From: Mustelus asterias
Lineage: Eukaryota
Direction of reading: 5' to 3'
Assembly: GCF_964213995.1 (NCBI RefSeq)
Contig: NC_135824.1
Span: 52,576,001-52,640,000 of the forward strand
Length of the DNA: 64,000 bases
In this document: positions 1 to 64,000 of the stretch, one piece after another
Numbering within the stretch: the first letter of the stretch is position 1
Layout: every line of letters begins with the position of its first letter
Translations under genes and position numbers: made by a program
Notes under the pieces: generated by a model
What the model was told of the DNA's origin: nothing
What the model saw: the letters and a program-made list of their open reading frames with translations, nothing else
The model's database searches: none

Positions 1-583
1 GGGGTTTCCTCTCGGCATCGACACTTTCCGCCCCCCTCACAATATTATATGTTTCTCTCAGGTCACTTCTGGTTCTTCAAAAAACCAATCCGGAGATTAA
101 TCCACCATGAACATAGAACATTATAGCGCAGTACAGGCCCTTCGGCCCTCGATGTTCAGGACTCCGACCAGCAGAGGCGACAATTAATCTATCGAAAAGT
201 CTGGAATGTCTTTTTACTCTTGAAATTAGAATTACGTCGACCACCATATTCTACATTGCGCCAAATGTCATCCAGGTTTTTGCAGTCTGTCTTCTGAATT
301 TCCTCACTAAATCCCGGGATTGTTCTGTGGATCTGAGCTGTGATTCCTCCACATTTTCCCCTCTCCACCAACCCCTCAATGTGTCTTTGCAACTTCCTGC
401 TGCTGCTAACTCCACATAAACCAATCAGGGGGTGAGGGGTGGGTCTGATACAGGAAAAGTGCGAGGCTGTCAGTTCACGTGGGGACTGGGCTGTCAATCA
501 AACAGTGAGGAGGAGGAGCATTGCAATGTAAGTGTTTTCTTCCCAGTGTGAAAGATTGTTTAACCGGGAAGCTGCAGTGGAAG

Positions 584-1095
584 ATGTATCTGTTGCTGGC
601 TCTGTTCATCATGTTTCACCGTAAGGAACTTTCCCAAAAACAATTCTTATTCAACATCTAACTTTCCTTTCCACTTGCAGACCTCCCTCTTCCTCTGATT
701 CCTTCTGTTCTTTCTATTTTTCTACATCTCTCTCTCTTTCCTCGATTCTCCACCACCCAGAGTGCCCAATTTCCTGATCTCTCCCTGTCTCTTCCTCAGA
801 TGTGAAGTCTCAGACGATCCGCCAGACTCCCGCCGCCGTTTCCAAATCTCCAGGGGAGAGAGTGAGACTGAACTGCACTGTGAAGGGGAGCAGTACTCTC
901 AGGATGTACTGGTACAGACAATACCCGGGGAGGGAGCTAAAGCTGATGTTTTACTCCGAAACTGAAGAGCATGTCAGTCCAAATGAGGCGGTGGACGGTT
1001 TCACAGCGAAGCGACCGAATGGCTATAAGTTTAACCTGAATTCCTCCAGTCTGCGGGTGAATCACTCGGCCGTGTATTACTGCGCCTGGAGTCTT
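584..1095 (+). CDS. TRBV: TCR V segment (V1, CAWS family), probably TCR beta; exons 584-620 and 800-1095
   Basis: Leader MYLLLALFIMFH with phase-1 GTAAGG donor and CTCAG acceptor; Ig-V domain with C, MYWYRQ and AVYYCAWS; followed by a perfect 23-RSS. Confidence 0.92.
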
Positions 1096-1134
1096 CACAG
1101 TGACTCAGAGAGATGGAGCAGCTCAACAAAAACC
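1096..1134 (+). promoter_or_regulatory. 23-RSS of V1
   Basis: CACAGTG + 23 nt + ACAAAAACC. Confidence 0.97.
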
Positions 1135-1490
1135 CCAAAGGCAGCAGCAAACACCTGCTTCGACCAAACCGTGGTATAACAGTTCATTTTGGTAGATAGG
1201 ATGTGCGATTGGAACAAGAAACGAGACAAAATGAAATATGAATTATTCAGGATAGCGAATGTGAATATCAAGTTAAGTCAGAATGATAGCAGAAGCTCGA
1301 GTTTAAAGGTATTAGGATTCTTCAAATAGACTTATTTCTGTTGATATGTGAAGGTTAAGAGCGGAACGGAGTGAGATGTTTCAAATTGTGAAATGGATTG
1401 GACAGAGTAGAGGAATGTTCACTTCTGCGGGAACATCATAACCAGAGAGCACGAGGGGAAGAAAGTCACTCATCTAAGTGCGAAGTCAGA

Positions 1491-1789
1491 AGCTACTGCT
1501 TCACCGCGCCAGGGACCCGGGCTCAATTCCCGGCTTGGGTCCCTGTCTGTGCAGAGTTTGCACATTCTCTCCGTGTCTGCGTGGGCTTCCTCCGGTGCTC
1601 CGGTTTCCTCCCATACTCCAAAGCTGTGCGGGTTCGGTAGATTTGCCGTGCTAAATTGCCCCTTAGTGTCAGGAGTCTAGCTAGGGTAAATGCATGGGGT
1701 CATGGGGATATGTCCTGGATGGGATTTTGCTCTGTGCAGACTGGATGGGCCAAAGGGCCTCCTTCAGCACTGTATGATTCTATGATTCT
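1491..1789 (+). mobile_element. tRNA-derived V-SINE (HE1-like), CR1-type tail
   Basis: Central TCTGCGTGGG..CCTCCGG..GGTTTCCTCCCA domain; GCACTGTATGATTCTATGATTC tail. Confidence 0.85.
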
Positions 1790-2096
1790 CATTACCCACC
1801 GAGTGGTGCGAATGCGGAACTCGCTGCAGGGCGACTGGATTGAGTAGAAATTATTTAAAGCGAACCTGGATAAACATAAGGAGACGGGGCAACAGGATAC
1901 GTTGTTGGGGTCGAGCTGGGTTTCAGCGACAGGTTAGGCACATCAATGCAGTTTGAGTATCGTGCTATACCCAGCTGGTCCAAACAGAGTCTGACTTCTT
2001 CAGAATGCGGGGTCTGATTGGACGAGCTGGATACAACTCGATGCTGAAATTGATCAGGTTGAGGGCAGACAATAGAAACAAAATGTGAGTGGGACG

Positions 2097-2220
2097 TGGG
2101 GGGGGGGGGGGGGGGGTGGGGAGCGGGGGGGGGAGGTGGGGGGCGGGTGGTGGATGCGGCGGCTGGTAGCTGGGCCCGGGGGAGAGTAGGGACTGTGGGT
2201 GAAGGGGCGGGGGGAGCTGA
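2097..2220 (+). repeat. G-rich low-complexity tract (G-quadruplex prone)
   Basis: Long G runs. Confidence 0.8.
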
Positions 2221-2542
2221 GAGCGGTGGGGTCTTGAGCTAGGAGTGGGGCCAGATTAGGGATCTTCCTCCGCCGTTCCGTCAGGAGATTTGAGAGGTCA
2301 AAAGTTTTCCGTACAATCATAGAATCTTACAGTGCAGAAAAGGCCGTTCGGCCCATCGAGTCCGCACCAACAAAAGCTATCATTAAAGGCGCTCTGCACC
2401 TATTTTTCTGCACTTGCCCCGTCTCCTTGAATGGTGTGAAATTTCAAATGCTCATCCAAATGTTGTTTTTAAATGTTGTAAGATTTCCAGCATCCACTAC
2501 CCTCCCAGGAAGTGCATTCCAGATTCCCACCACGCTCACGAT

Positions 2543-2890
2543 TTTTTTGTATTCGTTCGTGGAACATGGACATAGCTGGCTGGGTCAACGTTTATTGCTC
2601 ATCCCTAATTGTCATTGAGGGAGCAGTTGAGAGTCAACCACATTGCTATGGATCTGGAGTCACATGTTGGCAAGATCGGGTAAGGATGGCAGATTTATTT
2701 CCCTAAAGGACATCAGTGAATCAGATGGCATTTTGCGACAATCGACAATGGTTTGGATTTTTAATTCCAGATTTTTATTGAATTCAAATTTCACCATCAG
2801 CCATTGTGGTATTCGAACCCGGGTCCCCAGAGCATTATCCTGTGTATCTGGAATACTCGTCCAGTGACAATATCACGATGCCACAGCTCC
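2543..2890 (-). mobile_element. Second tRNA-derived SINE family copy
   Basis: Reverse complement of the 5057-5392 element. Confidence 0.75.
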
Positions 2891-3136
2891 CGTAAACCAG
2901 TTAGAACCCGGCACGATGCTGGTGAATCCTCTCCCTGCAAGTACAATAGATCCCTTCCGGCAGGAGCCAGCCAGGACTGGGAGGTATGCATGCCTCAGGG
3001 TCTCAAGAACTGGAGCAGACTTTCCCACATTTTCCTTTGCCAGCTGCTCTGAATTAAAGTATTGCATTAAATCTCAATTCTTTTTCTGCAAGTTTATCCG
3101 TGTTCAGGCTTTTTGTGTAGCTATAAAAATGTTTCA

Positions 3137-3410
3137 GGCGGCACGGTGGCACAGTGGTTAGCAGTACTGCCTCACAGTGCCACGGACCCGGGTTCGATTC
3201 CCAGCTTGGGTCACTGTCTGTGTGGAGTTTGCACATTCTCCCCGTGTCTGCGTGGGTTTCCTCTAGGTGCTCCGGTTTCCTCACACAGTCTAAAAGACGT
3301 GCTGGTTAGGTGTATTGACCCGAACAGGCATTGGAGTGTGGCGACTAGGGGAATTTCACTGTAACTTCATTGCAGTGTTAATGTAAGCCTTACTTGTGAC
3401 TAATAGATAC
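3137..3410 (+). mobile_element. V-SINE, alternative 3' tail
   Basis: GGCACGGTGGCACAGTGGTTAG A-box, GGTTCGATTCC B-box; tail GTAACTTCATTGCAGTGTTAATGTAAGCC. Confidence 0.85.
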
Positions 3411-4302
3411 ATTTTATACACTCACTAGTAACACCAAAGTTCGTCTCTTCTCACCAGTTAGAGTACTGACCTCTCTCTCTCTCTTAAGCCAACCCTGAAG
3501 GACCTCAGACTTGTCCACATTAAACTGCACCAGCCGCTACTTTTCCCACTTGAAGACGCAGCAAGGTATTAGTAAAGATGTCAGGACTGGGGGTTTATAA
3601 CAATGAATAAAGATTGAAAGATAGGAGATGTTTATCTGGAAAATAAAATACTGCAGGATAACTTAATAGAGGTCTTTAACATTATAAACCGGTTTAATGG
3701 GTTAGATTACTTTTCCGACTTTGGATCTTGAGGACATCATTAAATCATGGGATATAACAGGGAATGCAGAAGCCAAAGCCTTTGCTCCTAAAGAGCGGTG
3801 AGAAACTCACTACCTCAAGGTTGAGGCGAAATATTGCTTCTGTTTTAAAGGGGGAATCTGGATAAGTACATGCGGAAGAGAGGACTAGAATGAAATATTA
3901 ATAAGATAAGATAAAGTGCATAGGGACATTGACTTTTCTGCTCTGCAATAGCACTCGAGGCAATTAAAGCGAGAGACCTGGTCAAATACAGGGGTTTTAG
4001 GACTGGAGCAGAAAAGCCTGAGAGATTCTATAAACCTATTCCTGGTGAAGGGAAAAAAGGCTCGGATTAAGCAGGAAGGAATATTAGATAGAACCAATGA
4101 GGAACTGAAAGAAGGAATGAAGGCAAGAAAAACAGAAGGGGAGAAAAAAGCGACTTTCGATTCTACCTTCTGACAAGTTTACTTATCGGTAGGTACATCA
4201 GAGGGCGCTCTCGGACCACGAAACACATCGGAGACTGCAGCATGGTTGTACAGGACAGGGGAATGCCATCCAGCCCATCTGGAACCTGTTGCATAAGTGT
4301 AA

Positions 4303-4566
4303 GTTTGTTTATTAGTCTCACGAGTAGGCATACAATAGCACTGCAATGAAGTTACGGTGAAAATGCCCCAGCCGCCACACGCCGGCGCCAGTTCGGGCAC
4401 ACTGAGGGAGAATTTAGCATGGCGCCTAGCCAGTTCATCTTTCCGACTGCGGGATGAAACATACGCAGACACGGGAAGAACGTGCAGACTCCGTACAGAC
4501 ATTGACCTAAGCTGGGAATTGAAGCCGGGTCCCGGCGCTGTGAGGCAGCAGTGCTAACCACTGTGT
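4303..4566 (-). mobile_element. V-SINE, alternative tail
   Basis: Reverse complement of the 3137-3410 type. Confidence 0.8.
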
Positions 4567-4769
4567 CAGCAGGCCGCCAGGAGAAGATCCAGTCAGTCCT
4601 TTAAAGCCTGTTATACATAAACAAAATGGTGCGGGGGGGGGGGGGGGGGCATTCAGCACATCCGAGTTTCTTGCACAGGGCAAGCATGAGGTCATTCAGT
4701 CCCTCAAGCCTGTTACACAGGAAAAAGAAGATGTCTATTCATCCCCTATCGAATCTGCTACATGGGAAA

Positions 4770-4960
4770 AGTAAGAAGTCTCACAACACCAGGTTAAAGT
4801 CGGAGCGCTGCTCCTTCATCAGGTGAGTGGGCCACTCACTTGATGAAGGAGCAGCGCTCCCGAAAGCTTGTGCTACTAAATAAACCTGTTGGACTTTAAC
4901 CTGGTATTGTGAGACTTCTTACTGTGCCCACCCCAGTCCAAAGCCAGCATCTCCACAACA
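4770..4960. mobile_element. Penelope-like element terminal repeat in inverted arrangement, with degenerate minimal hammerhead ribozyme motif
   Basis: Inverted arms 4802-4830/4832-4860 and 4770-4801/4892-4923; (C/T)TGATGA-AGGAGCAGCGCTCC-CGAAAGCTT. Confidence 0.7.
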
Positions 4961-5056
4961 TGGGAAAAGGAGGAGGTAATTCCAATCGGAATTAATGGGA
5001 ATGACTTGGGGCTTATTGGGAATCCAAATTTGAGTAATTGCATTTTGATTATTCGA

Positions 5057-5392
5057 GGGGCGGCAATGACGTAGTGGTAGTATCGGTAGACTATTAATCC
5101 AGAAATTCAGCTAACGTTCTGGGGATCCGGGTTCGAATCCCATCACGGCAGGTGGTAAAAAAAATCTGGAATTAAGAATTTACTGATGACCATGAAACAA
5201 TTGTCGATCGTCGGAAAAATCCATCTGGTTCACTAATGTCCTTTAGGGAAGGAAATCTGCCGTTCCTACCTGGTCTGGCCTACATGTGACTCCAGAGCCA
5301 CAGCAATGTAGTTGACTCCCAACTGTCCTCCAAGGGCAACCAGGACAATAAATGCTGGCCGACGCCCATGTCCCACGAGTTAATTAAAAAAA
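5057..5392 (+). mobile_element. Second tRNA-derived SINE family
   Basis: GTAGTGG A-box, GGTTCGAATCCC B-box, CCATCTGGTTCACTAATGTCCTTTAGGGAAGGAAATCTGCC core; several copies in the window. Confidence 0.8.
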
Positions 5393-5581
5393 CCTGACAA
5401 GTAGTAGCACATTAACACCCAGGTTAATTCTGATTGGGTAGACAGGAGCAAGAAGGCGTGTCTAATGCTTCCTTATTCCTTCACGATATCAGGTTTCTCT
5501 CAATGATTTGAAAAGAGCGGGTTGGCTTCTCACAAGACTCCAAACTTCTCTTCCCGCTGAAGCGGAAATTTCACACTGAAA

Positions 5582-6062
5582 ATGTATCTGTTGCTGGCTC
5601 TAATGATCGTGTTTCATCGTAAGGCGGTGTTTCAAAAAATATTTCTTCTTAATGATTTCTTCTTTCCTTCTATCCTTGCTTTTTATCTCCCTTTGTATCA
5701 ATGATTCTCTCCAACTTGTTGGCCTGAACGTCCCTATTCACTGGTTTCATTCTCTCCCTGTCCCAGGTGCCCATTCGCAGACTATCCGCCAGACTCCTGC
5801 CGCTGTCTCCAAAAATCCTCAGGAACCAGTGCATCTGCAATGCACTGTGAATGGCACCAGTGATCCCTACATGTACTGGTACCGACAGTACCCGGGCCAG
5901 GAGCCCCGGTTAATGTTCTACTCCATTTCGACCAATACTGTGAATCCGAATGAGCCGGTGGACGGTTTCAGAGGCGAGAGACCGAGTGACTCCGAGTTCA
6001 ACCTGAAGTCCTCCAACCTGCGGATGAGTCACTCGGCTGTGTATTACTGCGCTTGGAGTCTT
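5582..6062 (+). CDS. TRBV: TCR V segment (V2, CAWS family); exons 5582-5618 and 5767-6062
   Basis: Leader MYLLLALMIVFH, GT..AG intron, YMYWYRQ, AVYYCAWS, perfect 23-RSS. Confidence 0.92.
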
Positions 6063-6101
6063 CACAGTGACTCAGAGAGACTGAGCAGTTCGACAAAAAC
6101 C
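6063..6101 (+). promoter_or_regulatory. 23-RSS of V2
   Basis: CACAGTG + 23 nt + ACAAAAACC. Confidence 0.97.
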
Positions 6102-6244
6102 CCAAAGCCAGCAGCAAATGGTCGTTCTAAACAAATCGACCTGCTGTTATGTTCTTGCTGGCAGAACATGACAATAGGAGGAGGTACCGTAAAGCCCCGC
6201 CCTCTCTCTATGATTGACTGGAGTTGAGAATTGGAGTTTTCATT

Positions 6245-6569
6245 GAATCAAGGAACCCCTACAGTGCAGAAGGAGGCCATTTGGCCCATCGCGTCTGCAC
6301 CGGCCACAATTCCACCCAGGCCTTATCCCTGCATCCCCATACGGTTACTCTGCTAATCCCCCTGACACTTAAGGACAATTTGTAATGACCAGTCCACCTA
6401 ACATACACATCCTTGGACTGTGGGAGGGAAACGGAGAACCCGGAGGAAACCCACGCAGACACGGGGAGAACGTGCAGACTCCGCACAGACAGTGACCCAA
6501 GCCGGGAATCGAACCCATGTCCCTCGAACTGTGAGGCAGCGGTGCTAACCACTGTGCCACCATGCCGCC
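6245..6569 (-). mobile_element. V-SINE (HE1-like)
   Basis: Reverse complement of the SINE consensus seen in other copies. Confidence 0.85.
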
Positions 6570-7829
6570 GAATATGAAATTATATATTTCAAACATGAAA
6601 TTAGAAAAGGGTGGGACAGGGTTGATGTCGGGAGTTTAGCTTCACTTGTCTGGTAGATCAGAATTTGGCGGCCGGTCATAGATATCAAAAACATTCATTA
6701 ATAATTCCAACAGTGGAATTTATGTTATACGTGTTTATCCCGAGAATGGTTAGATTGTGAAAGTCGCAGAGAGAGACTGGGTGTGGGTGGGGAGTGGTAG
6801 GGGTAGGGTCTTCGATGCATGAAGACAGGCGGGAGATAGCAGTACAAATGTATGTTGATGGTACATCGTGTTTTGGGATATACAGCACATCCAGTCAGCA
6901 GACACCACTGGCGTTAAATAGTTGAGGAATTTCTCTCTGCCCAAAACAAATACAAATGACACATTCAGAAAGAAATGGTGGAAGAAAGGGAAACGGGTTC
7001 GAGAAGGGAAGACAAACGAAGAGAAAAAGGGGAAAGACTGGGTTTGGGAGATTGCTTTTTGTTTCTCCAGGCGGGCTGCAGAGGGCGCTGTAGGACCATG
7101 GGACACAACCTGGTAGATCGTTCAACAGGAATTGAAAGATACCATCCAGCCCTTCGAGTTTGCTGCACCAATCAGATTATAGCTGATCTGTAATTTAACT
7201 TCATTTGTCAACTCCACACCGCATCCCTCGACACACCAATCAACAAAAATCAGTCGACCGCAGTTATGAAATGTTAAGTTTCCCATTAGCTTGCGCTGCC
7301 TTTTGGAGGAGGTAATCCAATGCTCCTCTTCCCCTTGTGCGAAGAACTGCTTCCTGCCATCAACCTTTAACTGCTTCCCTCTCATGTGCAAATTACGTCT
7401 CTATGTTTTGCCACACACCCCCGCCCACAAGTAGGGGGTGGTGGAGGTCTTCCATTGTCAACCCTGAGAAAAGCTCCTCAAACTTTAAATTAGTTCACCT
7501 TCAATCTTCTACATTCAGCAGGATGCAGATAGGTTTGGGCAAACTATTGTCATGATTTTGAAGCCGCTGTATCCTTCTGGCGGATCCATTTTCTATTGTC
7601 TCTAAGCCCAATACACTCTTCCTGACGTGCTGCCCTGAACTGAAAGTAGTTCTCCAGAACCTGCTGCTCTCATCTCCTCCCGCAGAGGCTTTGATTTGGG
7701 GAGAGGCGGGGCTTTAGTCGATTAGAAGGGGCGTGGTGTCCAAACCTGCATCACTCCCCTGTGTCAATTCTATTCTTCTCAATCACGTGTCAGGGGTTCG
7801 TGTAGCTCTCAACAAGACTGGGCTTTATA

Positions 7830-8249
7830 ATATTCACTCGGTGACTGAGTCTCATGATCTCCTTTCAATGCGAGTGATTTTTAAAGTAACACTGTGCCAC
7901 ATGTCCAGATTATTTTCTGTTCCTTCTTATTTTCTTTATTTTCTTCTCTCATTTTACAAAAGAATGTTCCTGTTTACTGACCGCCTCCCCATCTCTCTTC
8001 CACAGTTTGAGTCCTCCTTCCTCTGTCTCCAAACTCACACAGAATAATACTGGAGTATGCGGTTGTACTGGTTACATGTACTGGCGCAGGTAATGCCTTG
8101 GCAAGGAACTGCAGCTAATGGTTTAGTCTGCAGCTGTACAAAGTGTTCAAGGTGGGGTCCGCTGGCCTGTGGGCGTATCCGCGAGCCGTGCGTTACGGCA
8201 CCTGGAGCCTTTACAGCGACTCAGAAAGTGAAGCATTTCAACAGAAACC
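7830..8249 (+). pseudogene. TRBV: Decayed TCR V pseudogene (V3, CAWS family)
   Basis: TACATGTACTGG (YMYW), GGCAAGGAACTGCAGCTAATG (GKELQLM), GCCGTGCGTTACGGCACCTGGAGC (decayed AVYYCAWS); relic RSS TACAGCG-22nt-ACAGAAACC at 8212-8249, followed by the family 3' flank CAAAGGCAGCAG. Confidence 0.85.
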
Positions 8250-8599
8250 TCAAAGGCAGCAGGAAACAACTGGGTTGTTCAAGCTGCGCGTTGCTTCGAC
8301 CTGCTTTTGTTGGTTTTATTTTGTGGTGGGAGGGTGCTTACGGAAGGTTAGAATCGCAGTGAGTGATTCTATGTCACGACACTGGAAAAGTGGCAAAGAA
8401 AGATTAACAAGGATAATACCGAAAGTGAAAGATTGCAGCTGTCAGAATAGAACAGGACATGGTTTTATTCCACTGACTCTGTTTTGTTGCTCCATAGTTA
8501 TAGCTGATGGTGCCCGAGGATAGAAATCACAACTGACTGGAACAGTCACTCGTAACAAAATGAGGTCCATTCAGGATAATGGGCACCAAATAATAAAGT

Positions 8600-9285
8600 A
8601 TTTATTCTTCATGGGATGTGGGCGTCGCGAGCTAAGCCAACATTTGTTGCCCATCTCTAATTGCCCTTGATCTGAATGGTATTTAAGAGTCAACCTCATT
8701 GCTGTGAGTCTGGAATCATATGCAGGCCAAACCAGGCGAAGACGGCAGATTTCATAGAATCATAGAAACCCTACAGTACAGAAAGAGGCCATTCAGCCCA
8801 TCGAGTCTGCACCGACCACATTCCCACCCAGGCCCTACCCCCATATCCCGACATATTTACCCACTAATCCCTCTAACCTATGCATCTCAGGACACTAAGG
8901 GGCAATTTTAGCATGGCCAATCAACCTAACCCGCACATCTTTGGGAGGAAATCGGAGCACCCGGAGGAAACCAACGCAGACATGAGGAGAATGTGCAAAC
9001 TCCACACAGACAGTGACCCAAGCCGGGGATTGAACCCAGGACCCTGGAGCTGTGAAGCAGCAGTGCTAACCACTGCGCTACCGTGCCGCCCCTAAAGGAC
9101 ATTAGTGAACCAGATGGGATTTAACGGCAATCGACTATGGTTTCGTGGGTCATCAGTAGATTTTTAGTTCCAGATTTTTATGGAATTCAAATTTCACTAT
9201 CTGACGTTGTAGGGTGCTAACCGGGGTCCCCAGAGCAGGTCCTTGGTCTCTGGATTACTATCCCAGTAGCAGTACCACTCCACCA
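8600..9285 (-). mobile_element. Second-family SINE interrupted by a V-SINE (V-SINE about 8753-9091)
   Basis: Host sequence ..GGCAGATTTC resumes as CCTAAAGGACATTAGTGAACC after the nested SINE. Confidence 0.8.
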
Positions 9286-9489
9286 CGGTCTGCCCTGAAA
9301 CTGAGTGAACAGAGGGATGAAGCAAACGCCGGAAAATATTTAACTCAGTATTGGGCAACTGTTTCAAACAGAGAGCAGGAGGCCATTCAGTCCCTTGCGG
9401 CCGTTAAACGGGGATAGCAAGAGGCCACGGAGTCTGCTCGGCTTGGAGTTGCACCATACTGGTTCTTTATCTTTAGTCCTTTGTTTCAT

Positions 9490-10050
9490 ATCCACCCTAC
9501 CCCATCACACGCGACTCTCCTACTGACCAAAACCCCATCTATATCAAGTATTCAATGACACAGGCTCCACAGGCTCACGATTCCCTGAAAGAGAAAATAT
9601 CTGCTCATGTCTCTCTTAAATGGGCTACTCTAATTTTTAAATGGTGTCCCCGAGTTCTTGACTCCACGATAAGGGGAAACATTCACTCAGCATCCACCCT
9701 TGACAAGTTGGCGTTTCCTTCTTCTAAACTCCACTGGGTAGAAGGGCCAATCCCCTTTATCTCACCCCAGAAGATAACCCATTCATCTTAGTCAAGTGAA
9801 CGTTCACTGAACTGCTTCTGATTAAATTATACCCTTTCTCGAAGAAGCAGACCAAAATGGTACAAGGCGCCTCAGAAGTGATCCCACTTAGAGCTTGTGC
9901 ATCTGTACCAACACTTCCATACTTTTATCCTCTATTCCGTTTGCAATAAACTCCAATGTTTCATTTGCCTTCACTTGCCTTTTTTGCATTCTAACTCTTT
10001 GTGATTCATTAATCAGGACACCCAGAACCCTCTGCACCTCAAATTTCTCC
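9490..10050 (-). mobile_element. Old CR1 LINE 3' fragment
   Basis: Degenerate similarity to the reverse complement of CR1 RT 3' ends elsewhere in the window. Confidence 0.55.
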
Positions 10051-10514
10051 CTCCACTCTCTCTCTGTTCATCAATGATACAGACCCAACGGTCCCAGCTC
10101 TTGCCGGCGACTGGCCCATTGCTCTCAATCTCTGAATAAGTATATTGTTTAACAAAATTAAAATAAAAAAAACCGTGGAGGCAGAAAATCTGAAATAAAA
10201 TCTAAAATTGTTGTAAAAACACAGCAGGTTAAGCAGCATCTGAGGAGGGAGCTCCAGTCCAATATAACTATTCAGAATTAGAGTCATGTGGACGCCAAAT
10301 GATTCTGTCTCCATTGGCCCAGCCAGAGCCTGTGAGCAGTTGCCACATTTTCTGTTCCGTTTACAATGATTACTAACAGATTTGATTACAGAAAGAGGAG
10401 TGACCCACCCTCACCCCATCTCATATTTGTTCCAATGATTTGAAAGGAGCCATCAGATGCCAACTTCACCTCTTTATGTGCGCTTCTGGACCGGATTGAA
10501 TCGTGAGAAGCCAA

Positions 10515-10815
10515 GAAGCATAAAAACATACAAACTAGAAGCAGGAATTGGCCATTCGCCCCCTCAGGCCTGCTCCGCCATTAAGTTTGATCATGGCTGA
10601 CCATCAAAGTCAATATCATGATCCCGCCTTCTCTCCATATCCCATGATCCCTTTAGCACCAAGAACTATGTCCAATTTCTTCTTGAAATCACACTATGTT
10701 TTGGCTTCAATGACTTTCGCTGGTAGTGAATTCCACACATTCACCACCCTCTGGGTGAAGAAATTTCTCCTAACCGCAGTCCTAAAAGGCGTATCCTCAA
10801 CTGTGACCCTTAGTT
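10515..10815 (-). mobile_element. CR1 LINE 3' tail
   Basis: GGCCATTCGCCCCCTCAGGCCTGCTCCGCCATT..TTCACCACCCTCTGGGTGAAGAAATT. Confidence 0.75.
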
Positions 10816-11126
10816 CTGATAGCGATGGTCATGGAACTGCGGGGCTATGTCAATCCTCGACTGCCTGAGTGTCGAGAACATCTCTGGACAGCACCCGTTT
10901 ACTTTTCAATACACTTTCTTTTTAGGGAGAGAGGCAGTGAGATGAATATAAAGCGAGGCGGGGTGCGAGCGAGATATGGAGTGAGATATTCAGAGTGAGG
11001 GCGAGAGACAATTCTATTCAATCAGGTTTGCACCCTCTCCGGGTCTAGTTCAACCTCCCTGAGGTGTCTGCCCGGGACTGAAAGAAGGGTTCCCTGTGCA
11101 GCTTACCCAGGATTCTCTACAATTGG

Positions 11127-11444
11127 TGGCACGGTGGCACAATTTTTAGCACTGTTGCCTCACAGCGCTAGGGACCCAAGTTCGATTCCCGGCTTGGGTC
11201 ACTGTCTGTGTGGAGTTTGCCGTGTCTACGTGGATTTTCTCCGGGTTCTCCGGTTTCCTCCCACAGTCAAAAAATGTGCGCGTTAGGTTGATTGACCATG
11301 TTAAATTGACCCTAGTGTCAGGGGGATGAGCAGGGTAAATATGTGGGATTACGGGAATAGAGTCTGGGCGGAATTGTGTTCGGTGCAGGCTCGATGAGCC
11401 GAATGGCCTCCTTCTGCACTGTAGCGATTCTCTAGGATTCTATG
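11127..11444 (+). mobile_element. V-SINE (HE1-like)
   Basis: A/B boxes, central domain, CR1-type tail. Confidence 0.85.
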
Positions 11445-11818
11445 AAGCAGAATGTCCTCCATTTTGCGAATTTTGTAGCGGGGCAACTGCACGCCTCTGC
11501 AGCTCCAGAGTTCCCCCCTTGTCACCAGAATGTATTCGGGATGACCTCAGAATTGTCCAAGTGAAACTGCATCTGCCACTCCTTTGCCCACTCAGTTCAT
11601 TTTGAAATCCCCTGTTCCAACCTCCTTCAGTTCGTCAATCGTGGGGGTGGGGCTTTCAATCAGAGGGGGAGGAGCCTGGCCAGCATATGTACGTCACTTC
11701 GTAAAACATTTCGTGACTCAATGATTTCAGAAAAGGAGTTCGGCTCCCAACAAGACACAACGCCCTTGTATTGTTATCTTTTTCACTTCCCTGTCAGAAG
11801 AAAGGCCGAGCGAACAAC

Positions 11819-12271
11819 ATGTTAGTGTTACTGAGCCTCGCGATCTTACTTCAATGTGAGTGATTATTAACTCATTTATTCTTACCTCTGCTATTTTTTC
11901 TTTCTATCTTTCTTTCCCTCTCCACCTCACAGATTATCCTAGTTCTCACCTCTTCCTCTCCCGTCTCATTGCCAGGTGTGAACTCGCAAACTATCCGCCA
12001 GACTCCCGCCGTTGTCTCCAAATTTCCCGGGCAGAGTGTGAAACTGACCTGCTCTGTCAGGGGCTCCAGTAACCCTGCTATGTTGTGGTACAGGCAATAC
12101 CCAGGAAAGGAGCTGCAGCTGATGTTTTACTCCGCGGTTAGCGGTTCCGTGAATCCAAATGAGCCGGTGGACGGTTTCTCCGCCGAGCGACCGAGTAGCT
12201 CTGAGTTCCACTTGAATTCCTCCAGCCTGCTGGTGAAACAGTCGGCAGTGTATTATTGCGCCTGGAGTCTT
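11819..12271 (+). CDS. TRBV: TCR V segment (V4, CAWS family); exons 11819-11855 and 11976-12271
   Basis: Leader MLVLLSLAILLQ, GTGAGT donor, MLWYRQ, AVYYCAWS, perfect 23-RSS. Confidence 0.92.
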
Positions 12272-12310
12272 CACAGTGACTCAGAGAGATGGAGCAGTTC
12301 AACAAAAACC
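12272..12310 (+). promoter_or_regulatory. 23-RSS of V4
   Basis: CACAGTG + 23 nt + ACAAAAACC. Confidence 0.97.
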
Positions 12311-12529
12311 CCAAAGGCAGTAGCAAACAGCTGCTTCACAAAACACTGCGTGGAGCTTTCAATGTTTCTTCGTGCAGAGCGAACATATTTTTCAGAATAA
12401 AATTTGGACCACTGGCAGTGTGAGTAATTAGAGATAGAGCAACACTGGAAAGTTCGGAATGACTTCGGTCATTGGCAAGATTTTAGAGATGATGTGGAGA
12501 TGCCGGCGTTTTAACATATGCAATGCAAT

Positions 12530-13880
12530 GCCGGGAAGATTTTAGAGTCCATTATTAAAGATGAGATCACGGAGTACTTGCAAGTGCATGATAAAATAGC
12601 GATGAGGCAGCACGGCTTCGTTAAAAGGAGGTCATGTCTGACAAATCTGTCAGTGTTCTTTGAGGAGATAACAAGGAAGTTAGATAAAGGAGAACCAGTG
12701 GATGTGATTTATTTAGATTTCCAGAAGGTCTTTGACATGCTGCCGCATATGAGACTGTGCAATAAGTTAAGAACCCATGGTTTTAAGAGTTAGATCCTGG
12801 CATGGATAGAGGATTGGCTGACTGGGAGAAGATAGAGAATGGGGATAAAGGGATCTTTTCCAGGATGGCAGTCGGTGATGTGCCTCAGGCGTAGGTGTTG
12901 GGACCACAACTTTTCACAATATGCATTAACGATTTGGAGGAAGAAACTGAAGGCATTGTTGCTACGTTTGCAGGTGATACAAAGATATGTAGGGGGACAG
13001 GTAGTATTGAGGAAGCAGGGGGGATGCAGAAGGACTTGGCCAGGCTAGGAGAGTGGGCAAAGAAGTGGCAGATGGAATATAATGTAGAAAAGTGTGAGAT
13101 TATGCACTTTGGAAGGAGGAAGGGAGGCATAGATTATTTTCTAAATGGAGAAATGCTTAGGAAATCAGAAGCACAAAGAGACTTGGAAGTCCCTGTTCAA
13201 GATTCTCTTCAGGTTAACCTGCAGGTTCAGTCGCAGTTAGGAAGGCAAATGCAATGTTATCATTCATGTCGAGAGGGATCGAATACAAGAGCAGGGATGT
13301 AGTTCTGAGGCTGTATAAGGCTCTGGTCAGACCCCATTTGGAGTATTGTGAGCTGTTTTGGGCCCCGTATCTAAGGAAGAATGTGCTGGCCTTGGAAAGG
13401 AGGAGGTTCACAAGAATGATCTCTGGAATGAAGAGTTTGTCGTATGAGGAACGGTTGTGGACTCTGGGTCTGTACTCGTTGGAGTTTAGGAAGATGAGGG
13501 GGATCTTATTGAACCTTACAGGATACTGCGAGGCCTGAATAGAGTGGACGTGGAGAGGTTGTTTCCACTCGTAGGAAAAACAGAACCAGATGTCACAACC
13601 TCAGACTAAAGGGATGAACCTTTAAAATTGAGATGAGGAGGAATTTCTTCAGCCAGCGACTGGTGAATCTGTGGAACTCTTTGCCGCAGAAGGCTGTGGA
13701 GGCCACGTCATTGAATGTCTTTAAGACAGAGATAGATACGTTCTTGATTAATAAGGGGATCAGGGGTTATGGGGAAAAGGCAGGAGAATGGGAATGAGAA
13801 TCATATCAGCCATGATTGAATGGCGAGCATACTCGATGGGCCAAGTCGCCTAATTCTGCTCCTAAGTCTTATGGTCTTAT
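12530..13880 (+). mobile_element. 5'-truncated CR1 LINE (RT region, frameshifted)
   Basis: QHGFVKRRSCLTNL, VIYLDFQKVFD, LGPQLFTICINDL, FAGDTK, LVRPHLEYC. Confidence 0.92.
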
Positions 13881-14139
13881 CGTCTAATGAAACGGTGTTT
13901 GGGTAAATGAACAGCGACATTGCCAGATTACAATTACCAGGAAAAGTCGAACATGTTGGATTTTCAGCAAAAGAGAAGGTTGGGGATGAGCTGATGGAGA
14001 CCTTTGGAACTATTAACCAAGTTTGATGCAGGGAAAATGTTCCCACTTGTGTCGGACACCAGATTGAGGAGATCATCACAATAAGATAGGCATTAATGAA
14101 TCCAATCGGAATTCAGGCCAAAGTTCTATGCTCAAACCT

Positions 14140-14835
14140 GGTGAGGGACTTTGGGGTGCATGTCCAAAGATCCGTGGAGGCAGCAGGATAGATAGATAAG
14201 GTGGTTAAGAAGCCATATGGGATACTTAGCATTATTAGTCGAGGCATAGAATACAAGAGCAAGGAGGTTATGATGGAGCAGTATGAAATGCTCGTTAGGC
14301 CACAGCTAAAGTATTGTGTGCAGTTCTGGTAGTCACTCTAGGATGTGATGGAACTGGGGAGGGTGCAGTGGAAATTCACCAGGATGCTGCCTGGGCTGGA
14401 GCATTTCAGCTATGAAGGGAGAGGGGTTAGGGTGGGGTTGCTTTCCTTAGAGCAGAGAAGGCTGATGGAAGGACTGATGTAAGTGTACAGAATTATGAGG
14501 GCCATGGGGTAGATGAGAAGAAACTTTCCCCTTACTGCAGGGATGGACAACCAGGGGAGAATAATTAAGGAAAGGGGCAGGAGATTCAGAGGGACTTTGA
14601 GGAGAAACATTATCACTCAGAGGGTGTGGCAATCTGAAACCCATTGCCTGAAACTGTGGTAGAGGTGCGAACCCACACAACATTTAAGAAGCATTTAGAT
14701 GAGCACTCGAAACACCATCGCAGACAAGGCTATGGACCAAATACTGGAAAATAGGAACATAATAGGTCGGAATTTGATGGCTGGTGCAGACACAATGGAC
14801 AGAAGGGTCTCTTTCTGTGCTGTAAAACTCTAGTA
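14140..14835 (+). mobile_element. CR1 LINE 3' fragment
   Basis: Degenerate CR1 C-terminal coding region and tail. Confidence 0.75.
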
Positions 14836-14968
14836 ATGACAAGTAATGATACACATGGAAATAAAATAAAGACAGCAGGAGCACATGAAAGAAATGGCCG
14901 ATTGAAAGAAATGCGAAGTAACAAGAGAAGAGGATATTTTTTTGGGCGCTGAAATTTTCCTTCAGCAG

Positions 14969-14982
14969 CCAGCAGAGGGCGC
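14969..14982 (+). promoter_or_regulatory. Predicted CTCF site
   Basis: CCAGCAGAGGGCGC matches the CCASYAGRKGGCRS core. Confidence 0.65.
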
Positions 14983-15011
14983 TCCAGGACCAGAGTATCT
15001 CACAATATTTA

Positions 15012-16070
15012 TGAAACATAGAAACATAGAAGTTCGGAGCAGGAGGAGGCAATTCGGCCCTTCGCGCCTGTTCCACCATTCATCACGACCATGGCTGATC
15101 GTCCAACTCAATAGCCTAAACCTGCTTACTCCCAATAACCTTTGATCCCATTCACCCCAAGTGCTATATCCAGCCGCCTCTTGAAGATATTCAATGTTTT
15201 GGCATCAACTACTTCCTGTGGTGATGAATTCCACAGGCTCACCACTCTTTGGGTGAAGAAATGTCTCCTCACCTCCGTCCTACATGGTCTACCCTGCATT
15301 CTCAGACTGTGACCCTGGTTGTGGACACCCCCACCATCGGGAATATCCTCCCTGCATCTACCCTGTCTCGTCCTGTTCGAATTTTATAAGTTTCTGTGAG
15401 ATCCCCCCTCATTCGTATGAACTCCAGAGAAAACAGTCCTAACTCAGTCAATCTCTCCTCATACATCAGTCCTGCCATCCCTGGAATCAGCCTGGTAAAC
15501 CTTCGCTGCACTCCCTCGAGAGCAAGAACATCCTTCCTCAGAAAAGGAGACCAAAACTGCACACAATATTCTAGGTGTGGCCTCACCAAGGCCCTGTATA
15601 ATTGCAACAACACATCCCTGCTCCTGTTCTCGAAACCACTCGCAATGAAGGCCAACATAACATGTACCTTCTTTACCGCCTGCTGCACCGGCATACTTAC
15701 CTTCAGCGACTCGTGAACAAGGGCAATTTCCAGCCATTCAGGAAGTAATCTGCCTTCTTTTTGCTTCCAAAGTGAATAACCTCAGATTTATCTAAATTAT
15801 GCTGCATCTGCCATTGATTTACCCACTCACCCAACCTGTCCAGATCAAGCTGAAGGATCTTTACATCCTCGTCACAGTTCGAGCTCCCACCCTACTTGGT
15901 ATCAGCTGCAAACGTTGAGATGTTACATTTTGTTCCCTCATCCAAATCATTAATATATATTGTGAATACCTTGGGGCCCAGCACCGATTCCTACTCTTTG
16001 TTTCCTCTCTACCAACGAGTTTTCTATCCATCTCAATACACTTGCCCCAGTCCCATGCGCTTTAATCTTG
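15012..16070 (-). mobile_element. CR1 LINE 3' fragment
   Basis: ORF 15302-15694(-) LVRPHLEYCVQFWSPFLRKD; GAAACATA tail repeats. Confidence 0.9.
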
Positions 16071-16119
16071 GACAGAAGAAAGTAAGTAAGCTCCTCTAGT
16101 CTGTTGCTGAAGTTTGAAG

Positions 16120-16402
16120 TTTATGTTTTAGTGTCACAAGTAGCCTTACATTAACACCACAATGAAGTTACTGTGAAAATCCCCTTGTCGCCTCACTCCG
16201 CCACCTGTTCCAGTATACTGAGGGAAAATTTAGCATGGCCAATCCACCTAGCCAGCACGTCTTTCGAACTGTGGGAGGGAACTGGAGCACCCGGAGGAAA
16301 CCCACGCAGGGAATGTACAAACTCCACATAGACAGTGACCCAAGCAGGGAATCAAACACGGGTCCCTGGTGTTGTGAGGCAGCAGTACCAACCACAGTGC
16401 CC
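16120..16402 (-). mobile_element. V-SINE, alternative tail
   Basis: Same consensus as other copies. Confidence 0.8.
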
Positions 16403-16654
16403 ATGCTGCCCATGTGCCACCACGCTGCCCCTTCCTGCCATGCTGCCAAATGCACCGATCCTTAAAATTCCTTCTTAAATGCCTAAACTATTCAGTTACC
16501 TACCCCAAAATATTTTACAGCCATGGGAATACAGACAACCTTTTTACCCCTTAACATTTGGTAGCATTCTAGTCAAAGTGCATTCCACACCCTCCAGGTA
16601 CAATATATGCTTCCTAAAGTGCGCAGCCAAGAAGTGAGCACAATGCAGCAGGGA

Positions 16655-16954
16655 GTTCATTCAACCCATCGAGTCTGCACGAACTCCACAAAACAGCATC
16701 TTACCTAAGCCCTCCCTTCCATCCCCGAAACCTTGTGCATTTACCATGGCTAATACACCGAACCTACACATCGTTGGACAATAAGGGACAATCGTGCATG
16801 GTCATATTTACCTAATCTGAACATCTTTTGACTACGGGAGGAAACTGAAGGAAATCCACAGGGGTATGGGGAGAATGTACAAACTCCACACAAGACCAGA
16901 GTCAAACTCGTGTCCCTGACACTGTGAGGCAGCAGTGCCAACCACAGTGCCACC
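16655..16954 (-). mobile_element. Older V-SINE copy
   Basis: Degenerate SINE consensus. Confidence 0.7.
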
Positions 16955-17199
16955 AACGCTTGTCCAAAAGATATCAAGGGTCCTGTAACTACTCAAGTGG
17001 AACGTCCTCCATTTTTATGACTGTTCTGTTGCTGTAACGGCTGAACCTATGATTCTTTTTTGCATCTCTGTTTCCCTTTCTGTTCAAATCTTTGTTCACT
17101 CACGAAACCTATCTATACCACCTTGCAGTCTCCTTATGTCCGCTTCACAATTTACTTTCCGACGTGTCTCTGTACCAAGAGTAAACTTGGCAACCACAC

Positions 17200-18815
17200 T
17201 TTCTATTCCTTCAAATACGTCACTTATATCGTAAAGCATTGTGTCTCCAGCACTGATCTCAATGCAGACAGCCCGTTACATCTTGCCAACTGGAAAATGA
17301 CATCTATCTTTACTTTGTTTCTCGCACAAATATTTTTTTTTGTTTCAGGCTGGGAGCCCTGCACTCATCCCCCTGGCATACCTCTAGTTACGTCTTGCCA
17401 CCCAGAAAATACCCATTTACGGCTTCCCTCTATTTCCTATTAGCCAACTGATCTTCAGTCTATTCCAACATGGCATAAATTACACCACCAGCTTTTATTT
17501 TCCACATTAACCTTTGAAGTGGCACTTTATCAAATGCAGTCTGGAAATCCTAAGTATAGTACATCCACTGGTTCTGCTTGATCCACGGGACATGTTACTT
17601 CTTCAAAGAACTGAAATAAATTTGTTAACTATGATTTCCCTTGCCCAAAACCATGTTGACCCTGCCTGATTACCCTGAGTTTATCTGAGTACCCTGACAT
17701 AACATCTTCAATCATAAGTTCGAACCTTTTCTCTATGACAGATCTTAAGCTAATCGGCCTGTAATTTCTTGCTTTTTGTCTCCTACATTTTCAATATATG
17801 AGTTACGTCGACTATTTTCTAATCTATTGAAACCTTCCAGAATCTGAGAGATTTTGGAAAATTGGAGTATGTCACTCGCTACTTCTTTTAAGACTCGAGG
17901 ATGCAGTCCATCAGGCCCCGGGGACTTGTCAGCCTGCAGCTCCAACAATTTGCTCGGTACCACTTCATTGGTGATTGTAATTTTATCGAGTTCTTCCCTC
18001 CCTTCCAATAACTGATATACAGCTGTTTCTGGGATGTTACTTGTATGCTGTACAATGAAATTGTTGCAAAATACCTGTTCAATTCATCTATAGTGTCCTT
18101 AATTTCCATTATTAATATCGCAGATTCACTTTCTTTCGCACCAAGCCTCATTTCCTCTTTTTAAGTACGTATAGAAACTCTTATCAATTTTTTAAAAATT
18201 CTAATTAGCTTTCTTGCTTACTCTAATATTTCCCTTCTTGTTCATCTCTAAATAATTCGCTGCTGTTTTTATGTTCTTCCACCCATCTTTACACAATTAT
18301 ATGTTTTAAGTTTGATTGCTTCTTTAAATTTTTATCTAACCACGGATGGTAGGTCCTCCCTTTGATTCTTTTTTTCTTGTTGGACTGCATCTGTTCTCTG
18401 TATTCTGAAACATCCCTTGAAATGTCGGCCATTACAATACTATTGACTATCCTTTAATCTCATTTACCAGTTGAATTTGGCCATTTACCAGCTATATTTT
18501 CATGCCCTCATAATTGCCCATATAAAAGTTTAAAATAATAGTCTTGAAACCACTCCTCTCGCTCAGCGCCTTGGATATGAAGCCATTATTTTATTCTATC
18601 TCGTGACATAATTTTAAGTCCACTGTAGCTTGTTTTCTGGTTGGTCCCAGAACCCTCGGTTCTAAGAAACTATCCCGAAAATATTCTATGAACGCCTCAT
18701 CCAGGCTATCTTTGTCCACCTGATTTTTCCAGTGTACATATAGTCCAAAATCCCCATGATTATTGGCGTATCTTTCTGACAATCTCAATTATTTCTTCCT
18801 TTCTACTATGTCCTA
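17200..18815 (-). mobile_element. Degenerate CR1 LINE (RT to endonuclease region)
   Basis: DKSPGPDGLHPRVLKEVA; HGDF..W..FIEYFRDSFL. Confidence 0.85.
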
Positions 18816-18817
18816 CC

Positions 18818-19851
18818 GGCACGCTGGCATAGTGGTGAAGTCGGGAATGGGTTAATGAACTTTGTCACACTTAAGCATTAAGGCCCGAACTCTGTGATTT
18901 TGTTGAGAACACTGCAGAGTTCATGTTTTTGTCAGAGTTCGGTGTTTTTCATGTCTGTGCCAGATAAGAAGAACAGCTATTCTTGTTATTCAGAAATGCG
19001 ATTAACCCAGCTTGAAATAAGCTAAACAGTCTCCATTTTCATGTACCTTTGTTTAACACGATGCAGTTGACATGTGTGCCTTCTGTCTTTGTATAACCAT
19101 AGATTTATATATATATATATTCATCATACGTTATTCATCTTATCCTGATATAAAGTATTATACAAACTTGTATGTATATTAGTTAACTTGTTTGTGCAAA
19201 ACCTGTGATGTTGTTTCAAGGATATAAATGACGAACAATCGTGGCCTTGGAGATCGAACAAACTACGCAGAGGAAGATACTGCTAATACAACAAGAATCT
19301 CACCATGAACAATGACAGACATCTTAGAGAATTGCAATGTAATAAGGGCAGGGCCCGGGACATATATAAACTCTGTTCTTACTTGTGTTCGATGAGAAGG
19401 CTGGGGGTCCACTGTTAGGAACCTCACTTCTCCCACAATTGTGAAAATAAACACTGCATTTTGAACCACTAATAGTGTCAGAGGTTTTTTGCCTACAACA
19501 GTGGTTAGCAGTGCTACTTCACAGCTCCAGGGACCTGGGTTCGATTCCTGGCTCGGTTCACTGTCTGTGCGGAGTTTGCACATTCTCCCCGTGTCTGCGT
19601 GGGTTTCCTCCGGGTGCTCCGGTTTCTTCCCACAGTCCAAAGATGTGCGGGTTAGGTTGATTGACCAAGCTAAATTGCCCCTTAGTGTCCCGGGATGCGT
19701 AGATTAGAGGGATTAGTGGGTAAATATGAATGTTAGAGGGATTAGCAGGTAAATATGTAGGGATAGAGGGATAGGGCCTGGGCGGGATTATTGTCGGTGC
19801 AGACTCGATGGGCCGAATGGTCTCTTTCTCCACTGTAGCGTTTCTATGGTA
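18818..19851 (+). mobile_element. V-SINE split by a solo LTR
   Basis: GGCACGCTGGCATAGTGG at 18818-18835 continues as GTGGTTAGCAGTGC at 19501. Confidence 0.85.
18836..19500 (+). mobile_element. Solo LTR (665 bp)
   Basis: TG...CA ends, 4-bp target duplication GTGG (18832-18835, 19501-19504), TATA-like box near 19365, AATAAA at 19446. Confidence 0.85.
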
Positions 19852-20330
19852 CTGCACTTTGCTTGAGGTTTTGCTTCCTGATTTCGCCCGGCGGCTCCTA
19901 CCTCTAATATACCTGCCCCCACCAGAGAGCGCACTTTCCCCTAACCATCATCTCGACTGTTTTAAACATTATAAACATGTCAATTCGATCACGCTCCAAA
20001 GTTCTGAATCTATGGAAATGCAGGTTAGATTTATCGACACTGCTGACTTTATTAACACTGTTTCACCGACACATCGTTGCACCTGTCTGATGTACTTGCA
20101 CTGCAAACTCTTTACTGTTTTTCCCCTCTCCATTCACCTGTGAATGTTCCTATGGCAACCTTCTGCTCCCAGCAGCCTTTGCGTTCCACCAATCAGAATG
20201 AGACGGGGGTTGTCCAAAACTGCGCTTATTATTTCCCTCGATGTTTTGTAAAGTCCAGGCTTGATCCTCTCAATACGCCAGGCTCCGGATCTCGAACCTT
20301 CACTCATTTTGAGGGGAAAAAGAGCAAAAG

Positions 20331-20842
20331 ATGCACCTGTTACTGGGTTTGATAATCATATTTCGCGGTAAGAACATTTAATCATATTTTGCCTCTTTCT
20401 TTGTCCCTTACTTTATTATTGCTTCTCATTTTCTTTCGCTCTTCTTTCCCGTCCTCCCTCCCCCTCGTTCTTCCATCAATTTTCTCTTTCTCTCTCCCCG
20501 GGAATGTCCAACTAACTGGCCTTCTCTTCCCCACCCTCTTCGACAGGCGTGAATTCACAGACTATCCAGCAGACCCCTGCCGCTGTCTCCAGATCCTCCG
20601 GGGAGGCAGTGGAACTAACGTGTTCCCTGGTCGGCACCAGCACTGCTTCAATGTTCTGGTACAGACAATTCCCGGGAAAAGAGCCTCACTTGATGTTTTA
20701 CTCCATGGCTGCAGAAAGCGTGAATTCAGAAGGGACGGTGGACGGTTTCACAGCCGTGAGACCGAATATGAATAAGTTCAACCTGACTGGCTCCAGCCTG
20801 CGGGTGAAGCACTCGGCCGTGTATTACTGCGCCTGGAGTATT
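20331..20842 (+). CDS. TRBV: TCR V segment (V5, CAWS family); exons 20331-20367 and 20547-20842
   Basis: Leader MHLLLGLIIIFR, MFWYRQ, AVYYCAWS, perfect 23-RSS. Confidence 0.92.
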
Positions 20843-20881
20843 CACAGTGACTCAGAGAGATGGAGCAGCTCAACAAAAACC
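20843..20881 (+). promoter_or_regulatory. 23-RSS of V5
   Basis: CACAGTG + 23 nt + ACAAAAACC. Confidence 0.97.
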
Positions 20882-21925
20882 CCAAAGGCAGCAGGAAACA
20901 GCTGCGAATGATAAAACCAGGTGGTGTCGGATCCGCTTCGCGTTGTGCAAAGACCTCTACAGACATGTTCATCACAGGGACAGCTGCCTCTTGACTGCGG
21001 TTTGAGAATCTGCTGATAACCGTTAACCCACTTCTCTCAGACTCAAGGCCGCTTCTGACGTGCTTATCAAATGATGTGTTTCCAGACAGAAAATAATTTA
21101 ACCCCTTGATTCTCTTAGCGTGTCGAAACAGAAGCCTGCACTGTCTGAACTAAAGAGGCCGTTCCAACCATTGAGTCTGCGCCAGTACTCTTCGTAAAGT
21201 CAGTCCAGTTAGAAATCTCAGCCCTCTTCAATGATCCCTCCCGATTCTTTTCTCTCGCAGTTCTTCATCAGCTTCTCCGTAAATGCTAGTGAATGGTGAA
21301 TGCTATTTTCCTCAAACACGTTTTGTGTAAGCGAGGTTCACATACTCACACGCTTCAGAGTAACTGAATGGGTTTATTACTGACTACTTTATAGTCATAG
21401 TCCCAGATTTGGTCGTTCCTATCCAATTCGTGCCCCACCCCCACCCCATCCCCATCTCCGCTGTCTTTTGACCATAGAGTCCATTTAATGTCCAACGTTC
21501 CCCCTTTCAAATATGTATTCCATTCTCTTTCGAAAGTTATAATTGAATCAGCTGCTATCATCCTATCAGGCCGGGTCCCAAGGACTCGCTGTCTCCCACT
21601 ACTTTTTCTGCCAACTATTAATTCTATGGTTCACCACCCTATTACAGTGGAATTATTGTCTCATTGTTAACCTTATAAAAACCCAATATCATTGTGAGCA
21701 CCTCTCTTACATCTTTACTTATCATTCTGTGCTCTGCCTTGTATATGACACTGCTGAACCGAGGATTGGGATGGAGTGTGAGTTACGCAGGAAATGGAGG
21801 TAAGCTTGTTAATCGCAACCGGATGCTTCTTATTTAATGAGCTACAGAAGAGGGGCCTGAGTGGTCCCGAGCTCATTAGTTTAAACAGCCAAGCAGTATC
21901 GAATGAAGCTATCACGCTACGTAAA

Positions 21926-22809
21926 GTTTATTATCTAATATTAATGGTGTCACTAATTTCATGTAAGTCAAAGTAACAAACCTTTGGAGAGTTGTCGCCT
22001 CGCTGGTAGGAATTTTGTCTCGAAATCAGGAGATGCAAGGGCCGACTCTTTCTCCTGAGATTTGAGTTCATCATCTAGGGTAACACTCCCGAGGTTAGTG
22101 CAATAGGAGTTCGGCATTTTCAGAGATGCCGAATGCAAATAAGACGACCTCCGTCTCGTTGGAAATAAGTGACCCAAGGGCGGAATTGATAGAGTAGGGA
22201 ACTTCACAGCAGTATACTGAGTCAACATGTATCCTAGAATATGCTCCAAAAAAGCCCAAATGCACTGCTCGGATTTATTCATTTCAGTTATTGGGAGCTC
22301 GCGTTGCTTAAATTGGCAGCCGCGTTGGCCCCATCAAAACAATGTCGAGATTGTATCGTATTATTTCTTGGTGTTAAGATTTGGGACTTTCTGAGTTCGG
22401 GAAAGACGCTTTATGAATGGATGATGTCGTTTTCCCCATATATCGTCCCTGTCTAATCGATTATTGACTAAAACGATAAACTAACGGATGTCTTATTCGG
22501 CAGGAATACTTGCCTCTTACGTGGATCAGGCGCCATCCATGCTAACGATTGCAGCAAGGAAGTCTGCGCGTTGAAGAACGCCGTATGTTCTGATACAGAC
22601 AGTGATCAAGTCGGAATTAGAAGCTCATTTCTATCATGCTGGAGCAAGGGCTGTCACGAAGTACACCTCTGAGTTGTTTGGGGTATCAGAACCAGCAGAA
22701 CGCTGTTTAGTTTCGATATGAGGGACGCGGCTGTCTCTCACACCGCTCTTTATTTCTGCGCTGATACTTCCACCGCGTTTGAGAAGGCGGATCCACAGCA
22801 ACGACAGCC
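21926..22809 (+). pseudogene. TCR V pseudogene of a different family (V6)
   Basis: 37-nt leader-like exon without ATG (21926-21962, GTAAGT donor); acceptor at 22503; ILASYVDQAP.., MF*YRQ*, SHTALYFCADT; relic RSS CACCGCG-23nt-ACGACAGCC (22771-22809). Confidence 0.75.
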
Positions 22810-22830
22810 TGCACCCAGGGCTCCTTTACA

Positions 22831-22844
22831 CCGGCAGATGGCAG
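22831..22844 (+). promoter_or_regulatory. Predicted CTCF site
   Basis: CCGGCAGATGGCAG, 21 nt after the relic RSS. Confidence 0.55.
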
Positions 22845-23578
22845 AATTCGGTAGGTTTTTCTGTTATCATGGAATGATATGGTAGGAGGAGTTGAATCTG
22901 ATCACGTCGCTGTGCCGACACTTTCAAAGAACTATTCAGTAAGTTCTAGTCCCCTGCCTTTGTCTCATAGCTCTGAGAGAGTACCTCTTTCAAGAATCGA
23001 GCCATTTTCTTTATTGGTAAAATTGGCTCACTAGTGGGATATTGCATTCCAACACTTAAGAAATAGTGACATAAAAAAACTTACCATATGCCAGCTGATC
23101 CTTAAATCTGTCTCGTCCGTTGACCGAATCTTCTGTCACTGGAAGCAATTTGTCCTTAATTCCACTAACAAAACCCTCAATAATTTTGAAGAACTCTATT
23201 AAATCTCCCGCTGCAATCTCCGTTTTCAGGAGAACAATCCCATCTTTTCCAGTCCCTCCACATTAGGCCACGCCTCTGATACGGTACTGGTAAATCTGCT
23301 TTGCACCTCCCTTAGGGCTTGAAACAGTTCCAAAATTGTAGTTCCCAGAATTTGGCACAACACCTCAGCTTAATGGTGACTCCAAATGGTTCAGCATGGT
23401 CTCCTGCAATTAATCTGCATTTTTATATTGAGGTCGCATTCCTTTATGGGCTTCTCATTTGGTCCTTGCACTTCCAAATATAGATACGTCACCAGGTCTC
23501 TCTGGCACTGAATCTCCCCGTTATTCATTTACATTGTTAGTTGACAGCATTGGATTGAATGTCACTGCTTAATTTCCA

Positions 23579-23592
23579 CCACCAGATGGCAG
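23579..23592 (+). promoter_or_regulatory. Predicted CTCF site
   Basis: CCACCAGATGGCAG, consensus core. Confidence 0.65.
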
Positions 23593-24132
23593 CACAATTG
23601 GGAAGCATAGCTCTTCAAACCCACCATTCCACTCTATCATTCAGGCTGGCAATTTAGTGAGTGATAATGGTCTTGACCATTCTGCCTTGTAGACAGAAAA
23701 AGAGCGACTTTAATAATGACTTTAACAACAATAAAGGCAATATTGGCTTTAAAGGGTTATTCTGGCTGAGATTTAAGAAAGTTGGGATATTCGGCCAACT
23801 TATAATTAAAAACAGATGCAGGTCGCAAAGTTGCTGTGAGTTATGACCTGGTCTGGGAACTGTGATCTGAAGCTTCCTGTGTTGACCAAATATGGGGAGT
23901 TGTTTACTTTGAGTTAGATCTGATGGCACCAATGTTTTATGGGTTATATGTGAACTACATGCAATCTGAATCAAGAATAATGGCGCTGTTTACAAGTAAT
24001 TTCATTAGCTGCTCGAGCCATGGGATCCGTTGCCAGTTACACCATTGGCTGGGTGCCTTATCGCCAATAAAAGCAGAAATCAAAACAGTTCTCACTTATA
24101 TTTGATGTACAGGTTGAACAGTATGCACACTG

Positions 24133-24472
24133 GAGAGGTGATGGCCTAGTGGCATTATCGCTAGACCATTAATCCAGAAATTCAGCTCATGTTCTGGGGA
24201 CTCAAGTTCGAATATCGTCACGGCAGATGGTGGAATTTGAATTTTTAAAAAAATGTCTGGAATTAAGAATCTACTGATGGCCAGGCAACCATTGCTGATT
24301 GTCAGAAAAACCCACCTCGTTCACTAATGTCCTTTAAGGAAGGAAATCTGCGATCCTTACCTTGTCTGGCCTACATGTAATTCCAGAGCCACAGCAATGT
24401 GGTTGACTCTCAACTGCCTTCGGGCAACGAGGGATGGACAATAAATGCCCATGTTCCACGAATGAATAAAAA
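24133..24472 (+). mobile_element. Second-family SINE
   Basis: Colinear with 5057-5392. Confidence 0.8.
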
Positions 24473-25676
24473 CACAATTTGTAACTTGCCTAGTAGTGAG
24501 AAAGTAAATGAACTTCTTCCAAGTAAACACAGTAAGAAGTAACGCAAACACTGTTGTGATCGTTCAAAACATAGAGTCGCGCATTTGGGTCGGATTTAAT
24601 ACCAAGCAAATATGACGACGAGGTATAGATAGATATCAACCATGAGGGCATAACAACATATTTTCCCTATCCTGGGCAAATGGGCTAGGAGGTTAGCACG
24701 AAACATTATTTTATCTTAACAAGAATTAAGTAAACTTTATAAAGAAATGGTCCTACATGCAATTAACACCTCATACGGCCAGTCAGGGGACAATGGAAAA
24801 TGAAATCAATAGCTGACTATCAGCCCAGGAAGCCAATTAGAAACTGATCATGTCCAACTAAACCATCGTCTCATTTAGACGAATCAGAATGCAACAACGT
24901 CATTGATCGCGCTGTGGATTATGGTTCTCATTGAGTTAATAAGCGAAGCTATTCCTGATCAAATTGCGCAGCAAGTACCCGCGGCCAAGAAAGGAAGTAC
25001 AAGTTATGGGGAGAGAACAGGGATCGACTGTCAACCTGTTCCCAGAACCGAACGGAAACCAAGAGCCGTAGTACGTTAGTCAAGTCTTTGATAAGTATAA
25101 ATCTACAATTTATTAAAGATTTCCTGAGTCACTTCACCAAACTATCGCTTGTTGCCTAAATGGTTGAACTTTATATTTACACAATTGACTTCAAGTTCAA
25201 ATAATGCCTCAAACTTACGGGAGTAATTCCAAGAGGATAAGAACGGAAATCTGACCGTGATTACCACCCCTGGAGTGTTTTGGTTCATGACACTAGCACC
25301 CAAGAGGTAGATGACAGCAGGATGAATAACCGATCATGTCGTCAGAGCCGGTTAGTATGACCAGAGCCTCCTCCCCAGCTCCTGCGGCTCTGCTGTAAGT
25401 ATATACAAGCATGCGAGGCCATTCTGCCTCTCCGACCTGTTTGTGCTGCATGTGTGCAAGAGTTGCTGCAATTCTCAGCGTCCATACCATTCCAGATTCT
25501 GGCTGTTTCAGTTTCACTGTTTTTTGTACACTGATTAGAACAAGAATTTTCACACCCCAAGTCTCACCTCTCCGTCGAGGCACACCAGAGTACAGGAACA
25601 CGACAACTTGCATTCCTATGGCTCTCTTGATGGTCACAGGGCGGATAGACATTCTTCACGGCTTTTGAAATCGAAG

Positions 25677-26000
25677 AATCATAGAATCCCTATAGTACGG
25701 AAAGAGACCATTCGGCCCATCGAGTGTGTACCGACCACAATCCCACCCAAGCCCTATTCCCGTAAACCCACACATTTACCCTGCTAATCCCCCTGATACT
25801 AAGGTCAATTTAGCATAGCCAATCAACCTAACCCGCACATCTTTGGACTGTGGGAGGAAACCGGAGCACCCGGAGGAAACCCACGCAGACAGGGGGAGAA
25901 CGTGCAAACTCCACACAGACAGTGACCAGAGACTGGAATTGAACCCGGATCCCTGGCGCTGTGAGACAGCAATGCTAACCACTGTACCACCGTGCCACCC
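25677..26000 (-). mobile_element. V-SINE (HE1-like)
   Basis: SINE consensus. Confidence 0.85.
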
Positions 26001-26488
26001 TTTAAGTCTTACACTTGAAGCCGACAATCAATAAATACACAGCGGAATCAGGCAAAGAGCAAAGCTATGTAGTACGCAGGAATAACAGCAGGGAACCACA
26101 CATTTTTAACAAGTTAACCCATGCGTTTAGCCGTCTGGGTGAAAAAAATATAAATATTCTCAGGCGCGTTTACACGCACTGCACCGTCAGTATTCAATCT
26201 CTCAACCGTCACAATGTAAGCAATCTCGAATTGCGCCTTAGAGCTGTAGGCAGCCCTTGGATCTCTACCTTAATTATAACCGGGGGCGGGCGGGCGGGGC
26301 TGGGGGGTGGGGCGGACGGGCAACTGAGCCAGTAACACAACAGGTTCCACCCACCGCCAATCGGATAGCTGCAATTGGATACTGATGCAGATCAGGATTT
26401 CTGATTTGTTCGCATTGTATTCCACCAGAGCGCCTGAACAAGACCTCATAACGGAAGTGAGAAGTAGGAAGGAAACAAGACTCTCTCC

Positions 26489-26498
26489 TGATGTCACT
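26489..26498 (-). promoter_or_regulatory. TCR V-beta promoter decamer (CRE-like)
   Basis: TGATGTCACT is AGTGACATCA on -, matching AGTGAYRTCA, about 45 bp 5' of the V7 ATG; GC box, CCAAT and ETS-like CGGAAGTG lie upstream. Confidence 0.65.
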
Positions 26499-26541
26499 TT
26501 GAAATTGGTCCAGTTGCAGATTCAGCCGCCAAGCCTGCAGG

Positions 26542-27513
26542 ATGTTCTTATCGTTTCTCTTTGTTATCCTCTGCGCTCTGTTTTCAAGTATGTATTCCAG
26601 ATTTATAACAATACTGGCGCCAACATTATATCAACGTTGATCGAAAGAGATTGGCAAGAAAAGCAACAATTTTATACTAGCGGCATTGGCCTGATGTTAC
26701 GTCTTTGAATATTTGCTTAAACTGTGTGGAACATGATATGTGATGAAATTTGGAAGTAAATACATTTTACTCATGGTTTTCTTTTGACTAAATGACCGTT
26801 ATCTTAACTAATAACGCTAATCGAACGAATCTCAGGTCATCCCTTTTCTCGCTGACTTACTCGCCATCTATGTTGCACATATCTTCTATTTATTTGCACC
26901 GATCTAACCTTTCTCTGTGTATATTAAGTCTGTCTCCCATCGTTTTATTTTACAAGCTAGTTGGTATCAATATACTTAGTCTACTTATCCGTTATCCAGC
27001 ACTATCCCGCCAGTTATATATCTCTTTTTTATCTATAGATCGGTTGATGGATACATCCATCCATTTATCCATCATTTCTGTTTTATAATCTATTCACTGT
27101 CTATCTATAAGTTTATCTATCTATTATCGATCTATGAATGTTTCTACACATCTGGTTATTATACGTTGAATGGTGCTCTGAATTTTGTAAATATTTTCTT
27201 TATTTCTCCAGGCAAAACATTGGCAGAAGTGATTCACCAGTGGCCAAGGGTGCTAACGTCGAACAGCGGCGGGCAAGCAGAGCTAAACTGTTATCAGAAT
27301 GACAGCAGCAAATCAGTCATGCTCTGGTACCGGCAGTACGACGGCAATGGTCTCATTCTAATTGGTTATTCTCGCACTGGAACGTCACCCGCTTATGAAG
27401 AAGACTTTAAGGGCGAGGTGGAGATTGAAAGAGCCGAGGAAAAAAGGAGCACCTTGAAGATCTTAAAGGTTAAGGCTGCAGATTCTGCGGTGTATTACTG
27501 TGCAAGCAGTGAG
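26542..27513 (+). CDS. TRBV: TCR V segment (V7, CASS family); exons 26542-26587 and 27212-27513
   Basis: Leader MFLSFLFVILCALFS; EVIHQWP..LNC..MLWYRQ..DSAVYYCASSE. Confidence 0.9.
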
Positions 27514-27552
27514 CACACGGATGAAGACTGTATTGGTGGCTGTACATGAACC
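27514..27552 (+). promoter_or_regulatory. Non-consensus 23-RSS of V7
   Basis: CACACGG + 23 nt + ACATGAACC. Confidence 0.8.
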
Positions 27553-27954
27553 AACTTCAGAACCGACCTGAAGCTAAAATTCTTGACAAGTGTTAATGCC
27601 TTTCCGCTTCACAGGCTGGGTTACAGCTGGTGAGTGATACATTCAGCAAGAGCTTGATGACAGAGGAAGTTTTTGGAGGTGAAGGAGAGGCAGAAAGAAT
27701 GTAAAAAAAAGGTTCCCCAGATCTTCGTGTTCATCCTGTTATGTTTTCATACCTCGTTGAGTATGCTAAAATCCAGTCAGGATCACTGTTCTGGATTCGG
27801 TTAATTAAATTTAATAATTCGTGGTCTAAATAGTGCAATACGATACTGCAGTGAAGCATGGAAGAAGCCATGGAATAATTCAACGTACCATTTCCGACCA
27901 CTTAATTTATTCATATTTGGACAATAAATGTCAGTAATATTGGTTTCGTTTAAG

Positions 27955-28236
27955 TTAAATTATTCATGTCACAAGTAGGTTTACATTGAAGTTACTGCGA
28001 AAATCGCCTCGGCACCGAAATCCAGTGCCTGCTTGGGTGCACAGAAGGAGAATTTAGCATGGACAATGCACCTTAGCCAGCACGTCTTTCCGACTGTGGG
28101 AGGAAACCGGAGTACCCGGAGGAAACCCACGCAGACACGGGGAGAACGTGCTGACTCTGCACACTCAGTGACCCAAGGTCGGAATTGAACCTGGATCCTT
28201 GGCGCTGGTGAGGCTGCAGTGCTAACCAATGTGCTA
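27955..28236 (-). mobile_element. V-SINE, alternative tail
   Basis: SINE consensus. Confidence 0.8.
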
Positions 28237-28264
28237 CACTACTTTTCAGCATGAGCGTCCAGAT

Positions 28265-28830
28265 TCAACACATCTTCGCAATAGGTTCAAATTCCACCAG
28301 TGCAGCTGGTGTAATAAGTGTCCAATTAATAAACTCTGAATAAATGCTACTGACAGTAATAATGACCAAGAAACACTGGCTCGTTGTCAGAAAAAACATT
28401 CGGTTCACCAATGCTCCTTTAGTGATGGAAATCTGCCATCCTTGCCTGCTCTGTCTTGCAAAGGAGGCAGCAATGTAGTTGTATTGTTACTGGTTTAGGT
28501 AATCCTCTGGGTATTCAAGTCTGAATGACTAGTGAAATTTGAATTCAATAAAATCTGGAATTACAAATCGAATGATTAACTTGAAACCATTGTTGATTGT
28601 CGTAAAAACCGCCCTGTTTCACTAACGTACTTCGGGGAAGGAAATCTGCTCGACAAGGCAGTCGTGTCGTGGCATTGCCACGGCATTAGTGATCCAGAGA
28701 CCCAAACGATCTGGGGGCCCGGTTTCAGATCCCACCATGGCAAATTTGAATTCAACAAAAATCTGGGATTTAGAGTCCAATGATGTCGATTGGCGGAAAA
28801 ACCCATCTGGTTCACTAATGTTCTTCTCGA
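28265..28830 (+). mobile_element. Cluster of second-family SINE fragments
   Basis: Repeated TTCACTAA/TTCACCAA..GGAAATCTGC and AATTTGAATTCAA..AATCTGG pieces. Confidence 0.65.
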
Positions 28831-29299
28831 AGCAGTAGTGACAAGTATTCTCTGGGTAGGAGAGTTAAACAGCTGTTGCCAAGAGTGCTGAAGTAGCATC
28901 ACTACTGACAGAGCTAGCAGAGATCTGAACGGCATAGCTGCTAGATTAGATCTGTGGCGGGCGTTGGGAATCAACAAGAAGGGAGGTGATTAAAGTGTAA
29001 ACCGCATTGCTGCGGATCTGGAATCGCATGTAAATGACAGATTGCCTCCCCTGTCCTCACCCAACACATGGTCCACCTCGACGACGCTCTTGGAAAGAGT
29101 GATTAGAAGACGATCCATGTGGAGACGAAGTTTTCACATTGAGGATATCCTCCAGCATGTTGTGTGGCCTTTCTAAATTGGATACATTTTGAACAGATCT
29201 AGAAACTCAAATCCGGTCATCCATGAGGCGCTATCGGCCATGATAAGCATAAATTTATTTAACCACAATCTATAAGCTCACGGCATACCCCCACTCTAC

Positions 29300-31110
29300 C
29301 ATCACCACCATGGGATCACAATGATTTTATTCAGAGTGCAGCCGGGCATGCCAGGGGACCACCAGGCACCCCATGTTGTGGCAACCTGGTGAAATTATAT
29401 TATAGGGCCGCTTGCATGCCAAATATTATCAGCATAGACAAGAGCTAAGCAATCCAGCAACAGGAGGAAGACAGTCCACAGATATCCCCATCCTCAGTGA
29501 TGGGTGGAGCGCAGCACATAAGTACAAAATACAAGTCTGATCACAGCAGTCAGCAAATTTAATTCAGTCCATTGGATATCAAGAAGCTGATGAAAGGACT
29601 GAATTCTACTAAGGACAAGGCCCCTGACAAACTTCTGGCAATAGTATCGAAGAACTGTGCTCCAGAACTATCCCTGTCAAACTGTGCTCCAGAACTATCC
29701 CTGTCCAGACCCAAAGTCTTCCTGCAGAATTGTAACACTGGCATTCACTGACAATCTAGAAATCCTGTCGACAAAAAGGACAAATCCAACTGGCAAGTTA
29801 CTGCCCGGTCAGCCTTGGAGGGCCGACGGGCCTGTTTCCTGTGCTCGACTGTTCTTTGTTCTTTGTACTGTTGATCATCAGTAAAGTGATGAAAGGGGAA
29901 TTAACATTGTTATCAAGCAGCACTTACAGAGCAATAACCTGCTCAGTGGCACAGTTTGGGTTCTACCAGGGTCATTCAGTGCCTGACCTTATTAAAACTT
30001 TGGTCCAAACTTGGAGAAAGGAACCGAATTCCAGAGGTGAGGTGATAATGATTGTCGTTGACATCATGATATAGTCTGACTTTGAGTGGCATCAAGGAGC
30101 ACGAGTAAAACTCGTGAATGGAAACCAACTGAAATTCGGGGGCAACTCTGCACTTGTCTAAAGCACACGTAATACAAAGGGGAATTGTTGGGGTTGTTCG
30201 ATGTCAGCCATCTCCCCCACCAAAGGACATAATTGCAGGAGATGCTGAGGACATCTCCCGAGGCCTAACCTTATTCAACTGCTTTATCAATGTCCGTTCG
30301 TCGATCGTAACGGTCAGCAGTCATTATAAATGCACAATGTTCAGCACCATTCGCAATTACTCAAGTACTGAAGTAGTTCATTTCCAAATGCAGCAAAGCT
30401 TGGACAACATTCAGGCTTGGGGTGATAAGTGACAAGTAAGATTGGAACCACAAAAGTTTCAGGCAATGACGATCGCCAAAGGGAGAGCACATAACCCATC
30501 GCCCGGTCACATATCGTGGCACTGCTCATTGAATCCCTCATAATCAGCATCCTGGAGATTACTATCGAACTCGACCAGCCATATAAACACTGTAGCTGCA
30601 AAGGGTGGGTCTGACACTTGGAATTCTGAGGCGGTGAACCCACCTCCTTACTCCCCAAAACCTGTCCACCACCTACAAAGGGCCAGTCCAAAGTGTGCTG
30701 GAACACTCTCATCTTGATTGGATGAAGGCAGCACCAACACAATGAAGAAGCTTGACACCATCCAGGACAATGCAGCTCCCTGATTGATAATCCATCGATC
30801 ACATTTAACTGTCAGTCCCTCCACCACCGATGCACAATGGCAGCAGTGTATACTATCTGCAAAATGCACTGCAACAACTCACTACGGCTCAGCACAATCC
30901 AGACCCACGAACCCTACAAACTAGGGAGACAAGGGCAGCAGACACATTGGAACATCACCGGTTGAAAGTCACCCTCCAAGCCACATAGGGACCTGACCTG
31001 GATCTATATCGCCGTTGCTGCAATGTCGTTGGGTAAAGTTCTGGAATACTCCCTAACAGCAGCGTGGGTGTACCTACACCATACGTACTGCCAGCTCAGG
31101 AAGGCAGAAT
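29300..31110 (+). mobile_element. Degenerate non-LTR retrotransposon (second LINE family), RT region
   Basis: QFGFYQGHSVPDL..VVDI, LFNCFIN, MQQSLDNIQAWGDK; internal 27-bp tandem duplication at 29653-29705. Confidence 0.8.
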
Positions 31111-31172
31111 TAGAATAAGCTGGTGACGGGATGAAATGAAGAAAGGTAGGTGGAAGCTAATGTGTATCATGA

Positions 31173-31306
31173 GAGAATCATAGAATCCCTACAGTGCAGA
31201 AGAGGCATTCGGCCAGTGAGTCTGCACAGACACTCCGGCAGAATGTTGAACCCGGGTCTCTGGAGCTGTGAGGCAACGGTGCTAACCACTGCACTACCGT
31301 GCTACC
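31173..31306 (-). mobile_element. Internally deleted V-SINE
   Basis: Tail joined directly to the tRNA head. Confidence 0.7.
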
Positions 31307-33689
31307 CGTAATGGATCACAAACACCAATCTGGACCTATGTCATTACCTGAAACCGAAGAGACAACTAAACGCATGGTGGATTTCAAGATATGAATTAAG
31401 AGGTCATCCCTAGTCAGCTGAACACAGGAAATCAAAGGGTCTTCTCCTGGCACATTGTCGCCACTCCTGCTTCTGTATCTCCAATGAAGTCTGTGGCATA
31501 ACATGCCTGCAGTGTGAAATTCCTATCTAATGAACTGAAGCGGAATGAGGAACTGAACTTGACATGTTTGCTATATCAGCAACAAATAAATCAAAGGTTG
31601 CTACCATGATGCTTTGCAATTATCTTCGGCGTGCTGTTTTAATTTTCCAGGTAGGTTGGTCAGAAAAAAGAGCCCATGAAGGGATTATTCTCCTTGTATT
31701 AAGTAGTGCATGTCTAGACTAAAATACATTTCGAAGAAATATAACTGAAGTAATTGAAACAGGAAAAGGCAATTGGGCTCCTCCAACTTGTTAAACAGCA
31801 AAGCCTTTTTGTTTTGTCCTCCTTCACCAAAGGAAATCCGTGTCACCTTTCCCACCTGATCAATTCCTTTAATCGTGTGAAATACCTCTTTACCTCCTAT
31901 GGTCAAAGGAGTATGAATATGCGTAGATGCTAATAATACAGAGACGGCTGCTTTCCCGTCCATCCAGGCTGCTCCGCACATACGTCATTTATAACAATGT
32001 ACAAACTGCCCATCCGCTCAAAACAATGTGAACACCTGGGACAGGATAAAAATCGGACTGAAACCCAAGCTAATTTCTGGGGAGCTATCTTAGAATTGCC
32101 TCTCCGACCACCTTTAAATTCTAAAAGTTACAGCCGGAATTATCCGTTGACCTGCTAATTCAGCACAGTGCGTACCTTTGGCAAGTGGTATTCCATGCCC
32201 CAGACAGAACTTTGCGAAAGCTTACTTGAAATAATTCAGATTAATATCAATTGTACGAGACGACAAACTGTTCCAGAGGCCATTGTTATTTAAGGAATTA
32301 ACAGTACCCTGAAACTTAACCCGGATCGAACATCATGCAGTTTGCAATAATGGCCCCTGGTCCTCCCTAATCTGGAACGATTGTTTTAACCGGAACACAA
32401 TTTCTTCCCTTCATTATATAATAAACCTCCATCAGACCACCCTGAGGCTTCTCTACACTAAGGCACAGACAGACTACAAGCTCTTGTAGCCTATATCAAA
32501 GTTACAGATTCATTAGGCCAAGAAAGAGGCCATTGAATACTTTGGGCCCAAACCTGCTCTCTGTAAAGGCATCCAATCTGACTTCCTCTCCGCTATAACG
32601 CTGTAGCCCTGCAAACTTATTTCGCTCAAATCCCCGCCCAATTTCCCTTTCAAATCTTCTCCTCCTCCAGCAACCTCCTAGCAACGAACTTCAGGCCTTA
32701 AACGTTTGTTGCGTGAATTTATAGAAGTTCTTCCTTACAACCTCCCCCATTTCGCAGGCGTTTGGGGACTCGTCGACGCCGCCATTTCTGGGACCCATGT
32801 TCACTTGTTTCAACAGCCCTCCTACCGGATGAATAGGGACGGGTAGCTTCACTGCAGCACAGGAGAGCCAACTGGAGTCACCCAAGAGAGGACTGGCTTA
32901 CAGTCCCACTCGGAAAGGCAAACGCTGCTCCTTGACAACTCAGATATTTAAAATATCCACCTCAGCACCTTTGCGAAAGCCTTAATATCACCCTCATGAG
33001 AATGAGCCAAAAGTGAAAAAGTGTTTCCGAAGCTCTGTTGCAGTCAATATATTGTAATAGAGTCAAACAATGAACCCATTCACTCTCGAGTTTGCTGATT
33101 GGTTTTCCACATGGGTCTTCAGACGCCCTGGGGAATGTATCTTCCTTCCTCTTCTCCCTTTAATACCTTCTGTGCACATGTTGAACCCATCCCACATGGA
33201 AAATACTGCACTTTATCCAATGAAACATCATTTGCCAATGAGGCGCACAGTCCCTCGAAACACGAAATATTCAACTGAATCCAAATAATATCTGCGGACC
33301 TGGCACTCGCACGGACCTTTCTGTAACAATTTTGCACCCACTTTCCTCCAGCCATTAATCGATGTAGCACACTATACAGACAGTAATACATTTGGTAGCC
33401 AGACCGCTGTGGTTCCTTATCGAAAGGTTTTCGAAATCTAAGCAAAGAACGCTTACTCGCCTTCACTCATCATCCAGAAGCTTGGTTTTACGGTGGCGAA
33501 CTGATGAAGGGCAGGTCCTCTGCTCATTCCTCCACGCCCCTCAGTCCTGAACATTTTTCTTCATTTTCTTGTAACAAACTGAACGAATGAATCAATTTCC
33601 ATGAGCAATGAGAGCTAAAAGGAAGAAGCTGAAGGCACCTCCGCCAATTCTGGAACCCGGGATCCAAAAAAGGGCCAGTATTAGATGAA

Positions 33690-34025
33690 GGCAAGTATGT
33701 AGACTGTTTGTGGGACGAGATGAGGTTCAGGCTTGGGTTATTTTCGCTGGAGCTGTGAGGGCTGAGGGGTGACCTGACAGAACTGTGCAAGATTCTGAGG
33801 AACATGGACAGAGTGGATAAGGAGCAGGTGTTCAACTTTGTTGAAGGGTCAGTCATGAAGGGACACAAGTTTCAAGGTAAGGGGCAGGAAGTTTAGCGAG
33901 GATGTGAGAAAAAAATCTTTACTCAGAGGGTGGTGATAGTCTGGAACGCGCTGCCTGGGAGGGTGGTAGAGGTGAGTTGCCTCAATTCCTTTAAAAGGAA
34001 CCTAGATGAGCACTTGACACGCCAT
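33690..34025 (+). mobile_element. CR1 3' fragment
   Basis: AGGGCTGAGGGGTGACCTGA..TTTACTCAGAGGGTGGTG. Confidence 0.75.
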
Positions 34026-34254
34026 AATTTCCCCAAAATATTCTATAAGTTCATGTGACAGGCTGATTTTATCGATCTGCTACATCAAATCCATCTACAA
34101 ATTAAAATCACTCATGATTATTCCTGCACCTTCCTTACAAGTCCCCATTATTTCCGCTTAGAGTGTAGTTGTTGCCAGGAGGGTTATTAAGCTATTCCCA
34201 CACGTCACAACTTACCTTTGTTATTTCTTATCTCTACGCCCTCGGTAATGACCG

Positions 34255-34565
34255 AACGACAGTGTAGCTCTCCCTCAGTACTGACAGCACAAGACAGTAC
34301 AGCTCCTAATCAGCGTTGATCTTCTGGCCGTGCATTACTCCCTCAGTAATGCCCTTCAGCAGTTCGGCACTCCATTGGAACTAAATCTCCAAAATTGCAT
34401 TGTAACGTCAGTACTGAAGCTCCGGCAGTACCTGGTTGGAACAGTACTGTCCCTCCGACACTGCGGCACTCCCTCGGTACTGAAGATCGTACAGTGTTAC
34501 GCTCCCCAAATATTTGATCTCCCGACATTGGCTGCGCTCAGTCTGCCTTCCTACATCGGCAGTGC
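34255..34565 (+). repeat. Degenerate CAGTGCAGCACTCCCTCAGTACTG-type minisatellite
   Basis: Repeated CTCCCTCAGTA / CAGTACTG units. Confidence 0.6.
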
Positions 34566-35067
34566 AATAATCTATTAATAATCCCTTTTGGGGTGCAGCC
34601 ATGGATTTTGTGGTCAACTCTCTGGAGTAGAATCACTGGCAATGTCTGGTTTGCAAGTGAGAGGGTTATCAACTGAATCACAGATAACAGTCCTTGGACT
34701 TCCACTCGAGAGTCCAATTGATTGGTATTGGTCTTTTAAGCGACATTTCTAATCTTCAATCATGGACTGGCAATGGAGGTGGAGATCATTGATTTCGCTT
34801 TCTGTGTCGTTATGGGCGCTAGGTGTCATCATTGCTTCAAAAATACTGGTAGATTTTTGATGTCCTTCTTCTCCGTGGGCCCGAGGCTCTGCAATTCCCT
34901 TCTTTAACATTGTCACCTTCCCTCTTCCTCCGCCGCCATAATAACTCGTGTGACCCGCTGTGAATATTGGCTTATATAATTTCCTTGGGAAGTTTTGTCA
35001 ATGGACATTAAAGTCGCTATGTAAATACAGTTTGTTGTTTCGTTACAACCTCTAGTGGGGTGTGGTA

Positions 35068-35106
35068 GGTTTTTGAACTGAAGGGTGGTTTGCTTGCACC
35101 TCTGTG
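35068..35106 (-). promoter_or_regulatory. 23-RSS of V8
   Basis: CACAGAG + 23 nt + TCAAAAACC on -. Confidence 0.92.
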
Positions 35107-35749
35107 ACATTACTGGCAGTACAGTAATAGGTCGCCTCATCTTCTGCATTCGCCCCAGTTATATTCAGGATAAGGGATTTGGTATCAGTCTTCGTCGCTT
35201 GGTACCTATCGGAGACGCCTTTTTCTTTCTCTATGTCCGTGTTGTAGATGTATGAGCGCAGAAGCAGCCGCAATCCCCCAGTTTCCTTCTGTTGGTACCA
35301 ATACATGTAATTCAGCATTTGGCTCTGTCGGCAGTCGAACTCCACGGTTCTTCCCCGCTCAACGGACTGTCGCGTTGGAGATTGGAAGATCCGGTGCTCC
35401 TGACAAATCACATCTGTAACAGAAAAATGGAATCAAATTTAAAGGAGTGGCTGGCTACTAATTTTATAATGAGCAAATGGCGCAGCAACATTATGAAGTG
35501 AACAAGTAGGAGGTTTATTGTTAATATCCAAAAGTTGCCCAGCCAGGGTCTCAGCTCCGCCCTTACATCCGTCACATTTGCCTTCCCTGACTGGTTTAGC
35601 GCCAAAGGCAGGAATTTCAATTCTAAACATTCAGTTAAACGTTTCAATTTCTGTAAAATAAATATAAAATCATCAAATGGAGTGGGCGGACCAAATAACT
35701 TACAAGGCAGCATTAAGACAACGAGGCATGAATCAGGACCCAAGTACAT
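35107..35749 (-). CDS. TRBV: Inverted TCR V segment (V8); exons 35749-35704 and 35413-35107
   Basis: Leader MYLGPDSCLVVLMLP with GTAAGT donor and TTACAG acceptor; IFQSP..FDC..YMYWYQQ..DEATYYCTASN. Confidence 0.88.
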
Positions 35750-36243
35750 TCTGCCTGGATCGTATTATTCTCCGATTCTTGTTTTCCTGGTTGTTCGAGC
35801 CTCTTAGTTTTATCAACGGCGATACTGTATCTGCGATATGTTTAACCCGGACGATATTAAACTTCCCTATGGGCCTAATCAGTTTATAAATCAGCAGTGG
35901 CTCAGTGGAGGCTGCTGCGTTTATGGCCCGCGTCAGAGACGGAAGCAGAGTACGTCATGTGATAATGTAACGTGACAATCCTAACTACATTAGAATACAC
36001 TGAAGTAGACTTCACTGAAACCGGTTATCTGAGAATTGTTACATTGCTCTTGTCGGAGATTGTTGCACACGAATTGACTTTGACAATGCAGACACTTCAA
36101 ATAAAGGTACTTAAATGCCAGTGAAGCTTTGTTGACGTGCTGAGATGGCTACGTACCGCCGAAATTGCTTCGAGCTGAATATATTTGAGTGTTAAGAGAA
36201 AGTTCAAACTCGAAACGATTCGTGGAATGTGAGTCACCTTACC

Positions 36244-36584
36244 AGAATCATAGAAACCCTGTAGTGCAGAAGTGCGCCATTCGGCCCATCGAGTCTGCAC
36301 CGACAACAATCCTACCCCAGGGCCTATCCCCATCACTCCACATATTTAACCCGCTAATCACTCTAACCTACGCATCCCGGGACATTAAAGGGCAATTTTG
36401 CATGGCCAATCAACCTAACCCGCACATCTTTGGAGCGTGGGAGAAAACCGGAGCACCTGGAGGATCCCACGCAGACACGGGGAGAATATGCAAACTCCGC
36501 ATAGACAGTGATCCGAGCCGGGAATCGAACCCAGGTCTCTGGAGCTGCGAGGCAGCAGTGCGAACCACTGTGCCATCATGCCGC
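36244..36584 (-). mobile_element. V-SINE (HE1-like)
   Basis: SINE consensus. Confidence 0.85.
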
Positions 36585-37189
36585 CTCTCTCCATGGAATG
36601 TGTGGCCCATCCCTAATTACCATTGAAATGAGCAGCTGCCTGAGCCACTTCTGGGGGCACTGAGGAGTCTATCCTATAATAATGTGTCTGGTGTCTCATG
36701 TCCGTCGTTGGATTCTCTCCCTTAAAGGGTATTAGGAAATCAAACATGATGGTTTCACGGTGTTATTATTACTAAATTTGTTAACTAAATTTAAATTCAT
36801 CCAGCTGCTATGGTGGGATTCGAAGGCATACCTCCACAGCATCAGGGTGCATTGTTGAATTACTTGTCAAGTGATGTTGCCACTCGGCCGTTGCCTTCCC
36901 CTAGCTCCTCATTACACGTTCTTACATAATACGATGGAGATGAGGTAGTAGCCCTCGTGCGCATAACTTCAAGTACAAGTCTGGAAGAACGTCGCTGGCG
37001 CCGTGTCAAATTCCTAGATAGGAATTCCAATAGCACAACACAAGGACTTTGTGGTTCAAATGGTCAGCACACCACCACCTTCTCGAGAGCCTTTTGGAAT
37101 TGGCAATTAAATGTGATAGAATCAATGGTACTCACGTCCCATGGACGAAAACTAAATCATATCTTGAAAACAGGAAATGATCTGTGCTT

Positions 37190-37203
37190 CTGCCCTCTGG
37201 TGG
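37190..37203 (-). promoter_or_regulatory. Predicted CTCF site (reverse orientation)
   Basis: CCACCAGAGGGCAG on -, preceded by a TGCAGGTCC upstream-type motif. Confidence 0.7.
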
Positions 37204-37519
37204 TCGCGAAGGACCTGCAATGAAATCTCAACATTCGATGTCACTATATTGTGCATTTGGTTGTGACAGACCATCCAATGGCGTAATAAATGTCAACGCA
37301 TAATTCCAAGTATTGTCTCTGAGGACGCGTTAATTATCTGTTTCCTTTTGCAAACACCTTTAGGGATCTGGGTTCTAAACTGCATAAATTAGAAACCATT
37401 TAGGGCTAATGTCATAAATACATGCATTGAAAAGAAGGAATAGACAATTATTGGAACTGTCTCCTTGTAAAGACGCAGCTGAAAAAGATATTTTGTCTAT
37501 CAAAGTCTACTTTTGAAGC

Positions 37520-38830
37520 TTTTTTTTGTATTCATTCACGGCTTTGTTGGCTAGGCTAGGATGTACTGCCCATCTCTAATTGTCCTTGAGAAGAGGTGTT
37601 GAAATACATTCTTGAACCGCTGCAGTTTACCACAGTGTTTTCAGGGATGGAGTTCTCAAGGTTTCACTTAGGGACAGTGAAGGAACAGCGATATATTTCC
37701 AAATTAGGATGGTAAGTGGCTTTGAGTGCACCTTTCAAGTGGCAGTGTTCCCAAATATCTGCTTCCGCTGTCTTTCAAGATTGCATTCGTCGTGGATTTG
37801 GAAGACGCTGTCCAAGGATCCTTGATGAGTCCCGGCAGTGGTAGAAGGAATGAACATTTGTGGATGGGGTGCCGTGGGAGCGGGCTTCATTGTCCTGGAT
37901 TGTGCCAACCTTCTTGAGTTTGGTTGTTTCTCTACTCATTCACGCAAGGGGTGAGTGTTGTACATTATACATTGTTGAGTCAGGAGGTGAGTTATTCACC
38001 GCAGAATTACTAGCCTCTAAACTGCTTTTGTAGCCACAGTAATTGGAAGGTTAGTACAATTAAATTTCTGGTCAATGGTTACCCCAGTGTGTAGATACTG
38101 GGGGATTCAGCGACAGTAATTACATTGAATGGTACGAGGCGATGGTTAGATTTTCTCTTGTTGAAGATGGTTATTGCTTGGCCCTTATGCGGCGGGAACG
38201 TTAGTTGTCACTTGTCAGCCTAAGCCTGGATTGTGTCCAGGTCTTGCTACATTTGGACATGTATCGGCGGGAGTTTCCGGCCTCGCTCGCCCCCTAAATC
38301 GGAAAATCTCGCCCAAGTTCAACGGACCTTTCCATGGTCCGCCCCTCGCCCGCTCCGCTTCCCGTGGCGGGCGGGACGGTAATATTCCATCCCGTTTCAA
38401 TATCTGAGAAGTCGTGAATGATACTGAGGATTGTGCAAGTCTTCAGTGAACATCCCCAATTCTGAACTTACGACAGAAGGAATAAACTAAGATATAGCGA
38501 ATGTAGCATTGTGTTGCTTTTGTGGATCATTTGCTGCTTCGCCGTTTGATGGCCTGATGTCTGGATTGTGGAGTCATTGATGAACTTTCCGTTTGAACAT
38601 TTGCGTGGGATACTAATTGTCGATCCCAGTTTGACTTGGAGAGGGGTGATGAGCCATTTTCTTGAATACAACTGACTGCATTGATAATCCACTTCTGAGA
38701 GTTCTTCAAATTCAACCGCTCGGCTGTGCATTTGGGGGGTCTGTTCTGCCAAACAGGGGGTGGGAATCTGAGTTCCTTCCCGAAAGGACATTGCTGCCAG
38801 TGGATTTTCCTTTTTGCAGAAATCTAGTTG
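37520..38830 (-). mobile_element. Degenerate second-family LINE
   Basis: Reverse-complement similarity to 29300-31110; contains a GC-rich insert at about 38265-38392. Confidence 0.7.
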
Positions 38831-38854
38831 TCATGTTGTTGCAAATGCTGGTAA

Positions 38855-40185
38855 TAGCATGCAGCATGGATTCATGAAGGGAAAGTCGCGCTTGAGGAAT
38901 TTACTGGATTTTTATGAAGATGTGACTAGTGCGATTGACAGAGGGGAACCGGTGGATGTGGTGTTTTTAGATTTCCAGAAGGCATTTGATAAGGTGCCTC
39001 ACGAAAGGTTGCTGCAGAAGATTGGGGTACACAGAGTTGGGGGTAAGCTGTTGGCGTGGATTGGGGATTGGCTATCTAACAGGAAGCAGAGAGTTGGGAT
39101 AAATGGGTGCTTTTCTGGTTGGCAGTTGGTGACCAGTGGCGTGCCGCAGGGATCGGTGCTGGGGCCTCAACTGTTTACGATTTACATAGATGATCTGAAG
39201 GAGGGGACTGAGTGTAGGGTATCAAGGTTTGCTGATGACACGAAGATGAGTGGGAAAGCGAATTGCGTGGAGCATGCGGAAAGTCTGCAGGGAGATTTGG
39301 GTAGGCTGAGCGAGTGGGCGAGGATCTGGCAGATGGAATATAACGTTGGCAAATGTGTGGTTATCCACTTTGGAAGAAATAATAGTAAATTGGAATATTA
39401 TTTAAATGGAGAAAAATTATATCATGCTACTGTGCAGAGGGACCTGGGGGTCCTTGTGCACGAATCACAAAAACTCAGTCTGCAGGTGCAGCAGGCGATC
39501 AAAAAGGCGAATGGAATGTTGGCCTTTATCGCGAGGGGGATAGAATATAAAAGCAGGGAGGTCTTGCTGCAACTAACAACTATACAAGGCACTGGTGAGG
39601 CCGCAACTGGAGTACTGTGTGCAGTTTTGGTCCCCTTACTTGCGAAAGGATATATTGGCCCTGGAGGGAGTGCAGAGAAGGTTCACCAGGTTGATACCGG
39701 AGATGAGGGGTGTAGCTTATGAGGAGAGATTGAACAGATTGGGTCTGTACACGTTGGAGTTTAGAAGGCTGAGGGGTGATCTTATAGAGACATATAAGAT
39801 AATGAAGGTGCTGGATAGGGTAGAGGTAGAGAGATTCTTTCCACTTAGAAAGGAAACCAGAACTAGAGGGCACAGCCTCAAAATAAGTGGGGGCCGGTTC
39901 AGAACAGAGTTGAGGGGAAACTTCTTCTCTCAGAGGGCAGTGAATCTCTGGAATTCTCTGCCTATTGAAGTGGTGAAGGCTTCCTCGTTGAATATGTTTA
40001 AATCACGGGTAGATAGATTTCTGATCGATAAGAGAATTAAGGGGTATGGGGAGCAGGCGGGTAAGTGGAACTGATTCGCGTCAGATCAGCCATGATCTTG
40101 TTGAATGGCGGGACAGGCTCGAGGGGCTAGATGGCCTACTCCTGCTCCTATTTCTTATTTTCTTATGTTCTTATGTTCTTATGTT
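38855..40185 (+). mobile_element. Young 5'-truncated CR1 LINE
   Basis: RT motifs DFQKAFD, GVPQGSVLGP, FADDTK; one frameshift near 39575; TTCTTATG tail repeats. Confidence 0.95.
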
Positions 40186-40370
40186 GAATGAACAGAATTC
40201 AAATTTCCACAGTGGCGAGACTGGTGTCTACCATGATTGTTCCAGGACTCGGGATTAATAAGCACGTTTTGTAAATACAATTTTTAAGCATATCTTCGCA
40301 CGCACACTTGTTCCCTTCGGGGAGTAGTGGGGACTCCGTGGAAGGATCGGGGTGCTGATTGTAAGCCAGT

Positions 40371-40690
40371 TCATAGAACCATTGAATCCTACAGTGCAGA
40401 AGAAGGCCACTCGGCGCATCGAGCCGAATCCCACTCAGACCCCATCCCCGTAACCCCATGCAATTACCCGAGATAGTTCCCCTGACACTAAAGGGCAATT
40501 TTGCATGGCCAATCCACCTAATCCGCACATCTTTGAACTGTGGGAGGAAACCGGAGCACCCGGAAGAAACACACCCAGACATAGGGAGAATGTGAAGATT
40601 CCACACAGATAGTGACCCGAGGCCGGAATTGAACGTAGGTCCCTGGCGCTGTGAGGCAGCAGTGCTAACCAGTGTGCCACGGTGCTGCCC
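40371..40690 (-). mobile_element. V-SINE (HE1-like)
   Basis: SINE consensus. Confidence 0.85.
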
Positions 40691-40705
40691 TAAAATGGCA
40701 ATGAG

Positions 40706-43700
40706 CTCCCCATCAGGGCATTGAACCCATCAGTCTCAGGATTGCTGCCTGTGCCACGGGAGGGTGAGGGCAGGAATGGAGTGAGGTGGAGGATGAATGT
40801 GTGGCTGAGGGACTGGTGCAGGGGTCAGCGATTCAGGTTCCTGGACCATTGGGACCTCTTTAGGTAGGTACGACAGGTATGACCTGTACACAAAAAACGG
40901 GTGGCACTTGAATCCCAGGGGGACCAATATCCTGGCGGTAAGGTTGGCTAAGGATACTGGGGAGAGTTTAAACTAGATAGGTTGGGGGGAGAGGATCGAG
41001 ACGAGGTGACTGGGAGCGAGGAAGTTAGCTCGCAAACAGAGAAGGGTTATCGACGGTGCAAGAGGGAAGATGGACGGGGGATAGAGAAGGGGAGAGCTCA
41101 GACCAAAGGATTGAGACGTGTTTACGTTAATGCCAGGAGTATAGTGAATAAAGGGGATGAGCTCAGAGCGTGGATCGATGCCTGGAAGTGTGATGTGGTG
41201 GCCATTACGGAGACTTGGATGTCTCAGGGACAGGACTGGATACTACAGGTGCCGGGATTCAGATGTTTCAGGAAGGACAGGGAGGGAGGCAAGAGAGGGG
41301 GTGGAGTGGCACTGCTGATCCGGAATAGTGTCACAGCTGTAGAGAAGTGTATGCTGTGGAGGGATTGTCTACAGAGTCTCTGTGGGTGGAGGTTCTGAGT
41401 GGGAAGGGGTCGATCACTTTGCTGGGAGTTTTCTATAGGCCGCCCAATAGTGACAGGGAGGTGGAGGAGCAGATAGGGAAACGGATCCTGGAGAGTTGCA
41501 ATAATAGCAGAGTTGTTGGATGGGAGACTTTAATTTCCCAAACATAGATTGGAATATCCCTAGGGTAAGGGGATTGGATGGGGAGGAGTTCGTTAGGTGT
41601 GTTCAGGAGGGTTTCCTGACACAGCATGTGGACAAGCCTACAAGAGGAGAGGCTGTACTTGATCTGATACTGACCAATGAGCCTGGACAGGCGTCAGATC
41701 TCTCAGTGGGAGAGCATCTTGGGGATAGCGATCATAACTCTATCTCCTTTATGCTTGCATTGGAAAAAGAGAGGATCAGGCAAGCTAGGAAAGCGTTTAT
41801 ATGGAGTAAGGGGAAATATGAAGACATAAGGCAGCAAATTAGAGGAGTAAATTGGAAGGAGGTATTCTCGGGGAAATCTACTGAAAAGAGGTGGCAGTTT
41901 TTCAAGGAATGTCTGTCCAGGGTTCTACAGGACAATGTTCTGAGTAGACAGGGAGGAGTTGGTAGGTTAAAGGAACCGTGGTGCACGAAAGCTGTGCGGG
42001 ACCTAGTCGAGAAGAAAAGGAAAGTGTACAAAAGGTTCAGAGAGCTTGGCGAAGATAGGGATCTAGATGAGTATACGACTTGTAGGAAGGGACTAAAGAA
42101 GGAAATTAGGAGAGCCAGAAGGCGTCACGAAAAGGCCTTGCCAAGTAGAATTAAGGAAAACCCTAAGGCGTTCTATAAATATGTGAAAAGTAAAAGGATG
42201 AGACGTGAAGGAATAGGGCCTATAAAAGGTGAAGGCGGAAAAATCTGTACGGAACCAGTAGAAATGGCAGAGATGCTTAATGAGCATTTTGCCTCGGTTT
42301 TCACAGAGGAGAAGGACATGGGTGGATGTACTGTGGGCTCGCGGTGGACTGAAAAGATTGAGTATGTGGACTTTAACAAAGAGGTTGTGCTGGAATCTTT
42401 GAATGGCATCAAGATAGATAAGTCACCGGGTCTGGATGGGATGTACCCCAGGTTACTGTGGGAGACAAGGGAAGAGATTGCAAAGCCTCTGGCGATGATC
42501 TTTGCATCGTCGATGGAGACGGGAGAGGTGCCGGAGGATTGGAGGATTGCGGATGTGGTTCCTATTTTCAAGAAGGGAAATAGGGATAGCCCAGGAAATT
42601 ACCGACCGGTGAGTCTAACCTCAGTGGTTGGTAAGCTGATGGGCAAGATCCTGAGGGATAAGATTTATGAACATTTAGAGAGGTTTAGTATGCTCAAGAA
42701 TACTCAGCATGGCTTTGTCAAAGGCAGATCGTGCCTTACGAGCCTGGTGGAGTTCTTTGAAAATGTGACTAAACACATTGACGAAGAGAAAGCGGTAGAT
42801 GTGGTTTATATGGATTTTAGTAAGGTGTTCGATAAGGTCCCCCATACAAGGCTTCTAGAAAATGTGAGAGGGCATGGGATCCAAGGGGCTCCTGCCCTGT
42901 GGATCCAGAACTGGCTTGCCCGAAGGAGGCAGAGAGTGTGTATAGATGGGTCTTTTTCTAATTGGAGGTCAGTCACCAGTGGTGTGCCCCACGGATCTGT
43001 TCTGGGACCCTTGCTGTTTGTCATTTTCATAAATGACCTGGATGAGGAAGTGGAGGGATGGGTTGGCAAGTTTGCCGACGACACGAAGGTTGGTGGGGTT
43101 GTGGATAGTCTGGAGGGATGTCAGAAGTTACAGAGGGACATAGATAGGATGCAAGACTGGGCGGACAAGTGGCAGATGGACTTCAACCCAGATAAATGCG
43201 TAGTGGTCCATTTTGGCAGGTCAAATGGGATGAAGGAGTACAATATAAAGGGAAAGACTCTTAGTACTGTAGAGGATCAGAAGGACCTTGGGGTCCGGGT
43301 CCATAGGACTCTAAAATCGGCCCCGCAGGTGGAGGAGGTGGTTAAGAAGGCGTATGGTGTGCTGGCCTTTATCAATCGAGGGATTGAGTTTCGGTGTCCA
43401 GGGATAATGATGCAGCTATATAAGACCCTCGTCAGACCCCACTTGGAGTACTGTGCTCAGTTCTGGTCGCCTCATTACAGGAAGGATGTGGAAAAGATTG
43501 AAAGGGTGCAGAGGAGATTTACAAGGGTGTTGCCTGGATTGAGTGGCATGCCTTATGAGGATAGGCTGAGGGAGCTCGGTCTTTTCTCCTTGGAGAGACG
43601 TAGGATGAGAGGAGACCTAATAGAGGTATATAAGCTGTTGAGAGGCATAGATCGGGTGGACTCTCAGAGGCTTTTTTCCCAGGGTGGAAATGGCTGCTAC

Positions 43701-44034
43701 GAGAGGACACAGGTTTACGGTGCTGGGGGGTAGGTACAGGGGAAATGTTAGGGGGAAGTTTTTCACACAGAGGGTGGTGGGCGAGTGGAATCGGCTGCCG
43801 TCAGTGGTGGTGGAGGCAAACTCAATAGGGTCTTTTAAAAGACTCCTGGATGAGTACATGGGACTTAATAGGATGGAGGGTTATAGGTAGGCCTAAAAGG
43901 TAGGGATATGTTCGGCACAACTTGTGGGGCCGAAGGGCCTGTTTTGTGCTGTAGTTTCCTATGTTTCTATGTTTCTATGAACCCATGTCTAGCCGCGTGA
44001 CAGGCGGGGATACTAACCACTATAGTGACGAGGA
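40706..44034 (-). pseudogene. tRNA-Asp(GTC) pseudogene split by a CR1 insertion (parts 44034-43978 and 40721-40706)
   Basis: Minus strand reads TCCTCGTCACTATAGTGGTTAGTATCCCCGCCTGTCACGCGGCTAGACATGGGTTCA|ATGCCCTGATGGGGAG, matching vertebrate tRNA-Asp; TGAACCCAT is duplicated at both CR1 ends. Confidence 0.88.
40731..43977 (+). mobile_element. Near-complete CR1 LINE: ORF1 C-terminus (esterase-like) plus ORF2 APE endonuclease and RT with about 3 frameshifts
   Basis: FRFLDHWD..HLNPRGTNILA; YVNARS, ITETW, GDFN, SDHN; 737-aa RT ORF 41520-43733; TTTCTATG tail; TSD TGAACCCAT. Confidence 0.95.
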
Positions 44035-44179
44035 AGTCTAAGTTGAACAGCATTGGGTACGTCCCTTCAGTGGTCAACGGGTCCTGATGTTGAAATCGAA
44101 CCCGAAGCTTCGTGCACCGTGATATTTTCTAGTCCGACAATTCCTGTGTGCTTAACAGTTTTTAAAGGACGTTTTGTAC

Positions 44180-46625
44180 ATGAGATCACAAGCACTAAAA
44201 GCGTCCAGATGATTGTGTTGCCTGCCCGATGCCAGAGATCGGGATATTTGCTCAGGGCTGGGGAGGAACTTGTACTGGGAGGGGAAGGATCCAGTGGTCG
44301 TGGTCTATGTACGTACCAACAACATAGGTAGGACGAGGAAAGAGGTTCTGCATAGTCAGTATGTGGAGCGAGGCACCAATTTAAGAAGCAGATCCTCAAA
44401 GATTATAATTTCTTGATTATTACCTGAGCTACGAACAGATTGGCATAGGGCAAATAAGATTAGATAACTGCTTACGTGGCTGAGCCTGGTATGGGAGAAG
44501 TGGTTTCCTGTTCATGGGGCACTGGCACCTGTAATGAGGAAAGTGGGATCTGTGCCGTTGAGAGGACTACACATTAAGCGTGCTGGGGCTGATGTTGTAG
44601 TGAGTAGCACCACTCGCAGAGAAGTAGAGAGTAGAAGTAGAGAGAGTTTTAAAGTGAACAAGGAGGACAAGGGATCAAATTTAGGAAGACGTGGTATATC
44701 AAAGAGTGAAACCAAGGTAAGAGAGAGAGGTGCTCATATAGGAAGTTATAAACGGGTCATGGCAGGAAAGGACAGATCGTAGAAGTTTAAGAGTAACTCA
44801 GTAGGCTCTGCATATGATTGCATTGAGCAAACTGCTCGGTCTATAGTCTGCCAAATCCCCTGGTCTGGATGGTCTTCACCTTAAGGTCTTGAAAGAAGTT
44901 GTGACTGAGATGGCTGATACATTGGTTTTAATTTTCCAAAATTCCCTAGATTCGGAGCAGGTTCAATTAGAATGGAAGAAAGCGAATGTAACTCTCTTAT
45001 TCAAAAAGGGAGGGAGAAAGAAATCATAAAGCTATAGAGTTTACGGTTTATTTATCAGTGTCACGAGTAGGCTTACATTAATACTGCAATGAAGTTACTG
45101 TGAAAATCCCCTAGTCGCCACATTCCGGCGCCTGCTCGGGTACACTGAGGGAGAATTTAGCATGGCCAATGCACATTGCAGCAAATCGTTCGGACTGCGG
45201 GAGGAACAGGAGCACCCGGAGGAAACCCACGCAGACACGGGCAGAACATGTAAATTCTGCACAGACAGTGGCCCAAGCCCGGGAATCGAACCCAGGTTCC
45301 AGGAGCTGTGAGGCAGTAGTGCTAACCACTGTGCCACCGTGCCACCCACAGACGAGTTGGCCTAATGTCTGTCAGAGGGAAAATGTTAGAAGCCGTTCTT
45401 AAATTTGTTATGGCAAGGCATTTGGACGCCATCATTTAATCAGGCAGAGTCTGTATGTTTTTGTGAAAGGGAAATGATGTTTTAACAATTAATTGGAGTT
45501 CTTTGAAGCACCCACGTGTGCTGTGGAAAAAGTGTAACCGCGTGGAGGTACTACATTTAGATAAAGTGCCTTATCAATTGCCTAAAATAAAAGCAAATGG
45601 TGCAGGCGGTAACATTTTGGCATGGATTTATTATTGGCTACCTAACAAGAAACAGAGTGTTGGCATAATTTTTTATGGTTGGCAGGATGAGGAGTGGTGT
45701 GTCTCAGGGGTCAGTGCTTTGGTCGCAATTTTTTACAATTGATATAAATGACTTTGATAAAGAGACCAATGGTATGGTTGCTAAATTTGCCAATGACGCA
45801 AAGATAGGTAGGAAAGTAAATTGTGAAGAGGACGTAAAGATGCTACAAAGGGAGATAGATACGTTAAGTGAATGGGCAATGGTAACATTTTGTCTAAATG
45901 GTGAGAGATTGCAGAGTTCTGAGGTGCAGATAGATCCTGGTGTCCACGTGCATGAATCACAAAAGGTTAGCATACAGGTACAGCAAGTGATTAGGAAAGC
46001 TAAAAGGATGCTATCAGTTATTGTGAGGGGAATTGATCACAAAGTGGGGAGATTAGTTGTACAAGGCACTGATCAGAGCATATCTGGAGCATTGGGTACA
46101 GCATTGGTCTCCTTCTGTAAGGAAATATGTAAATACGTTAGAAGCAGTTCAGGGCAAGATTAAGAGACTAACACCAGGAATGGCTGTGTTGGCTTACGGG
46201 GAAAATTTGGCGAGGTTAGATTTGCAGCAACTGGCGTTCAGAAGAGTAAGAAGTGACTTGATCGAAACCTTTAAAACCCTGACGCGTTTTGACAGAGTGG
46301 GTGTGGGGAGGGTGTTTCATCTTGTGGGAGAATCTGGAACTGGTGTCACTATGGTCGCTCATTTAAGACAGGAGGAGAATATCTTTCACTTAGGGGGTCA
46401 AGAGTCTCTGGAACTCGCTTCCTCAAAAGGCAGTGGAAGCAGAGTCTTTGAATATTTTAATGCCGAATTGTATAGATCCTTGATTAACAAGAGGGTGAAT
46501 GGTTATCCGTGCAGGTAAGAATGTGGAATTGAAATTACAATCAGATCACCCATGATCTTGTTGAATGGTGGAGCAGGCTCGAGGGCCGTATGGCCTACTC
46601 CTGCACTTAATTTGTACGTATGTTG
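44180..46625 (+). mobile_element. Degenerate CR1 LINE (ORF1 esterase piece and RT) interrupted by a SINE at about 45045-45347
   Basis: PVVVVYVRTNNIG; GVSQGSVL..FANDAK; CR1 tail at about 46540-46610. Confidence 0.85.
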
Positions 46626-47749
46626 CGCAGTTGACAAGGCACCCAGACTGTATGAGATGCTTCCAAGGATGCTGAGGAAACTTTACACTCGAAATTTCAG
46701 AGATACTGGCCATATTCTTTCAGTCCTCTTTAGACTCAAAGATGGCGCCAGAGGACAGGAAATATCTACCCAACATGCGGTGAAAATATGCAAGGCACTA
46801 TCATATGGATTTGGTTGTGTTGAATAACACATGGCTTTAAGTGGTTCTCGTTAACGATAGGACGAGATGAGGAAGAGTGGCAGGGGAAGTGATGTGAGAA
46901 TAATGTACGGTTCTTTCAAGACGTCGGGCCCAGGATCAGCGGGCGGAAATGTCTTGATGCATCCTCGATGACTGCATAATCCGTTAAGTCACGTTAAAGT
47001 GCTTCCGGGCTTCAAAACAGAGATAGTTTAATTTCCTGTCTGGGAGCCGAGTTTTAAAGGGCTAAATTATACATTACGCTGAATTTTTGGATGCTTTGCA
47101 AATTCTTCAAAGGACACAGAGTCTGCGAGAGAAATTGGTTAACGGTTTTCAACAAATGTTTCAACGGCTGTCAGGTGTCAGGTGTGCCGCGAGATTGGTA
47201 TCTGAATAGATGAAGCCATTTTGCACTCTGAATCATCCTTGACATGTTTAAGGTTTTAAGTTCATGTTGAAGGTGGGGTGGGGGTGGGGGGGGGGGGGCG
47301 GGAGTGGGGGGGGGGGGGGGCGGGAGTGGAGGTGGTTCTTCTCTTACAGCTGCGAAAATAAGGAGAAATTTGAAATGGATTTCGGAAATCATGAAACGCT
47401 TTGATAACGTAAATAATGAGACCGTGCAGAAGCTGACATGATCGTCGTTAAGCATGGAGCACTGACTTAAGATAAATGGGAAAAAAGACAAGAGAAAGGA
47501 AGCATGGGAATATCGGAGTAGAAATAGGCAATTTGGCTCCTCGAGCCCATTTTGCCATTCAACTAGTTAATTTTTCCCGCACTATATCCATATGGCATGA
47601 TCAGTCGAGGTATAGATGAGTAGTGAAACCTTCTCCACAGCCAATTGCTTCATCTGGAATAGCATTGCCTGGAAGGACATGACAGCAAATTAGTCCGTAG
47701 TTTTTAAAATGCAATTGGAAAATTTATTTGTATTATTTGCAACGGGTCA

Positions 47750-48050
47750 GGGCGGAACCGCTGCACACTGGTTAGCACTGCTGCCTCACAGCACCAGGGA
47801 CCTGGGTTCGATTTTTGGCTTTGGTCACTGCCTTTGCTGAGTGTACATGTTCTCCTCGGGTCCGCGTGGGTCTCCTCCGGTTGTTCCGGTTTCCTCCCGA
47901 GTCCGAAAGACGTGTTGGTTAGTGCATTGGCCGTGCTAAATTCTCCCTCAGTGTATCCGAATAGGTGCCCGAGTGTGGCGACTCGGGGATTTTCACAGTA
48001 ACTTCACTGCAGTGTTAATGGAAGCCTACTAGTGAAACTAATAAATAAAA
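47750..48050 (+). mobile_element. V-SINE, alternative tail
   Basis: SINE consensus. Confidence 0.8.
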
Positions 48051-48323
48051 CAATAAAGAATATGAATTCATCATTAAGCTCTGTGAAAAGGAAAAATCTG
48101 GCACTATGGACTGAATGCTCTTCTTCTGAGTTGTATCAGTTTATAATTGTTATATAATCAGTACATGACTTGTCTCATAAAGTGCACAGATATCCTAACA
48201 GAATGGGTATCGCCAAAAGTGATGAGTATTTCTAATAATGAACAATACATTACAGGTCGTAAGACAGAGGAACAGAGTGACATAGAGAAAGACATAATCT
48301 CATGTGAAAGAAAGCGAAACAGT

Positions 48324-48645
48324 CATAGAATCATCGTATCCTACAGTGCAGAAGGGGGCCATCCGGCCCATCGAGTCTGCATCGACCACATACCCACCCA
48401 GGCCCTATTCCCACAACCCTATGCATTTACCCGAGCTAGTCCCCCTAACACTAAGGGGCAATTTAGCATGGCCAATCCATCTAACCCGCACATCTTTGTG
48501 AGGAAACCGGAGCACCCGGAGGAAACCCACGCAGACACGAGGAGAATGTGCAATCTCCGCAAAGACAGTGGCCCAAACCGGGAATCAAACCCGGGTTCCT
48601 GGCGCTGTGAGGCAGCAGTGCCAACCACTGTGCTACCTTGCCACC
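48324..48645 (-). mobile_element. V-SINE (HE1-like)
   Basis: SINE consensus. Confidence 0.85.
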
Positions 48646-48739
48646 ATCAACATTAATGAAATCAGTAAAGAGAATTTATGTTATTTCTTTAAATGTTGGA
48701 ATGTAATGAACAGCGTTTAGGTTATAGATCGATAACAGC

Positions 48740-48845
48740 TGTAGATAGATAACAGCGATAGAGAGATGGATGGATGGACGGGCGGGCGGACGGACGGACA
48801 GAAGGAAGGATAGATGGATGGATATATAGATAGATAAATAGATGG
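48740..48845 (+). repeat. GATA/GATG/GACG microsatellite running into the assembly gap
   Basis: Direct reading. Confidence 0.85.
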
Positions 48846-49054
48846 NNNNNNNNNNNNNNNNNNNNNNNNNNNNNNNNNNNNNNNNNNNNNNNNNNNNNNN
48901 NNNNNNNNNNNNNNNNNNNNNNNNNNNNNNNNNNNNNNNNNNNNNNNNNNNNNNNNNNNNNNNNNNNNNNNNNNNNNNNNNNNNNNNNNNNNNNNNNNNN
49001 NNNNNNNNNNNNNNNNNNNNNNNNNNNNNNNNNNNNNNNNNNNNNNNNNNNNNN
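48846..49054. other. Assembly gap
   Basis: N run. Confidence 1.
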
Positions 49055-49112
49055 ACAGACGGACAGCGAAAAAGATAAATGTATCTCCCATTTGGTTCTA
49101 GGATTTATTTTG

Positions 49113-49151
49113 GGTTTTTGCTGAGCTCTTCCATATCTCTGAGTCGCTGTG
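49113..49151 (-). promoter_or_regulatory. 23-RSS of V9
   Basis: CACAGCG + 23 nt + GCAAAAACC on -. Confidence 0.93.
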
Positions 49152-49994
49152 TCACTCCAGGCGCAGTAATACACGGCGGAGTGATTGGCCCACAGACTGG
49201 AGGATTCCAGGTAAAAGTGGGTGTTGCCGTGTTTTCTAGCGGTGAAACCGTCCGCCGCGCCGGAGGTAGTGAGCTTTCCAGCATACCAATAGAAAAGGTT
49301 CTGCGGCTCACGGCCAGGCTGCCATTTATACCAGTAGAAACTGCTGCCAGCATCTGCTTTTGTGCAAATGCATTCGATGCTGATTGGAGTGGCCGGGGAA
49401 CTGGATATGTAAGCTGGAGTCTGTTGGACCAGCACGGCCGCGACATCTGTAAACCAGAGTGAAAAAGCAATGATGTTAACATTGAGGGGATACAAGAACG
49501 GAGAAGTAAAGTGAGAAGGGAGGCGAGAATGAGAGCGGAAGAATAAGCCAGTGATATATAGATAAAGAGTGAAAACCAGGAAAAGAGAGGGGAGAATGAG
49601 GGAAACAAGACAACTTGAGACAGAGAGATAAAACAAAAGGCAATTGATCCGCTATAACTGGGCTAGAGTGATATAAGGAGAGAGAGGAAACACACAGGGG
49701 CGCTGAAAGACAAACAGACGAAGGAAGAGATAAACTAAAGAAGGAAACGAGGCAGACAGGTCGTAAGAGAGAGGAACAGAGTGACATAGAGAGAAAAACA
49801 AAGGGACAAAGAGATACAGAGTCATCAAACAGAGCGACTCTACACTTTGAAATGGAGTGAACGAACTCGTAAAGCGGATTAAACCCTAATCGGAACACAC
49901 AAGTAATAACAGTGAGCATCACTGATAACTCAGAGGTCAATTTCACCTTACCTGGTAACAGGAGCAACAGAACCCAGAGACGACACCCATACAT
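49152..49994 (-). CDS. TRBV: Inverted TCR V segment (V9, divergent CAWS family); exons 49994-49952 and 49446-49152
   Basis: Leader MYGCRLWVLLLLLP with GTAAGG donor and TTACAG acceptor; VQQTP..IECIC..FYWYKW..HSAVYYCAWS. Confidence 0.9.
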
Positions 49995-50394
49995 CTTTAA
50001 AGTGTGTTTAACTGCACGGGGTGCTGTGAGGGAGAATCTGTCCTCCTTCAAGTTGTTCGGCGTCGAAGTGCAAGGGAACAATTTCTTATTGGTCGTTGGC
50101 TCCTAAATGTCATTTCCGGGGTGTAGCTAATGCGGGTTCTAGATATTTACTTTTCGTTCTTTAACAGCAGATTCTAAGTTATTTTAAACCTGTAACTGTT
50201 AGAGTTAATCTGAATCATTCGCCAACTTCTCAATGAGTGGCGAACTTTAGTCTGAATCCAGTCAGTTGTGAGCCTAACGTTGTTTATCCCCGCTACCGTT
50301 GCAGTCACTTCCGTGTCTGAGTCTATCTGACTGGTTGGACTTTAACCTGGTGTTGTGAGACTTCTTACTCTATCTGACTGCACAGTGGATATGT

Positions 50395-50750
50395 TGCTGG
50401 TGTAGTGATATGGAAGAGTAGGCCATGAGTTTAGCTCCCTGTCCTGGCCGCCGATTGAATCAAATTTGCAATAGAAAGCGGATATCAATATTAGTGTCAA
50501 TGAAACTATCGGATTATGGTAAAACCAGACTGATTCATTGATGTCCGGAAGGCAAGCAAATCTGCCAGCTGCACTCTGCCTTGCCTCCACGTGATTCCGG
50601 ATCAGACCAATGTGGTTGATTAGCTCTCCTCGGGCATGGTCTAGCCAACCATTCAGCTGTCAAGAAAGTGGCTCGCCACTAATTTCTCAACGGCTATCGA
50701 AGATGGACAGTATTTTTTGAACTTGCTACTGACGCCAGCATCCTGTGAAT
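50395..50750 (+). mobile_element. Old second-family SINE
   Basis: Degenerate similarity to 5057-5392. Confidence 0.55.
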
Positions 50751-51050
50751 TTAAAGAAAGTGTTTTGCCTTTTCATTCTCCCCTCCCTTGGATGTATCCG
50801 GAGAGAGCGAAAGACAGACAAAAATTAAGAGAGGGCGAAACAGTGAGGTATCGAGAGAAAGAACGAGAGGGAGATTCACACTGAAACTCGATTCTGATTG
50901 GTTCAAGTGGAGGAGGGGTGTGACTAACATTGCAACGCTGACTTCTGGGCTTCTTGTTCTTTCCAATGATTCAGAAGAGCGGGTTGGTTGGTCCCAACGC
51001 TCATCGATCCTGTTCTTAAACGTTAACTGATCAAGGGGACACTTTTAAAG

Positions 51051-51514
51051 ATGCATCTTTTGCTGGCTCTGATGATGCTGTTTCAATGTAAGGGAAGCAA
51101 TAACTATATTTAATAACATTCATTAATGATATTTTTCCTATATTTTTCATTCCGCCAATCTTTCCCCAAATCTCCTGGTTTACTGACCTTCTCCCTTTCG
51201 CTCTATCTTTCCCAGACGTGGACTTGCAAGTTATTCACCAGCTTCCCGTTGCTGTATCAAAATTTCATGGGGAAGCATTGGAACTGATGTGTACTGTGAA
51301 GGGGAGCAGTAGCACTCTCAACCTGTACTGGTACAGACAATACCCGAGGAAAGGGCTGCAGTTGATGTTTTACTCCATGCAAACAGACCGCGTGCTCTCA
51401 GAGGGGTCGAACCACGGTTTCAGCGCCAAGCGAGCAAGTAAATACGAGTTCAGTCTGGCGTCTCCTCACCTCAGGGTGAATCATTCGGCCGTGTATTACT
51501 GTGCCTGGAGTCTT
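51051..51514 (+). CDS. TRBV: TCR V segment (V10, CAWS family); exons 51051-51087 and 51216-51514
   Basis: Leader MHLLLALMMLFQ; LYWYRQ; AVYYCAWS; perfect 23-RSS. Confidence 0.92.
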
Positions 51515-51553
51515 CACAGTGACTCAGATAGATGGAACAGCTCAACAAAAACC
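51515..51553 (+). promoter_or_regulatory. 23-RSS of V10
   Basis: CACAGTG + 23 nt + ACAAAAACC. Confidence 0.97.
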
Positions 51554-52444
51554 TTAAAAATAGCAAGAAACAATTGTGTGAGATAAAACCAGCGAGTGTT
51601 CCGCCATAGTGGCGTTTAGTTTGCAGAGCGACCGCCTTTTTAAGAGAACATTAGACGCGTCAGAATGGAGAGTGAGAGATTAGGTATCGTGAACTGAATA
51701 ACATGCAAGGGAACATTTACAAGGATTACGTCTGAAATGAGTTATTATCTCTATCTGCAGTGATAAACAGACTCTGGCTCTTATGGCGATACTGTGCATT
51801 TAAGAAATGTATTTTAATAATGTTTCTCTGCAGAATGTTTCTAGCAGGCTCCAGAATTTTGTTGGCATCGTGTTCTCTGTAACAGGTACCCTTTATTGCT
51901 GCGAAAGCACTATGAATGATGGTATGATGATTGATATCATGTGTATTTTAATCTGAACTAATGCGATATTCTGGGGTTTTATTAATCCTTTGGGGATTGA
52001 TGAGTGGAGTTTGATTATAGATGATTGACCAGTCAGGTGATATGCCTTGGGACAGCTATTTGTTTAGAGAGTATTGCAAGATTTTTGTTTCGTTTCTCAG
52101 TTGCTGCCAGAAGCTAGTGGAAGAAGACGGTCTCTCTCTCTCTCTCTTTTTTCCAGAGGCTTTTTGGGAAGTTCCAGGACTGGGAAACCTCGGGGATTTT
52201 ATCCACTGCTCAGCGGGACCAATTCACAGCAGATGTTAACGGCTGAAGATCCAGCATCACGTGAGCATACTTGTTTCTGTGCCACGTCTGAAGAAGGGTG
52301 TGTCTGTGGGATGGTGTTTACTTTGGAGCAGCAGAGATAGTTAGCTATTTGGAGTTATACTATGTCCTGTTTAATACTTGTAATTGGTAAACGTTATGTT
52401 AAATCTTTCTGTTACATTTTAACTGCTTTCATAAATAACTGAAG

Positions 52445-52797
52445 TCTAGATAGATTCGAGGTGAAGAGGATGTTTCCACTAATGGGAGAGACTAGAACTG
52501 GAGGGCGCAACTTCAGAGCGAAGGGACGCTCCTTTCGAACTGAGATGAGGACGAATTCATTCAGCCAGAGGGTGGTGAATCTGTGGAATTCAGTGCCACA
52601 GAGGGCTGTGGAGGCCAGGTCATTGGATGCCTTTAGGACAGAGATAGATAGGTTCCTGATCAATAAGGGAATCACGGGTTACGGGAGGAGGTAGCAGAAT
52701 AGGAATGAGAATGATATCAGCCATGATTGAATGGCGGAGCTGAGTCAATGGGCCGAATGGCCGAATTCTGCTCCTATATCTGATGCTCTTATGGGCT
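52445..52797 (+). mobile_element. CR1 3' tail
   Basis: FSQRVVNLWNSVP..FRTEIDRFL. Confidence 0.88.
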
Positions 52798-52807
52798 TAT
52801 AATAGGA

Positions 52808-53120
52808 AGGCATGATGGCACAGCCGCTAGCATTACTGCCTCACAGCACCAGGAACTCTGGTTCAATTGCGGCCTCAGGTGACTGTGTTGAGTTTGCACA
52901 TTCCCCCTATGTCTCCATGGGTTTCCTCCAGGTGCTCTGGTTTCCTCCCACACTTCAAAGATGTGAGGGTTACGTTGACTGGCCATGGTAAATTGTCCCT
53001 TAGTATCAGGGGACTTGCAGCCTAAATACGTGGGGTCACGCGGATAGGGCCTGGGTGGGATTGTTGTTGCTGCAGGATCGATGGGCCGAATAGCATCCTT
53101 CTGCACTGTATGGATTCTGT
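52808..53120 (+). mobile_element. V-SINE
   Basis: SINE consensus. Confidence 0.8.
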
Positions 53121-53377
53121 AAACTTTGTTCGATAAAAACTGCCTAGTGGGTCACTTGAATCATACCTGGAGTGTCAGACCTTATGCACACCCATGCCAA
53201 AACGTAGGGTCTAGATTAACTTCATAAAACAGCTTGCAGTTTCTGTACTTGGTCTTAACACTCCTTAATTGGGAAAGAGAAGGTCAAGGGGTGCCATTTA
53301 CAACAATGATGCCGTTGGATGTGATAGACGTGCAAAGAAAATGTTCATGGAAAACAGTAACTATAAAACAAGTCAGT

Positions 53378-54053
53378 NNNNNNNNNNNNNNNNNNNNNNN
53401 NNNNNNNNNNNNNNNNNNNNNNNNNNNNNNNNNNNNNNNNNNNNNNNNNNNNNNNNNNNNNNNNNNNNNNNNNNNNNNNNNNNNNNNNNNNNNNNNNNNN
53501 NNNNNNNNNNNNNNNNNNNNNNNNNNNNNNNNNNNNNNNNNNNNNNNNNNNNNNNNNNNNNNNNNNNNNNNNNNNNNNNNNNNNNNNNNNNNNNNNNNNN
53601 NNNNNNNNNNNNNNNNNNNNNNNNNNNNNNNNNNNNNNNNNNNNNNNNNNNNNNNNNNNNNNNNNNNNNNNNNNNNNNNNNNNNNNNNNNNNNNNNNNNN
53701 NNNNNNNNNNNNNNNNNNNNNNNNNNNNNNNNNNNNNNNNNNNNNNNNNNNNNNNNNNNNNNNNNNNNNNNNNNNNNNNNNNNNNNNNNNNNNNNNNNNN
53801 NNNNNNNNNNNNNNNNNNNNNNNNNNNNNNNNNNNNNNNNNNNNNNNNNNNNNNNNNNNNNNNNNNNNNNNNNNNNNNNNNNNNNNNNNNNNNNNNNNNN
53901 NNNNNNNNNNNNNNNNNNNNNNNNNNNNNNNNNNNNNNNNNNNNNNNNNNNNNNNNNNNNNNNNNNNNNNNNNNNNNNNNNNNNNNNNNNNNNNNNNNNN
54001 NNNNNNNNNNNNNNNNNNNNNNNNNNNNNNNNNNNNNNNNNNNNNNNNNNNNN
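53378..54053. other. Assembly gap
   Basis: N run. Confidence 1.
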
Positions 54054-54199
54054 GTGGGTGGGTGGGTGGATGGTGGGGTGAATAGTTGGACGGACGAACC
54101 GCGGCTTTGACAATACATTTACTTTCTGCACAAGGACAAGGACAGCAGTGGTTGATTTTGGGTGATGAAGCACAAGAGCATCGAAGCAAAGTTCATTCA

Positions 54200-54600
54200 G
54201 AAGGCAGGGATATGGAAGGGCCATTCAACCCCGCTCGAGATTGTTCCATAAGAATCGGATGAGGCAAAGTCAGCTCCTCACGACTGTTACACGACGACAG
54301 GAGGAGTACCATTTAGTCTCTCTCGACCCTGTTGGAGGGGGACATGAGGGAGCCATTCAACCAAACTCAAGCCTCTTATGCAACAACAAGACGAGGGCCA
54401 CCCTGCCCCTCAGGCCTTTACACTGCAATAGCAGGATGCTCTTTCAACCCATGTCGTTCTGTTCCATTGGCGAAGAATAAGGCCTTCCGGCCCTTCTGTC
54501 GCCTAATTCACGGGAACAGGGGCAGGGCATTCAACCATTCCCGACTCTGTTACAAAGGAACAGAGGCATGCCATGAAAACCCAAGAGCCTGTAACCTAGA
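54200..54600 (+). repeat. Degenerate ~44-bp minisatellite resembling the reverse complement of the CR1 tail
   Basis: CCATTCAACC-like cores at 54221, 54309, 54353, 54440, 54482, 54527, 54571. Confidence 0.6.
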
Positions 54601-54780
54601 CATTTGCGGAGCCCAATTTTGTTAACTAGGGTTAAAGTGTAATACTTAGTCAAACGCTTTTAAAAAATCATGAAGAAAACATAAGACTTCAGATTCACAG
54701 TAAAGTTGAATTAGCAGATTCAACTGTTATTTTTATTCAGGACTTCTTTATTATGTAGTTCTGATTTCCTCCTTCTTGTA

Positions 54781-55639
54781 TGTTACTCGGCAGTCCATTA
54801 ATCAACCTGAGTTTCGATGTTCCAAACGGTCTTTGAGACTGGGAGGAAGGTTTTCAACTCAGCAAGAATCTAGCTGGTGACAGAAATGTGCCATTCGGTA
54901 AACTCAGATGGATTAATCCTACTAAGTAGCATACAGAAAGGGAGAAGATCAGAATGACACAATAAAGAAGTCCTGAATAAAAATAACAATTGAACCTGCT
55001 AATTGAAAATGACGAGAACACTCCATGGTAACTGTAGGCGGGCATAAATTTTGTGGGTATTAGGATTAGAATATTTCTTAAACTATAACTCGATAAATGA
55101 AGCAAAACAGGACAGCATTCAGCCAGAAAGGTGTGAGTAAGGCAAACAGACATCTTTTAAACACAGAAACCAGGTTGACAAAGACTCAGGAACTCGCATC
55201 AATATGCTATTCAGAAAATATCTTGAGACCTGGAAAACTTCCTGACATCCCATCAAACACCCATTGTCCAAAGGAATTCAGAGACATAAAGCAATTATCA
55301 CACTCTTAAACCAAACTTTACATATTAAAACTCTAGACCAGAAAACCCATTAACGGGATAACTATAAAAGAAAACCATTTACACATCAAACTCCACACCC
55401 ACAAACCTATTGAAACAGGATGATTATATCAGGAAACCACTCACAAACCATTTACATATCAAAACAGATCGTTACTATAACTATACTCCGTTTTGGCAGG
55501 CAGGCAGAGTACTTTGCGGGACTGTCTTGTCTGTGTCCTGATTGTACCTCCGTCGACGTAAAAAACTATAATAAACTGTGCTGTTATCGATCTTGGCTCT
55601 GGGTGCGAGTGGTGTGGTATCTGTTCACTCGCGCTAACA
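54781..55639 (+). repeat. 5' LTR (3' end firm; 5' start tentative, TGTTA at 54781 or 54620)
   Basis: Ends TAACA just before the PBS; TATAAAA at 55363; AATAAA at 55570. Confidence 0.65.
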
Positions 55640-55641
55640 AT

Positions 55642-55659
55642 TGGGGGCTCGTCCGGGAT
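55642..55659 (+). promoter_or_regulatory. Primer binding site, tRNA-Pro
   Basis: TGGGGGCTCGTCCGGGAT, identical to the MLV-type Pro PBS; major splice donor candidate GTGAGT at 55697. Confidence 0.95.
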
Positions 55660-56540
55660 CGTGACCGCCGCTGGAACATCGCCTCTCAAACACTGGGTGA
55701 GTATCTTTACTCATTTAAAGTCCGCGGGAATTCCCAGTGCCAGCGGTGTTCCACGGCTGCCGCGATCTGAACTTGTGAACAGAGCCCGATCGAGAGCTGC
55801 ACAGCGGGGTAGGTTCTTCTTTGGGCGGGTGAGCGGGGTCGCGAATTGTAATTGATTGTGTACTGTTGCATTCCGTGTATCCCTGACAGCGGACCCGACC
55901 AGACATTAGCTGACCCAAAAGGTACCTAAGGAAGACAAGGGTTAAGTGGCCGGGAGGCCGGGAGGACGTCCAGGGTTAGGGCCAATGAACGCGGACTCAC
56001 GAAGTTCGGTTTAAGTCCGGGCGCTGCAAGTCGGGTAGGACCTCTGCAGGCGCGAAAGTCTGGGCCACTGGAAACAGATCCGCGAGGAGTCTGCTACATG
56101 TCCGGGCGCTACTAAGTCTGGAGCCTCTGTGAGTGCTTCGGGCACTACAAGCAGGAGACCTCTGGTAGCGCGAAAGAACGGCTACACGCCGGGGGAACTC
56201 CTACCTGCGGTCAATCCCACGCTTGTCCGCACCCAGGTCAGGGTGATTCCCGGGGAGATAGGGAAACGGCGAGCCTCTGTGGATTGATTTAGCGGTAGGA
56301 TTTGGTCAGGAAAGAGTGGCCCCCGGCCCCTGTAGTCGTGGTCAGAGCCCCCCCCCCTGTCTCTGTGAGCGGTGATCTCCCCGTTACATGCAGGACGGGC
56401 TCTGCGTGTTACTGCTGAAGGTTTAAAGGTACTGACAGTGGAAACACCAAACCAGGAACCCCAGGGATACCTACACAAGTATCTGTGGGAAGCACCAAAC
56501 CAGGATTAGTACACCACTGATCTTAGCTAAGAGATTCGAC

Positions 56541-57956
56541 ATGGATAGCATTGAGACCATTTTTGAATGGGGGCCGGAAGGGTCCCTCACCCGCTATCTA
56601 GCAGATAAAAACAAGAACCTAATTAAAAGCATGATTAAAACAGGGTGGAAACCCCAAGACCCCCTTGAGAGCCAACGGGAATGGTGGGCAACGGAAAAGA
56701 GGAACAAGGATGATAAGGCTTGGATCCTCATACTAAAGGCACACCTCACCCTAGCAGGGCGAGTCCATAAATACGTTCAGGATAAACAAGAAAAGGCTGA
56801 ACAGAAAAAGCATGCTGCTGTGATGGCTATTAACCCCGTGTTGCCGGCACTGACCGACTTCTCCCGTGAAGCCCCATACGAGGAATGTCCCGATTGGGAG
56901 TGCTTAATAGACGAGACAAGTCCTCGGTGCCCAACAGGGGGGAGTCCCCCGGTAACCACCGATCCCCCAAACGCCAAAGCAGCACCTCTTAAGATCGAAT
57001 GTATCCCAGGGGGACAAGGGAGAGACGGGCGAGGAAGGCAGGCCCAAATTAAAATGACTTATGTGTCACTCTCGCCAGGGGACACTATGAAATTACTAGA
57101 AAAGCTCCCAACCCTGCAGCCCAGGCACAGTAACGCAATTTTTTGGCAAAAGATGAAAGAGATGCAACTGTGCCACAACTTACACAACCGAGATATAGCA
57201 GGGTTAGTAAGAGCCAAGATGCCCGAGAATCACTGGGCTCGGCTCCGGGCAGAACACCAGAATGGGACTTGGTGTGCAGACCTAGACGGGAGCCGCCGGG
57301 AGCAGGAACAGGCTCTGACAGGCTTTAAAAACGATATCATCCTGACCATGGGGGAGGTCCCCGTGAGTTGGAGTGTAATAGTAGGAGTAACGCAGAAAAA
57401 GGAGGAAGGGGCTCAGGAATACGGGCGACGAAAATTCGATGCCTTTGTAGCCCACGGAGGAATGCCAGATGCAGATAGACAGAACCCGGCATTCCTCCAG
57501 TTATATAGGGATGGGCTGAGCCCAGCACACCAAGCTATCCTAAAGACAGGATTGGTAAACTTTAACACCTTCGATGAATTAGAAAACTGGGCTGTCACTG
57601 TAGACAACCAGCAAGGGAAAACACAGGGCGCCAGAGCAGGGATATCAGCGGTAGGAACTGAAGGAGGAAATTGCTACAGGTGCGGGGAATTAGACCATTT
57701 CAAAAGGGAATGCCGAGCTATAATCCCGCACCCTCCTAATACATGTAATAAGTGCGGCAGAATCGGACACACCGAATCTACCTGCAAAGACAGAAGGATC
57801 CCAAGGAGAAAGGGAGCGCCCCCGAAGAGACTGGAGAAAACCCCGGCAAGCGCCCCAGATATAAGGGAGAATGAGGTGGTTTCGGACCCAGCGCACCTCA
57901 GCCACCAGCAGCTGCTGGACATTATACAAACCTTGGCGGCACAAAAATCTGCATGA
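56541..57956 (+). CDS. gag: Gag polyprotein, 471 aa
   Basis: MHR-like VTQKKEEGAQEYGRR; two CCHC knuckles, CYRCGELDHFKREC and CNKCGRIGHTESTC; ends TGA. Confidence 0.92.
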   Translation: MDSIETIFEWGPEGSLTRYLADKNKNLIKSMIKTGWKPQDPLESQREWWATEKRNKDDKAWILILKAHLTLAGRVHKYVQDKQEKAEQKKHAAVMAINPVLPALTDFSREAPYEECPDWECLIDETSPRCPTGGSPPVTTDPPNAKAAPLKIECIPGGQGRDGRGRQAQIKMTYVSLSPGDTMKLLEKLPTLQPRHSNAIFWQKMKEMQLCHNLHNRDIAGLVRAKMPENHWARLRAEHQNGTWCADLDGSRREQEQALTGFKNDIILTMGEVPVSWSVIVGVTQKKEEGAQEYGRRKFDAFVAHGGMPDADRQNPAFLQLYRDGLSPAHQAILKTGLVNFNTFDELENWAVTVDNQQGKTQGARAGISAVGTEGGNCYRCGELDHFKRECRAIIPHPPNTCNKCGRIGHTESTCKDRRIPRRKGAPPKRLEKTPASAPDIRENEVVSDPAHLSHQQLLDIIQTLAAQKSA

Positions 57957-60900
57957 GTGGCATCGGCCCCCGCCCCGGGAACGGACCCCCGTATCTGGGT
58001 GAATGCATCGTTAGGGGGCCGGCGATGCAAAATATTAATAGATACGGGGGCTTCGATATCCCTCACCAACATGGCACTACCCACCACCCACCGTTCCATA
58101 GTAGTAGTAGGAATAGGGGGGGATAGGACTATAGCATATCAGAGCGAAGCAGTGTTACTTGAGGTAGAGGGGATCATACTCCCCGTACACTTCTGGGTGG
58201 GCCCAAATGAAGAAGGGACAATTTTGGGAATAGACCTCCTGGGAGAGTTAGGAGCAGTGGTGGACGCTTTCAATAAGCGCCTGCTGTGGACGGCAAGGAA
58301 AGAACACAAGAGCGGGATCCAAGGATACTGGGTCCCTAATAAGAACGTAGCAGCCATAGGCATGGGGGCTCCGGCTCCGACGGCCCGAGACTGGAAGAAG
58401 GAGGGACTAGTGGGACTCTTATGTCAAGCACTACCCCGGGTCTGGGCTACAGGCAAGCAAGACTGCGGTCTCGTCACAATCCTTCCTTTACAAATACAAG
58501 GACCAGCCCATGCCCCTCATAAACAATATCCCATAAAACCCGAGGCGTTACAGGCAACCGAAACAATCGTCCAGGCTTTGGTTAAACGGGGCATCCTGAG
58601 ACCCACCGTGTCCCACACAAATTCCCCGATGTGGCCCGTCCGTAAGCCAGACGGGAACTACCGACTAACCATCGACTATACCGCCCTGAATAAGGTCACC
58701 CCAAAGGAACACCCTATCGTTGCGAGCCCGGCCACTATATTTAACGGACTGCGACCTGAATATTGTATCTTCTCCGTGCTAGACATAGCAAACGGATTCT
58801 GGTCAATTCCACTCCACCCAGACTCCCAGGAGAAGTTTGCCTTCACCTGTGGAGGTAGACAGTACACCTGGACCCGTCTCCCCCAGGGATTCCACAATAG
58901 CCCCAACATATTCCACCGGGTTATGAGCAAAGCCCTCGAAAATTGTAACTTATCCCCCTATGAGAGCGCTTTTCTCCAATATGTGGATGACATCTTGATC
59001 GCCTCCACTAACCCGACGGGGCATTTGGGAGCCCTGTCAGTAATCCTGCGGGGCTTACAAACAGCAGGATTTAAGGTTAACCCAACCAAAGCACAACTCG
59101 CAAAACCAGAGGTCCGATATCTGGGGCATTACATAAGTCAGGGAAAGAAAACCCTTCCCACGGACCGAAAAACAGCAATTGCCAACATGACCCGTCCGAA
59201 CACAGTTAGGGGGGTGCGTAGGGTAATGGGACTCTTTAATTACTGTCGGAATTTCATCGATCAGTTTGCATCCATAGCAGAACCTATCCAGCGATTGGTA
59301 AAAGGGGGGAGGCCGGGGGCAGAAATCATTGAATGGGGACCCGAACAAGAAACAGCATACTCCCACCTGAAATCAGAATTATTAGCGGCCCCAGCCTTAT
59401 GCCTGCCCAACATAGCGAAACCGTTCCATCTTTTTTATAATGCGGAGGACGGATTCTATAGCTCCGTTGTGACTCAAGAAAGTGGGGGCACCATGAGACC
59501 TGTAGCATATTATTCGGTGCGGCAGTCCCCGATAGCCAAAGGACTACACAAATGTGTGGCAGCCCTGGACTGTGCCGCATGGGCAGTCAGGGTGTGCGAA
59601 CCCATTACTATGTTAGGACAGATCATCCTGCACACAAAACATACAATAGTAGAATTATTAAACACAGGTCGACTCCGAACTGTTTCAGATGCTCGAAGGG
59701 CAACTTGGGAGGCAGTGCTCCTTCCTCAGGACCAATCTATTAAAATCGTACGAGATACCGGAAGAAACCCAGCAGAGGGGTTCCTTCCAGACGGCAGTCC
59801 ACATCACTGTCCGATTAACCCAGACATGGATACAGAGGATGGGATTAGTGATCAGCCACTGGAGAACCCCGATATAATACTATACGTAGACGGGTCCCGA
59901 AGGCAGGTGGAGGGACAGTACCGCACAGGATGGGCAGTGGTAGATCAGGAAGGAACACTAATAGCAAAGGGCACCATGGGGGGGGAGACCTCTGCTCAAG
60001 TGGCCGAGCTTATAGCATTAACAAAGGCCCTTAGCGCAGGAAGGGACAAAAGGGTAAACATATACACGGACAGTCAATATGCGTTCGGGGTGGTTCACGA
60101 CTATATGATAGCATGGAATAGGCGCGGATTCATTACCGCAGCGGGGGGACACATAAAACATGAAAATATAATTCGAGACCTGGCCACAGCATCCAGACTA
60201 CCCTCAGAAGCAGCCGTAATTAAAATAAAAGCCCATCAAAAGACAAGGACTGTAGAGCAGAAGGGGAACCAACTAGCAGATGCCGCTGCTAAAGCTGCAG
60301 CAGGGGAAGCCCTCCCACAGATAGCTGCCATCACCTCTTCCCCCATGGAAGAGATGGATGTTCATAAACTACAGGGTAGCGCTGACCCAGACGAGGTGGC
60401 GCGGTGGAAACAGACCGGGGCGTCCTTAGACGAAGATGGTATATGGAGGAAAGGACATCAAGTAGTCGCCCCCTCATTCATACAGGCGGAACTACTTCGA
60501 CTCCACCACGAACCAAACCACTCCGGACGGGATGGGACCCTAGCTCGTTTATCAGGAGATTGGTGGTGGCCAGGGATGGGGCGGGATGTAGCTAAGCACT
60601 GCCAAAGATGCATCATATGCGCACAGCATAACCCTGGCCGGCCCCTGAAGGTTAAACTAGCAAACCAACCCAGACCAAAGGGACCTTGGGAAAACCTCCA
60701 AATTGACTTCATCGGCCCTCTACCCACCAGTCGTGGGAAGAAGTACTGCCTGGTCCTCATTGACCAGTTCACCCGATGGGTAGAAGCCTTCCCAACCCGG
60801 GATTGCGGGGCAACCACTGTAGCCCACATCTTAGCATATGAGATAATACCCAGATGGGGAGTCCCGTTACAACTGGACTCCGACCAGGGGACACACTTCA

Positions 60901-61538
60901 CAGGCAAGGTAATGAAACACGCATGTAAAACCTTAGGGATCCGACAGCGGTTCCATATACCATACCACCCCCAGAGTGCTGGAATGGTAGAGAGAATGAA
61001 TCGCACCCTCAAGAACACGATAGCAAAAACTATCGCAGAAACAGGTCAGGGGTGGGTAGATGTCCTTCCCTGTATCCTGATGCGCCTACGGGCCACCCCA
61101 GGTCGAACCATAGGGCTCACCCCGTTCGAACTAATGACCGGGAGAGCAATGCGACTCCCCGAAAACATCGCCGTGGGAGGGGAAGAAATGACACCCCTCC
61201 GAGACAAGCTCAAACGATATGTGCAACACTTAGATTCACAACTCCGAGACCTGCACCACACAGCCAGGGACCAGCAAGCCATTAGAGACCAGGCTAAAAA
61301 GGAAAATGTCAGTCATACCCCCACCCTCCCTCGAGTAGGGGATAGGGTTTTGATTCGGATTGCCCCAGACCGACCCGGGTTTGCACCGAAATGGATGGGA
61401 CCCCACGAGGTTATCCTTACCAGCGATACATGTGCGTGTGTCGATGTGAAAGGAAAAGGCCGATGGAAACATTGGTCGCAATTAAAATCCTATCACCACG
61501 GGGAAAGAGGACAGAGCAGACTGACTGAAAGGACATAG
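57957..61538 (+). CDS. pol: Pol (PR-RT-RNase H-IN), in frame with gag after a single TGA
   Basis: LIDTGAS; LPQGFHNSP; YVDD; YVDGS..SAQVAEL..YTDSQY..GNQLAD; HHCC; DDE integrase; WMGPH. Confidence 0.97.
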   Translation: MASAPAPGTDPRIWVNASLGGRRCKILIDTGASISLTNMALPTTHRSIVVVGIGGDRTIAYQSEAVLLEVEGIILPVHFWVGPNEEGTILGIDLLGELGAVVDAFNKRLLWTARKEHKSGIQGYWVPNKNVAAIGMGAPAPTARDWKKEGLVGLLCQALPRVWATGKQDCGLVTILPLQIQGPAHAPHKQYPIKPEALQATETIVQALVKRGILRPTVSHTNSPMWPVRKPDGNYRLTIDYTALNKVTPKEHPIVASPATIFNGLRPEYCIFSVLDIANGFWSIPLHPDSQEKFAFTCGGRQYTWTRLPQGFHNSPNIFHRVMSKALENCNLSPYESAFLQYVDDILIASTNPTGHLGALSVILRGLQTAGFKVNPTKAQLAKPEVRYLGHYISQGKKTLPTDRKTAIANMTRPNTVRGVRRVMGLFNYCRNFIDQFASIAEPIQRLVKGGRPGAEIIEWGPEQETAYSHLKSELLAAPALCLPNIAKPFHLFYNAEDGFYSSVVTQESGGTMRPVAYYSVRQSPIAKGLHKCVAALDCAAWAVRVCEPITMLGQIILHTKHTIVELLNTGRLRTVSDARRATWEAVLLPQDQSIKIVRDTGRNPAEGFLPDGSPHHCPINPDMDTEDGISDQPLENPDIILYVDGSRRQVEGQYRTGWAVVDQEGTLIAKGTMGGETSAQVAELIALTKALSAGRDKRVNIYTDSQYAFGVVHDYMIAWNRRGFITAAGGHIKHENIIRDLATASRLPSEAAVIKIKAHQKTRTVEQKGNQLADAAAKAAAGEALPQIAAITSSPMEEMDVHKLQGSADPDEVARWKQTGASLDEDGIWRKGHQVVAPSFIQAELLRLHHEPNHSGRDGTLARLSGDWWWPGMGRDVAKHCQRCIICAQHNPGRPLKVKLANQPRPKGPWENLQIDFIGPLPTSRGKKYCLVLIDQFTRWVEAFPTRDCGATTVAHILAYEIIPRWGVPLQLDSDQGTHFTGKVMKHACKTLGIRQRFHIPYHPQSAGMVERMNRTLKNTIAKTIAETGQGWVDVLPCILMRLRATPGRTIGLTPFELMTGRAMRLPENIAVGGEEMTPLRDKLKRYVQHLDSQLRDLHHTARDQQAIRDQAKKENVSHTPTLPRVGDRVLIRIAPDRPGFAPKWMGPHEVILTSDTCACVDVKGKGRWKHWSQLKSYHHGERGQSRLTERT

Positions 61539-61712
61539 GATGCTCCGTCCACTCCACGTATTGGCCCTTAACCATCTTTGTCCTTACAGCGGAAATCGAA
61601 ATAACAACCTTTATTTTCCAACACTAAAGGAACTATATGCCAACCGAGGCATGAATGTATATATGTAGATAGAAATAAGAATAAGATAAGTAAGACAAGT
61701 TCATCACCTAAT

Positions 61713-63881
61713 ATGAACCTAACGACTGGCGGCCACCAGGTTTTATATATCCTCCCCCAACCCCTCTCCAGAACCATGTGGACCACTTGGAGGATGATCC
61801 TCGCGGCGACCTTCCTGACGAGTGTGGCACCCGAAGAACACCCCATCTACCCGCGATTCCACGGGGTAGCCTTCAACACATCCGAGGCACTATGTGTGCC
61901 AGCTGGACCGGACCCTATGAACAGTAGAACTTATCTTAACGCATGGCTACAAGTTTACCCGGGTATCAACGAGATCTGCTTCACTTGCACTTTAGAAGGA
62001 CTCCGAACATGCATTCAACAGCGGGACCTCCAGAACAGAGACCAGTGCGTTTTTGGGACTCTCTGCGCCCTCCCCGACAACCCACAAGAGGCCCGACCAC
62101 AGGACACTTTGAATTCAAACATGGACATTTGCGGCTATTACGGACTTGTTGAGGCTCCCGCAGTCTCATTGTATGTATGTTTTGCACCGCTTCCAACGCG
62201 GGCCCCCACGACCACAAGGCCCGAAATCTTACCCTGTCCCTTGCAAAGCAGGGGACCGGAGGGAGGACTGGTGTTGTGGAACGAGGGGGAAATTGTGTAC
62301 GACAACGTAAAACATGAGGTGGTACCTGTCCTGATCGACATTTCAGGAATCCAGGTACCCAGGCATTGCTCAGAACAGGTACAGAACTTGTATCAGATGT
62401 TAGAGAGAGAGACCATAAAACGGGCCATTGACGCAATGGGGGCCACACACTACAGGGGAAACATAAACACCAACACGTACCGAAGCAAACGGGGTATTAT
62501 CAATGATATGCTCACAGGGCTGAATACAGGAGACACAATGATTAACTCCATTGACATCCAGGGCCTCAACAGTAAAATTGAACAGCTGAAAGGGGTAATG
62601 AAAAACATATTACAGCGGTCATTAGACCAGCAGGCGGAACAAGCATTCTTAGGGGAAGCGGGCGCCCATATCCAACTAGATGGGATTGCAGTGTTAGAAG
62701 CACATGCCCGAACTATCAATCGCCTCATAGACAGGGAAAGGGAAGACACTGCCCGGGTACAACAGGGACAGTTATGCCATGCATATGGTCAGTGGATGGT
62801 GGCACAAATACGACACAATTTGGACCAGGTACACAGGGGGGAAGTGCCCGATTGGATCGACAGCGCCCAACTAGCGCAACTCGCAGATCAGAAGGGGGTG
62901 CTGGATGACCGGACCCTGAAGGGGATGACACGAGTATATCCAGTAATCCCCGACTGCGAGGTTAGTGAGGGCACCGGGATAGGAATGGTTCTGCTAATTC
63001 CAACGGTCACACAGGACGCTGGACCATTCCCCATCTTCCGAATTGAAAATATTGGTGTTGTTAGGGGCAATGCTTCCCTCCGCTACCACATAACCGAAAA
63101 CATGGCCATCTCCAAACATGGCATAATGTCCAGTGTTTCTCTCGCAGGGTGCAAGCAGAGGGGAGAGGTCACCATCTGTCCTCACCCACTGAGACAAGGA
63201 GAGGCAGCAGAATGTGGGTTTAACCGAACACAGGACTGCACCTTAGAGATTATACCCGTAGACCCACATTTCGCCCGGGCAGGATACGGGGGGCGGGGTA
63301 GATACTGTGTAGCCACCACACGTACATCATTCACATATAACGGATTAACATGCCCAATCCCCAACCCTAACTTCTGTTTTACCCCTCGCAAGCCAGTCAC
63401 TATAGGTCAAGCTCACATCACCAATATTCGAAATAGGCAGACCATAGCCTTTAATGCCACAGACCCCCTAAAAGACAACCTAAGAGACTACCAAGAACCC
63501 GAGCAAGCCCCCATCCCACACCTGACCGAAGTCCTAAGGGAGCTCCGACTTAAAGTAGGACACTCCGTCCGATTATACCACCGGTTACAGTCACACATCA
63601 AAACCTTGGAACAAGATACCGAGACGGCGTTACGAAGTCAAACATGGGTACAGAAGGTGTGGGACTGGGGTCTAAATGTAAACATCCACCCCTGGGTCCG
63701 AATTACATCGCACACACTGGTGGTCATCCAACTCATCTTAGCCCTTTCCTGGGGATTGGCTACATGTTATACCTACCGCCAGCGGAAGAGAATGAAAGCA
63801 CATAAGAACTTAGTTAGAACAATTGGTATGATGGGGCAGGTAGCCAAGCGGGATGATTACTCCCGCCTACACATGATTTGA
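61713..63881 (+). CDS. env: Envelope glycoprotein, 722 aa (probable start 61713 or 61776)
   Basis: Signal-like MWTTWRMILAATFLTSVA; furin site RSKR (62481-62492); heptad repeats; C-terminal TM helix; splice acceptor CTTTGTCCTTACAG ending at 61589. Confidence 0.9.
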   Translation: MNLTTGGHQVLYILPQPLSRTMWTTWRMILAATFLTSVAPEEHPIYPRFHGVAFNTSEALCVPAGPDPMNSRTYLNAWLQVYPGINEICFTCTLEGLRTCIQQRDLQNRDQCVFGTLCALPDNPQEARPQDTLNSNMDICGYYGLVEAPAVSLYVCFAPLPTRAPTTTRPEILPCPLQSRGPEGGLVLWNEGEIVYDNVKHEVVPVLIDISGIQVPRHCSEQVQNLYQMLERETIKRAIDAMGATHYRGNINTNTYRSKRGIINDMLTGLNTGDTMINSIDIQGLNSKIEQLKGVMKNILQRSLDQQAEQAFLGEAGAHIQLDGIAVLEAHARTINRLIDREREDTARVQQGQLCHAYGQWMVAQIRHNLDQVHRGEVPDWIDSAQLAQLADQKGVLDDRTLKGMTRVYPVIPDCEVSEGTGIGMVLLIPTVTQDAGPFPIFRIENIGVVRGNASLRYHITENMAISKHGIMSSVSLAGCKQRGEVTICPHPLRQGEAAECGFNRTQDCTLEIIPVDPHFARAGYGGRGRYCVATTRTSFTYNGLTCPIPNPNFCFTPRKPVTIGQAHITNIRNRQTIAFNATDPLKDNLRDYQEPEQAPIPHLTEVLRELRLKVGHSVRLYHRLQSHIKTLEQDTETALRSQTWVQKVWDWGLNVNIHPWVRITSHTLVVIQLILALSWGLATCYTYRQRKRMKAHKNLVRTIGMMGQVAKRDDYSRLHMI

Positions 63882-64000
63882 CAAACTCCGGGACTCCCCT
63901 AAACTGTACGACTGCAGCGTACGGAGGCAGGAAGCACCGGACACAAAATATAATAAAGGGGAGAAAGATCGGTTAGAAAAGTGAAAAGGAAATAAACAAC

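Follow-up and report, generated by a model that had tools for sequence, protein, structure and literature searches.

The locus raises a simple question, namely how a shark endogenous retrovirus whose gag and pol share one frame, interrupted by a single UGA, produces Pol. It lies in a 64,000-nucleotide stretch of Mustelus asterias DNA (NC_135824.1, positions 52,576,001 to 52,640,000; hereafter the window, whose numbering is used throughout). The 5′ and 3′ LTRs are identical at 609/609 positions, including two flanking bases, and the host element is a very young, recently integrated endogenous retrovirus. From the sequence comparisons described here, programmed readthrough of the UGA is the likely source of Pol, and its likely stimulator is a 7-bp helix 8 nt downstream, which we refer to as S1. 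The features are as follows.

55028..55032, plus strand: 5′ copy of a 5-bp target-site duplication, whose partner lies after the 3′ LTR, past the window end
55033..55639, plus strand: 5′ LTR (TG...CA), the same as the 3′ LTR just past the window end
55642..55659, plus strand: primer-binding site (position computed), which we take to be of tRNA-Pro type
55808..55810, plus strand: major splice donor; the exon ends at 55808, the intron starts with GT, and the joint is to the env acceptor at 61771/61772
56541..57956, plus strand: gag, counted from its first in-frame ATG; contains two CCHC boxes and has a TGA end (open reading frame and Pfam)
57954..57956, plus strand: in-frame UGA between gag and pol, with A at −1 and G at +4 (copy alignments)
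57957..61538, plus strand: pol frame with protease, RT, RNase H and integrase (Pfam RVP, RVT_1, RNase_H, rve)
57957..57964, plus strand: 8-nt spacer, in which 57960–57964 can pair with 58024–58028 in free RNA (outer helix, register not conserved)
57965..57971, plus strand: 5′ arm of S1, the conserved 7-bp helix, at +9 to +15 after the stop
57974..57999, plus strand: inner hairpin inside the 42-nt loop, lineage-specific and varying among subfamilies
58004..58010, plus strand: 5′ arm of the alternative helix S2, with 7 Watson-Crick pairs to 58023–58029; crosses S1 and competes with the outer helix
58014..58020, plus strand: 3′ arm of S1, formed by the protease Gly-Gly codons and as far from the catalytic Asp as the 3′ arm of stem 2 in the MLV pseudoknot
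58023..58029, plus strand: 3′ arm common to the outer helix and S2
61776..63881, plus strand: env, expressed via a spliced mRNA (splice joint in run X18)

The gag frame is open from 56436 to 57956 and pol extends for 1193 codons from stop to stop. As the earlier note described, gag ends GCA TGA (57951–57956) and pol continues in-frame without a gap and with no ATG before the protease DTG motif; the Asp of that motif is pol codon 29 (58041–58043), and the first in-frame Met is codon 39. Median pN/pS between the window and 27 older copies is 0.17 for pol and 0.25 for gag, and pol is under purifying selection. Because pol is selected in this way and has no AUG ahead of DTG, readthrough is very likely the route by which Pol is made. 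The earlier note recognised that TAG or a sense codon in sibling copies would make the TGA a private mutation, and this reading is ruled out: TGA is present in all 114 young copies (matched by a 26-nt flank, with any codon permitted), in 27/27 copies of the older subfamily, and in 70 of the 73 copies that could be aligned from three related families in genome G000 (12/13, 30/30 and 28/30, where the exception in the first is TAA and two further loci did not align).

The stop is positioned 28–29 codons before DTG in the shark families, and is a TAG 30–31 codons before DTG in the teleost-type records L047 and L049 and in L127. We take L127 as the SnRV record, its stop context UAGGGC agreeing with that published (PMC13517186); the SnRV genome is 10,688 nt (PMC12193657). 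All seven lineage representatives have an A at −1, and the stop context is UGAGUG in the window and UGA-C in most copies of families B and D. The earlier note called the opal signal atypical, which for fish retroviruses is contradicted both by an epsilon-like family in this genome that has UGA at its gag-pol junction and by the reports of UGA at this junction in SSSV, ZFERV and the cane toad RMERV (PMC13517186, section 4.1.2). These viruses resemble the shark element in having gag-UGA-pol with readthrough inferred, although ZFERV and RMERV are compared here by description only. The opal codon by itself is not new; what is new is the conserved 7-bp helix, 8 nt after the stop and paired with the protease Gly-Gly codons. 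We found no description of this stem in the literature, within which the primary SnRV, SSSV and ZFERV papers, a 2025 pseudoknot survey and the supplement of PMC3159437 could mention one.

The genome layout is of gamma/epsilon (class I) type, with gag and pol in one frame separated by one stop, and env expressed from a spliced mRNA whose GT..AG joint is seen in one contig of run X18. In a 21-row LG+G4 tree Pol itself is not part of the class I clade (support 100/99), and L127 lies outside the shark plus teleost clade in both Pol trees (one of them a quick tree), where its branch is long and its support unstarred. In gag the only Pfam match is zf-CCHC, with no Gag_p30; one CCHC box is given by this match and the second was identified by eye. 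A foamy virus or FLERV identity was considered and rejected, as the CCHC boxes are present and the Pol tree separates the element from that group; foamy viruses and FLERVs have no Cys-His box (PMC5210030). For env there is no Pfam family at E 0.1, gamma-type env domains included, and a search of PDB sequences gave 0 matches at E 1. Its language-model features resemble the F proteins of paramyxoviruses and baculoviruses, which we regard as a lead only. Lokiretroviruses are marked by an F-like Env and by an RT that is sister to those of all other retroviruses; with respect to such an Env, the Atlas features resemble Fusion_gly and Baculo_F (0.91–0.92) with recognition below threshold, and the trees include no named lokiretrovirus. 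Scans of viral contigs with the window Pol alone and with alignment A3 gave no matches.

The minimum free energy (MFE) fold of the junction, at −35.6 kcal/mol, is the long stem-loop drawn in the earlier note, whose positions for GCATC (57960–64), GGCCCCC (57965–71), GGGGGCC (58014–20) and GATGC (58024–28) are correct. Its energy does not differ significantly from those of dinucleotide shuffles (z −1.23, 19/200) and stands out from a synonymous-codon null (z −2.5, 3/300). Two of 239 sliding 84-nt windows of gag-pol fold equally well, both overlapping the junction, and a perfect 7-bp partner with a 30–60 nt loop occurs at 22 of 5020 gag-pol positions. S1 is part of the MFE fold only in the window, its older subfamily, family C and L127, and is not in that of families B and D or records L047 and L049. 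An Rfam search of 54800–64000 gave no match except a single chance one (E 1.2).

Because MAFFT left the eight junctions unanchored at the stop, pairs were counted by a script with two anchors, the stop codon and the Asp codon, using one native copy from each of seven lineages. S1 pairs in 46/49 cells, against a mean of 27.6 for a synonymous null with the codon usage of the element (0/20000), although this null overstates independence, the seven lineages being few and related. When the window and SnRV are omitted S1 pairs in 32/35 cells (again 0/20000), slid registers reach at most 34/49, and +9 is the best 5′ partner in five of the seven lineages. Family D has only 5/7 pairs in its representative and 3–5 across 20 copies. 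Double changes from C-G to U-A are seen at pair 5 (L047, L049) and at pair 6 (L127), so that the compensatory changes for which the earlier note had proposed to look are found twice in the 7-bp core, with its register conserved. An arm-swap covariation test is not significant (p 0.09–0.12), because G-tracts pair with any pyrimidine run. Fourfold sites differ between subfamilies at 1/18 positions in +1 to +75 compared with 67/258 in a pol stretch, and synonymous changes are also absent from another 75-nt bin (0/11). We consider it quite likely from these comparisons that S1 is real and selected. The remainder of the stem behaves differently: the outer GCATC/GATGC helix lies within the spacer, which would be covered by a ribosome positioned at the stop, and the inner hairpin is variable. 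Thus, of the proposed opal-readthrough signal, a programmed UGA site with a downstream stem stands, as does a 7-bp core whose register is kept across lineages, but the long stem as a whole does not.

SnRV shares with the shark element the in-frame stop, the 8-nt spacer, the A at −1 and a perfect 7-bp helix at +9, which involves the same protease codons and includes one compensatory pair; it differs in having UAG rather than UGA, in lacking S2, and in not being its sister in the Pol tree. A genome-wide pseudoknot search reported none after the SnRV or WDSV gag stop (PMC3835772). In Moloney MLV the signal is a UAG, an 8-nt purine-rich spacer and an H-type pseudoknot. In both MLV and the shark element structure starts 8 nt after the stop, and a 7-bp helix has the diglycine G-tract, 27–21 nt before the Asp codon, as its 3′ arm. 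However, the diglycine arm of gammaretroviruses pairs with +16 to +25 (stem 2) and a separate stem 1 sits at +9, whereas in the shark element it pairs with +9 to +15, without the H-type arrangement and with no Rfam match; the stop is UGA, and the 8-nt spacer has G1 but C in place of the conserved G at position 5. The alphaviruses VEEV and SINV and the tobraviruses are similar in having UGA, an 8–9 nt spacer, a conserved basal stem and a less conserved loop, and the tobraviruses also have an A before the stop, but their stems are 10–12 bp with loops of about 100–150 nt, compared with a 7-bp core and 42-nt loop here (these features being taken from PMC3159437). The shark context is UGA-G (UGA-C in families B and D) and not the alphavirus-type UGA-CGG or UGA-CUA. 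The +9 helix is absent from WDSV and from the SSSV-type record L325 (SSSV hexamer UGAAGA), with 3/7 pairs each, and retroviral readthrough therefore need not depend on it.

A second helix, S2 (58004–10 with 58023–29), absent from the earlier note, complicates this picture. The active element could be a pseudoknot or a switch in which S1 acts with or alternates with S2, a less likely possibility; as a switch, the ribosome would cover the spacer and free 58023–29, allowing S2 to close around the G-tract. All 7 pairs of S2 are Watson-Crick in the window. S2 pairs in the same register in 34/49 cells across the seven lineages (null 25.0, 3/20000) and in 27/42 without the window (73/20000), shows double changes in family B and L049, and its codons are enclosed by the MFE hairpin in B, D, L047 and L049. 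In computed folds S1 has a probability of 0.94 when +1 to +8 are blocked, and S2 of 0.96 when +1 to +9 are blocked; MLV likewise has spacer-paired and active forms in competition. Competition with S2 may make the junction a switch. However, S2 was identified post hoc, is lacking in family C (3/7 pairs) and L127 (2/7), and gives p 0.05–0.08 in the arm-swap test, and the linker between S1 and S2 on the 3′ side is only 2 nt, too short for a full H-type pseudoknot. It is rather unlikely that readthrough occurs but the helix serves packaging, RNA stability against NMD or export, or arises as a by-product of constraints on the protein, one arm coding for the protease Gly-Gly and the other for a motif that resembles a protease cleavage site. 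The codons that follow the stop do appear to resemble other likely cleavage motifs of the polyprotein (ISAV in gag; VAAI and IAAI in pol), and both the tolerance of the G-tract for different partners and the helix-free WDSV and SSSV-type records would fit this reading. The synonymous nulls fix the amino acids, yet S1 pairing exceeds them, and since the 5′ arm keeps its place at +9 exactly whereas the loop length differs by 0–9 nt (28–31 codons), this arm is tied to the stop and not to the protease.

Very unlikely are routes to Pol other than readthrough, whether a foamy-like spliced mRNA, an internal promoter, reinitiation or RNA editing of the UGA. The provirus does splice, at the env joint, an AUG overlaps the stop (A-UGA), and a study of Tca2 indicates that a promoter can hide in junction sequence (PMC2194720). 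However, no in-frame AUG lies ahead of the catalytic Asp, the overlapping AUG opens another frame that is closed at 58126, the GUG after the stop is absent from families B, C and D, there is no slippery heptamer in 57851–58040, and the Pol tree places the element apart from foamy viruses. No joint into the 5′ end of pol is seen in seven runs, of which only X18 is RNA-like, with thin coverage of the junction, and these runs consequently do not speak against a spliced pol mRNA or an edited UGA. Recoding of the UGA as selenocysteine is most improbable. Cellular elements for such redefinition have a UGA with a stem close by, and the junction resembles them in this, but the Rfam search of 54800–64000 found no SECIS, and relatives with the same helix have UAG, so the UGA is not invariant.

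Under readthrough aided by S1, most ribosomes would terminate at the UGA and release Gag. With the UGA in the A site, the spacer would fill the mRNA channel and S1 would be placed at the channel entrance, where the MLV pseudoknot and the VEEV stem also sit, both of which start at the same offset from the stop (PMC13517186, Table 1, and PMC3159437). S1 would delay termination, and in a few percent of cases the ribosome would insert a near-cognate residue (Arg, Cys and Trp are usual at UGA) and go on to make Gag-Pol; the A at −1 may contribute to the leak. The signal appears indifferent to which stop codon is used, as the relatives that share the helix have UAG instead. S1 probably stimulates readthrough. 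On the other side, downstream stems are dispensable in PSIV and of little effect in CHIKV. UGA-G is not among the known leaky contexts, type II being UGACGG or UGACUA (PMC13517186), and the gag-UGA-pol junction of Tca2 alone gave no readthrough (PMC2194720).

A 2026 review considers readthrough outside gammaretroviruses unverified and its cis-elements unclear (PMC13517186, section 4.1.2). This locus provides a specific candidate for such an element, conserved and some 65 nt long, common to an exogenous fish retrovirus and to shark and teleost endogenous retroviruses, and found with both UGA and UAG; a short reporter cassette suffices to make the question testable. The common 3′ arm suggests how the MLV pseudoknot may derive from a simple stem. 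More speculatively, the helix between the protease Gly-Gly codons and a pyrimidine tract close to the gag stop could be an ancestral retroviral readthrough stimulator, which SnRV and the shark and teleost clade would retain as a lone stem at +9, to which gammaretroviruses would have added stem 1, thereby making it stem 2, and which epsilon-like viruses would have lost; in the shark element, an S1/S2 switch or pseudoknot, triggered by the ribosome, would in addition set the ratio of Gag to Gag-Pol whatever the stop codon.

The provirus is complete at ~9.6 kb, with gag, pol and env between LTRs in the window and just beyond its end.

55033–55639, + strand: 5' LTR, identical to the 3' LTR just past the window end
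Flanking the provirus: target-site duplication of 5 bp
Downstream of the 5' LTR: primer-binding site, which we take to be of the tRNA-Pro type

The gag frame ends with GCA TGA (57951–57956) and pol continues in the same frame for 1193 codons containing protease, RT, RNase H and integrase domains; the bases and coordinates of the junction agree with those described in an earlier note. A search of sibling copies for TAG or a sense codon here shows that the stop is not a private mutation: a pattern with TGA fixed gives 114 matches, and the same 114 come back when the codon between these flanks is left free. TGA is also present in all 27 copies of an older subfamily (30 loci were fetched, the remaining three being young copies) and in three related families, with 12 of 13 aligned copies in the first (one has TAA; 2 of 15 loci were unaligned) and 30/30 and 28/30 in the second and third (for each, 30 copies were fetched out of 40 matches). 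The pN/pS ratios between the window and older copies are 0.17 for pol and 0.25 for gag, indicating that the frame behind the stop has been translated. From these sequence comparisons, the gag–pol TGA is a real, programmed stop. TAG is at the equivalent position in the teleost-type L047 and L049 and in L127 (SnRV), and an epsilon-like family of the shark genome searched also has UGA. The opal codon had been called atypical, which is not supported: gag–pol UGA is already on record in SSSV, ZFERV and an ERV of the cane toad (section 4.1.2 of a recent review, PMC13517186). All seven lineage representatives compared below share A at −1, a preference that the same review terms inconsistent between datasets. 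The A before the gag stop completes an AUG with it (A-UGA, from 57953), opening a short ORF in another frame that ends at 58126; with A at −1, the same overlap occurs in most copies of related families B, C and D.

Downstream of the stop, a 7-bp helix (S1) pairs 57965–57971 with 58014–58020, corresponding to +9 to +15 after the stop and −27 to −21 before the catalytic Asp codon of protease. Counting pairs from these two anchors, 46 of 49 cells are paired across seven lineages, one native copy each; a synonymous null has a mean of 27.6 and reached 46 in 0 of 20000 trials, the lineages being related and not independent. Omitting the window and SnRV leaves 32 of 35 cells paired (0/20000, also for related lineages), and slid registers give at most 34/49. 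Both L047 and L049 have U-A instead of the window's C-G at pair 5, and L127 has the same replacement at pair 6. Family D forms 5/7 pairs, and S1 is missing from the MFE folds of families B and D, L047 and L049. Across 24 loci chosen for comparison, 2 of which yielded no junction, at most 3/7 pairs form at +9 in WDSV (L312), in L325 (a record with the SSSV hexamer) and in five other epsilon-like junctions.

The long stem-loop drawn in the earlier note is the predicted fold (−35.6 kcal/mol), which is not better than dinucleotide shuffles (z −1.23; 19/200) and beats a synonymous-codon null (3/300); 2 of 239 gag–pol windows fold equally well, both overlapping the junction. S1 is the part of this stem that keeps its register across lineages, whereas the outer helix (57960–57964 with 58024–58028), which draws on the spacer, does not, and the inner hairpin (57974–57999, within the 42-nt S1 loop) varies, differing even between young and older subfamilies. 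A second helix, S2, is formed by perfect pairing of 58004–58010 with 58023–58029 on either side of the G-tract and crosses S1; the two may thus form a pseudoknot or act as a switch. Folding with +1 to +8 blocked retains S1 (P 0.94), and blocking one base more, +1 to +9, yields S2 instead (P 0.96). Over the related lineages S2 keeps its register in 34/49 cells (null 25.0, 3/20000) but is missing from family C and L127. It was found post hoc, and with 2 nt linking the helices there is little room for a pseudoknot. We hold a switch or pseudoknot, which is compatible with S1 acting as a readthrough stimulator, to be a tentative proposal.

The S1 5' arm is fixed at +9 while loop length varies; against conservation of the helix, an arm-swap test was not significant (p 0.09–0.12). 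That the helix has no role in readthrough seems unlikely to us. Expression of Pol through splicing, an internal start or editing is considerably less probable: the first in-frame Met of pol is codon 39, 10 codons past the catalytic Asp. One contig from an RNA-like sequencing run (X18) is an env mRNA spliced from 55808 to 61772. Reading of the UGA as selenocysteine is the least credible alternative.

The layout, fixed stop, selection on pol and conserved pairing potential are shown by the sequences. If S1 stimulates readthrough, a ribosome holding UGA in its A site would have its mRNA channel filled by the 8-nt spacer and S1 at the channel entrance, the position at which the VEEV stem and the MLV pseudoknot are described as beginning (PMC13517186, PMC3159437). 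There S1 would delay termination, letting a near-cognate tRNA read the UGA in a few percent of cases and add Arg, Cys or Trp; these are the usual insertions at UGA, and measured viral readthrough is 2–10% (PMC13517186). In mechanism the shark signal would resemble the alphavirus type of readthrough, with UGA plus a basal stem, and in position it is related to that of MLV, yet it belongs to neither signal family. In 9/11 gamma-like rows the 3' arm of S1 finds 6–7 pairs at +16 to +25. The resulting helix is the MLV pseudoknot's stem 2, in which the 3' side codes for a diglycine (PMC13517186); shark S1 uses the same 3' arm. Separately, a gamma-like shark ERV family in the searched genome (L233–L260) has UAG, the 8-nt spacer of MLV and then a strong hairpin, and is MLV-like in UAG context and spacer; the listing in PMC8922424 places clade Jin/gamma viruses only in mammals, reptiles and birds. 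Another retroviral family there (L238, L251, L256, L231) has a UGA-CUG/CUA junction followed by a stem-loop that is significant against a synonymous null (1/300); the stop context is type II and alphavirus-like.

Pol trees join the element to shark and teleost ERVs (support 89/90; quick tree 88), outside gamma/epsilon and foamy viruses; SnRV has a long branch and does not join this clade. Env (61776–63881) has no match in Pfam or by PDB sequence search; its nine homologues are all from sharks. The env product matches a predicted protein of Mustelus asterias at 99% identity and has relatives in other sharks, which identifies the host as a shark. Language-model features of Env resemble paramyxovirus and baculovirus F proteins, and F-like Env is reported in lokiretroviruses, yet the element is not basal in the Pol tree. 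The pol stop and env ATG are ~240 nt apart (61539–61775; env frame open from 61605), and ~150 nt separate env from the 3' LTR (from 63882, past the window end at 64000).

Among 30 young copies fetched, the gag stretch lacks stops in 27 and the first 564 pol codons in 23. The young family has at least 114 copies, mostly with 4–17 mismatches per 3.3 kb, the LTRs of the window copy are identical, and near-identical sequence is present in runs labelled as several different organisms, suggesting a recent or ongoing germ-line invasion, possibly with spread across species among sharks. Joints with short direct repeats at 56638–56933, 59303–59980 and 60144–60887, each in 2–3 runs, are probably internally deleted provirus variants. 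A V-set Ig/TCR segment (Pfam; 51104–51586), followed, by eye, by an apparent recombination signal heptamer, lies ~3.5 kb from the provirus, which thus probably sits within an antigen-receptor locus.

A full-text literature search, with the primary papers on SnRV, SSSV and ZFERV outside its scope, found no description of an S1-type stem. UGA at gag–pol was already known; what appears to be new is the conserved helix, which SnRV has as well and which is directly testable.
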